NCBI GenBank assembly: GCA_964057225.1
Contig: OZ059898.1
Location: forward strand, 5,394,001 to 5,458,000
DNA: 64,000 nucleotides
Source: Auanema rhodensis
Lineage: Eukaryota; Animalia; Nematoda
Direction of reading: 5' to 3'
Below the pieces are notes generated by a model. It ran no database searches, was not told where the DNA came from, and saw nothing but the letters and a program-made list of their open reading frames with translations. Below, one piece after another: positions 1 through 64,000 of this stretch. A program made the position numbers and the translations under genes. Every line of letters starts with the position of its first letter. Position 1 is the stretch's first letter.

Positions 1-1143
1 CGTCTGTATCCTCCAGCTTGAACGTTGGCGTTGGCATTGCGCTGTGGACATGGACAATATTCGGCATCCTTTCCTGGTTCTCCTTCCTCTCCAGCTTCTC
101 CTGAAGCTCCTGGGGCACCATCGTCTCCCTTGGCTCCTTGTGGCCCGCGTTCTCCTGGTGGTCCAGCTTGTCCTGGGGCTCCAGTATCTCCCTATACATA
201 TTCCATTACAAATGTTCCAATAATATTCTGTACCTGTGATCCATCGTCTCCTCTATCTCCGAGAAGTCCTGGAGTTCCCTTGGCTCCTGGAAGACCAATC
301 TGGTGTTCGACATCCTCTCCTGGCTCTCCTTGGGGTCCTTCCTCTCCGATTGGTCCTGGGGCTCCGATTCCTCCGATGGTTCCTGGGAATCCTGGTTGTC
401 CGTCTCTTCCTGGCATAGCGGCTTGTCCACGAGCTCCGCGCATACCACGTGGTCCTGGCTTTCCTGAGGGTCCTGAACATACATAATATATAATAAGTTA
501 GAAAAATATAATAACCTGCTGGTCCAGCTGGTCCTTGTGGGCAGTTGAAGCATCCAGCGTATTGTTGTGTTTGAGCTTGAGCGTCATCAGCATCTTGTCC
601 ATCATGTCCTGGAACTCCTGGGAGTCCGTCTGGTCCATCGTGTCCTTGTTCTCCCTTTGGTCCTGCGGGTCCGGCGGGACAAGTGTTATCGGCTTTGCAG
701 TTGCAGCTACCGCTTGGTCCGGCTTAAAGATATAATAATGGTAATGATATAATTCGTAGTGACTTACATGATGGTCCGTCATTGAAGGCAGTGTTGCTAA
801 TGGAAGGTGGGACTCCAATAGTTCCGGGAAGGTTGGCTCCAGAAGGATGTGGGCTTCCTCCTGATTCTCCTCCTGGATATGGTTGATCTCCGAAACCTCC
901 TTGTGGTCCTGGGAATCCAGAGCGTGGTGGTGGAGCAGCATAACCATAAGCTTGACGACGAACACGACCGTACTTATTCATATCTCTCCATAAGGAGTCG
1001 GACTCAGCCTTCCAGGAATCCATCTCGGTGTCAAGTTCATTACGAATCTCACTAATCTCTTGAATAACCATTGGGAATGAAACCAAACAGGCCATAAGAG
1101 CAATGGCACCTAGGCCAATGGCTGCGCAGCCAGCCTCGTACAT
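1..1143 (-). CDS. col-17: Cuticle collagen of the SQT-1/ROL-6 group, COL-17-like (3' end truncated by the window edge)
   Basis: Exons 1143-768, 722-516, 472-234 and 191-<1, joined by GT-AG introns of 45, 43 and 42 nt in consistent phase. The protein has a hydrophobic N-terminal anchor (MYEAGCAAIGLGAIALMACLVSFPM), a Col_cuticle_N-like region and a furin site RVRR. It also has Cys clusters CNC..C, CFNC and YCPCP, plus Gly-X-Y blocks. Segments MRGARGQAAMPGRDG, DVEHQIGLPGAKGTPG and CPCPQRN match C. elegans COL-17 as recalled. Collagen identity is certain; the orthologue assignment is less so. Confidence 0.93.
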
Positions 1144-1253
1144 CTTAAAAGAAGAACTATGAATAAAGAAAAAAATTGATTCTAGTTTTAAAGTAATAAT
1201 ATCATATTGAGAAAACCTCAAGATGCAAATGAAGAAGAATGCGATTATTTCTT

Positions 1254-1262
1254 CTTTTATAC
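1254..1262 (-). promoter_or_regulatory. TATA box (GTATAAAAG) of the collagen gene
   Basis: Exact nematode-type TATA motif about 110 nt upstream of the collagen ATG, in the correct orientation. Confidence 0.75.
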
Positions 1263-1278
1263 TGGCAGATCCAGAGGA

Positions 1279-1289
1279 TGACCCACTTA
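1279..1289 (-). promoter_or_regulatory. ROR response element (TAAGTGGGTCA), candidate NHR-23 site
   Basis: Perfect match to WAWNTRGGTCA, 16 bp upstream of the collagen TATA box. Confidence 0.55.
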
Positions 1290-1683
1290 TGGAAATATGA
1301 CAAAGGCGGGACAGGTTTGATTATAGATAAGAGGATATTGCAAGGACATATGATTGCAATCAGGCAGGATCTCGGCAATAATATTGCTGATAGACGACAA
1401 TAAGATCTACTATATAGATCCTATCAAACCGAGAATAGAGAAAAGTGTATGGCAAGAATATTTATTCAATTTAAAATAATAAATATACAAATTTGATCAA
1501 ACTGTTTAGTCAAACTTCGAGCATTATTAGTTTATTATAAAAAGAGGTAAGACGGATGTAAAATTATTGTGCTCTGCACCAGCATATTAGTTATTTAATA
1601 TAAAGGAATATTTAATACATATAAAGTAGGAAGATAAGTAAACGAAATATATATATATATATACATGACTGGATTAACCATGC

Positions 1684-3823
1684 TTAACCGTAATATTCAG
1701 TATATTCATAATAAGCAGCATCTTGTGCAGCTTGCATCGAGTATAAGAAAGCAATAACGGAATCCCTTATACTAGTAGAACTTGTAGGAAAATGTCCTTC
1801 AATTTCCGGCATCACCTGCAATTTTCCAATATTTACAACATAAATAGGGAAAATAAACCTCAGATCTTGTGGCATCTTCAGGAACAGGTATACCGAAGAA
1901 ACGGCAATAACGACGAAGTGTAGAAAGAGGAAGAGAAGATAATACACTCTTAAGTTGTGGATACAAAAAAAGAAGATTTGCAAAAACTATTACCTTATAA
2001 CCTCCATCCGGAATTATATCCTTATATCCATCAAAAAGTTCGTTTCTTGCTCTTCTCGACAAAAAGTAATCATGATTCTAAAGTAAATAGATAACTATAT
2101 AATTTAAAAAGTTCTTACATGACTTAATAAATGTTTATCACGCAACTCTTCAATCTCTTTTCGATTAACAACAAAATCATAATCAAAATTGTCGTCAGAA
2201 TCAGAGCATTCATCATAAGTATTGCTGAGATCATTATGGCCCTTCTTGGATCGTTTCTCAGGTCGTCGTTTTTTTTTGAAATGTTTTTTTGAAGCATATA
2301 TTGGCTCTAACTTCTCAACAACAATATGTTCATTATCCGTCAGATCAAAATCGACATCGAGTATTTCAGCTGCTTTAGTTTTCCCGGATAACAAATGAAC
2401 TTGTACGGTTTTCTTTGTATGTGCGGGATTAGTACAAATTGTTTGAACAGAGCTATCTGAAAAAATAATACAAACATTAAAATTTTGGTATATTCTGACC
2501 ACCTAGCATACTGCTTCCATCGTAAGCTCTAAGGGTAAAATTATTTTGATTTGTACAGAATGATGAACCATCTTGGATTGTTTCAATATTTGTATTGGTA
2601 GAATATTCGTCAACAGATTCTTTTTTAACTTCACATTCTTCTAATTTCGTACTGGTTTCTTCTTTTATCACGACCACATTAGAATCACAAAGCTCCATGT
2701 GTTCATCAGTGTCCAGAAAGCATGATTCCGAATAATCATCATCCTTTATGGTAGCTACTTCAGATATAAGACGATGCATACCAGGAGGAATTCCTTCAGT
2801 TCTTCGGCATCTATATTTAGTCCCGACAAGCTGATATCTTTCTGGTTGCCTGTAATATTACATCTTGGAAAATTTTTTGAACTTTTACAAAAACTAACAC
2901 AATCAAAGGGTCTATAAAGCCTTTTTTAATATTAAGAGCGCTCTTTTTCTTCAATTGTTTCGAACAGACTCTCGGAGCAGTACTAGCTTCGGCCGTAGGA
3001 TCAAAAGTAGTAAAATCACATGGAGGAACGTAAATGCTCTCTCCGGGTATGAACTCTTCTTCACCTCCAGCTTCATATAAAACATGAGCAAAATGTTCCG
3101 ATCTCAAGTGTTTTCTTTTGATAGCTGCTTCATGCTGAAAGTTAATAAAATTATGTAGAAAACTGAAGTCAAACGTACCTTGTGAATTCTTAAATTTTTC
3201 TCTAAAATCGTTTCCTCGTAGCATATATTCTCGACATCGAAATGAGCATATGTTTTTGTTTTCAACGATCGGCCTTGTGGACTGTACTTAATTACTCTCC
3301 AGTGAAATCGACAGAGCAAATTGTGTTCAGCCTATCAAAAAAAATTAAAGATATATCTGAGGAATAAAATAAATTACTTCTCGCGCAATTGCTATTGGTA
3401 AACCTTTTGAAGTGGACATGCATTGCAAAGTCCCGGTTAAAGATCGTTTTCCGATAGGTCGAGTACACCTTTCATATCCATTGGGTGAAGCTTGTGCAAT
3501 ACAACATCTGTACAACCCCTATTTATAAAAATTATAACATAGCAAAAATAATAATCAACTTACGTCAAACGGAGGGTCAAACTTTGGTAAAGGTGGTAAA
3601 AACCAGGGCTTCGTTTTATTTTTCTTAATTTTTTTTTTCATAATTTTAGCCTGAATAAAAACATGTCAAAACAAAAAAAATAAAATGCTACTTGTTCTGG
3701 AAAGTCTTCATGGTTGCGGAACAACGGATATGCTGTAGTATTTTTCGATATGCGAGCTACATTACTTATTAAAGCCTTTCGAAATTCATTAAACTCCTTC
3801 ATTGTTTCCTCCGGAGATAACAT
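1684..3823 (-). CDS. SAP30: SAP30/SAP30L-family Sin3-HDAC complex subunit homologue, ~580 aa, with an expanded central linker
   Basis: Predicted exons 3823-3692, 3650-3564, 3518-3378, 3331-3179, 3134-2899, 2849-2500, 2456-2119, 2077-1994, 1948-1859 and 1815-1684 (1743 nt, all GT-AG, introns 41-49 nt). The N-terminal CC..ERC-x35-C-x2-H motif matches the SAP30 zinc finger. The C-terminal LSSLPLSTLRRYCRFFGIP...GHF...FLYS aligns without gaps to the SAP30 Sin3-binding domain. Confidence 0.85.
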
Positions 3824-3825
3824 AA

Positions 3826-3832
3826 CTGAAAA
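3826..3832 (-). other. Candidate SL trans-splice acceptor (TTTTCAG) of the SAP30-like gene
   Basis: Consensus nematode 3' splice site 2 nt upstream of the ATG, preceded by a U-rich tract, with little room for an upstream exon before dnc-2. Confidence 0.65.
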
Positions 3833-4058
3833 TAGAAATGAGAAAAAAAACTGTAGGAAGCTCAAGGAAATTAAAATTATAAATTTAATAAGCAACTTGA
3901 AATATGCTTGAAAAGGTTGAAAAGCTGCTCGAGCGTTATTTCTGCATGAAAGCGTCGTGGGACCAATTGTTTTCATAGCGATATAATATAATTCCTTAAC
4001 GATTGGACTAAAAGGCTACTACATTTTTTATATTTAATTTATTCGTAACTTATCTAAA
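3833..4058. promoter_or_regulatory. Bidirectional promoter shared by the SAP30-like gene and dnc-2
   Basis: The divergent start codons (3823 on minus, 4059 on plus) are separated by only 235 bp. Confidence 0.65.
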
Positions 4059-5501
4059 ATGGCATCTGGACCTAAGGAAGATGTTTATGAAAGTGAAGAT
4101 TTACCTGAAGTTGATCAGAATGTCTTTCCTCGAGATGAGTCAAACAATCCCAACATTGAATTGGTGAGCTAAATTTAAACAGAACTAATTTAATAGTAAT
4201 AATTAATAAATTACTTGATGGTTTTCTGCAGGTTCATATTGATATTGATGCTGCTAAGAAACGATATGAAGGCAAAACTCTTAATGTTGTAGGAGTTGGT
4301 GAGATAAGGTTATAATGCTTTTTTGAAATTGTACATTTAGACTTTTCTGATTCTATTGCTAAAAAAAGAATGAAATGTTATGGAAGTAATGCTTATGTTC
4401 TAGAAGTTGTTGGCAAAGGTAATTGTTTAGATGAAAGTTTATTCAAAATATATTTATTTACAGAGTATTCAGAACCAGAAACATCTGAGCAAAAAATTAA
4501 TAGATTAACCTATGAATTGAATGAGTTGTTAGATGGTCTGAAGGTAAACGTTCCAGATGCTAGAAAAGTCATTATAAGATTACAGAATGATACAATTTCC
4601 GAATCGGAAACATTGAATCCTGCTGCAGTAAATGAGTTATTGAATGAACTTAAGGTCTTGATGTTATAAGAAAGATAAATGAAAAGTTAATGTTTTACAG
4701 AGTGTCAAAGTTGCCAAAGAATCTGGAACCAGCACTGTACTGAATTTGGAAAAAGTGCCTAAGAAAATTTCTGCATTAAATGAAGCAACGGTATATATTG
4801 CAATATCTTTTATGTGAATTAAAATCTTTATTTGAGTTAATTCCGCTGGAGCAACGTTTAAGAAAGCTGGAAATATTACTTGGCCCTATTGATAGTACTA
4901 AACAGCCATTACTTGATGCTTTGGAGGACCTTAAGTAAGTTTATTTTAAACGGTTTTCTTATTATTTCACCTTTTTAGATTCCGTACTGAAGCTTTAAAT
5001 CCTACAATTGTTGAAGGGCTCGAAACTCGACTAAATCATGCTATGACTAAACTGCAACAGGCAATATCTAGTCTTGAGATAATTTGTAATTTGTTTTTAG
5101 ATTGATGAAAAAAAAGAAAAGAATGTAGAAGGTGATGTAGAGAATAACGTTAATGAAGTTTTGGCTTTAATGAACAAATGGGACGCTTCTTGTTCCTCAC
5201 TTCCAAGTAACGTAAAAAAAGTTCAAGCTCTTCATAAATTACATGAGCAAGGTATGTACTGATTTTTAAATGTTTTATATATGTTTTTAGCCGCTTCCTT
5301 CTCTGAAAGATTATCTCATCTTGTTGGTATCCGCGACCAAGTTGAAAAAGCTATATCTTCCGATAAGGAGATGCTTCGTGAGCTGCAGGTTTGTTGAATG
5401 ATTCATACTTTTATTACTTGAGTTACTTGTAGATGCAAGCTAAAGATAACTTCTCACACATGCTTAAGCAAATTGAAAATTTGGAGAAAAGGTTGGGATA
5501 A
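4059..5501 (+). CDS. dnc-2: Dynactin subunit 2 (p50/dynamitin), ~328 aa
   Basis: Exons 4059-4163, 4232-4298, 4341-4418, 4464-4543, 4586-4654, 4701-4790, 4837-4934, 4979-5060, 5101-5251, 5291-5388 and 5433-5501 (987 nt). Dynamitin motifs present: EDVYESEDLPE, IELVHID, VDFSDSI, ETSEQKINRL..ELNEL, LEQRLRKLE and ALHKLHEQAASF. Confidence 0.93.
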
Positions 5502-6391
5502 TTGTATGTATCTTTTTAACCCGGTTGAGCTCGTTTTATCCTCAACTCTGCTTTATTGTGTATGTTAAGAGCGTGATAATACTAGTGTATGTATTTATTT
5601 TATTTAGGGTTTATTACACTTATGACGCGTTGTACACATTTTTCTATTTATAAATTAAATATAAATAACAGATTTATTCCAATACAATGCTTATATAATA
5701 TTATATTTGAGATCTAATCACAATTTACAAACTTATAAATAATAAATTCGCATGTTTAGACATCTTGAAAGACGCGTAGTTTATTAAACTTAGATATGTA
5801 ATTTGGTTATGCAATATTTCCATGCTAAGACGAATGGTTCTGACATAATTAGACACTGTCTGAGAAGAGTGGCAAATAAAAAACTCATAAACTCAATTTG
5901 GAAATAGGCCTAACCACATGAATAATATACCCAATTTTTAGAGAATATGAAGGAGCTAATACTTCAGACATCGTCTAGGTGTGAAGATCTTGGAAATATA
6001 AACAATACACAAACAATGGACAAAAAAAAAGAGGAAAAAATAGAGAGAGAGAAAGAGAGAGAGATACAAAGAGCACAAAATAGTCTTGAGTGTAATTAAC
6101 AGTAATATATCACATTTTATAGGTATTATTAACTTTAAAATATATACATTAAAAAAACAATAACCTCTGTTTAAGAATTAGTTGTCTTATATTCCATTTA
6201 GAACATATTTGATCGTCAAGGAATATTAAAACGACCTGAGTTAGAACTAGACTTATGAGAGTGTAAAACCAAAACAATAACTGCCAAATGAATTTAAATA
6301 TCGTTGCTTCATTAAGAAACGTTTAGGTCTAAAGGGGAAATTAAGAAAAGACTAGTGATGATTAGGAATAACTTGATCTCCAAAGACCTAT

Positions 6392-9300
6392 TTAGACTCC
6401 AGAATCTACACTTGATGTTCGATTCATGTAGGCCCTAGTAACAGAATTTGGTCTTTCAGCATCATATTGCATGGGATCGTGATTAACTCCATATATCTTG
6501 ATGGCTTTTCGACCCATCCGTTGCAACAGCTCGCAACTTACTCTGTGAGCTGTTCGTAATGAAGTATGCCATTCTTTCAGAGAGATATCATCCTGAAAAT
6601 ATAGATGTTTAGTAATGAACTATTAGAACTTTTGTACATTATTAGTCAAACTTATACGAGGTTCTTTAAACCCATCTCTTAATTTAACGACTATTGCGTT
6701 TTGATCTTTAACACTCTGAAGTTCCACACAAACATCTTCAATTTGATCCATAAAGATTAACTAAACACTTTCAAATTTAAAAAAATTGTATGATATTTCG
6801 TACCTCAGGTTTACCACTCAGAGATTCAGGATACAGTTCTAATCTTGACGGGTACAATTTACCATATCGAGTTTGCCAAGCTGATGTGAAAGGACCTCCC
6901 AGCTTTTTTATATATCCATGCACAATAACATCAGAATCTGTTAAGAAAAAAGATGATTATGTTATATGAAATTAAATTCTTTTTACCTTTCTCATCTATT
7001 GACATTTTTGTTTTTTGTTTTGCTCTTCGTTTTGTTTCTGCCTTATCAGCATCTTGGTTTACTACTTCGAAAATAGTTTCAGCTATTTCGTTTTGCCATC
7101 TCTCCGATATGGTAATATTGAAATTTTTGTATAATTCCGAATCGCCTTCAGATAACTATAAATATTTGTTAATAATTGAAACATTTTCATTCAAATAATG
7201 AAAATTATATTTTGGATTAGGAACATTGGCGTAATCCATGTTTACCATTTCTTTCACAATTAGAAAATATGTAATCAAAACTGCACCTTTACTCCTTTAA
7301 CTTCATCGTCATCAAAGTTTCCGATATCAAAAGCATCTGCAGCATTGACTTCACCTCTCGGAGGTATAAGAGGTGGTGTCATTCGTCGAAGATAAACGGT
7401 TTGCCAATCAACATCTTTGAAGAAAGCATGCTCCTTTACTTCGGATGGTCTTAAGATTTATTTGAAATGCTTTGATAGATTTTGAAGCATTATCTTACCC
7501 TCTTCCTCGACATCCAAGTCGTTCTGGAACATCTCGTTTTAGCAAACCCTCCAATAAATCACGACATTCCGGAGAGAGGCCCTCATTGGGAAGTTCAATA
7601 TCTTGAGTTAAAGTGAGTTTATCAATCTCATTTTTATCTTTGCCCTTATGTTGTCGGAATGGCGAATGTCCCTACAGTTTTAAAAATTTTTTTTGTTTTT
7701 GAAAACAAAATACCTTAAGAAGTTTATAAAGCATACATCCGAGGGAAAACCAATCAGCTGAAGAATCATATGCAACACCTTTGGCTAAAACTTCGGGAGC
7801 CATGTAGCCATGAGTTCCTCTGAAATGTTACATGTAAAACAATGGAAATATGTGAATAATGTTAAATTTCATAAAAAAATAAATCAAAAGTTATAATATA
7901 CTTACACGCTTGCATGAGGCTTTTTCTTAGAAAAATCACACGCCAATCCCAAATCAGATACACGAACCTAAAATAATAGGATTAATAGATGTTTTAGTAT
8001 ATCTGTATTTAAAATATAATTTGTTTTTTAAATACTTATTTCTTTTTGAACATTTTATTATTCATCTTTTCATATATTAGGAATATATTAAAAATCCAAA
8101 ACTCGCTGTTTTTAATAGAAGATATATACATGTACATATAATATAAACATATGTGGGTTGGGCATTTTGGCATTTAAAAATTTGTGTGCAAACCAGTAGA
8201 ATGAATAATATATAGAAAATGGGTTGATGGAGAAAAGAACACTCTGAAGGGTTCCATTTCATAGGTTTCTTCTCAGTCTTTAATCTGTTATTCTCTCCTC
8301 ACTTATTTCTTTATTGTCTGTTTCTTAGATTTGTACAAGAATAAATAACTTGATCAACTATCAACTAAGATTTAGCTTACTCTATCATACATCAACAATC
8401 AATGTCTGCTCTCAGACATAACTGAAAAGCAACATGAAATGAAACTTACATGTCCGTTCTCATCTAACAGAATATTTGCTGGTTTCAAATCTCGGTAAAC
8501 GACAAATCGGTTATGCATATGCTCTAGGCCCAATATGACCTGAAAGAAAACCATTTAAATGAGAAAAAAATATAATATATACCTCAGAAGCATAGAAGAG
8601 CATTTCTTGTTCTGTGAAGACACCATGTTGAGATAAATGGTAATGCAAATCACCTCCATTCATCAAATCAAGTATAAAACAGAGTTTATCAGGTGTTTGA
8701 AAAGCATAAGTCATGCACACAATGAATGGACAATCTTGCTATAATATTAAAAAACGATTGTAAACATTCAGATTTTGATAGTTATACCCCTGTTGAAACA
8801 AGACTGAGCATGATCCTCTCATTTAATGCTAATGTTTCTCCTTGTTTGAGCTTAATACGCTTCTTATCCAAACATTTCATTGCATACCTATAAATAGCTA
8901 GATTTCTAAAATATATATAGACACATATCATTTTCATGGAATAAAATATCATCAATTTTAATTTTCAAACAAGATATTTGAGTAGCTGAGCTAAAATAGG
9001 AACGGAGTAATATCTTAATGATATCAAGAACAAAATTCAAAAAAAAATCGTATCCGAAATATAAACTATTCTTATTTTTCAGCAATGACTGTAAATTTTC
9101 AGAGTTAAGCATACATTTTTCCCGTATCAGCTTTACGACATCCATAGACTTCTCCAAAACCACCTCGACCAATAATTCTATGTACTGAGAAATCATTCAT
9201 GGTCAATTGCATGTTTAATTCAAGATTTTTCCACTGACAAAACCTTGTAAATTTGTCACTGTAAATACATATATACATATAATAAATATTTTTAAAAATA

Positions 9301-11207
9301 TATATTGATACCTTTCCAGAAATTTCTGAAAGATATCGCCTTTCAGTTGATCACAAATTTCAACCACATAACGCTGGAAAAATATATTTATTGATAATAC
9401 ACATTTTAAATAAATTTTGTTTTGTATTACCTGAAAAAGATCAGCTGGTACACTCCCTTTTAAAAGATGATATTGCACATGTTGTAATGATTCTTTTGAA
9501 TAATTCTAAAACAAATCGAATATTGATTCAAATTTGTAATTTACTATTCAAAATAGTTTACAAAATTTTGATTGATTGAAAGAGAATAATCAGATTTTAT
9601 AAACATACATGAGCATGTGCCAACATTTCCACCATTATATGATGATCATAGATTTCTCTTGCTTTTGCCAGCCGCTCTTCAGGTGTTTCCATTTTTTCAT
9701 ATTCTTTTATCTGAATTAGAAAAATACAGTTAAGTAGTAGAAATAATATGTGATTATAAAAGTATAAATATAAACATACAGCTTCATAGAATTTGATTTG
9801 AGGACAAGCATTTTCTGTGACATTCTCAGCGAAATCTTTTAATAATAAGAAACCTAGGCGTTGATTAAAAATTTTCTCGAATTTGATTTCTCCAGTTTTT
9901 TCCAAATATTTCTGCATTATACTCCGAACACTGAAAAGGTAAAAATATTTAATTTTCACTTTGTATTCTGCTTCATTTGTTTGAAGTTTTTCATTTCGTT
10001 TTCTTTGAAGATTGGTTTGACAGGCTAGATTGACAAGTCTTTGGGCTGTGTTTGTTATATTTCATTGATATCTTCAATAAACCAGAATTTTATTTTTTTG
10101 TAAATATTGTTTTACTTAAAGTATGGAAAAAAAAACATCTGAAGCTGATCTTTCTACAGATGTTAAAAAATGAAAATGAGGAATGGAAATAAGACCAAAC
10201 GGAGAAGGGAGAAAAAGTGACTTTACTGCTTTCGTTAACATTCTTCTGGATATACTTATACTCTGATTGAACGGACGGAAGTCAAATTGGGACATGATGT
10301 AGATGAGGAGAAGCAGAAAAGTTGATGAAAACATGACATTTCGACACAATATGGTTATGTTTACTGTGTGCCATCTACATGTTTTCGGAAAAAAGTTGTT
10401 ACCTTCTTGAATTGCTTGGTAGAATATTGTGTTATGTGAATGAATATCTATCTACCTATCTACATATTATATACTAACTATATATATGTATATATGTTTA
10501 TATCACCTATATATATATATAAGTAATTTTCAAATATTAAATTTATATAAGCTAACATTTAGAATTGAATAACATACATATATGTATATAACATAGTAGT
10601 ATTGTAGAAAGTTAAATTAGGTACACGGATACCATTTTAATGGATTGAATATATAGATCAGATTATAGAAGTCTATTGATTTTAGAATAAAAAATTTTGA
10701 AGTCTAGATTCAACTTGAACTTTTGTATTAAAAAATGTTAAGAAAAGAAAAATATTGTGTTTTGAAAATTTTCAGCAATAATTACGATGTTGAATTTATA
10801 GATTTGTAAACTAATGGAATATTCTCAATATATCCTTGAAAAGATAACATTATTTTCAAAAACATTTTGAATAATACTATTATAATGTTCTTATTATAAC
10901 AAAGAACTAATTTCAGAAAAATATAATTCAATTTCCTGAATCACAATTCGATTTAAAAAAATGAACTAAATATGATCTGCTATTCTTTGTTCAATATTTA
11001 ACAAAAACATTTACGCATAATATATAATTAACAAAAAAAAAGAAAAAAAAGAAAAACACTTGAGCATTCTTCCTTTAATTAAAATTTTTTTTACCTCGGA
11101 TCAGGCAATACAATCCGTTTACTGGCACGAGCCGCAGGTTGGCTGCGGCTCTTTTCCATAGCCATCAAATAGCTGACATCAGCTAAAACTGCTTCAAGGT
11201 CAGCCAT
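6392..11207 (-). CDS. grk-2: G protein-coupled receptor kinase 2 (RGS-homology, kinase and PH domains), 707 aa
   Basis: 17 exons: 11207-11095, 9930-9780, 9710-9609, 9505-9431, 9373-9312, 9258-9115, 8887-8788, 8738-8583, 8539-8450, 7967-7906, 7819-7714, 7671-7499, 7449-7287, 7155-6987, 6937-6804, 6760-6638 and 6592-6392 (2124 nt). The N-terminus [20 protein letters not shown] is diagnostic. Also present: [55 protein letters not shown] and a PH domain. Confidence 0.98.
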
Positions 11208-11272
11208 GATCGGATTTGCCCCTCAGCTGATACTATTGTATAGCTGATAAAAAGGGTTAGCTGAGATAAGCT

Positions 11273-11279
11273 CTGAAAA
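11273..11279 (-). other. 3' splice or trans-splice acceptor (TTTTCAG) at the start of the grk-2 5' UTR
   Basis: Consensus acceptor 65 nt upstream of the grk-2 ATG. The intervening sequence has an in-frame TGA, so it is UTR. Confidence 0.6.
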
Positions 11280-14200
11280 AATTGTATATGACATAAGACT
11301 TATTGTGCCAATAACGAGAAGTATGAGAAGTAAAGAACAACAATAAAACAACTAAAAACGATTAAAATAATCGAAAATAACAAAATAGTATCCATATACG
11401 GCAAGAGAAGATGATTGGACAGATGCAGAGTAACACCAAGCCATTCAAGCTGTTGGAGGACAATAATCAATGAGAAAATATCGAGAGAAGCGAGAAAGAA
11501 AGTAAAAAAGAGAGGAAGATATTGATAGAAGGAAAGAGAGAGAGAGAAACGAAATGAACGAAAACTTAGCGACCTCCAGATTTCAAATGAAAAAGGATTT
11601 GATTAATTTTCAACAACGTCATCCATGAGAAAAGCTTTATGTGTGTACGAGAGGACAGAGAGAGAATGAGAAAAACAGAGAAATAAAAAGAGAAAGAGAG
11701 GGAGGAAGAGAGAGAGAAAAAAATTGAAACATATTTGAAGAAAGGGAAGAAGGCTGTAAGAATGATGGACAAATATCAAACACCTGTAACTTTGTAACAA
11801 ATATTATGATAATGAAAATGGTTTTGGTTATGAAAATAAAAAAGCTATTTAGAAAAGAAAAAGTTCTATGAGAAATGCTGTAATAAACATTTCAACCTGT
11901 TGTAATGATTTGATAAATAGAGAGAAGAATTCATGTCTGTAAAAAAACATGAATTAACCTTCACTTTGAAAACAAAAATGAGGAAAGGAAAAACTGAAAT
12001 TTAGATGAATATCTTAGATCAGCGAACACATAAACAGAATAGTAGTATCATGTTTTGTAAGTGGGTGGCTGAGAGGTTATGTTGTAGTCTTTGAATCAAT
12101 TTGCCTGTGAATAAACTAAAAAAAGTTGTTCTTAATACTACTTATGAGAGAGTAGACGATAATGAGAGAACTATGAAAAGCCAACGATAGTTCTGCATAA
12201 GTTCTATAACTCGATCTCACTTTTTAGTCACATGCGCATTCAGGCATCATTGAGATTTGCCGTCATCTACTGGCTTAGACTTCTGTTTACTGCATTGAGA
12301 TCCGATTCTCATCACCTCAAGCCCTGTTAAAGTCTCTCTTTATATATAGTTGACTTTATTATTTTTTTCCATATCCATCTTCATCTGTCTCAGTGCTTCT
12401 ACATAACCATCAAACTTTTTCCAAAACTATCCCTAATTAAGGATCATTCGTTGATGAAAATGTATAAATATGAAGAAAGAGCAACAGAAACACAGAGTAA
12501 TGGGGAGTGAAAGAGAAAATGAATGAAAGAATATGAAAAAGAAAATGAGAACTTTAGAGAGTAAATGAATATGAAGGAAAAAGAATGAAAAGAATACAAT
12601 TTCAGAGAGAAGTCTGACAGCTTTTCAATAATTGTGAGCTGGAAGACTCACAAGCAACAACGTGAGGACTAATGACACGTCGAACTTGAAATAAAGTATG
12701 AGTAGTCCATTAATAAAGTTCATTTTTTTCTTTTAAATGCTCTCTTTTCAAACCTTTAAACCTCCATTTTCGTATTTGTTTTAATAAGGATGGCTGCTCA
12801 GAATATCGAAACGACAAGGAATATTGAGATTTTTCTCCCTGGGGCAAAACCCGACAGCGGACGGATGACGACGACGCACGACGGACGAATGAGGCCTGAG
12901 GACTGAAAAATCTGAGCCAATTTGCGGTTATGAGGCACACGGATATCGATCAAAAATCGCAACGCCTCTTATGGAAATCAGTCATTTCTCATTGGGGCAA
13001 AGTGTTTTGGGCTTCAGCTTATAGAATTTTGTTTTAAAATGATTGGCTTCGTTGACAATTTGTACAACAACTAGGCTTGATAAATAAATGGCACGGTAGG
13101 TAAAATAAAGAACCAAAAAAGGACAACTCGAAATAATTTAAATATTGTAAAAATATAAGTAGTTGATACGAAAAACAAACGCAACTTGCTGCTTTCGATT
13201 ATTGATGCCATAACAGGGACAGGAGCGTCCAGCAAGATGAAAAATGATGAGGAAGGATTATTGTATTTTGAAGAGAGGAATAAGACACAACAAAAGATGA
13301 GCTGAAACGGAAATCAGAAGCAACAGATGGAAGCGGACAAAGCAGCAGCGGCGGCTTCTTGGCTAGCCACCAAAGCTACTAGTAGCTTGCACCATGAGCA
13401 TCTGTACGTAGTATGGCACGGCTGTGTCTCGTGATGATGAGAAAGTAGAGTTCCCATCAGACATTCTGCTTTTGTTGGCATAACACACGATATGAATATA
13501 ACAAAGGCACGTACTAAGCCTGAACTACACAACTGGGAGATGTGAACATTGAATAAAAATTTTTTCTGTTTGTAAGTCTTGAACGGAAAACTGAAACAGG
13601 AAAAATGTAGAATAAATAGAAAGGAATAAGTAGGCAACGATGGTGATGACTACGAAGAACGACAACGACGACGTCGACGAAGAAGGCAATGCAAGGAAAG
13701 GAAGAAATTGACAAGGAAGAAGAAGAGGATGGCACAACGACAATGTCAATTCGCAAAACGTGAAAATGCGGAGAAAAGGCAAACGTGACGAGTATGCAGA
13801 CTGGAAGATGAAAATGGACAATGTAAAAGGAAAAAAATCGAGTAGTGATGTGAATAAGAACAATATTCAAGATTGATTTTCAGAATAAATTGAATATATC
13901 TATTTTATGATATTTTTCTTATAATTGATAGTTGATTTGTGGAAATAGTTGGAATGATTTAAAATATTTTTGGTGTCATTGGATAAGGAACAAAACAACG
14001 GGGACAAGGAAGAGACCGATAAATAGAGCAGGACAGAGACTAGAAAGAAGAAGCTGACAAGAAGACTGAGCGGCAAGAATGCTCTAATCGGAGTGTAGAT
14101 CCTTTTGTGGGAATGGATAGATGGATGGAAGTAGGGCGGCTGAAACGGAGAAGCTTGTTTATTCCTTGAGAAATGTGTCTAAACGGAAATAATAAGAAAA

Positions 14201-14307
14201 GGACCTCGCTCCCCTCTTCTTTCCTCTTCTATTGCCTTCTTTCTATCTGTCCCTCTATATATATATATATCCCTTTTCATCCACTCTTCACTATTAACTA
14301 TGTACTA

Positions 14308-14310
<3 letters not shown>

Positions 14311-14370
<60 letters not shown>
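14311..14370. repeat. (TC)30 microsatellite
   Basis: Perfect dinucleotide run read directly from the sequence. Confidence 0.97.
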
Positions 14371-14374
<4 letters not shown>

Positions 14375-15788
14375 CTCTCTATCGTGGCAACATTTCTTGA
14401 CATCTAGTGAACATATTCACATGTGTTGATCTGATAGATGAAGACAAAGCTTTATATTGAAAAAAAAGTTAAAATAAATATTACGATATTAAAAAAAAAA
14501 AATATATATATATCATATACATGCACATGTATGTATTACCTTTGTCGGAAAAATTTAGATGTATGCAAAAAATCATTATCTCTAAAGTAAATCATGGTAC
14601 GTTTTCAAGATTGAACAGGTTCACTGGACAATGTTCAGTGAAAATCAATTCGAACAAAAAAAATTTATTGGCTGAGGACATTTTGATAAAACGGGGAAAC
14701 GATGTGAGTCATGTAACGATAGCATTCGAACAGGTTGTTACATTCATCGTTCGAATGCATGAAAGCTATATATTAGATATCCTAGCTTCTGATGACTTTT
14801 TCATAGAATACAAACGATTTTTAATTTTTTTTTGTTTCAACTATCATTCATAATAACTGATGAAGAAACAGGTGACAGAGTTATTTTAAACATTCGTAGA
14901 AAATATTGTCAACATGACTTGAAAATTATAAAATCTAGCTGAGCTTGGAAACATGTCGAACAAATCATTTAAATTGATTATTTGGCAGACAACTAAAGAA
15001 TAAGATAATCATATTGTTGCTGGTTATCCTGTTGAAAATAATTAAAGCATGTACTAGAGTTGAAGCTAAGTAGAAAATAAGTATTCAGATGACAGATGAC
15101 CTCTATTCTGGATATGAAATATCAAACAACGGAAATAACGAAACTATTATGACGTCGTTGTCATTATCGTCAATGTATATTGATGAAATCAAATACATAG
15201 TTTATAAATACATATATGACAGCTTTTGACTTGAAAAGATCTAAAGAGAAAGAGCAGAAAATAAAAGAGAAATAGAAAGAGAGGTAGCAACAAGAAGGCA
15301 AACGGACGGAGGGAAGAGGGAAATAAGTAAAAAAAAGGAAATCTGAATAAGGAAATGTCGAATATTACAACAGAATTGGCTTATCTTTAGATTCATTAGT
15401 CCTCATCATTTGCTTAAATTATATTGATAAGTAGCAAAAAAAATTATAATTTAAGAAATGAGCTTCTTTTTATAAATAATAAAGGAAAGTGAAATGAATT
15501 TTTAAAGAAAAATATATACATATTTCGGTCATACACATAATTTTTGTGCTCGTTTAAGGACAAGAAGGAACGCCAAAATGGTTAAGTGAACGAAATAAAT
15601 TGAAAAAATATTAAATTACGACAAAAAAAATGGGATTGATCTAATGAAAAAGTCAAATATTTTTTGGTAGCAGGCGTTTTCAATTAATTATATTAGCAAT
15701 AAAATCAATAATAAAACCTGTACTTAAACTTTTATGCATTGGCATAAAAGTTGATATAATTAATAAATAAATAAATAGTTATAATATT

Positions 15789-15834
<46 letters not shown>

Positions 15835-16903
15835 GTATATGTAAAATTATAATCATAATTTTAGATAATATAATGAATATCCATAAATAGACATTGAAGG
15901 GGTAACATACACACGGGCTTGGATCGATTAATGGACTGAAGTGGGAAGGACGGCCGGCTGTTAGGGCTGCTGGGGCCTGACTAACTGACTGACAGACTGC
16001 CTGGCAGGCTAGCCGGCGGCTTGTGGGACAATGGCTTCTCGCTTGAAGTTGACGGCTGCTGCAGCTACTGCTACTTCTACTGCTCATATCGGTCGCTGCT
16101 ACATTCGACAATGGGTATGACGACGACGTGGCGGACGTTTTCTAGACTTTGTCTGCGTTGTGGTCAACGGCTCTTGCTCTACTTGAATGAGCTTCGATGT
16201 TGTCGTCTGCTACGCTCGCCATCGCACATGTCATGGCTGTGTTCTTCGTCTCTGGTTCTTCCGCTTCTCTTCTAACATATGAGTACAGCTGAATTTGTGA
16301 TAAGTTTATAGCCTCAAGGCTAATAGAAAGGGAAGTTTTGCATTTTCCCTCTTATGACTTCGAGTTGATGATCCAGTAACACATTATGAAAGAAGCAGAA
16401 GTAGTTTGAACCACATGATCACATATATGAAAAGCATGAAAAAATGTGAGTGTGTGTGTTGTGAGAGAGAGAGAGGGACAGAGGTAGAAAGAGAAAGAGA
16501 GGGAGAGCGCAAGAGGAGTAGGATAATGAAAAATCAAGATAAACATTAAAAGATAAAATAAAGTTTTGATATATTGGGGGAGGTGAGTATAATGAATGAT
16601 TAAATGCCCTGAAACAGAAATTTTATCACATTTCAGACATTTACAACAAAAAATAGCACCTGAGTTTTAATATTAAAAAAAATTATTTGAATCAGACAAT
16701 GCTTCGTTGCTGATTTTGAAAATATTATCACATTCAATTATCTTCATCACACCTTATTAATCTAAAACATTAGGCTTTTTTAAATGTGCATTTTGTTAAA
16801 AAATTTCAAAAACAATATTAACTTTGTAAAGAAAACAAAACAAGAAAGATGAGAAAATTAACAAGCAACCTAGCTGTGCTAATTCACTGCTGAAAATAGA
16901 AAT

Positions 16904-16940
16904 ATTTCACGTGAAATCTTCGCGTCGAGTGATGACGTCA
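16904..16940. promoter_or_regulatory. Palindromic E-box (ATTTCACGTGAAAT) next to a full CRE (TGACGTCA)
   Basis: 14-bp palindrome at 16904-16917 and CRE at 16933-16940, in a CpG-rich patch 5.7 kb upstream of grk-2. Confidence 0.45.
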
Positions 16941-19900
16941 CACGAAATCGAATGCAATGTTTTTTTTGGCGATACAAATGCTAAACGTAGAGTTTTCAAC
17001 GTCAGAAAGATGTTGTCTGAATCAAATTTGAAAACTTTTCATTTTCAGGCGGAAAATAGTCTCAAAGGGCAGCTACGAGATAAGATATCTTAGCTGGCAG
17101 CTTAAGTTTATGAAGAGTTTGAGGCCGTTTAAAATAAGATAAGCGACGAAAAAATTTAGCGAATGAAGATGATGAAAAGTTTGTAAAGATTTATGAGCAT
17201 AATGCTGAAAATGGGGAGAGGAGGATGAGTACACTGAGAGCAAAATGAATGAATGATAACAGAAAAGTATTACATCATTCTAGACATGATGATATGTCGT
17301 GGGTACACTAGTCGTCTTTGTTACTTTTATGATTATTATATAAAAAATAAATAAATAATAATGATTATGGATGTTATACTTTATACTTTTATTGTCAAAT
17401 GATATATTCAGCAATCAAGTTTCTTTCATCATTTTCCTTTTTTTCTGTTAAATATATATATATGTATATATATGTTTGTATGTTATATATTATATATAAA
17501 TGTGAAATAGTATATGAATTCTATGTACATAGGGATTCTTTTCCAGATAGAATAGAAATATATAGATATATGCCGGATGTATCAAGATAATTGATGTTCA
17601 ACATACTAACTGCAAAATAATTTTTTTTCTTGAAAGTATTGCTTAGAAGCTTAACATCTATCCGTTCTATTTCATATGTTTTTTTTTTTTGCAAAATTTG
17701 TAATTTGTTGTTTGAAGTTGTTGACTACCCTTAGATATGTACGTATACATCTACATGTAATATGTATGTATGTATACTCTTAGCGAATACGAGAAACATT
17801 AATAGATAGCCATTTAACATAGAATATGCAAAAGAAATTTGCTAATAGGACAACGAGACATTTAATTAAAAGAAGCCCGTAATAGGCAGAGATTCAACAG
17901 GGAATAGAAATAAATGATATAGTTTAGAGAGAGAAAAAGATGAAGAGAAATGAAAAAGAATGGAGAAGAGAGAGAGAAAAATTAAAAAGAGAGAAAGAGA
18001 GAGAGAGAAAGAGGTTCGAAAATTGACAAAAGATCTATGAAAGTATGCAACATGGAATAAAATATATAGTTTAGAGTATACAGAAAAGAATCCAGAGAGA
18101 TAGAGCAAGAGCGAGATAGAGAGAGCTTGCATCTATGAGAGTATATTACATGAGGTCTACAAAAATTGAATGATGTTGAATCCCTTCATGTACATGTCAT
18201 AGTTTTTGAATCATAAAATTTTTACTTTGTTGCATTTTTGGAAAAAGCAAAATAGTGGATTGAATAAAAAACAAAAATTTGTTAAAGAAAGCGAATTTTG
18301 ACTCTACTGAAATCGGTGAATCGGTAAGTTAGTAGAGAATACGAGCAATAGATAACCTTTAACAAAAGATTCATCAAGTAATTTTCTTTCTGTGAATCAA
18401 CTTGAACTTTGTGTGTTCCATTTTCTTTTTTCTTTCTTTGACGCTCTATGCGCTTAAGGAAGCAGAAAGTCTGAATGTAGGTCATAGACCTGGGTAACGA
18501 GAATGAAGATGGTCCGACTTCCGAGCAAAACTTATATACATTTGCTTAAGTAATACAGAATAGTAAATTTGAATTAATTTGTGTTGTTTCATCTTACTAT
18601 GATTACAGAATAGTTCGAGAAGATTAGGAATTCCTATTCTTCAGGAAATGCACACGCTTTTCCTTTTTTTTTCGTTAGACCCATTATCCATCTTCGAAAA
18701 GATAGAATGCAAACAACAACATTATAATGAATTATAGGTATTCTTACAATCGTTTTTGAACGATGCCTGTTAATCTTATAGAACGAGAGCTGATAACTGC
18801 TCTTATTCAAATGAGTTACATAGGACAATAGCTTAAAATAGAAAATGCCTTGCAGGCAAAGTAGCCTCAGGCAAAGCCGTATAGGTCGTTCCCGTTCTCT
18901 CTCTCTCTCTCTCTTTCTCGCTTTCTCTATCTCTCTTACCCCTTCATTCAGTTTTCTTCTCTTTTTATCTATCTAATTCTTTCTCTTCTTCTTGTTCAAC
19001 TCTCTCAATATCTCTCAATATCTGTCTTACTTCTTTTCTCTTTCTTCATCATGGGGATCCTGCTTCCTCCTACGTCTGGACCACTTTTAGAAAATGCCGA
19101 CTGATTGATTCGCCCACGTACATGTTGAAAGGGTTAGAGAGAAAGATGAACTCAAGATACATTTTCATACAAGAGAAAGCTGAGAACAAGAATAGCGATA
19201 AAGCTATAAGATATTTGAATAGGTAATAAATGCATGTAAGAAAATGAGTAAGAAAATCCAACAACGAGGAAAATAGCGAAACAGGCTTTGCTGTGCTAGT
19301 TTGGAAGGTTTTAAGAGCTTCTACTCGATGTGTATCAGTTAAAAAAATGTTTACTTCCTTGTTTTTAGCTTTATTTGGCATTCGATCTATTTGGTTTACA
19401 TGGTATTTGTCCAAAAATTTACTACTTTTCCTTTCTTATTGTTAAAACAACGTTTTTTTCTTAACAACTTCATCTTCATCTCTAGTAGTATCCCTGTCTA
19501 AAGCTGATTTAACGATTCAGCTGATGAACAGAGCTCAAAAGTCCTTCTAAGGCCATAGGCAGTCCAATCCTTCCTTCCTCTTGTCTCGTTTTCTTCTATT
19601 CGAGACTTATCCATGAGATCGTCTGTCTGCTTTTTTACTTCAGAGAAGAAGAGACCGTAGGCTCCTTTTCGAAATTTTTTTCAAACAAATCATATAGATT
19701 AGCGTGAAGGGAGCATTTTCATTTGAGATTAGAAATAAAATGAGACAAAGCCATCAATATCGGTAAACATATTTTTTCTTCGTATTATATCCTTATTTAT
19801 AAAAAAAACAACAAAAAAAAGATATAATATCAAGTTTTAGATAGAAAACAAAGTTGGTTTTTAAAGAAAAATAAGAAATTTTTAAAGATTATTAAAGAAT

Positions 19901-20171
19901 TTTGTTTTATTATGGTTTTTTTTAAATGAAAGAAGTAGATAAAGCAGTAGAACAAACGTTTTCGCTGTTTTTTCAGTATATTAACTCTTTTTATGGACAA
20001 ATAAATTGTTGGTTTTAGCAATAGAAAATATTAATGAACACATTATTATATTTGAAATATAGTAAATTGAGAATACTGAGAAAGGAAAAGCCAAAAAAAA
20101 AAGAATAATTTCAAAATTGTATCGAGTAGTAGTTCATTCTATTGAAGAATGGAAGAAAGATGAAGGAAAAG

Positions 20172-20174
<3 letters not shown>

Positions 20175-20255
<81 letters not shown>

Positions 20256-20262
20256 GAGAGAG
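20175..20262. repeat. (AG)n microsatellite, ~44 units with one substitution
   Basis: Directly visible. It explains the ER-repeat and SL-repeat ORFs in the ORF track. Confidence 0.97.
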
Positions 20263-21450
20263 AAAGAGAGTGGAGGAAAGGTTGAGATTGAAGAGACAAA
20301 CGAGATAAAAAGAAAAAGAGAGGAATTGAGAGAGAGAGAGAGAGTGAAAAAGAAAGCTAGGAACATGGCTGACTACGCTAGAATCAGGTGTGGAGATTCT
20401 AACAAAATTTCTAAAATTGACAGAGAACATGCATTTGAAGTTACATGTTCTAACCGCTAGAAATCGCAAGAATAGTGAATAAAGGGTAAGAGAAAAAAAT
20501 CTGAAAATACCAATAAGAGAGAGAAAGCTAAGGGTTAAGTAAGGGTAGATAGAGCTTTTTAGGCAAAAAGCCCGGCTCTCACGGCGACTTCCGGTCGTCC
20601 GTTGAACGTAGAACAATCAATTGGCTGATGGACGAGAGGCTATGTTGGCCTGCTCAGCTGCTTTCATGGAAACACGACGAGAGATAGATGAGGACATACT
20701 CGGCATAGAATGCAAGTAAAGCAAGACGAGGTCCTGAAACGATAGACGATAAGAGACATTGGAATAGAAGAAAAAATGAAAGAAAAGGGATGAGGAAAGC
20801 TGAACCGTCGAAAAGAGAAACAGAAGATTAATGGCAGAGAGAGAAAAATTCAAGCACTAGTACATGTAGCTCTTCAAGAATAGGTTAGAAAATATGCATA
20901 GAGAATAAAACAAAGTTATATTTGATATGAAACAAAAAAATATGTGATTATATAATTATATGTTTAGAGATATTCTGATAAAAAATATTTTCAGAAATAT
21001 TTTCAAAATTTGCATTTCCAACGTTGTTGGCAAATGATTGTTCATATTCAGTGAATGTACGAGATGTATTCATGTCTGAGCAATGTGATTCCGATGTCTA
21101 CTAGATACAAGAAGAGTGAGCATTTTGGTTGTCATATGATTAGCTGGAATTCAGAAATAGTCATCATAGATGCGTAGCAAGACATCAGGAGCCTAATTGG
21201 GAGAATAAAAGAGAAGAAGAGCAATATCATAGAAAAGAAGATCAAAAACGGCATCAATGTAGAGAACAAAAATGAAGATTTCCAATCTAAATAAGGAAAG
21301 GTAGAGAACTGAGAGATAGTAATGAAGCTAAAGTTGACAGCGACATGCGAATGAGAATGAAAAAAAGAGATGAAAGTTAAGAGGAATTAAATGAAAAGAA
21401 TATGGATGATCTTAAACTAAAAAAAGAAAAGATAAAGAGAGAAAGCAAGG

Positions 21451-21455
21451 GAGAG

Positions 21456-21507
<52 letters not shown>

Positions 21508-21529
21508 AGAGAGAGAGAGAGAGAGAGAG
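21451..21529. repeat. Interrupted (GA)n microsatellite
   Basis: Directly visible. Confidence 0.95.
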
Positions 21530-23801
21530 GGTATGATATACAAATGATTATATAAATATATTTAAAAAATAAGATTATTCAGAGTAGTTATATGATATAA
21601 TCTACGTGAAAAGATTATAAGTGCTATGCTAATTAATATTTCCACGTGAAGAATATAGAATCTGGAATACGAAATAAGAAATATACTCAGAACATCATAC
21701 TTATACTCAAAATTGCTCTGTTTCATTTTGAAGATGTGAAACCAAAATAGTAATATGCTATATAGATGCTAAAGGAAATAACTTTCATATCCTTTTCCAT
21801 CAGCTTTTAATAAATAAACATATAGAAATATATAATATTTATTTATAATTTCTATAATACAAACGAATAGAAGATCAATTGTATAATATATAGTATATTT
21901 TTGTGTTCAATATTATATAAACTGTTCTCGGAAATCTAAAAAAGAATTTGGAACATATACATTTTTCACTCTTTCTTTATCTTTCACACTTCATTTACAA
22001 TTTTTTTTAAATTCAATCAAGTTCAACGTATTTCTTTTATTTTATCTTTTCAAAAAGAAAAAAAAGAATAATATCCGATAAAATATGTGAGATGATTCAA
22101 ACGAACTGTTTTTATACTATTATTTAGATATGAAAAGATTGGAAATTACATGTAATACTTGAAAAACAAATTATTTTTTTAAATTTCTAACATTTAAAGT
22201 TTTTCATTTATTATTATAAATTAGTTGTAATCTTGATTTTCAAAAATATCCATCTATAATACATACATAGGTTTATACTATTTATATATTAAAAATGTTA
22301 AAATATTATAACTATAACATATATTATATATTATATATAGTTATGGAAAATTGGAATAAAAATTTGAGCTAGATACATGCAAATGTGTGTATATTCACAC
22401 TCACAATCTATTTCATCAACTTGAAATATGTACTCCAACTATTTAAATATTATATATATATTTATAATAAAGACCTTTTTTTCAAAGTTTAAATATAAAA
22501 TATGACAAAATTCTTGAAAAAATCAGTTAATAAAACTATAAAATAACATTTCACAAATTACACAAACCCACCGCTTGAACATGAACAGACAAACCTTAAC
22601 AAAACTGGCTTAGTCGGTTAATGAAGCGAAAAAAAATTTTGTTTTTAAATTTTTGTTAAATGATTCAGTTGTTTGAAATAATGAATAAATGCATTTTTCA
22701 AACATTTACTACGAGTTAAATTCAGTTGGCTACTAAGCTAAACTTGAAAATTTATGAAAAATACATGAAAAGGAAAGAAACAAGTTAAAAAAAATTCAGT
22801 TAATGGTTGGAATACCACGAAGCAAAGAACATGCTGTGTTTGTTCTTGCTGCCTTCACATTATTCCGTGCTCTCTTTCATATTCCCTCTCTCATTTTCTT
22901 GTCTACTTTGGAATCACTGCCATTTATCGTTTGATCTTTTAGCTTTACTAGGCATCAGCTTCAAAGATCCTTGAGTAATTCATGACGCGTGTATGGACTT
23001 GAAATGATCTTGTCCTTCAATACGTGAGCACGATAGGTATTGCTGAGTATTTGAGCTTATAATCCGAAAAGAGCTGAACTAATGGAATATGACATCAACA
23101 TGAAAGACAAACATGAACCATCAAATAATTGTAATTAGTAATTCATTTAAATACATTTGAATCAAAAAATATATCTTTTGTTAAATTTATTTGATATAAT
23201 CATATCAAATTTACATATACATTATATTTTGATGCGATACTCAATCTAAAAATCGAAATCGTTGAATTATCGCAACTAAAAAATGAGTTTATTAACGTAT
23301 TTTTGTAAAAAAAATTCTTCAAAGTCTAAGGGATAACTGAATTATCAATAATTACGTTCAAGTATAATATAGATATGTTGTATATGTATTATATTTGTAT
23401 ATAGTATGTATGTAAGTTATTCTTATTTGATTAAGATAAGATGAAGAAAAACTAGTATTGTTACTTAATTCCACAATAGATTATTCAAAAAGAGATTATA
23501 TATAATATATTTGACATTAAACAATATATAAATAAGAAAATAAGCTTTTATTAAATATAATATACATTTGTATATTATATAAAACAATTTAATTTATACG
23601 TATATTTATTTCTATTGTTTAAAACTATTTTAATTATTTCTTTTTCTTATTAAATATTCCAAAAATTGTTATAATATATAATACAAACATTATTATATAA
23701 TGATATCATATATATTTATTCAAAAAAAAATTCAAAATCTGTAATGATATTGAAACTTTCAACCAGAAATTAATGATCAGTTTCTAAATGTAAAAGGAAA
23801 A

Positions 23802-23805
<4 letters not shown>

Positions 23806-23844
<39 letters not shown>

Positions 23845-23886
23845 CATAACATAATAAACTATTATTTTTATACTCTATATATATAC

Positions 23887-23920
<34 letters not shown>
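23806..23920. repeat. Two adjacent (TA)n microsatellites
   Basis: Runs at about 23806-23839 and 23893-23920. Confidence 0.93.
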
Positions 23921-23926
<6 letters not shown>

Positions 23927-26900
23927 GAAAAACTTTGTTTGAAAAGTGATTCGAAGAAAAAAATTGAAATCTGATAATTCTGAGAGCAATGATGAGTAAA
24001 ATTTATTTTGTTGTTTATCTAGTAGAGTAACTAAAATGAAATAAAATAAACAATTCATAGATGTTCAGATTGATTAAGATTCAATATATCAAAAAGAAGA
24101 AAAGATAATAAAAACATGTTTAGTTTAGTTCAACAAAAAAAAAATTTAACAAGGAAAATATAACGATGAAGCTATTTTTGTTGCCTTGTCTTGACAAATA
24201 TTCTTACGAACTGAAGACATTGAATATTTCTTGCAACATGTATATGTTAACACATTCTTTCATTTTAAAATATTCTGGTGACTACTGAACTTGAAGTTTC
24301 TTTTCCTTTCTTTCCTTTTCTTCCGTAAAAAAATTCAAAAGATCAGGTTTCCTGTTGTTTCAGCTGTCTAATCCTAGCAGCTCCAATACTCATCTTTGCA
24401 TCCACTATGCTCCTTCTACTACTACTACGCATCTTTATCTCCTTTTTTTGTTTTTTTTTTAAGTTTCGAGACAACACAGTAAGCCATACTCTTGAAAGCC
24501 GACAAACCGTGATAGGAAATGACAAGTTGTTATTTTTTATTTCATCTTTCTTTTTCTATTTTTTAGACGAATGCTCTCATCAATTTTTCTACTCATTCGC
24601 TTTCTCTCTATATCTTTTTTTCCTTTTGTTCTCCGATTTTTTCACTATCTCTCTATTTTTATATCTCTGTCTACCTCTCTACCTCTCAATCCATTTCTCT
24701 CTCTCTACCTCTATCTTTTTCTATCTTCGTCTATTCTATTGCTCTTGACATTTTCATTCGCTTTTTTGTAGATAACATTAGATATATTGATATGAATATA
24801 GAAATATTCTTTGTTTTCAACATCCGTACACCCTTTAGAGATCCAGTTCATCACCTTTTCTCCCACAACTTAGCTTTTGAATATTTCACTTAATATTATA
24901 TATACATATGTATGTATATATAATAAATTCATAAATTTTAATAAAAAAAAGAAAAGCTAGAGAAAAATGAAACAAAAATATATAAAAACGTACATGAAAA
25001 TACAATAAACTTTAAACTATAATCTAATTGGTTAGATTTTTGTGAGAAAGTATGCTGAAACTTCACTAGAAAGTGCTGTGAAGTGTTGTAAATTTCATCA
25101 ATGGAAATTGAGGAAATTCAGGAAATGAGTAGCCGTCAAATACATTCAAATCTTGAAATAAAGATAGTGAAAAGAGAGTATAAGTCTTTCTAGTTGACTT
25201 AACTGACATTCTCTTATCGAGACTCAATATAGAAAGCCGGCTACATGCATATTTATGAATAAGATATTACAATTGTGACAAATTCAGGTGTCCCTTTTAT
25301 TGAAAAAAAAATAGTTTTTTTTCTCAAACTATATCTTATATAGAAGAAAAAATAGAAATAATAAAGAAAAAACGTATGTAAGCCATATGAATGCCAGCAA
25401 TTCGAAGCATTCATCAATCAAATACATATGTATTTCTTTAAAAGAGAGAAAGAGAGAAAAGGAAAAATGAAAAATTTATTATAAAATTATAAGAAAACTT
25501 TTGGAAAAATATCTATACTACACACATAAGTTAGAAGCTTATAACTTTTTTTTAATATAATTCATATTAATTTTTATGATTTTCTTTTAATTATTGAATA
25601 AAATCAGTTGTTCAATGATTATTATCGAAAAGCAAATGATATTATGTTTGCATGAAAATTAATAAAAGAAAACTAATCATGTGACACAGTTACTCCATAT
25701 ACAAACTATTCTTATAACAGTCAAGTTTGTTCAGATAATCTATATGGAGAGATGGAAGGTGAGAGAGCATAGTAGTACTGTTTGAAATACGGATTAAAAA
25801 GTTCAAAATTCTTGTTTTTTGGTGTATAAACCAAATATGACATATTATTTCTGAATTAAAGAAGCAAATAATGTATGGAAAATGAAATTATTATTATAAG
25901 ATAATCAAACTGAACAAACTAAATGTAAAGTAATATCTTTATAGATCATATAATCATATAGTAGTATATTAATATATGTTTATTCATAATTAAAGTCAAA
26001 TAGGGGATATACAATGAATAGGTTGAATAAGTTAAAATTGAGAAAAATGTGCATGCCTTTGTGGCTTGTACATGAAACAAGAACGGATATAGGATGGGGC
26101 AACAATCAAGTTGATGGAGCTGCAACAGCTTAAGCATTGTGCATGGCTTGTGATCGGCTGCAAGTGGTCCTTTTCTTTTTCTCTATGTCTTTCTCTCTGT
26201 TTCTCATTCTGATGCTCTCTTGTTCCTCATATCTCTCTAGAATTTGCTCTTTTTCTATCAATGTCTACTTCTCCTCTATTCTTTCGCATATAACCACGTC
26301 CTCTCGTGTATGTGGATCGATAAGCCTAGAGGCTTCATCTTTCTAGGTCCTAAGGCCCCTCTGCGATCATGCCTGTTGTTGCTAGTGTTTGGTGCGCTTA
26401 GTGGTGATGCTGTCGGTGCCGCTACAACTACTGCAGCTCCTCTTCGTACTCTCTCTCTCTCTTCCTCTTATCTTGAACACTACATCCTGTCCTTTGAGTT
26501 ACTCTACTTCCACGTCTCGAGGGGTTATTCGGTTTTGAACTTGAGGTAGTAGAACTCGCGTTTTGATATCTATGCTTAAGAAAGAAAAATGAGAAGAATG
26601 ATGTTTGTTAGCAGAATAGAACTCAAAACAGAAAACATACTAATTTTCAACATGCTCATATTTGGAAATATCTTTCATGGTCGTTAGGGAAAGAAGAAGA
26701 AGAGAAGAAAAGATTCGGATCAAATGGAGAGAAAGAGGGAAAGAGAGAACGAGAGAACGGAGAGAGAGAGAGAGAGAGGGAGAGAGAGAGAAAGAACGTA
26801 GAAGCTAGGGGGAGATACACAGAGCATGTATGTATGTACGTATGTATGCATATAGAGATAGATCAATGAATAGTTAGCAATACAGAGGACAGAAGAAATA

Positions 26901-28910
26901 TAGAAGTGAGAAAGAGAGAGGGAGACAAAAAGAGAGAAAGAGATAAAATACAATAATTATCCATTCTCTAACCTCCTAATTTTTCCTATTTTCTCTATAT
27001 TCACCTGTTTTCAGTTATATTGTGGCTTAATCAAATACATGACCTTTCGATTGATCGCTCACACATATGTATGTATACGTGACCTTATAATGTTGATTTA
27101 AAGTAGAAGCATGTTTAATTTTCTATTTTTGTAATTTATTTTCTATTTTATCTCATTTTCTTATTTCAAATATATTTCTATTTCCTTATTGTCTTTGATC
27201 TATGCTCAAGTTATATCCTTTTCTTAATCTTGCTTAACATACATTTTTGTTCTTCAATCTTCTGTACATTTAGTTTTGAACCGTTTGTGACCTTAAAAAA
27301 GCTTCATTCCCTTGAACGTTCATGATATATGCTTGAAGTAAGTGAAACAAATTGTTTTTTTCTAAGATTTACCACATTTTTTAATTTTTACTATGTATAA
27401 TATAAGTTTAAACAGCCTAAAAAATTATAATTAATCTTAAAATAATATCTCAAAAATTAAATTAAAAATTAAGAATATCATATCGTTCGATTGTTATAAA
27501 TATGAAAATTATGAAGATTTACAATAATTTTATAAAATTAATTATATTAATTACCCAAAATTATTTTTTTTCAAAGATTATTTAACTTGCATGAATTCAA
27601 AAAAAATATTTGATTGTTAGTTATTTAAAATATCTTAACTAGTTTCGAAGTTGCTCAAAAACAATGCTGAAAAAAATTGAAAGAGAATACGATATTCTCA
27701 ATTTATTAAAATTTATAAAACGGAATAGACTTTACCATATTTTCCCATTTAATTTTTATGAAAAAAACTAATTTTCATAAAAGTTTGAAACATTAAAATT
27801 TCTTTAATTAAAAAAGGAATGAATTTTCTAATTTAATTTAACATTTAACATCAACATTTGGTTTATAATCATTCTCTATCCCTTTACAATATTTTTTTTT
27901 GAAATCCCATTGTTTCTGATATCATATGGCTGGCTATATTACACGTATGATTCGAATTTCAGTACTATGAAAGTCGATAATAGCTTAATCACATGAAATA
28001 TAAAAAAATCATATGAATCATCTTTCTATAATTCTTTTTTTTGTAGTATGGTAAACACAAACGAATGATTAAGTCAGACACAGAACATTCAAATAATAGT
28101 TTGTTCCTTTATCTTATCATTAGATGCTTCTTGTATTCTTGTCTGTGAGTGTGCTACTATTACATACAAATTTGAATCAGTACTGCATACAACAATTGTA
28201 CCGGAAATGACATCACGGTATGGATTGAAATAAGCAGAAAGAAGAGGAAATGAATGAAGGGAATAAAGAAGAACGAGAGAAAAAGAGAGAAAGAGAGAGA
28301 GCAAAAGAGGGAGAGAGAAAGAGGGAAAGAGAAAGAGAGAAAGAGAATAAAAAGAGAGAAAAATATGTAGAAGTGATGATGAGTATCATAGATGAAAAAG
28401 AACTGTTGGACAGAGAAGAGAAAGGGAAGAGGACTAGGGAGTAGAGAAAGTATTGAGTTTGGATTGAAGGGACAACTTCACAGTATTTGCTGTGTTCGTC
28501 ATCTATCCCTTCTCTTTATCTTTCTCTGATTCTCTTATTTTATTATTATCTGTTAAACGTTTTCCCGCTATAGTTCCTTTACTACAACCTGCTATGTACC
28601 ATCCTATGCCTCATTCTGTCCTATCCAAACTATGCTTACTCTCACATTTCTCGTACTTCTTCTCTTTAATAGTACTTTCTCCAAATCATTTTTATTAACT
28701 ATAACATGTTAATTCAAAATAATATTTTATTCATTCACTGTTATATCCTTTGCTCATGCTTTTCATATTTCCTTTTGTATTGAGAACAAATTAAAAATTT
28801 TCGTTTTGCCTCACGTCCACTAGTCATGTTCACATCTATCTATCGACCAAACCCAAAATCTCTTGTTCTTTCTCTCCATTTCAACCGATCTCTCTAATTT
28901 TCATTCGCAG

Positions 28911-28992
28911 ATTTTTTGCCATTTTGTGACTCTCGAGTTAATTTTCTCGTATTTCCTTTGTGACCTGTTGTTCTCAATAACATAAACAGCTG
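28911..28992 (+). other. Candidate non-coding 5' UTR exon, probably of the carboxylesterase
   Basis: Bounded by a pyrimidine tract with TTCGCAG acceptor (28910) and a strong CTG|GTAAGA donor (28993). It contains no ATG. A plausible partner acceptor (TATAG, 30285) lies 1 nt before the esterase ATG. Confidence 0.45.
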
Positions 28993-30286
28993 GTAAGAAT
29001 CTAATGTCAGTTCTATTCTATTATGCTTCGTTTTTTGTATTTATTTAAAAAAAAGTTTTATTATAGAATAGATTCATACAATTATTATAACAAACTTGTT
29101 ATAAATTTTATAGTTAAATACATATATATACTTTACTTATCTATGTATCTATACAAAAAGTTCAAAACTTTTTTTTTCTTTTCATTCTACAATGGATTTA
29201 GTATTATAATTTATTTTATCAATAGATTATTGTACGAAGAGCGTGAAGTACACATACATCATATGAATAGGGAAACAGATGGGAGGACGGGAGTGGGAGG
29301 GGCACGTGCTTCATATGCAACAAACGCCTCAAGGCTCATTATCATTTCAACAAATCAAATTTACCAAAATCTGAAAAAGCTTATCTGATTTTGAAATGAC
29401 CTTCTTCATGTTTTCTATTACCTAAGATATTTACTTGAAAATATAGTAGAAATTTTTTTTTCTTCATATAAACTAAAAAATTAGATTGAAAATTGATCAA
29501 TGATACCATTTTATATATAAATTGTCTGATTATTTGTATTTTTTCTAATGTAAAAAACGCATCTTATCACAAAAATTGTTTCGCTGTTTGCCTTCTTTTG
29601 ATGAAAAAGGCATAATTACTTCACAATACTTGGAAAGTTAATACTATTATTCATATAGTTAACATAATTTAAATTAATTTTCATTCTTCTCTTCATATTT
29701 GAATGTTTTTTTATTTCTTTTTCATTAAAATTTTTTTAAAAACTTATAATGTTTAAGAGGTTTTATATTATTATCTCAGATTAAATCATCTTATTCATAT
29801 CAATACACTATTATTAATTTTATTCCAATATAAAAGCTTTTATTTTTATTTTTTCCTTAAAAAAACGAAGTACTTCTCACTTATATTCGCATGAAATTAA
29901 AGTTATTACTTTCTTTCATCGTTTCTATCGTCCTTCACTTCATAATAATGACTTCATGCTCGACTTCTTCATTTCAATTCGCCGTTCAAAAACTATTTTT
30001 ATCGGAGATTTTCATTATATATAATACACATGTATTTAGTTTTATTAACAATAGAAAACTATTATTTGTTACTGTTCTAGCTTGTTATTCTCGAAATTGC
30101 TATTGTTGTTTTCATAACATTTCAATTTTTAACCTATAAATATAAAAATATCTTCCTTCTTCTTCCTTCAAAGATTTGTTTTTAGATTTGATCAACTTTT
30201 ACTTATCTATTTTTATATTTTTCATATAGTTAACAATAGGTATATATATATATTAAATTATTATTGATGTTCAAATCAATTATAGA

Positions 30287-32665
30287 ATGGGAAATATTGT
30301 ACCATCATTCTCTGAAGCTTGTCCTGAGTCACGACAAGTTAATACCAAGTATGGTCCGATTATGGGACGTCGACTAATACATGATGGCGAAAAAATGGTC
30401 AGTAAGAAAGCTGTTTTCAATTTCAAAATGGCGATTTTCTATCTTTTCAAGAAAAAACTGTGAAATTTAAAATATTTTTAGGTTGATGCCTTTCAAGGAA
30501 TTCCATATGCAGCTCCTCCAATTGGCGATTTACGATTCAGGGTAAGCAAAAATAGAATATAAATAAGATAATTTGAAACTAAGAGTTGTATACTGAATTT
30601 TTAATTATGAGAAATGTAAATAATTAACTTTAATTCCAGCGCCCTCGTCCTCCCGAGCCATGGACAGCCGTGAAAGAAACTAAAGCTTTTGGTGCGCGAA
30701 GCATTCAAAAAGATTTCATACCATTAAGTCGTCTGAAGGTCAATATAGACATAATAATGAACTTTCACCAACAATTATAATTATTTCCAGTTGGGACCAA
30801 CATCAGAGGATTGTTTAACGTTGAATGTATTCACTCCGGTATGGAACCCAACAATATCATCAGGATTTCCGGTTCTTGTATATATTCACGGTGGAGGATT
30901 TGTTATGGACAGTTGTGTTAAATATGGAGATATTGGAATATGCAAAAATATGGTTTATATAAAATATAATTTATTAATTATAATTAATCTAAATTAGGTA
31001 ATGAAAGATATGGTTGTTGTAACTATTCAATATCGGCTGGGATATCTTGGCTTCTTTACTACTGGAGATGATGTATGTCCAGGAAACAATGCTTTATGGG
31101 ATATGAAATTAGCGCTTGAGTGGGTTAAAGTAAGTTGTTATTGTAAAAATTAATAAATTTTATTGATTTGTTATAGGAAAATATTGAAGCTTTTAGTGGA
31201 GATCCTGGTAATATTACTATCATGGGTCAGAGTGCTGGAGGCGATTTTGTAGATCTTCTCTCATTATCGCCAGAAACAAGAGGTATAAAATAAAATTATT
31301 TTTTATATATTTTTTTTTTATTCTAATTAAATTATAAATTTTACTCAGCTATTTTGTTTCAGACCTGTTTCATAAAGTCATTCCTATGGCTGGTAATGCT
31401 AGCGCTGACTGGTCTTTGTGTACATTCGCTTCTGAAACTTGCCGCAAATTTGCTGCCAAGCATGGTGTGCTAAACTATTATGACTCTGAAAAAGTAGAAA
31501 AATCAAATGAATATGATTTTCAAAAAGAATTATTTTAGTTTCTCGACGAACTACGTAAATTACCTGCTAATACATTTGGTTTAACAATGGAGTTAAGTGA
31601 TGATTGGGTACCCCCGGTTGGACCTCGCCTAGATGGCTACTTCTTTCCAAAACCTGTATGTTTTATTCTGAAACCTTTGATGAACATAAGATAAGAAAAA
31701 TATTATTAAATTCTTGCAATGTTTTAGCTTGATGAACTTAGAAAAGAAGCTCCTAAGAAACCACGTATGGTGGGATGTTGTCGATCAGAAGGAATATTTT
31801 TCCGTAAGGCTTTCATTAAACTTTATAATAATTATTTATTATGATTAATAGTATTAACTGCAACTCATATTGGATTAAATCGATTGGAAGATTTAGTTGG
31901 AGAAATCATAGCTGAAAAAGATTTTCCTGAAGATTTTAAACAACGCAGAAAAGAATATCTAGATAAAATCGTTAAGATAGATAACAGAACAAATCTAACC
32001 CAAGATGAGATTAAAAGAGCTGTAGGAGAGGTATTTCTTATAAACAAAATATGAGAAAATAACAACTTTTTTAGGGATATGGTGATCGTTTTTTGAATGT
32101 AGCTTGTCAAAAATCAGTGGTTCAATGGCTAGAACAAGGATCTCCTGTATATTTTTACTCATATGACTATTATAATCCAAAAATGTGGGGTGTTATTGGA
32201 TTAAAAATGCCATATAAAGGTAAAATATAATATTTTATTATAATTATTATAAATGTTAACATTAGATTCAACTCATTGTACTGAGATAGCATTCTTGTTC
32301 GCTGTTGGTTTGGTCTCAAATTTTGACTATACTGCTGATGATATGAAAATGCTGGATATGACAACTACTTTATGGACTAATTTCTGCAAATATGGGTAAT
32401 AAATTGAAATATTTAGAAATTGCAAGAAAACATATATTTCAGGGATCCAAACGGAGTAGAAGGTTCTATTCTTGGAGATGAGAAATGGCTTCCAGCCACA
32501 TTAGAACATCCTCAACGTCATTTGGAAATTAATTTACAAAGCAAAATGAATGAAACATATAAGGTATAAATTAAAAAATTTATTGTTTGTAAACAAAAAT
32601 TTTAGAATGGAAGACCAATGCTTTTACTTAGCTATGAGGGACAAAAGAAAAATGCCATTGAATGA
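30287..32665 (+). CDS. Type-B carboxylesterase (COesterase, alpha/beta hydrolase; nematode cest family), ~542 aa
   Basis: 14 exons: 30287-30397, 30482-30541, 30640-30738, 30791-30952, 30998-31129, 31177-31282, 31363-31493, 31539-31655, 31728-31803, 31852-32030, 32075-32219, 32266-32395, 32443-32563 and 32606-32665 (1629 nt). Motifs: [43 protein letters not shown] (catalytic Ser), GCCRSEG (Glu), STHCTE (His) and [17 protein letters not shown] at 32675-32680. Confidence 0.96.
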
Positions 32666-33126
32666 TTTTGCCATAATAAACTTTAGAATACATATACTAT
32701 ACATATGTATTTCTAATTTCTCATAATATACATAGTCAAATAACGTGTTTTATATATCAAATTTATATATATTATATATATACTATATATATACTATATA
32801 TGTATTTATATTTTTATTTAAAATTTATATTTATGTGCTATTTTAGGTACAAAGAAAACTGTAAAAATCATTTTTTTCCCTTTCCAAAAATCTTTCCTTT
32901 AGAGCCATGGCAATTTATTCTCATTTTTATTTTTTTTTAATTCCAATTATTATTATTATTATATAAATCTCTCTATACATATGCTTTTAATTTATCATTT
33001 ATTATTGTGTATTATGCTAATCATATCTCTAAATAAACTTTTTAAAAGCTTTTTTATTTTTTGTTTTTGTTTTACAAATTTATAAAATATAAAGAAAATA
33101 TATAAATATGAAATTAATGTATTTCA

Positions 33127-33372
33127 TTAATTCTCATTTGTAGAATCTGAAGTATCTAAAGGAACATGTGTAGTTGGTAGTATATGAACCAATTTATCTA
33201 TACTCAGCTCATGTGGAATTGGAAGATTCGTCGAATTATATTCCAAGTTTTCATCATTTTTCCGTATATATTGATTACTTTTTTCTTGTGTTGTTGGATT
33301 GGATGAAGATACAAGTTGGGAATATTGAAGTAGAGCAGCAGCATCAAGATGATGTGTCCATTCATCAGCCAT
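33127..33372 (-). CDS. Candidate small ORF, 81 aa, unknown function (MADEWTHHLDAAALLQYSQLV...)
   Basis: GC-richer open frame inside extremely AT-rich flanks, starting at a true ATG. A TTTAG acceptor lies 34 nt upstream and AATAAA about 70 nt downstream (33053-33058). No homology recognised. Confidence 0.4.
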   Translation of the reverse strand: MADEWTHHLDAAALLQYSQLVSSSNPTTQEKSNQYIRKNDENLEYNSTNLPIPHELSIDKLVHILPTTHVPLDTSDSTNEN

Positions 33373-36300
33373 AGTGAAGGTTTTTGGATTAGAGGATAAT
33401 TTTTATCTAAATTTATTTAATAATAATATTAATATAAATTACATAAATATATAATATAATATATATTTATATATAAAATTAAAAAAAAAAAAACAGAAAA
33501 AAGAAATACTATAATTGTTTTTATATATGAAATGTGTATGGTCTATTATACCATCATAACATTTGAACTAATATTGATAAGAGGAAATGTTTTATCAATA
33601 TAATAAATGATATTAACAGATAATATTTCTTGATATTTTGGAAATTAGTATACATATTTTAAAAATATTCATTTAATTGAAAATAATTTACTATATTATA
33701 CTTAAAAACTTGAAAATAATAATATAGTATAAGAAAATAATTTATGAAAATATATATACATATATAATAGTAAAGATATTTTGAAATTAAAAAAGATGAA
33801 TGAACTAATGAACTACATAATCGTAGATTTTATATTTTGTAAGAAATTAGTTAATATTTCAGATGTTTTCATCATTAACTGTTCATTTTAAAATTAATTT
33901 CATTTCTCCCTTTTTCTCATTTTTTATATTGTTTATGATTCATTTTTCTGATTTAAAAATTTAATCGAAGAAAGTTATTTTATATAATGAAGTATATTAT
34001 ATTTTTATATATTAATATATGAATATATAGGTAAAAGCTTAGGAAACATTATTATCAATTTTAGAAACATGAGTCAGATGTGAAGTAATGTGCAAAAGCT
34101 TCCATGAACTTGAATTTTTTGATAAACGTTAGTCACCTGCTGTGATTTTTGTTTCATAGTCATCTCTTTTCACATAAACGCTGTTCCATATTGAATGCAA
34201 TGATATATTCAAATAATTTTTATTACTTTCTATTCTAAATCTTCTAAATTTCAGTCAGAAAATAATGATGTTGTGGTTTTTGATGATGTTGGATTAAAAA
34301 GATTTGTTCCAATGATGTACATATTTTTAGTTTTTTCTTTCTTTTTCAAATATATGTAAAGACTATTTTAATTCAAAAAAAAAAAAGAAAAGAAAAGAAA
34401 ATTTGGTAAATTAAGGTTTTGTGTTGATGAAGATATGCTATTCCTCATCAACTTGGTTTGAATGATAAACTGACAGATGCAAACAATACAAAATGGTAAT
34501 TGGGGTTAGGAAGAAGAAGAAAAAGAAGAAAATAAATTTGTATTTATAAATGAAACATAGAAAAATTAAAAATTAAAAGTATAATTCATAGCTTTTTACT
34601 TATTTTATTTTAATTTTTCAAATAAAATATGTACATGTATGTATGCACATGATATGATATCATCCCTCTCATAAGCATTACATGTATTCCACCTACTTCA
34701 TCTTTTTTTTGTCATTTCATTCAATTTCTGAATGATTTGATCCTTGAAAAAAGATCATTATTGAAATTTAATGTTAATATTTTTACATAATTTTCTGTTG
34801 TAACGTCCAAATTTCAAATGAATTTTCTTGTCATTAATATTTGATTTCTAAAAATTGTTGCAAAAATGTTCTAATGATTTGACTCATCTATCCATTTAAA
34901 ACTTCTTTGAAATTTCAATATTTCATTCAAAATATTTTAAATTTTAAACTTATTCGGTTTAATATCAATATTAGATCAATAGAGTTAGTTATAAAAAGAG
35001 ATGAATTGGAGAAAGAATTGGGTCTATCAATAGCTAGACTGTGCAGGAGGTCTGTTTCACTATACTTCTCTAATCCGTTCATTTTTAGTTTGAAGCAACA
35101 TATGAGCTCAATATAACTTCAAATAATATTTATAATTTAACTATTTCATATTTTAATTTTTTTAATTTTCTTTACTTTTAACCAAAAAAAATTGTTTTCA
35201 AATCGGATGACATCCACTAATCATTGCCAACATTGGCGAAGAAAATCAGTGGATGCCGTGATCCTATCAAATAAGAGCATGGAGATTGTGAAGAAGATGT
35301 TTTTCCTAAAATAGTCAATCATCAAAACTGAAAAGGTTTAATCCTTCCATTAATAAAACAAATAAATGAATATATGATTAAGAAAATCTTTATAAAGCAG
35401 TTCAAATTATAATCCTGTCATATTATTAATGACCACAAAGCAAAATTATTTCCTTTTTTCTCCTTTAACTATGTGTTTTGAGCATTTTTAGCTAGTATGA
35501 ATGAAGAATCAGATGTGGGAAAATTAAAAACTCTTCTCCAATTCACTTAAAATTACATATTTTCAATGAATGAAGATTTTTTTCTTTATATAGAATATGT
35601 ATTTACAAAAAATTCTGTTATATTAAAGAGAAATGGAAGTAAATTCATTCATTCTTTCGTTTCAATTCATTCTCAAGAAACATCATCTCAATGTATTTAT
35701 CTATGGTTGTAGCTTTTGCAAGTTGCATTGATTCACAAGCTGAACTAATCTTTTCGAACTAATTGAACTTGATATAAACTTAGTACAACCTTTTACTTCA
35801 ACATAGTTTCCCCATCATCTTATTCTTTCAATTTTTATATTCTTATTAAGAGAATATATATTGTTCATAACTAAAACTTCAAATATGTAAATATGATGAG
35901 AGCTTAAGCATACTTGAACAAAGGAAAATATTTAAAAGATGATGAAAAAACTAAAATTATTTATTCTTCTACATTGTAATTATTTTTCTTCCCGTCATCT
36001 TTTTTTTTTCTTATTGAGCTGTAAAGATTCTTCTTCAATTTAAAGTTTATCTTATTCCAAAAAAGAGAAGAAAAGAAAAGGACAAAAAATTGCAGACAAG
36101 TTCCTTGTACAAAGCTAATGAGGATTATTCAGAATCAAAAAAAGTTTTAAGAATCTTTCAACTTTTACTTCAAAAGTCTATTTCTTTCTTCTTCTCTCTT
36201 TTTTTTTGTTGAAAAAATAGAAAAACAAAATAGTAAATACTAAATACAAATAAACTTTTTTTTCTTGCTGATTCAACTTTCAACTTATTTCGTTTTTTGA

Positions 36301-37588
36301 TATAAAAATAACAAAATCTAATCGAAGGATTTTATCTGTTAGCATATCTGTTATTCATATGCTTATACGACTAGTTCTACGACGAGTATTTCAGGTCTGC
36401 TTGTTGTTTTCTTGATCATCATTCTCCTATTTTTGGTTTAAGCATTTGTGTGTATGTATGTGGCTCTATTCATGTACTAGCTACATACGAGATGGAACTA
36501 TTAGAAACCAATTTTTTTAACGGCCAATCTCTTTGTCTTCAATGTTTCATTCTGAACATTAATTTTCTTTTTTTTATTGTAATTTGAAAATTATATAAAT
36601 ATATTTGATTATTAGAAATATATTAACTTCAAGTTTTTACTTTTTTTAGTTCAAACTCGTTTTCATATCTTGGATAAAGTTGGAACTAAAATAACAAAGT
36701 TGATAACATTATTGTATTGAAAACGCAATTTAATTTTCCCAGACTTTCATATACATATATGTATTTATATATATATATATATACATATATATCTATATAT
36801 ATATATATATTACTAGATATGTATTATATAATATATTTTTTTTCTTTTCCTTCCTAAATAAATAAATACCAATACAATTACTCTAAATATACATAGATGT
36901 ACGTTCATAAGATTAGATACCTATAAATCCATAGTATAGTATACCTACTCAATGGACATAATATCTCATGAATATCTGAATATTTATCATCTAAAAACCT
37001 ATTCTCTATATTCGTATTTCTCTCATTTTTATAAATTATAAGCAATATATTATAAAACTTTTTCTTTTTTTTTAATATTTATGAAACAAATTTTATAATT
37101 ATTTAACTATATATATATATATATAGATTATATCAACATTCTTTAGTCATTTTTTTTTTAAATTCTTAAATATATTCTTAAAAGGACATCTTTTTATTTT
37201 GTAGACTAACGAAGAAGACATGCATCTGCTTCCTCTGCCATATCTTTTTTTTTCAACAAGACAACATAAAAATTAATTGAATCTCATCATTAAATCATTA
37301 AAAAAATCCTATATTTCAAAAGTATTTTTTTCATTCAACTCTAGTATATCACATAACTTTCATACAATGATAGTTAGTTTCTTTTATTTTTATTGACTTG
37401 CTCTTTTTGAAATTATTTTGATTTTTAACCATTAACCATCAAATAAATTTTATATTTATTCATAAAGTACCAAATCTAATATTCTTCATCCATTTATTCA
37501 AACTTTTTAAAAATTCATTCAAATATTTGTAAATAAAATAAAGGAAAGATCTCCACATCTTAAAAGTTGGATCTTGAAATATTTTTCC

Positions 37589-37589
<1 letters not shown>

Positions 37590-37619
<30 letters not shown>
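37590..37619. repeat. (ATC)10 microsatellite
   Basis: Directly visible; it produces the poly-Met artefact ORF. Confidence 0.95.
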
Positions 37620-40600
37620 TTTCTCTTCTCTATTCTATAATACATACATACACGCACATATATATATATACTTCTATTCCTATATAAGCTGTTGAACAAT
37701 TATGTTTATAGAAAATCTCAAAAATTTGAAATTTCGTTTGCTCTTCATGGATTCTTTCATCACTACATTGCATTACATCGACTCATATGTATAAATTCTT
37801 TTGAGTCTTTGCAATCAACTTCAAGACAAAAAAAATTTTATATGATATAGGTTAAAATACGTCATTATTTTTGTTTTATATGTGTAAATGAATTTTATGT
37901 ACATACATCTATAGACTATATAGAAGAAAAAAAAACGTCAGAGATTATACAACCCATAGATGTATATCCCATCCAAACCTTTTTTTTCTTTATATGAATG
38001 ACTGCCTTCCTTTTTTATTTCATCTTTGAGCATTTTGTAGAATATGGATCACTTTCAATATTATTTTTATTTTTTTTTCATTTCAATATAACCTATAGTA
38101 TATACATATTGATAGTCTCAACTTTAATGTCTGTTAGCACATTTGATTATTAAACTTTATTTTTCCGAAGTTGCTGTTCAGGCTGAAGATTATCGAATTG
38201 ACAGAATGAAGTTTAGCTAATATACTAAGTTGACAGTGACATGATGTATCTATGGTCATTTAGGAATAACATATTGAACTTGTTTGTAAAATGGCATGAT
38301 TTTTTGCTTCGTCTATTCTCCTTGTCACTATCTTGGAACATAGTATTATTCTTTTAAAATTGGAATAAACAGAAAAACTAAAAAAATAAAGAAAGCAACC
38401 GCTGATCACTCTGAATAATTTAAAAATAAGGAATATTCTCACGTTTCCACGTGAAGCTGCCATCCTCAGTTCTTGAAAATTTTCGCAAACCATAATAGGA
38501 CCGTGGGGAAAGGTTGAAGCCGACAAAGTCGCCATCAATCATTCTAATATAGTGATATTTCTCCTTAGACTTCAGTCTTCTGTCTGTGAGAATTCTGATT
38601 CATACCCTCAGGGCATTTATCTTAGCCTACTCCTCAAGCTTATAGTTGGCATTTGCGCATAGCAGTTAGCTAATATTCATCGTTTCATATCTTGTTGAAC
38701 CCATTTTCAAACATTTCACTGAGTTATTCTGTATCATTTTCATGTAAATATTCATTTTTTTGTTCGTTTTTTTATATTTCTTGTTTGGAAAGTTATTATT
38801 TTTGATTTTTGCTTCACGTATATCATGAATCCATAATATTTATCTTTGATGCCTTAGGCAATCATGTTCAAAGTTTTGTTCGAAAATCGTTTTAATCTGT
38901 TTTCATTTTGTATTTTATTTTTGGTTAAAACTACTTATATTATGCTCAAAATTAAAATAATATATTATATTATATGAATATAGTATGAAGATATCTATGT
39001 GTATTTGAATTCTTAGTCATTTCTCAACGAAAATTTTCATCAATTTTACTTTATTTTCTTATTGAATTTATTTAAAAAACAACTTATTTGATTGCGAAAT
39101 GAATTTTGATGAAACAACATGGACTTTCATGTAAATTCAGGTTTATTCTAAATACGACGAAGTACTATAGGTCTTCATTCTTTCTTTCCTCGTTTTCATC
39201 CGTTCCCCCTCTCTATTCGTTTTCCTTCTCTCTTTATTTCCCTCTCTCTCTCTCTCTCTCTCGCCCTCTTTATTTCTCTCTCTTTCCCTTTTTTATATTT
39301 CTCCGTTTTTCTTTTTTTCTCTCCTTTATTCTTTATCTATCTTTATCCTTATTCCCCTTTCCTTTTCTATCTTCCTCTCCATTTTACTCATTCGTTTATT
39401 CTTTCTTCCTTTCTATCCCAATATATGTAAGTTCCTGGGTCTTCAAAAGACAGATGTGGCTCATTCAATTTGTTTCTTCGAAACAAGATGAACATAAATG
39501 AAAATCGGTTCTCCTTTGAAAGAAAAAATACCGCATTTCAACGGCAAAGATATCATTCCAGTCATCGTTCTGATGATCAGGACGACGATGAGGTCAGGCA
39601 ATAGCCATCAGGATGACGTATGTATATGATGAAGAAGAGCTAATGATGATATAAGACTCTGAACTTCCATATGTCTTTTAGTATTTGTCTGTCATCTTAC
39701 TAAGGATGATGCTCAAAATTTACATCAAAGCTGTCATACCATGGAATAGATTCTGAAAATTGAAGATCAATCTTGTTCTATGATCACAAAAGGGTTTACA
39801 TAAAATCATTTTAAAGTATTTTTCTAATCTTTCTAACTCAATATTAATATATTTTATTAAAAATATGAATGAAAAGATCATTATCTATTTCAAGTTTATT
39901 CAAATATACATACATATAAGAAACAAATTTGATTTCTCATCTTATTATGAAAGATGTGATCATTAATCATATGTATATATACAATTAGCAAATCTTTAAC
40001 TTAACTATTCTAAGATATATCATTAAATATAGTTAAAGAATGACTTTTGTTCAAATATATTAAACTCAATACTTCAAATTAGTTTCATTAAATTACTTTA
40101 TATCCTCATCGTTTAATTTTGAATGTTGAATTTTTAAAAATTCTTTTCTTCCACATAGTTCTAACTAACAATAAATATTGAAATACATACATATATGTAT
40201 ACAAATATAATAAAAACATTATTTATTATATGATTTTCTTTTATATTTATATAATTAATATAATATGTTTCTTTATTTTTTTAATTTTTAAATATTTTTA
40301 ATTGATATTCCATCACAATACTATTCATTTTTGACAATATACATATACTATGTATGTAACATTGTATGGTTAAAGATCTTAAACTACTTGCAGATGTGAT
40401 TTAAGGAAAAGTTTGAATCCGATAGAGATACTCATGTACTCTTTCAGTACAGATGACCGTAGAAAACAATTTCTTCATCTCAAATCCTTCTTTTTCAATC
40501 CTTCTCTCTCTCTTTCCTTCTTCTCTTCAGTTGCGCCTTCATCTCCAATTTGGCCAATTTTGACGAGCCGCATAGACTTGAACTTGAAAAGAATTCCAAA

Positions 40601-42777
40601 AATACATATAATATACTTTTTTTTCATTTTTAATAGAATACCATAAAAATTCTATCTTCATATCTCTTACTCTTTGTCGTTTTTCAGAAGTACTGAATTG
40701 AATTTTTTCTTTTTTTTTTATCTCATTGGAACATAATTAAAAAAAATTTTGTTTGATTTTCCAACTGAAGTTTAACGATACAGATAGATGTCTCATCAAA
40801 CTTTTTCATTTTTGACATATTCTTCTACATATTATGATAATTGAAAATTCAATAGAAATTAGGAAAAAGAAGGTAAACGAACTCATATACATTTTCACAA
40901 TACTATCCATAACCTAAATACATTGAGCTTGACAGCTAAGAGAAAACGAATATTCTTTAGATAGGATTTTCTTTATTCAAAATTTGTACCAACTTGTTTG
41001 AATATTTATTTATTCATTGTTTTCTTTTTACTTACATATATACTACTATATATAGTATATATACTAAAAATATTTATAATTTCTTTTTCAAATATATATT
41101 TTTATATATTTTTAAATACTATTCTATAATAATTTAATAATTATTACTTTTTTTTCTTATATAATAATCAGACAAATGAATTCAATTATATTATTAAAAA
41201 TTCTTTTTGTTTTAGATGTCCTAACTAAGACAAAATCTGAATTCGTCTTCCGGGTTTCAGTACATCGTTCAGGTCTGATGACATCATTTATAAATTTCAA
41301 TTACATATCATAAAATAAAAATAAATAAAAATAGTAATAACTATAAAATATATGAAATTCTTTTTTATACAATTATTATTTTGAAATTATATAGAAAAGT
41401 TATAAAATCTTATAAATATCATATGAATCATGAATTATATTAATTCTATACAATAGATGAGCAAAAAAAATAAAAGAATAATAGTAATATTCATATGTGT
41501 TTCTTTGTTTTTAATTTCATACTTTTATTTTTATAAATTAAAAAAAATTATTCAATCTATACTATATTAATAATAACTTTCATCTATTAACCATCTCTAA
41601 ATTCATTATTTCAAATATTATTTTTCTATTATTGAAATATATAATATTTATTTTCAATTATATTTTCAAAGTTGAAGCATTCATTTATTTGAAATTGAAT
41701 TCGCTTCTCCTCAATTTAATTGCGTTCTTAGCTCTTTTTTAGCTCAATACGCGGGTTTTTCCTGAAAAAAAAGCAAAGCTAGGCTTTTTGAAAGAACTAT
41801 TTAAACTCGATTTTCGATGTTTCATATGAAACTTCAACAACATTATGTTAAGGAGAGTTGAATATCTTTTGAATAGTTATCTATCTTCATTTTCCTTTGA
41901 TGATACTAGCTTTATTCTTCCAATTGAACTTTGGCTACTTTTCCGTTTAATTGCCTTTCAAAGCATAATTGCATACAAACTTTCTCATCTACTTCTTGCA
42001 TATCGTTAAGAGCTTTAGCATGTTGAGTAAGAGGAACTGGAGAAAAAGCTTTTTTCTTATTTATCATCAAAGCTATTGAAGGAAAAGAAAAACTATATAA
42101 ATATAGTAGGAAAATCTAAGTTGATAACCATAATTGCATAACAAACATTTTGCTTCAATTGTTGTGTTCAGTTCGCCAATCAACCCTGGCGTTCAAGACT
42201 CTCTAACCCTTTATGCTTTTCTGGAACATGTATTTTGCTTTTTTCGTCTTCAAATTAAGTGAAAAATCATTTTTTTTTCTTGTGTAAGTAAGACAGTTTG
42301 ATCGAACAAATCTTAGATGTATATGTTATATACGATGAAACAAATACGTTTCCAATCATATGCATACATATTAATGAGACAAAAAAAATGAATAAAGAGA
42401 TCAAAAAATGACAGAAACATCAACAAAAATAGAAAAAAAACGGAAGAAGAGAGAATTGTTGTTTTAAATATATTTACTTTTGTATTTATACGAAAGAAAA
42501 TATCTACTACGTTTAAACATAACTAAGGTGTTGACAACTTAGAACAACATTAATATAAAGCTTTATTTATCTTATTTCTTCATATTTATAGAGAAAATAA
42601 CATGAGAAAAATATTTTTACATCTATAATTTTTTTACTTTTTATACTTTTTTTTTTAAAAATATACTTTTTTTATTATATTATTATAAATATACAAATAT
42701 ATATATATAAATGGTAAAATTTTAAAAATTATAACTTTAATAATATATTATCTTAAATATTCAAGTTTCAAGTTTAA

Positions 42778-42784
<7 letters not shown>

Positions 42785-42823
<39 letters not shown>
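42785..42823. repeat. (TA)n microsatellite
   Basis: Directly visible. Confidence 0.95.
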
Positions 42824-42831
<8 letters not shown>

Positions 42832-43152
42832 ACACTTAAATACTATTTTATAAATAAAATTGTATTTATCATTACATTTTATTCGAGGATTTTAGCTTTT
42901 TTTCTTTGGCAATGTCAAAGAAAAATAAATTAGACGAATGTTTATTGCCCAATTTGGCTAAACGAACTGAAAGATGCTTCTATATACAACAAAGTGTAAA
43001 ACTTTGTGATTAAAAGAAATTAATTAAATATAGTATTTTTACTTTCTAAAAATCAATTTTATAAATAAATTAAAATCTATTAAAGTATTTATGTTTATAC
43101 CAAAATATTATTTGTTCAACTAGTATTACAAATGGTATAAAAATGAAAATAA

Positions 43153-43187
43153 TCATTCAAGTCATTCAAGTCATTCAAGTCATTCAA
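43153..43187. repeat. Tandem repeat of the 9-bp unit TCATTCAAG, ~4 copies
   Basis: Units start at 43153, 43162, 43171 and 43180. Confidence 0.9.
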
Positions 43188-44563
43188 TCAAATACAACTG
43201 AATAAATTTTTAATTTTTTAAATTTTAATTACTTTATTTTTAAAATTTATTATTTTTATTATTATTTTATTATTGTAAATTATTATAATTTCTTCTATAA
43301 AAATTTATTCAAGAAATATATGTATATACATACATATATGTTTAGTTCTTGATCTCATAAATGTGGTTTCCAAGAATATTTTATCGAAAACTTCTTCACT
43401 TTCATCTACAGTATGAAATTGCAAAAGTTGTTAAAGGTTTGCAACAAATCATTATAAGAATATATGAATGTATATGAATGAATGATTCAAATTTTTCTTC
43501 CATTTTTCCATTCCAAAATTACATTTTTTTTTCAAATGGAAATATTTTTATTCAAATACTTTAAAAATATTTTAAAATGTCATTTTCTTCTAAAATTGTT
43601 TTAAGTTAATATGAATGTTTAGCACTAGTTTATTTGTTTATTTGTTTATACATTTTAAATTTAAATTCATTTCTCATTTGAAATTTTAAAATATATTATA
43701 AAATGTTTAAAGATAGGTTATAACTGTTTATTGCTTTTGGAAGTTAGAAAAGACGATAACATTTTTTTGGTTATAGTATTCATATTAAGCTCATTTCTTC
43801 TGATTCCAACCTAGTAATAGAATTTTCGCAATCTCTGAACATGAATGTTCATCATTATTCTGAAAACTTGAAAAGGTTTCAGTTTTCCAACTTTCATGGA
43901 AAAGATTATGATGAAAAGAAATGATTCTTCTCAATAAAAATTAGCATTTTCTTATTGGCTCAATTAATTAAAAATAGCATGTGATGTATTCTAGCCATAT
44001 TTGGTCAGGAAATCAGTAATGACCTGAGGCATAGCTAATGCTATTTTGAGCAAGAATCATTTAGATGATTTAGGCTGAGCCCACACAACTGTGTTGCAGC
44101 AGCGTTCAATCAAATGTTACAACAATTCCAATTGTTTTTAATATTTTTTTTCAAAAATTTTTAATGTTCATTGTATTATAATTTCTAAGACAAAAAATTA
44201 AAATAGAATCATTCTATTGCTCTATGATTTAATTATTTTTTTTGATTCTTGATTTTTGAGTTTAAATTAAATTAAATTAGATAACTATTTTGAATAAGAT
44301 GTTTCTATTTATATTTATGTATATTTAATATTTTCTATTAATATATAAGTCTTCATAAAAGATTAATTATTCTATTATTTAATTCTAAATTTTGATCTTA
44401 AATTATAAGTTAATGTTAGAGTATGCTTGTAACGATGTATGATGCTACTCAGGATGTTGATCTTCAAAATATTTTTTATTTCTTATTATATCATTCATAT
44501 CCTTCTATATATTGATGTATATGTAGATATACATATATATCTTTAGGTTTTTTGACATACAAA

Positions 44564-44586
44564 ACAACAACAACAACAACAACAAT
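44564..44586. repeat. (CAA)n microsatellite
   Basis: Directly visible. Confidence 0.9.
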
Positions 44587-45108
44587 AACAAAACTAAAAT
44601 AGTTTATCATCACATGCCAATATTAGATATTTAACTTTAACTTTGTTTTATTCAAAATTTATATGATATTACTTATATTTTATTTAAATTGATATAAAAA
44701 TACATATTCATTTAACTATTTCTATTCAAATATGGTATGTTATTCATACTTTTTGTTCTTAAACTGCACTAATTTCTTCCATTTCTCAATCTTTTTGTAA
44801 ATTGCTTTGTTTATTTATCCATGTTCTAAATTAAAATAGAAAAAAAAAATTTTAAATCGTAATGAAAGAAAAAAAAAGAAAATTTTTGAAGGATAATGTT
44901 AAGTATGAACATGTATCTAAGATGTGGGCGGAAAAAACTAGCAAAATAGACAACAGAATTACAAAGGAGATAGGTTAGGTATTGAAAAGATGCAGAAGCA
45001 TCACATTCTTCTTACGTTTACTTATATAAAGTTCTGATATACATATGTGTTTTATAATATTTTATGGAAAACATTTCAAAGTCTTCAGTCCCTGTAGGAT
45101 GGATTTTT

Positions 45109-45125
45109 AATGCCCTGAGGGCATT
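45109..45125. promoter_or_regulatory. AP-2 (TFAP2/APTF)-type palindrome AATGCCCTGAGGGCATT
   Basis: Perfect inverted repeat around a central base, matching the TFAP2 consensus TGCCCTGAGGGCA. It is one of about 12 such sites in the non-coding DNA. Confidence 0.55.
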
Positions 45126-48100
45126 TGTCATCTATATTTTTTTTTATTCGGAATTTCTTCTTTTTTTGGTTTTTCTTTTTCTCTCTCCTTCTTTCTTTTC
45201 TATTTTTTTATCTGTAGGCAGTTTGTTAAAGTTCATCTTTGAATTGTCTACACAAGAACATGTTACAAGAAAGATGTAACAAATCCAAAAGAGCATAAAT
45301 GAGAAAATTAAAAAAAAAGCTTTGATGCTTTTTTTAGATCTATTAGAATATTTAATGAGTGTTTGAAGCTTAAAAAGGACATTCAGGGTTTCATTATTTC
45401 CCTGATGAACTGCAGTGAAATTCAGTTACTGGCTCACTCTTGCTCCTCCTATCTTCTATCATCATCCAATCTAAGCCCAAAGTCCTAGTATCGTTTCTTA
45501 ACTGCTCAAACCTATTAGCTGTAATCTAGCGATCACATACTTTTTTCTTCATGATGTTCTTTTCTAATAGTTGCTCTAAACCAAAGCTGCTGCATATCCG
45601 TCGTCGACATTCCTTGCCCCCCTCTCTCTATCTCTCTCTCTCTCCCTCCGCTTTAAGTTTTCTCCCTTAGTTATTTCAGCTTATATTTTTTCTTAATTCT
45701 CTCTCTTTCAGTCTTCCTCCCTCTCTCTTTAGCCCGTCTCTCCGCTCTATCACCCACATTCCCGTACTCTTCCTTTCGTTCTTGTTTTTTCTTCTCCCCG
45801 ATTCTTTTGCCTCAATAAACCTCTTCGAAGATGTATGTATTGGCGACTACTGCATGGAGCAGAAGTCCTTCGTCGTCGCCGTAACAGCTTTTCCCGCAAC
45901 TTCTATACATCTTTCTTTCCTCTTCACTCTCTACCTCTATTACTATCTTTTTACTCTCTCCGTTGTCGTTAGCTCTAACTCTCTCGTTCTCTCCCAATTG
46001 CATTTGTCTATCTACAAGCTGTGAAAGGCAAAGTTTTCCAACCATTATATCAGGGTGGTTAAGCTCTTACTTTTGAAGTTCATTAGAAATGAGTATATAC
46101 ATCGTTAGTAAATCATTCTGCTAATCTATGCGTTGATATCTTAGTCGAGTGATTGATACTTTACTTAGAATATCTTTATTGTTATGTGTTCCTAATTGCA
46201 CTCAGAGATCTGTCATTTGGGCTTATTGGTAGAACTTGTTGCTGATGATCTTGATAGAGTTGAATCATTAATAATACACGAGAGAAGTACATTTTTTGTT
46301 CAGTTTGACAATGATAAACTACAAAGAAATACCTTTATTTCTTTTATTCATACTAACCTTCTTATTCTCTATTTCTATTTATTCTGATGCCAAGATGCTT
46401 TAAAGAAAAGACTACAATTTCTTTTTTTGTGTTGAAAATAAATTTGAAGTGAGGATCTAGCTAGAGCTTCTCCTGAGGTGATCATCATTATCCTCATCAT
46501 GTGAAACTAGGAGAGACGTTGAAACAGCCGCATAAGGCTTCTCATCTAATTCTATTACATAGATTCTTTCCGTCTCTATGTATGCTTTCGTCTGGTTCTT
46601 ATCGCCTTTTACTCGTCGTCCAAGCTATTCTACAAGACATGATGACATTAGACGATATCGACTTCATCAAATATTTCCTTCATTCAGGCTTAAATTCTAT
46701 TTTTTTTGATCTGCTAAAGCTAATCATCTTTAATTTCATTTATCAGGAAATTCTGAAAAAATTCGCAAGAATCAATTCTGTCATAATTTTACATTTGTTC
46801 AGAAAACATTCAGCATCTATTTGAATTTTGAACTTCAATATATCTTCCTGCTTTTAAACACTCTTTTTTTTGTTATTTCCATATATAGATAGATAGATAA
46901 ATCATCAGATGTTGAGAAAGAAACAGAAAAAACGGAACATCTAAGTCGGTAGATAGACATTTCATATTATATATATTCTATATATATATATATTATTTAT
47001 TTTCATTTTACTACATATCATTTTAAAATGATATCATATCTTTTTTTTTAATATTTATCTATATACATGTATATTCAATCTTCTTTTCAAGCTCTAAGGT
47101 TTCAATTTATTATACATTAGTATGTATATTCATATTTTCTTTTTTTTTATGATAATCTTAAATATTTATTAATTTTTTAAAATATAAAACATACACATTA
47201 CTTTGGTTCTATTCATAGCGATTATTGTGATTTTTTTATTGTTTTATTGTTGTTTAGGAAAAAAAAGCTAAAAAATCAGAAAATATTCGACATTTTCTGT
47301 CACTTTTCATCTGACATCCTCGTTTCTTTCACTCCTTTATATATTTCCCTATTTCTTCCCCTTCCTTCTATTTCTTTCCTCTCTCTACTCTCTTAACCCG
47401 TAGCTATCTTGTGTTTGTTTTTTTTCCAAAATTTTACTCGAAAATTTTTTGTATACAATTTGAATATTTGTTTACAAATAGTTTTTATCAGATTAGATAT
47501 CTTGAACTTTATCACATTTATCATAGTCAATAGGTACATTTGTGATATATGAAGCATCATACTTCACATAAAAATTATAAATATTTCTACAAATACATGG
47601 ATATGACATTAAAATAAAAAAAACGCTAAATACTATATATTATATAATACTATTTCATATAATAAGTTTTAAAATAAATTGTACTTACAATGCTTTAACC
47701 AATCAAATCTCCTGATTTCCTGTTCTTCTTCCATAGTTCTACGTCATTTCAAATTTCGTTGGCGTAACAGAACTATTTGGAATTCTCTTCTTTTTTCTTC
47801 TTCTCTCTTTATCTCTCTTCTTCCAACTTGTGCTTATTCTCAATTGGTCTATTACATTTTTTTATTCTTTATTTTCTAATTAATCTCAAGTTTTATAATT
47901 TTACTCTAATTTTTATACTAACAGCCTTGTCTAACAATTTACATCTTTTCTTGTTTTGGCTTTTTTGTTCCAAATGATTAAGCTGAGTAAAAGTTGTGAC
48001 CTACTGACAATTCAAACAACTACTTAGACTTAAATATATTATCATGCTTGTCTACTACAAACTTCTTCTTTTGAGTTAAGCTTTGTGAACAAAAAGAAAA

Positions 48101-51100
48101 CAGCTTCAGTATGATAGTGTTTGCAAATTTGCATGAAAAATTAAAATTAGAAACAGATATATTTGGTTAGAAATTATAAAAATTGAAAATTTTGTATAAA
48201 TAGCTTTGTCAGAATAGTTTGTAAAGATATTCTTGTTTCATTTAGATACATATGTACTTAAACACTCAACAAGTTTCATATTCATTTCAATAAGAAATAA
48301 GCTTAAACATCAAGTATGTATCAACTTCTTAATGGTTAGTCAGAAAATAGAAAATTTTCTTCCTAAAACTATGGTTTTATTTTTTGAAAATTATTTATTA
48401 TATAAAACATTTGAATATTATATATAAGATTGAAAAAATTAAAAAATTATAGATTAATAACAGATTTTAATCTTTCTTTTTGAGAAAAATTCTAGAATCC
48501 TAGATTATGATCTTTATTTAAATATAAAAATCACATAAATATTATTTCAATTTTAAAAAAAAAAAGAAGAAGAAGGTTCATATTACATTTTGACAGATAT
48601 TATAATTATATATACAAATATAAACAATTTTTATTTATTTATAATTATATAATATTTAGAAAAATATGACATCCATTATTCATTATAATCTTTAAATAAT
48701 TTGTCAATTATTACAAAAAAAAATTAAATTTATATTAACTAAATTTTATTATAATAGTTAACTATAAATATTATATATATATATGTATCCACATATTATT
48801 AAGTACATCTATCTATCTATCTACAAGGCTATTCCATGGCTGATTTGAGTTTTATTCAATTTTCATAACTCAATTGAAATCGTTGTATATAAACTATATA
48901 TACTATATATATATTATATAAAATTCATATATTTTGAATAAGTAAAACATTTTTGATTTTTGTTACTCCAACATGTGAAAAAATTATCTTTTTTAGATGT
49001 AAAATAATATTAAATACATACATGTACATATATCATCTATTTATATATGTATCTATATATATATATATAATTGTTTACTTTTTTAATTTTTAAATATAAA
49101 AAAACAAATAAATACATTTTGTCTTGTATTTTTAAATTATTTTCAAATATTTTAATGTTTATTTCTATTTCTTTGTTCTTTTGAGTTATCCCTCTTCTTC
49201 TTCAGTTCAACGATCAAGAAGCTCAATTCAAAATCAAAGTGCTTATACGTTTATTGTTATATCAAAGCCATAAAATATTATTAAAAATATTTTTATTGAT
49301 AATTTATTTTTTAATTTGGAACATCAAAAATCATTTTTAATATTTGACACACAAATTTAAAAGGAAATTGACTTAATTAAACAAACGTTTCTACATTACC
49401 TTGTATATACTATATATACATATATATTTATTATAATATAATAAATAATATTTTGATTTATATATAAATCATTCAAAATGATTTTCTGAAAAAATTTTAT
49501 TTCCATGATTAATCATCTTTTTAGTTTTTTTTTAGAAAACTATACATAAACTATATACTATATATATGTATATAAAACATAATATATTTACTCAAACTTC
49601 CATTGTTCTAACTCATTTTTGTCTTTTAATTCGATTTTTCATTAAATTCCAGAAATTTTTTTGAATATTTTTTTGAAATTGCAATTTTGTGTTTTATTTG
49701 AACGAAAATATTACATATATAACATATGGAAGAGATACACTAGTATTTTTGGTGTGAAGATAGGGTCCATGAATCTCTTCTGACATTTTAAAATTTTGAT
49801 GCTTTTCATGTCAGATTTGAAAGAAAATCTATTTGATAGTAATCTTTATATATATATATATATATATAAACTAAAATTTCTATAAATAATACAATACATA
49901 TTACTTGATTTATAATTTTTATTCATATCATATAGTATAATATGTATTTAAATTTTATGAATGAAAAAAAGGTAAATATTTCAGTTTAATTAATCTTTTC
50001 TATTATTTTTCTTGTTCATTCATGATATTTCAAAAACATTATTTAAATGTCTTTTCAGTAGAAAAGAGATAGACCTTTTAAGCCAATGAACCACCCACCT
50101 ATTAGAAAGTCTAATAATCCGATATACTTTAAAGTAAAGCTGTATCTTTCTAACTTTTAAAACAATCTAAGACATAATCTTTTGTCTTTTTCTTTTTTTT
50201 TAGAACATAACATATATAATTTTTATTCTTATAACTATTTTATTTTAAAATAATTTCCTTTATTTCCTTTTATTTTCTATTTTCATTATTTCTTTTTATA
50301 TATTTTCATTTATACGTATTACTTACCAATTTATTCACTAAACTCATTCAAATATATACTTTTCTACCAGCAGGAGATGTAAAAAAATTTCCGTGCGTTG
50401 ATGTCGGTTTCATTTCCGTCAGAAATACATCAAACTTGAGTTTGAATCCTAAGGGGATTATCTATTTAAGAAAACTTTCTGGAGACTAGCCAATTTCAGA
50501 TTGAACTTATAGAATACGAGGAAAAAGAACAAGAACAAAATATTGAAATGTCAGAGGTTTCTGCACTTGATGCAGCTTCATGTTTATTGTTTTCTACATT
50601 TATCTTTTAAAATTTTCTATTTTTGTATGTTTAATATTCATGATGTTCTTGACTTTCATTTATCAAATTATCTTATACTTCCATGTTTTTGCTTTTATAG
50701 TCTCTTCCAATCCAATTCTAATCTTTACGTAGTTGAATATCTAGTTCAATTCTTACTTGAACTTCCAATTCACTTATGCTTTTACTTCAACTTTACTCAT
50801 AACATCTTTTTCTATATTTTTTCTTCAAATTATTAACTTCAAAACTTGATATTCAATTAACTTGCTTACTACTTCTTCATATTTATTATTTTCGTTTATA
50901 TATCGAAAAGCGTTGATTTTAAAAGTTTTTTTTTCCAGAAAGAATTATGGATAATATTAGATTTTCATGTCTTCTCAACAGTTCTCATCGTCAATATATC
51001 CTAAAAAGTTCATTCTAAGTTAGTTTTTATCTGAATATTTCTTGTCTTTCAAGAAAATTTGTTTGGAAATATATGTAAAAGTTGAACACAAAATCAGGTA

Positions 51101-54100
51101 GATCGATTGTAATATTACAATTTCGTTTTGAAAAGCTGAATTGAATATGACCTTTTTGTTTGAATCTATAGAGTAATCGAAGGAAGAAATACATAAAGTA
51201 GATAAAATATGCGTCATATGTATTTGAAAATCTAAAAATAACAAGAAAATAACTTTTTTAGCTAGTTCTTATTATATCTTTGACCAAGATAATGATAGAA
51301 TGGTCGAAGAGAGTAGGTGGATGAGATGCACCATGACCTATTGGTTCTTCAATTTTTCGTCTGCTCTTTCATTTCTTTTTATCTTGTTAAAAATAGACTA
51401 AAAGTGTCGTTGTTGTCAGACACTTTTGACAGATGATATGTGTCCTCTTTACTTTTCTTTCTATCTAACATATTTCTGAATCACATAACAGAGAGTTGAA
51501 GTAAGAAAACGAATTGATAAAGAGGGAATGAATTCTAGTGAAAGAAGATGTAATTATCTGAAAGAATGATAACAATAAGAAATATGAAACTTTAGGAGAG
51601 AAAGGGAGAGAGAGGGAGGGGGAAAGAGAGAGATATATAGAGAGAAATAAAGATAGAGAGATTCAAAGAAAAAGAGGGAAATAAAATATACAAAGGTTAT
51701 AAGAGAGAATGAGAGAAAGAATGAGGTAAAAGTAAGAGAGAATAGATGGACTAAAACAAAGATCAAGAAGGACATATAGCATATAACTAAGACAAGTAAC
51801 AACAAAAATAAACCGTTCACTACGTCAACTTCAATCCATAATGAATACGCCATTTGAACTTTTAGTTTGCGTGGGATATTTCAAAAGAATATTCATTTGA
51901 AATTAGCATAAAGTATAGTTAAAGGATAAATCAGAATCAAAATGATGATGTTTAATTGAACTTTCAGCTCTGATTCTTCTAAAGTCATTAAGTATACAAG
52001 AGAGATAGATAGAAATCATAAAAATATGAATATTTTATATAAAAGAGTTGAATTAAGAAATGAGATGACGATGATGATAGAAAACTACTTTTCTTATGTA
52101 TTATGGATCTTACTTTTCCAATTTTGGTCTTTTTTTATATTTAATATCAGATAAGATTGATTTCGTTTAGAAGGGAAACAGCAAATGATCAAATGAATAA
52201 TTGAAGAGAAGAAGAGGAATGATAACGAAAAGAAGTTTTCGGGATAAAGCAGATGAAGACAACGGCATAACATTGGGAAAATGGAGAAAATGAATGAAAA
52301 TAAGAAAAAGAAAGGGATTTAAAGAGATTTTATAAATTAAAGAGAGATAAAAGATAGATGGAGAGAATGAGAAGGATGACAAAAACTAGGGTGGAATTGA
52401 GTAGAATGAGACATGAGCAGATTGAAGCTATGACAGCTGAGGCAATAGGACGAGAAGAATAGATACGAGAACTAAGAAACAGGAGACACACTAAGACATA
52501 TACTTAATATTGTCCTTATCTTCACGCTTATAGTCATTTTTCGCTTTTTCTTTCAATTTTACTTTAGTTTTACTATTTCTTTCTGAAATCAAACCATCAA
52601 TTACATTTCATATGTGGCACTTGTGCTTCTATGAAATGTTTCAATGCTAAGGTTACGTTGTCATGTTCTCCTTTTCAGCTTGTGGGGCTTTTTTCAGAAA
52701 AAAAAACGCGAATAACGTATAATCGAGGAAACAGCCGTAAGATTTCATTGCCACTCGCTGCTTGTTTTCGTCTTTTCGACTCTTCGCTTTTATTTGTATT
52801 TTCTATTGTATACTTTTTTGGGAAAAAAAAGTATACGTTTATATGTTGAAACTTCACAGAAAAAGGATGAAATGACCGAGAACCTTAGAAATTTAGATAG
52901 AAAAAGAGAAAGAGAGAGAGAGAAATAAGGGAAAGGTTTTTACATTTTCTAATTTTTTTCTTGTTTTATTTATTCATTTTCTAATAGTACTTTATCTGAA
53001 AATACTTTACATCTTCATATGTTAATATCCATTTTGTTTTTTTTTGTTCTTTTAACAACCTATTCCAACTATTCAATTTTGATCTAATGCTTCATTTTTC
53101 TTTTCTTTCTGATCTCTCTCTTTCTCTTTTTCTCTCCTTCTTATTCATGTTGCTTCTCTTTTCCTATCTCCTCAACATTTCTGATATTTCTCTATTTCAA
53201 CCTACCTCATATTTCTTTCTTTGTTAAACTAATATTCAGCTTTTTCCAATCTCTCACCCTTTTCCGATATGATAATGAGAGTTGATGAAAAGGTTCTATA
53301 TGACTAGTGAATATGTTCAGATCATATCTCACATTTCTTGTCATGTAACTCGAATATGTCTTTTAAATTTTCTATTTATTCACATCATTGTTATGAATTT
53401 CACTCACTCAAATCACATCGTTCTTACTTATATACTTCAACATCTCATCTGGTCAATGAGATTTCAAATCCTCTCATGTTTGGAGATCAACGAGCTTCAT
53501 CTTGTAATCGTCATAATCATCTTCCCTTTCAGGCATTTAGTGTTCAAACTCAATTCTAATACTCTCACTTCATCTATACATGACTTCCATTTCAATATAA
53601 AACTTTCTCAAACCTCAATAGTTTCTAAATGACATTTTTGTTTTGTTTTAAGTTTTTATTCATTTATTAGTTATTTTTTGTTTCTTTACCAAACAAATAA
53701 ATTTTATGAATAAAACCGTATATAACATAGTTATTTCCAAGATTTCTTTTCTTTCAAAAATCATGTTCATCATAAATCTAAATACACATTACGAAAATTT
53801 TTATATGTTTGTTGTCTTTTCGTCAATTATGGTATAATCTTTTCAAAAATACTTTTAATGAGCTGCTTATTCGACCATTCTTTTCAGCTCAGACATGGTT
53901 TTACCTGTTTTTGTTTCCAGATAGTTTGGAGAAATAATTAATAGTTGTCTTCTTCCTAAAAATTATTTAATACTTACCAATAATCATTATATAAATTTAT
54001 ACAAATTTATACAAATTTATATAATTATTATTATTAATTTCCGTTTGTAATCAATTATTTTAATAATCTATTTTACTTTTTAACAATTTTAATATTTTAT

Positions 54101-54510
54101 TCGTTATAAATTTAAGAATAAAATCTTTTCTTTAAATATTTTTTATTTTACTTACTATACTATTTGTATTCGAAACTTTATATAAATTCTATCTTTATAT
54201 GCTGAAAGATCATGTTTAAATCTACTCATCCGATAACAATTTAATTTATATTAACGGACAATATATCAAATATCATGTAAAATATTTTTTTTTCTTATTT
54301 TTCTTTTTACATTTATAATTTTCTTCATTTTTCATGTTATTTCAATTATATAATTCTTTATACATTTCCTTATTTCAGAATTTTCTTCTGGGTTCAGTTA
54401 TCGAAAGTTTTAGAAAAGTCTAGATTGTTTAGTGGGATAACCCCCTCATCACAAAGCTAAAAATGCCGGTTAGTTTGTTTTTCTATTAATTTCAATATAA
54501 TATTTATATA

Positions 54511-54544
<34 letters not shown>

Positions 54545-55367
54545 TTATTTATATTGTTAGAAATATATGTAAAAAATAAAACAAAGAAAGACTAAATTAA
54601 AAAGTCTTATGGCTACAAACATGCGGTTAACTATGAAAGACTAAGTTTTTTTTTCTTCTCAATTACCCTCATCATCAGAACCAGATTTTTTATATTTCTT
54701 TTTCTTATTATAAACAAAAACAAATTATTAATTTCAATTTCTATAGAATTTAAAGATTATTCTTAATTACTTCTCAATTTTTATTTCAACTGCTCCTTAA
54801 AAATATATTGTTAGTACTATTATTCATATACAAATATTTCTTATATAGTCATATATTCTTCATTTTCCATTTTCATATATATATATATATATAGAAATAA
54901 GATAATATAATATAAATATAAATATATTATATTTAACCAATAATCTTTAAATCCCCTAAATTCATTAAATTGAACCGGAACATATTGCTAGTCTTCAGGT
55001 AATAACAGTTCATTGACCAACGGAAGCTCATTTATTCTTTCAAAACTTTATAAATATATAAATCTTTTTGTTTAATCTAAGGGTTTTAGATCATCTTTCA
55101 AGCTTATGTTGTTGTTACTTTTTTTAAAAAGTTTTTTCTTCAGTTCATCTTTCTAATTTTAGATTTTGAAACAATAAATGTATTTATTATAATAAACAAA
55201 TATATTATATTTAGTTTGTAATTAATAAAAAATAATTTATCCAATTACTATATGAAAACTATATAAACGTTCACATTTCTATTTTTATCTTCAAATCTTA
55301 GTTTTCAGTTTCAATGTTCAATAACTATTACATTCTATTTCTTCTCCCTTTTCAATCTTTCTATCCC

Positions 55368-55375
55368 CTCTCTCT

Positions 55376-55426
<51 letters not shown>
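55368..55426. repeat. Imperfect (CT)n microsatellite
   Basis: Directly visible. Confidence 0.9.
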
Positions 55427-55427
<1 letters not shown>

Positions 55428-56718
55428 TTCTATTTTACTTTTCATTATATACTATATTCTCTATCTTTGTTATACATATTTGTTATGACATTTATGGAAA
55501 TCAAAAAGAAGTAACCAAGCTGATGAAAAGCAAATCAATTTTTAGGAAAAAATGATGAAGTAAAATGCTTCATGGACTTATTATATGACAGCTTTTTCCT
55601 TCATAACGGACTCTTCTTCACATTTGACAATGTTTTTTGACAAATTGTCATCACCATTTTTGATTTACTGATTTGTTTTTTCCTTCACTTCCTTCTTTTA
55701 TCGTTTCCATGCTCTTCTTCAGCTTTTTTCCGTATTTTTTTAATTGCATCAAAGGTTGGTTTTCATCATTAAAACTATTATTAAATTCTTTTTCTTCTTC
55801 ATCTTCTTCTCAATAATAATTTTTTTTCTTCGTTGAATTACTTTTACTATTCTTATCTTCTTCTTTTACGTTTCTTTCCATCATATCTTCAATTTTATTC
55901 TTCTTTAACTTCCATCAAGTTCTTTTGCAAAATCTATTACTTCTTCTTCATCTTCTATATGCTTCAAACTTACTATTCGCCTCTTTAAGCAAATGTTCGC
56001 TCACTTAGAGTTACAACCCTGTTTGAGCAAAAACTCAACAGCTCATTTAGGTTTCCATTCCACATCCATTCTTTTAACCGATTACCCTTGAGCAGTTTAA
56101 CTAATTTTTGTTATTTGTTGACCAAGTTTTGCTGTATCTCTTCTTCATTTTTCGTTCTTCATGATTGTCGTCATTGACATCATCATCATCGGAAGAATAA
56201 GAAGACGTATAGTTATATAAGCTGAATTGCTTTGTAACTAGTTTTACACATAAATAAACAAAAACATTATAATTAATATAGTTAAAATTATTTATTTTAT
56301 TTTGCATTCGGTCAATGAATTGTCTTTTATCTATCTTCATACCTACTCAAGTTTTTTAGTTCATCTCAGAAATTGAGTGAGAAAATCAATTATTTCCTCT
56401 TCACATACTTATTTCATTCAATAATTTATTTTCTATCAAATATTATGTTTTACTTTTCAAAATTTTAATTATGAATTATATTATATTATTTATAAAATAT
56501 ATGATTCACTATTATTATTCATTCTATATGTATATCAATAAGTTTTTTTTATAAACTATATTTATAATTAATATAATATATGTTAAAAAACAATTAAACT
56601 TGTTAAAAAACAGTTCAACCTAAGTTGAAACTTGTTTTTTTCCTTTTTTGCCATATCTCATTAGAAAATAAAATATAAGAAATGAGCCAAAAGTCGTTGA
56701 AACGTCATGAGATCTTAT

Positions 56719-56730
56719 TGCCCTGAGGCA
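56719..56730. promoter_or_regulatory. AP-2-type site TGCCCTGAGGCA
   Basis: Matches the TFAP2 consensus and sits in a short GC-richer island within very AT-rich DNA. Confidence 0.5.
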
Positions 56731-58854
56731 GTATTGACATGTTGTAAGTGACTTAAGATGTTTCATATATCTTAAAAATATTGTTCTATTCTAAACGTAT
56801 ACTAAGATAAAGAATAAAACTATATCATATAGTTAATAAGATGATTTATATATAAAAAAAAAAACATTTTTGATAAAATAAAAAATTTTTATTGAAAAAA
56901 CAATAATCTTATGAGAATATTTAATCGTTAGGATTAAATACTTACATTATGTCTTTATATATTATATAATTAAATTTTTTTTATCAATTTATATATATAT
57001 AAATATTCTTTTTAAAAAAATTAAAATGAACGATATTTTTATTTTTTGTCTAACTATATATAAAATGATATAAATAAAATTTTATTAATAAATTTATTTT
57101 GAATAAATATATTGATATCAAATAATTAAATATATAATATTATAATATAATAAATATATTTAGAAAATTATTTCTAATAGTAATATTAATATCATTTTTC
57201 ATTTTACTATTTTCAAATAAAATAAAAAAAAGATATTATATTGAGCATATTAGTTATATAATTATTATATTTATTATTCAAATAAATATATTTTCTAGAT
57301 AATAACCTATTTATAAATGCTTTTCATATAAACTTGGTGTGAGTTTTTGTTCAAAGGCATTTTTACCAGCTCGTCAATCAAATTGTCTTGACGAACAGAA
57401 CGTGATGATGGAAAATGAAAAGATCAGGCTATTCCCTCCACAGATGTCATATATCTAGTTAACAGATAAACGTTTTTTATTTTTTTTTTTTTTGAAACAG
57501 CAAATCGAAAACGTTTACGGAGTTATAGCTTGTATCAACTTATATATATATATAATATGTAAAAAGATGAGATATAATAATATTATATATAAACTAAAAA
57601 GAAAAAATTTTAAAATATTCTTCTACTTCTAATACGCTAAAATTCATTTCTTTTGCTATTTCCTTGTTCAAAAAGGTTTTTTTTGAAATTGCTGTGACTA
57701 ATTTTGCAAAAATCTATGTGGACAAGGTTTTACTGAGAAACATAATGAAATCCGATTAACTATAAAATTTGAAATAGATGAGATAGTAAAAACATCATTC
57801 AATACTTTGTGCTTTCAAGTTTTTTGAAGATGAGGAAGAAGAATTAATTTTTTCCAGTAATAAAGTTCATAAACACTAAGTTTTGTTCAGTAATCTGCTT
57901 CATATTTACAAATTGTTAGCGAAAATCGTGTGTGAGAAAGAATCTGATTCTTAGCATCATTAGTAAGCTTCTGGCACAGCTGCTACTTCTTGTGCCTGCG
58001 CTAACCCTCGAGGTGTGAAAATGTCCTAAGGCATTATTCTGCTAAAACTTTAAAAACTTGTGCCGCAATCAAGCTTTTCAAGTTTATTACAGGACTTCAT
58101 ATTCATGAAGTAGCAAATGTTGAAGCTTATCACATGTATCTCTAATCATTCAGGAAGAACATATTGTTTAAAGAAAAAAAAAAGAAAAATAATAATACAA
58201 ATACTAAAAATATAAAAATAAATTAAAAAGATAATCTTTAATTTATATATTTTAAATAAAATATTAAATAACCAATGTAGTATAGTTTAATAGTTTATCA
58301 TCTTTTCTTATATTTATTATATTTATATTTTTCATATAATATAAAACAAAATTAAAGTTTATTATTCAAATATAAGCAAACATACTTGAATATTATATTC
58401 TTATTTGAACAAAAAAAAAACAAAAATTGTAAAGAATTAAATGAAAGATTGTTTAGAATAAATTGCAAATAAAAGATATTGATGATTGTATTTTTCATTA
58501 AACAATCTGATTTTTGATAAATTTTTTTATTTAACAAGAATAAACGAAAGAGAGAGAATTAATTTATGACTTGTTCTTATAAAAACAGTTTCGAATGGGT
58601 ATGATCAAAACGAAATTCAGGTCAGCTGTTGATATTCAATGTACTATTTACTAGATTAGCAACAGCAGTTGACGGATAAACGCCTGTCATGACTAGTGGG
58701 AATGAGATAAACCTTGCTTGATAAAAATCTCATGAAAAATCTTTTCGTGTAGTTCTATTTCTTTATTTTGCACTAGATATTACTACTTATTTCAATTTTA
58801 CTTCTTATTTTTCTTTTTATTCTCTTTCATTTTTTAAAAAATGTTTTTTGTACT

Positions 58855-58858
<4 letters not shown>

Positions 58859-58890
<32 letters not shown>
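58859..58890. repeat. (TC)n microsatellite
   Basis: Directly visible. Confidence 0.93.
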
Positions 58891-58894
<4 letters not shown>

Positions 58895-61800
58895 TCTTTC
58901 ACTCTTATAATTTTTCTTTATCTCTCTCTCTCTCCTTCTCTCTTATTATTTTTTATCTCTCTCTGCTCACTTTGTAATCTAAACAAGTTTACCTAAAATT
59001 AAGCAAAGATGACTAAACTATCGAATATTAGATTTTCTGCTGCATACTCTTGCTATTCATTCAAGTTTTTATTCAAAACTTAAATTATACAAATCTCTAT
59101 TTAATTATTTAATTAATCATTAATAATTATGAACTATGTTCTTTATGTTGATTTCATGTTTGGATATTAGTACTGGTACGCATGTTCTATCAACTTTTAT
59201 TTTGAAAATAAAAGTGAAGCATGCATATAGATCGTTGGCTATTTTGATCTATTTTGTTCTATTTTTAACTTTGTTATACATATAGTTAACAACTGCATAA
59301 CATTCACCAAAAGCTTTGTTTATTAGAAGGTGTAAAGGCAAGTATCACAAGAAATCAAAGCCTTTGTCAGATCAGGACATACCTGTCCTTGTCATTTAAG
59401 CTTTCTGTCGATTCATAGTCTCTTTTACTCTACTATGTAGTTCAGGATGTCTATACTACGATGCGGTCAGAAACATGCCTCTTTCTATTATGAGCAGCTT
59501 GCTAAATTGTCTGAGGGCACATTTACGCTATTATTGTCAATGACAACTTTGCTCTCCATCTCCTCCCTCACATTGCCATATTTGGAAACACTTCGACATG
59601 TCGACAAGTTCAAACTGCAATTCATCCTTATATAAAAAGAAAAAAGGGCATTAAGATCTTTAGTTATATGTATATAATATTCCTCTTAACCACTTGTTCT
59701 TTTTCTTTTTTGATAGAAATTCTTTCTTAAAAAGTGTCTTTACTTTTCATTTCTCAACAATTATATGATTTGCAATGAGAGTTAAGTACAAGATACTTTA
59801 TTAAACTTAAAAACGATGACAATCACGAGAAATAGAAATAAATCACTTGTAAGACACTAGTAAATCGATCCTGTTATTGAGATTTTTCAAGATGATGACT
59901 GAATCTTGAGCTGAGTTCGGTGACATCAGATTCCATGAAATTATATTTACTAACGATTCTTACTAGTATTTGATTATTCACCATATAGCGTGATACTTTA
60001 AATAATCTGTCAGTCAGTTTTGGCACACATCTCACCAATCTTATCTATAACTTCATAAATTTCTTTAGTATAACATGCATTTACTTTTGATGGAATCCTT
60101 TCCATTTTTTTTTGTGAAAACGACCAAAAAATTATTTTTTCTCAAATGGGCAATCTAACTGGCTAGATAATCTAGCTAGCTAGCTTTTCTATCTATCTTA
60201 TATCTATCTATCTACTCCTTCTTAGTGTCTCTTGAGTTTCAGTCTCATGTTTTTCGAGTAGCATCTTACTCGTCGACTTCATTCTACTTTTCCTTCTTAT
60301 TTTTCTCCCGTTTTTTCAAAATTGTCTAATAGTTGTCAACTCATTTTCCACCATCATCGCCATCATAAGAACTTCTAAAAAATTTTTGCTTTTTAGAAAA
60401 TTTCGTTGATCGGCTTAGCGCTAAACCTCGAATAGAATTCATCGGTGCATTTGAGAACTTGTTGAGCTTCAAAGACCACAATGACTTCTCTTCATCAATT
60501 TTTCCGGATGAAAAAAAAATTTAAATTAATTTTGCATATCATATAGCATATTGAACATAAATTACTATTTATATTGCTAATTCTATACTATATATAGATA
60601 TACTTGATGCAATATTCTTCGTGTTGATTCAATCCATTTGGTGGAAAATATATTTTTTCAACTATAAGGAATATATCATTCTATTTTTAGTTTTTAGAAT
60701 TTTTTTTATTCTTTAAAAAGTTTTTTATATTCATATTGATTTTTTAAAAAATAAAAAAACATTTCAAATACATTTTTATCTTTTTTTTGTGTTTTCAAAA
60801 AAATAAAATATCTTGCAAATTGATGTTACTTGCTTGTACCTGAGTAATCTTTAACTTTTATTGGTTGATCACTTTGCTTCAGACATAAACATCTATTTGA
60901 AAATTTTTTTTGTTCACATTTGGTCTTTAGATCCATTTATCTCCTAATTCTTTCATTACCTCTTTTTCCTTTTTTTTTGTTTCTTTCTATCATTTTATTT
61001 CTCTTTTAGTCTTCCATCATATAGTTATCTCTTTTTCACTTTTTTTTCAACATATATAGATATAAAGATATATTTTTTTATTTTTTTTATAAAATAAATA
61101 TCCTTTTCATGTATTTCACATATCTTCTTCCGTATATTCATTTTTGGCCAATTTTCGCATATATTCATCTTTCAATTCATTTCTTAACTCACAATCCTGA
61201 CTCTCCTGTTCCGATCAAATGCCTAATTTCCGAAGATTTGGCTTCTTGGTGAATCAACAACTCTACGCGTTAGGCTTGTATCCTACGCATGAGTATGCTA
61301 CAACATGATTGCCTTAGGTCATGTATTTGCATCATAATTCAGGATATTAAATAATTCCGTCTACTTTCTTGCAATTTTTAACATCAAAAATAGAAATTTT
61401 TACCAGCTTTATATATCAGTGTTATTCACATTCATTTCATTGCTTGTTCAAAACCAAAATTTTTAAAGAATTTGCCAATTGCTCGTAATGTTGCTTTTGG
61501 TTTAGCTGCTTGGGCAACCACTATTCTTCTTCCATTATATCTAATCTGTTTTACGAGCAAAGGAAGTTTGAAAGCTTCTAAATGATTTCCTTATGGGCTA
61601 AATTCAGAAAAAAAGCACAACCGGTCACAACAGTTATTTTGGTCCAAACTGACCAAATTACGTTGTAAGCATGTGAATATAAATAAAATGAGATTTAATT
61701 CATTATTGAAGAAAAAAAGAAATATATAAATATCTGTATATAACTATACATAACTATATACATATATATAACTATATATAGCTATATGTATATATTCATT

Positions 61801-62962
61801 CTTCTTAACTATACAAATTAAGTAAAAGTATAATTACATACATATATGTATGTATGCATATAAGGCTTAAATTCTATTTTTATCTTTCAGTTTTGTTTCA
61901 AATAACTCTAAGAACTTCTCTGTATGCATTACGTACTTTTAAGATCGTACAAGCTCAATGTTTTCTTCTAGAACATTTCGTTTTGTTCTTTGCTATCTTT
62001 TTCATTTGATCTAGAGAAAAGTCATGATATGAATACGTTAACTACATATACATACATACATTTAATAGATACTATATCATTCATTTAATTCGTTTGTATA
62101 TATTATACTATTCAAATTCATTTTCTTCTTTATACTATATATATATATATATATATATATATCTTTATTCTCATTTTCTTATTCTTTCTTTTCTCTTCAA
62201 TTTTTATTGAAAGCAAAATGGATGACGTTATTCATCCATTTGTATAAGTATTCTCTTCCATATTCTTTCTATCAATATCCTCACTTCCCGTTAACCAGTA
62301 GTAGTATCTCTAACCATCCCCATCATCGTCATTATCATTCATCACTTTCAATATATATTTACCAAATATAGGTTCTTTCTATTCATTTAAGCGACATCAA
62401 GCGTATTCCAGTTTACAGAACAAATATCCTCCGGCAATTTCCGCCCTTTGGTTCGTATGTGAAGTTTTTTTCTTATCTCTTGCGCTAGGTCTTTGAACAT
62501 CATGAAATATAAATATTTCTTCTCTTATTAGGCGGAAGTAATGACTGTTGCGAATGAAGGGGGTGGGTTCACGTGCATTTTCACGTGTGACTGATTTCCA
62601 TGACATGAAGACATTAGCGTTTTGCACTACCTTTGACTCTCAACTTGCATTTTTTTCCGTAATATTTGATGTAAAAAAGAATTTTCGAAAGAGAAAACTT
62701 TAAAAAACATCATATTGAAATGGGGCTGACATCAATTTGCTCATACATCTTCTTATTTAAAACATCAGAACTCAATTGAACCTGATGTGACAATATAGAA
62801 TATTAAAAGCAACATAGAGACAATGAGCAGAAAAGAAATGAACAAAACGTATATGTCCTAAGAGCAATCAACAATTGAAAACACAAAATATCAATCTGTC
62901 ATCTGTCCATCTTCAGAAACTATTTGAAGCTGTTTCAATTTAGCCTCAACAAATGAACGTAT

Positions 62963-62974
62963 TGCCCTCAGGCA
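62963..62974. promoter_or_regulatory. AP-2-type site TGCCCTCAGGCA
   Basis: Matches the TFAP2 consensus and differs by one base from the site at 56719. Confidence 0.5.
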
Positions 62975-63433
62975 CGTTTAGAAGGTTATGTCAGAATCTT
63001 TCAGCCCGATTGGTTTCTATGAACGATTCTTTCAACTTTTTGCCAACTAGCTCATATCATGAATTCTGCATTCGTTTTCAGTTCAAAGTGGATTACTGAT
63101 GGTGCTATACTAGATGATGTTGATGAAAAGCCAATTGGCTTTTTTTATTTTTTAACATTCACATGATGATGAAGATAGAAGACGGTGCTGATCATCGTGA
63201 TCATGATCATCTTCATCATTATAATTAACCTCATTATATATTTTTAAATGTTTTTTCTGTTTCCTCAAATATAATAAACACAAAGTTTTTGTTTTATTTT
63301 CAATTGTTATCATGATGGTGGTTAAATCTGTTATTTCCAATTTTCATTGCCATCGTCAATTCACTAACAACAGATTTTTGGGTAGGAAACAAATCATTTT
63401 CATCATCATTTCTCTTCTTCTTTTTCTTATTCT

Positions 63434-63470
<37 letters not shown>

Positions 63471-64000
63471 TCTTTATTCTTTCTCTCTTTATCTCACTTT
63501 TATATTTCCTTTCAAACACCAACTGCTCTACTACTTTGAAATAAAAAGTAATTGTGTTAGTTGCTTAAGAACATGAAGCAAATTAATTAAAAGTATTCAT
63601 ATACACATGTCTCAAATGATTTTGTCCTTTTATGTACTTATTGAATTAAATTATTTTAAATCTTTATCTTCAATACTTCAGCAATTAAGCTCTTCGATCA
63701 ACTTTTCATTAACTCAATTTTATATTTCTGGAAGCATAATCTCTTAGATTTAATTTTTTTTTGTTCAATACACCACAAAGAGTAAAGGAAAAATGTCACA
63801 ATAGTTAGAATTTGATCCAATCTTCTATTCTATCTTGACTTTGAGATTTGAAGCTTCTCACCTCTTTTACTTTACTAGTTCATTGTTAAAGCTGATTAGT
63901 GAGATGCTTATATAGATCCCAGCAACAATCTGATATTTCTGCTTGTGCACTATTCGTTATAGCCTGAAGCAATTACTTAAACCAGCTGAGCCAATGAAGT

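Follow-up and report, generated by a model that had tools for sequence, protein, structure and literature searches.

We found that the minus strand of a 64,000-nucleotide stretch of the Auanema rhodensis genome (assembly GCA_964057225.1, contig OZ059898.1, positions 5,394,001 to 5,458,000; hereafter the window, to which all positions below refer) carries a transcribed gene whose product combines the two domains of SAP30, a zinc finger and a Sin3-interaction domain (SID). In yeast and mammals, SAP30 is one of the subunits by which the large Sin3/HDAC complex is defined. Both domains exceeded their Pfam cut-offs and the best PDB matches all belonged to the SAP30 family, which agrees with the first-pass annotation of this region, in which a highly divergent SAP30 homologue had been proposed. 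Judging from sequence, we consider the gene to be a divergent and unusually long member of the SAP30 family, with a probability of roughly 0.8.

The coding sequence is complete and extends from the ATG at 3823 to the stop codon at 1686–1684 on the minus strand. A frame-consistent GT..AG model, for which both strands of the region were considered, divides it into ten exons located at 3823–3692, 3650–3564, 3518–3378, 3331–3179, and 3134–2899 (exons 1–5), and at 2849–2503, 2456–2119, 2077–1994, 1948–1859, and 1815–1684 (exons 6–10). The nine introns are all of the GT..AG type and measure 41–49 nt, and the 1740-nt coding sequence is translated in a single unbroken frame into a protein of 579 aa (approximately 66.6 kDa). 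The window has a G+C content of 28%, and a search for a second copy (paralogue) of the gene within it found none.

Transcript evidence was obtained from Logan contigs of 1915–1978 nt, originating from four runs (X1–X4) of one study. Of the words sampled from the 2.4-kb stretch, a fraction of approximately 0.61 was present in the four runs, which roughly equals the exonic share. The contigs span the gene from around 3831 to 1496–1518 in spliced form, with all ten exons on single contigs. Since they contain no introns, they must be derived from RNA, whatever label the run carries; they are evidence of transcription, and the expression level is not readable from them. Eight of the nine introns appeared as exact contig joints identical to the model in all four runs (1815/1859, 1948/1994, 2077/2119, 2456/2503, 2849/2899, 3134/3179, 3331/3378, and 3518/3564, after shifting of the cuts), and the joint ends read CT..AC on the plus strand, equivalent to GT..AG on the strand of the gene. 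Intron 1 (3691–3651) lies beside a skipped poly-A repeat and is implied by the 87 letters between the flanking pieces, a number equal to that of the letters in exon 2. Neither variant letters nor alternative joints were found in the contigs of the four runs. The first-pass annotation had placed ten exons between 1684 and 3823; our model has the same endpoints and yields the 579-aa open frame on the minus strand, and its junctions, eight seen in spliced contigs and the ninth implied by them, leave the motifs of both domains intact.

Both ends of the transcript were recognizable. Towards the 5′ end, three contigs agree with the genome as far as 3831, apart from a single mismatch, and continue with five letters that align nowhere, and the fourth contig stops at 3827. 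A probable trans-splice acceptor (tttcag; 3824–3831, minus strand) is located two bases 5′ of the ATG. The 3′ end of SL1 is TTTGAG, from which the genomic TTTCAG (3831–3826) differs only at 3828, making SL1 trans-splicing a likely reading. Considering the mismatch count and the unaligned letters of the contigs, SL1 is probably added just before the ATG. The 3′ untranslated region occupies 1496–1683 (minus strand), where contigs end at 1518, 1504, and 1496, preceded by an AATAAA at 1536–1531. Directly after the stop, this region also contains a (TA)9-like microsatellite (1645–1662), for which no length variants were present in the four runs.

The SID (residues 512–562; 1738–1933, minus strand) was identified from both Pfam and PDB matches. 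It scored 37.7 bits for SAP30_Sin3_bdg (PF13867), well over the gathering cut-off of 22.2 (E 2.6e-9; profile 1–51 of 53). Among all PDB sequences, the C-terminal segment had one significant match, the SAP30 SID 2ld7 (E 4.4e-4), and the alignment was ungapped over 56 residues, including the F.YS helix. In addition, an Atlas feature search with exons 8–9 found nearest clusters that all carry PF13867 (score 0.80), which we regard as a lead only; the search with exon 3 returned nothing usable.

The SAP30-type CCCH zinc finger (residues 78–135; 3287–3506, minus strand) was likewise identified from Pfam (PF13866) and PDB matches. The spliced segment scored 25.7 bits for zf-SAP30 against a gathering cut-off of 25 (E 1.2e-5; profile 6–59 of 72), a marginal excess of just 0.7 bits. 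When compared with all PDB sequences, the finger matched solely SAP30L (2n1u, E 1.5e-4) and SAP30 (2kdp, E 3.6e-3). The zinc ligands of SAP30 are Cys67, Cys76, Cys112, and His115, and Cys68 and His108 are also invariant (He 2009, PMC2673417). In the alignment to 2kdp, all six are kept, as the ligands C78, C91, C127, and H130 and as the other invariant residues C79 and H123, giving the pattern C-x12-C-x35-C-x2-H. Moreover, 9 of the 11 positions listed for the hydrophobic core by He 2009 (PMC2673417) are hydrophobic in this alignment, and the remaining two are polar. Identity to human SAP30, as counted from the alignments, is approximately 30% in the zinc finger and approximately 30% in the SID.

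These results bear out the particulars on which the first-pass annotation had relied. The spacing of 35 residues between the last two Cys is exact in the alignment to human SAP30 (2kdp), all eight identities listed for this linker (R2, G5, S8, Q14, K20, I24, A30, and H32) are borne out by HMMER alignment with 2kdp, and the four additional residues proposed for the first zinc loop constitute the sole indel there. The proposed gapless match of TLRRY-x23-HF-x13-F.YS to the Sin3-binding domain of SAP30 was reproduced against 2ld7. As for the profile searches that it had suggested, the finger passed narrowly and the SID by a wide margin. Both domains are indeed split by introns, the finger between E120 and A121 by intron 3 (3377–3332) and the SID between E536 and V537 by intron 9 (1858–1816). 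It had been expected that searches with single open reading frames would miss them: the zinc-finger exons taken alone gave no Pfam match, and exon 9 alone did match SAP30_Sin3_bdg (25.4 bits, over the cut-off of 22.2).

The two domains, their order, the CCCH ligands, and the C-x35-C-x2-H spacing are common to the worm protein and to human and mouse SAP30 and SAP30L (2kdp, 2n1u, and 2ld7). The order from zinc finger to SID, here on one polypeptide and one transcript, is the canonical order of SAP30. Human SAP30 has a polybasic stretch and then an acidic stretch upstream of the SID, and so does the 579-aa protein. Conversely, human and mouse SAP30 and SAP30L are 183–220 aa long, and their first zinc loop is C-x8-C, whereas that of the worm protein is C-x12-C. 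The finger and SID modules are adjacent in SAP30 of flies and mammals. The basic run, the acidic run, and the SID come directly after the finger in human SAP30, whereas the worm protein inserts approximately 375 aa after the finger. The compact architecture (approximately 170–220 aa, with just a short basic/acidic segment from finger to SID) is thus absent here; it is a trait typical of animal SAP30 proteins and does not define the family. Yeast Sap30, the Rpd3L subunit that defines the large Sin3 complex there, shares the SID family with the Auanema protein and differs from it in lacking a zinc finger (He 2009, PMC2673417).

On balance, we favor a function as a SAP30-type subunit of the large Sin3/HDAC complex of the worm, a reading drawn from homology. 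The SID would most likely dock on the PAH3 domain of the worm SIN-3 scaffold and thereby bring the protein into a histone-deacetylase complex of the Sin3L/Rpd3L type. In mammals, the interaction between SID and PAH3 is constitutive and tripartite, with an affinity of 9 nM (review PMC7948954). The CCCH finger would most likely provide the complex with a non-specific contact to nucleic acids or nucleosomes, a role proposed for the SAP30 finger by He 2009 (PMC2673417). The lineage-specific linker, which is probably disordered and carries nuclear localization signal (NLS)-like runs, may be a flexible tether or offer an additional docking surface.

The status of SAP30 in worms has been described inconsistently. 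According to Beurton 2019 (PMC6868398), C. elegans has no SAP30, and He 2009 (PMC2673417) reported that the zinc-finger region is missing in the worm. Robert 2023 (PMC10617626) described Y67D2.7 of C. elegans as “distantly related to SAP30” and treated it as doubtful, and a SAP30 phylogeny paper of 2009 leaves nematodes unmentioned. By these descriptions, Y67D2.7 is the obvious candidate for an orthologue of the Auanema gene. It differs from the 579-aa protein in being about half the size (UniProt Q9BKQ7, 33.2 kDa) and, as the worm protein lacking the zinc-finger region in the account of He 2009 (PMC2673417), in the finger, which Auanema has kept. The first-pass annotation had inferred a subunit that was overlooked or lost in C. 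elegans. This claim is only partly new: a published statement of absence does exist (PMC6868398), but the relation of Y67D2.7 to SAP30 had already been noted (PMC10617626), and what the present gene adds is a nematode SAP30 with its zinc finger kept. Standard eukaryotic gene prediction followed by InterPro would probably label the gene as SAP30-like.

The main alternative to a subunit of the Sin3/HDAC complex is that the gene descends from SAP30 but its product acts outside this complex, using the two domains as generic modules for binding chromatin or protein, within a larger protein specific to nematodes that has another partner. ARID-1 is a SIN3L-specific subunit, and immunoprecipitation (IP) data for ARID-1 and SIN-3 bear on this point. 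In the ARID-1::GFP IP, Y67D2.7 was represented by 7 peptides and 10 spectral counts versus 1 in the control (41% coverage), a ratio of 10 that satisfies the enrichment rule of that table, whereas the mCherry::SIN-3 IP contained zero peptides of it (PMC10617626 Table S1). The alternative hinges on this absence from the SIN-3 IP, which suggests that the worm SAP30-like protein may not be a stable partner of SIN-3. It is also in line with the treatment of the worm complex as one without SAP30 (PMC6868398), with a protein of 2.6 times the canonical size and a long novel linker, and with the low identity of both domains to their human counterparts. However, the SID is the better conserved of the two domains (37.7 bits) and aligns without gaps, which would be odd if the surface for the Sin3 partner had been abandoned, and Y67D2.7 was tenfold enriched in the ARID-1 IP, although this supports a link to SIN3L only weakly because many background proteins fall into the same class. 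Overall, we regard a SAP30 descendant that has left the Sin3 complex as unlikely. As a separate observation, the text of PMC10617626 describes Y67D2.7 peptides as absent from the IP-MS, whereas its Table S1 lists them for ARID-1::GFP.

Returning to the reading as a Sin3/HDAC subunit, the retention of both domains in a transcribed nematode gene indicates that a complete SAP30 was present in the ancestor of nematodes. A broader proposition, which we put forward tentatively and consider possible rather than probable, is that nematodes never lost SAP30 and have kept it in a complete, fast-evolving, and elongated form with a CCCH finger, the published absences being due to diverged sequence and to domains interrupted by introns. 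In that case, the corresponding C. elegans protein, either Y67D2.7 or an uncharacterized protein co-purifying with SIN-3 and ARID-1, would be a genuine SIN3L subunit with a cryptic finger. The Auanema gene offers a bridging sequence with which Y67D2.7 and the unnamed interactors of SIN-3 and ARID-1 can be re-examined. Its significance lies in refining the composition of the complex in one phylum, with no new mechanism. Several uncharacterized proteins, F26A1.1, F26G5.1, C50B6.3, and K09E9.3, rank at the top of both the SIN-3 and the ARID-1 IPs (PMC10617626 Table S1).

Database searches for orthologues bear on a further alternative, namely that a fast-evolving, low-complexity nematode protein unrelated to SAP30 resembles it by chance. 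An exhaustive HMMER search of 1.84 billion representative proteins with the 47-aa zinc-finger exon 3, a query short for that library, returned no relative, and the gene’s own product was also absent from the results. This suggests that a protein containing exon 3 is probably outside the library and that any relatives have diverged too far to be found with 47 aa. The sole match (P0001), a protein of 1042 aa with TSP1_ADAMTS repeats and DUF285, was rejected as spurious, its score being summed over ten Cys-rich repeats. Word-indexed searches with the C-terminal 150 aa or with a linker-deleted construct (zinc finger, XXXXX, and SID; E ≤10) gave no matches among proteins of up to 262 and 287 aa, respectively, that share 5-mers with the query; these length windows exclude 579-aa proteins and probably Y67D2.7 (approximately 290 aa) as well, and the 5-mer filter excludes distant SAP30 proteins. 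The outcome of the exon 3 search, a Cys-rich repeat protein and no relative, and the marginal score of the finger (25.7 versus 25) are what a chance resemblance might produce. Nevertheless, two independent domain matches (E 1.2e-5 and 2.6e-9) occur in canonical order, the top PDB match of each segment is a SAP30-family structure, and the 35-residue spacing is exact with six of the six invariant Cys and His residues in place. We therefore consider a chance resemblance to be very improbable.

The linker between the two domains (residues 136–511, approximately 375 aa; 1949–3286, minus strand) comprises the remainder of exon 4, exons 5–8, and the initial codons of exon 9, and nothing like it occurs in the SAP30 proteins compared. 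Its composition is hydrophilic, basic blocks alternating with acidic ones, and it contains a polybasic segment (residues 421–437), after which come an acidic stretch and the SID. The finger is itself preceded by an N-terminal extension of 77 aa with its own basic run, and NLS-like basic runs are found at residues 49–58 and 421–437. Pfam searches with exons 5–8 singly and with the spliced residues 220–330 found no domain in the linker, and comparison of linker segments, including exons 5 and 7, with PDB sequences gave sub-threshold matches only. The absence of homologues for the linker and a length far beyond that of canonical SAP30 might also be expected from read-through or fusion of a neighboring zinc-finger gene and a SID gene, but this is hardly credible, given that in each of the four runs an individual contig carries all ten exons and reaches from the trans-splice acceptor as far as the poly(A) region, that there is one uninterrupted frame, and that the introns are uniformly of 41–49 nt with no gap of intergenic size.

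A stretch of approximately 30 aa in the linker containing EGIPP..RLI aligns to ubiquitin at approximately 5 bits per ubiquitin unit, and this motif (2780–2800, minus strand; residues ~265–277) is identical to the most conserved segment of ubiquitin. We rejected a ubiquitin-like domain, as the beta-grasp is not covered throughout and the Pfam ubiquitin models gave no match; the E-value against tandem ubiquitin is inflated by the repeats within polyubiquitin chains.

Several neighboring genes were also noted in the window. Downstream of the SAP30-like gene, at 192–1221 (minus strand), lies a gene resembling those of nematode cuticle collagens, with an N-terminal hydrophobic segment, a basic RVRRQ cleavage-like motif, and Gly-Pro-rich repeats, in keeping with the nematode origin of the window. 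An open reading frame at 9597–9959 (minus strand) may encode part of a G-protein-coupled receptor kinase of the GRK2 type, as it resembles the RGS-homology region. On the other side, upstream of the SAP30-like gene, a divergently transcribed neighbor (4059–4940, plus strand) starts approximately 235 bp from the ATG. The exons of this neighbor resemble dynactin subunit 2 (dynamitin); the open reading frame at 4370–4666 gives a weak match to the Pfam family Dynamitin (16.5 bits, E 0.0056), and transcript contigs cover the neighbor from 3958–4002 onward in all four runs.
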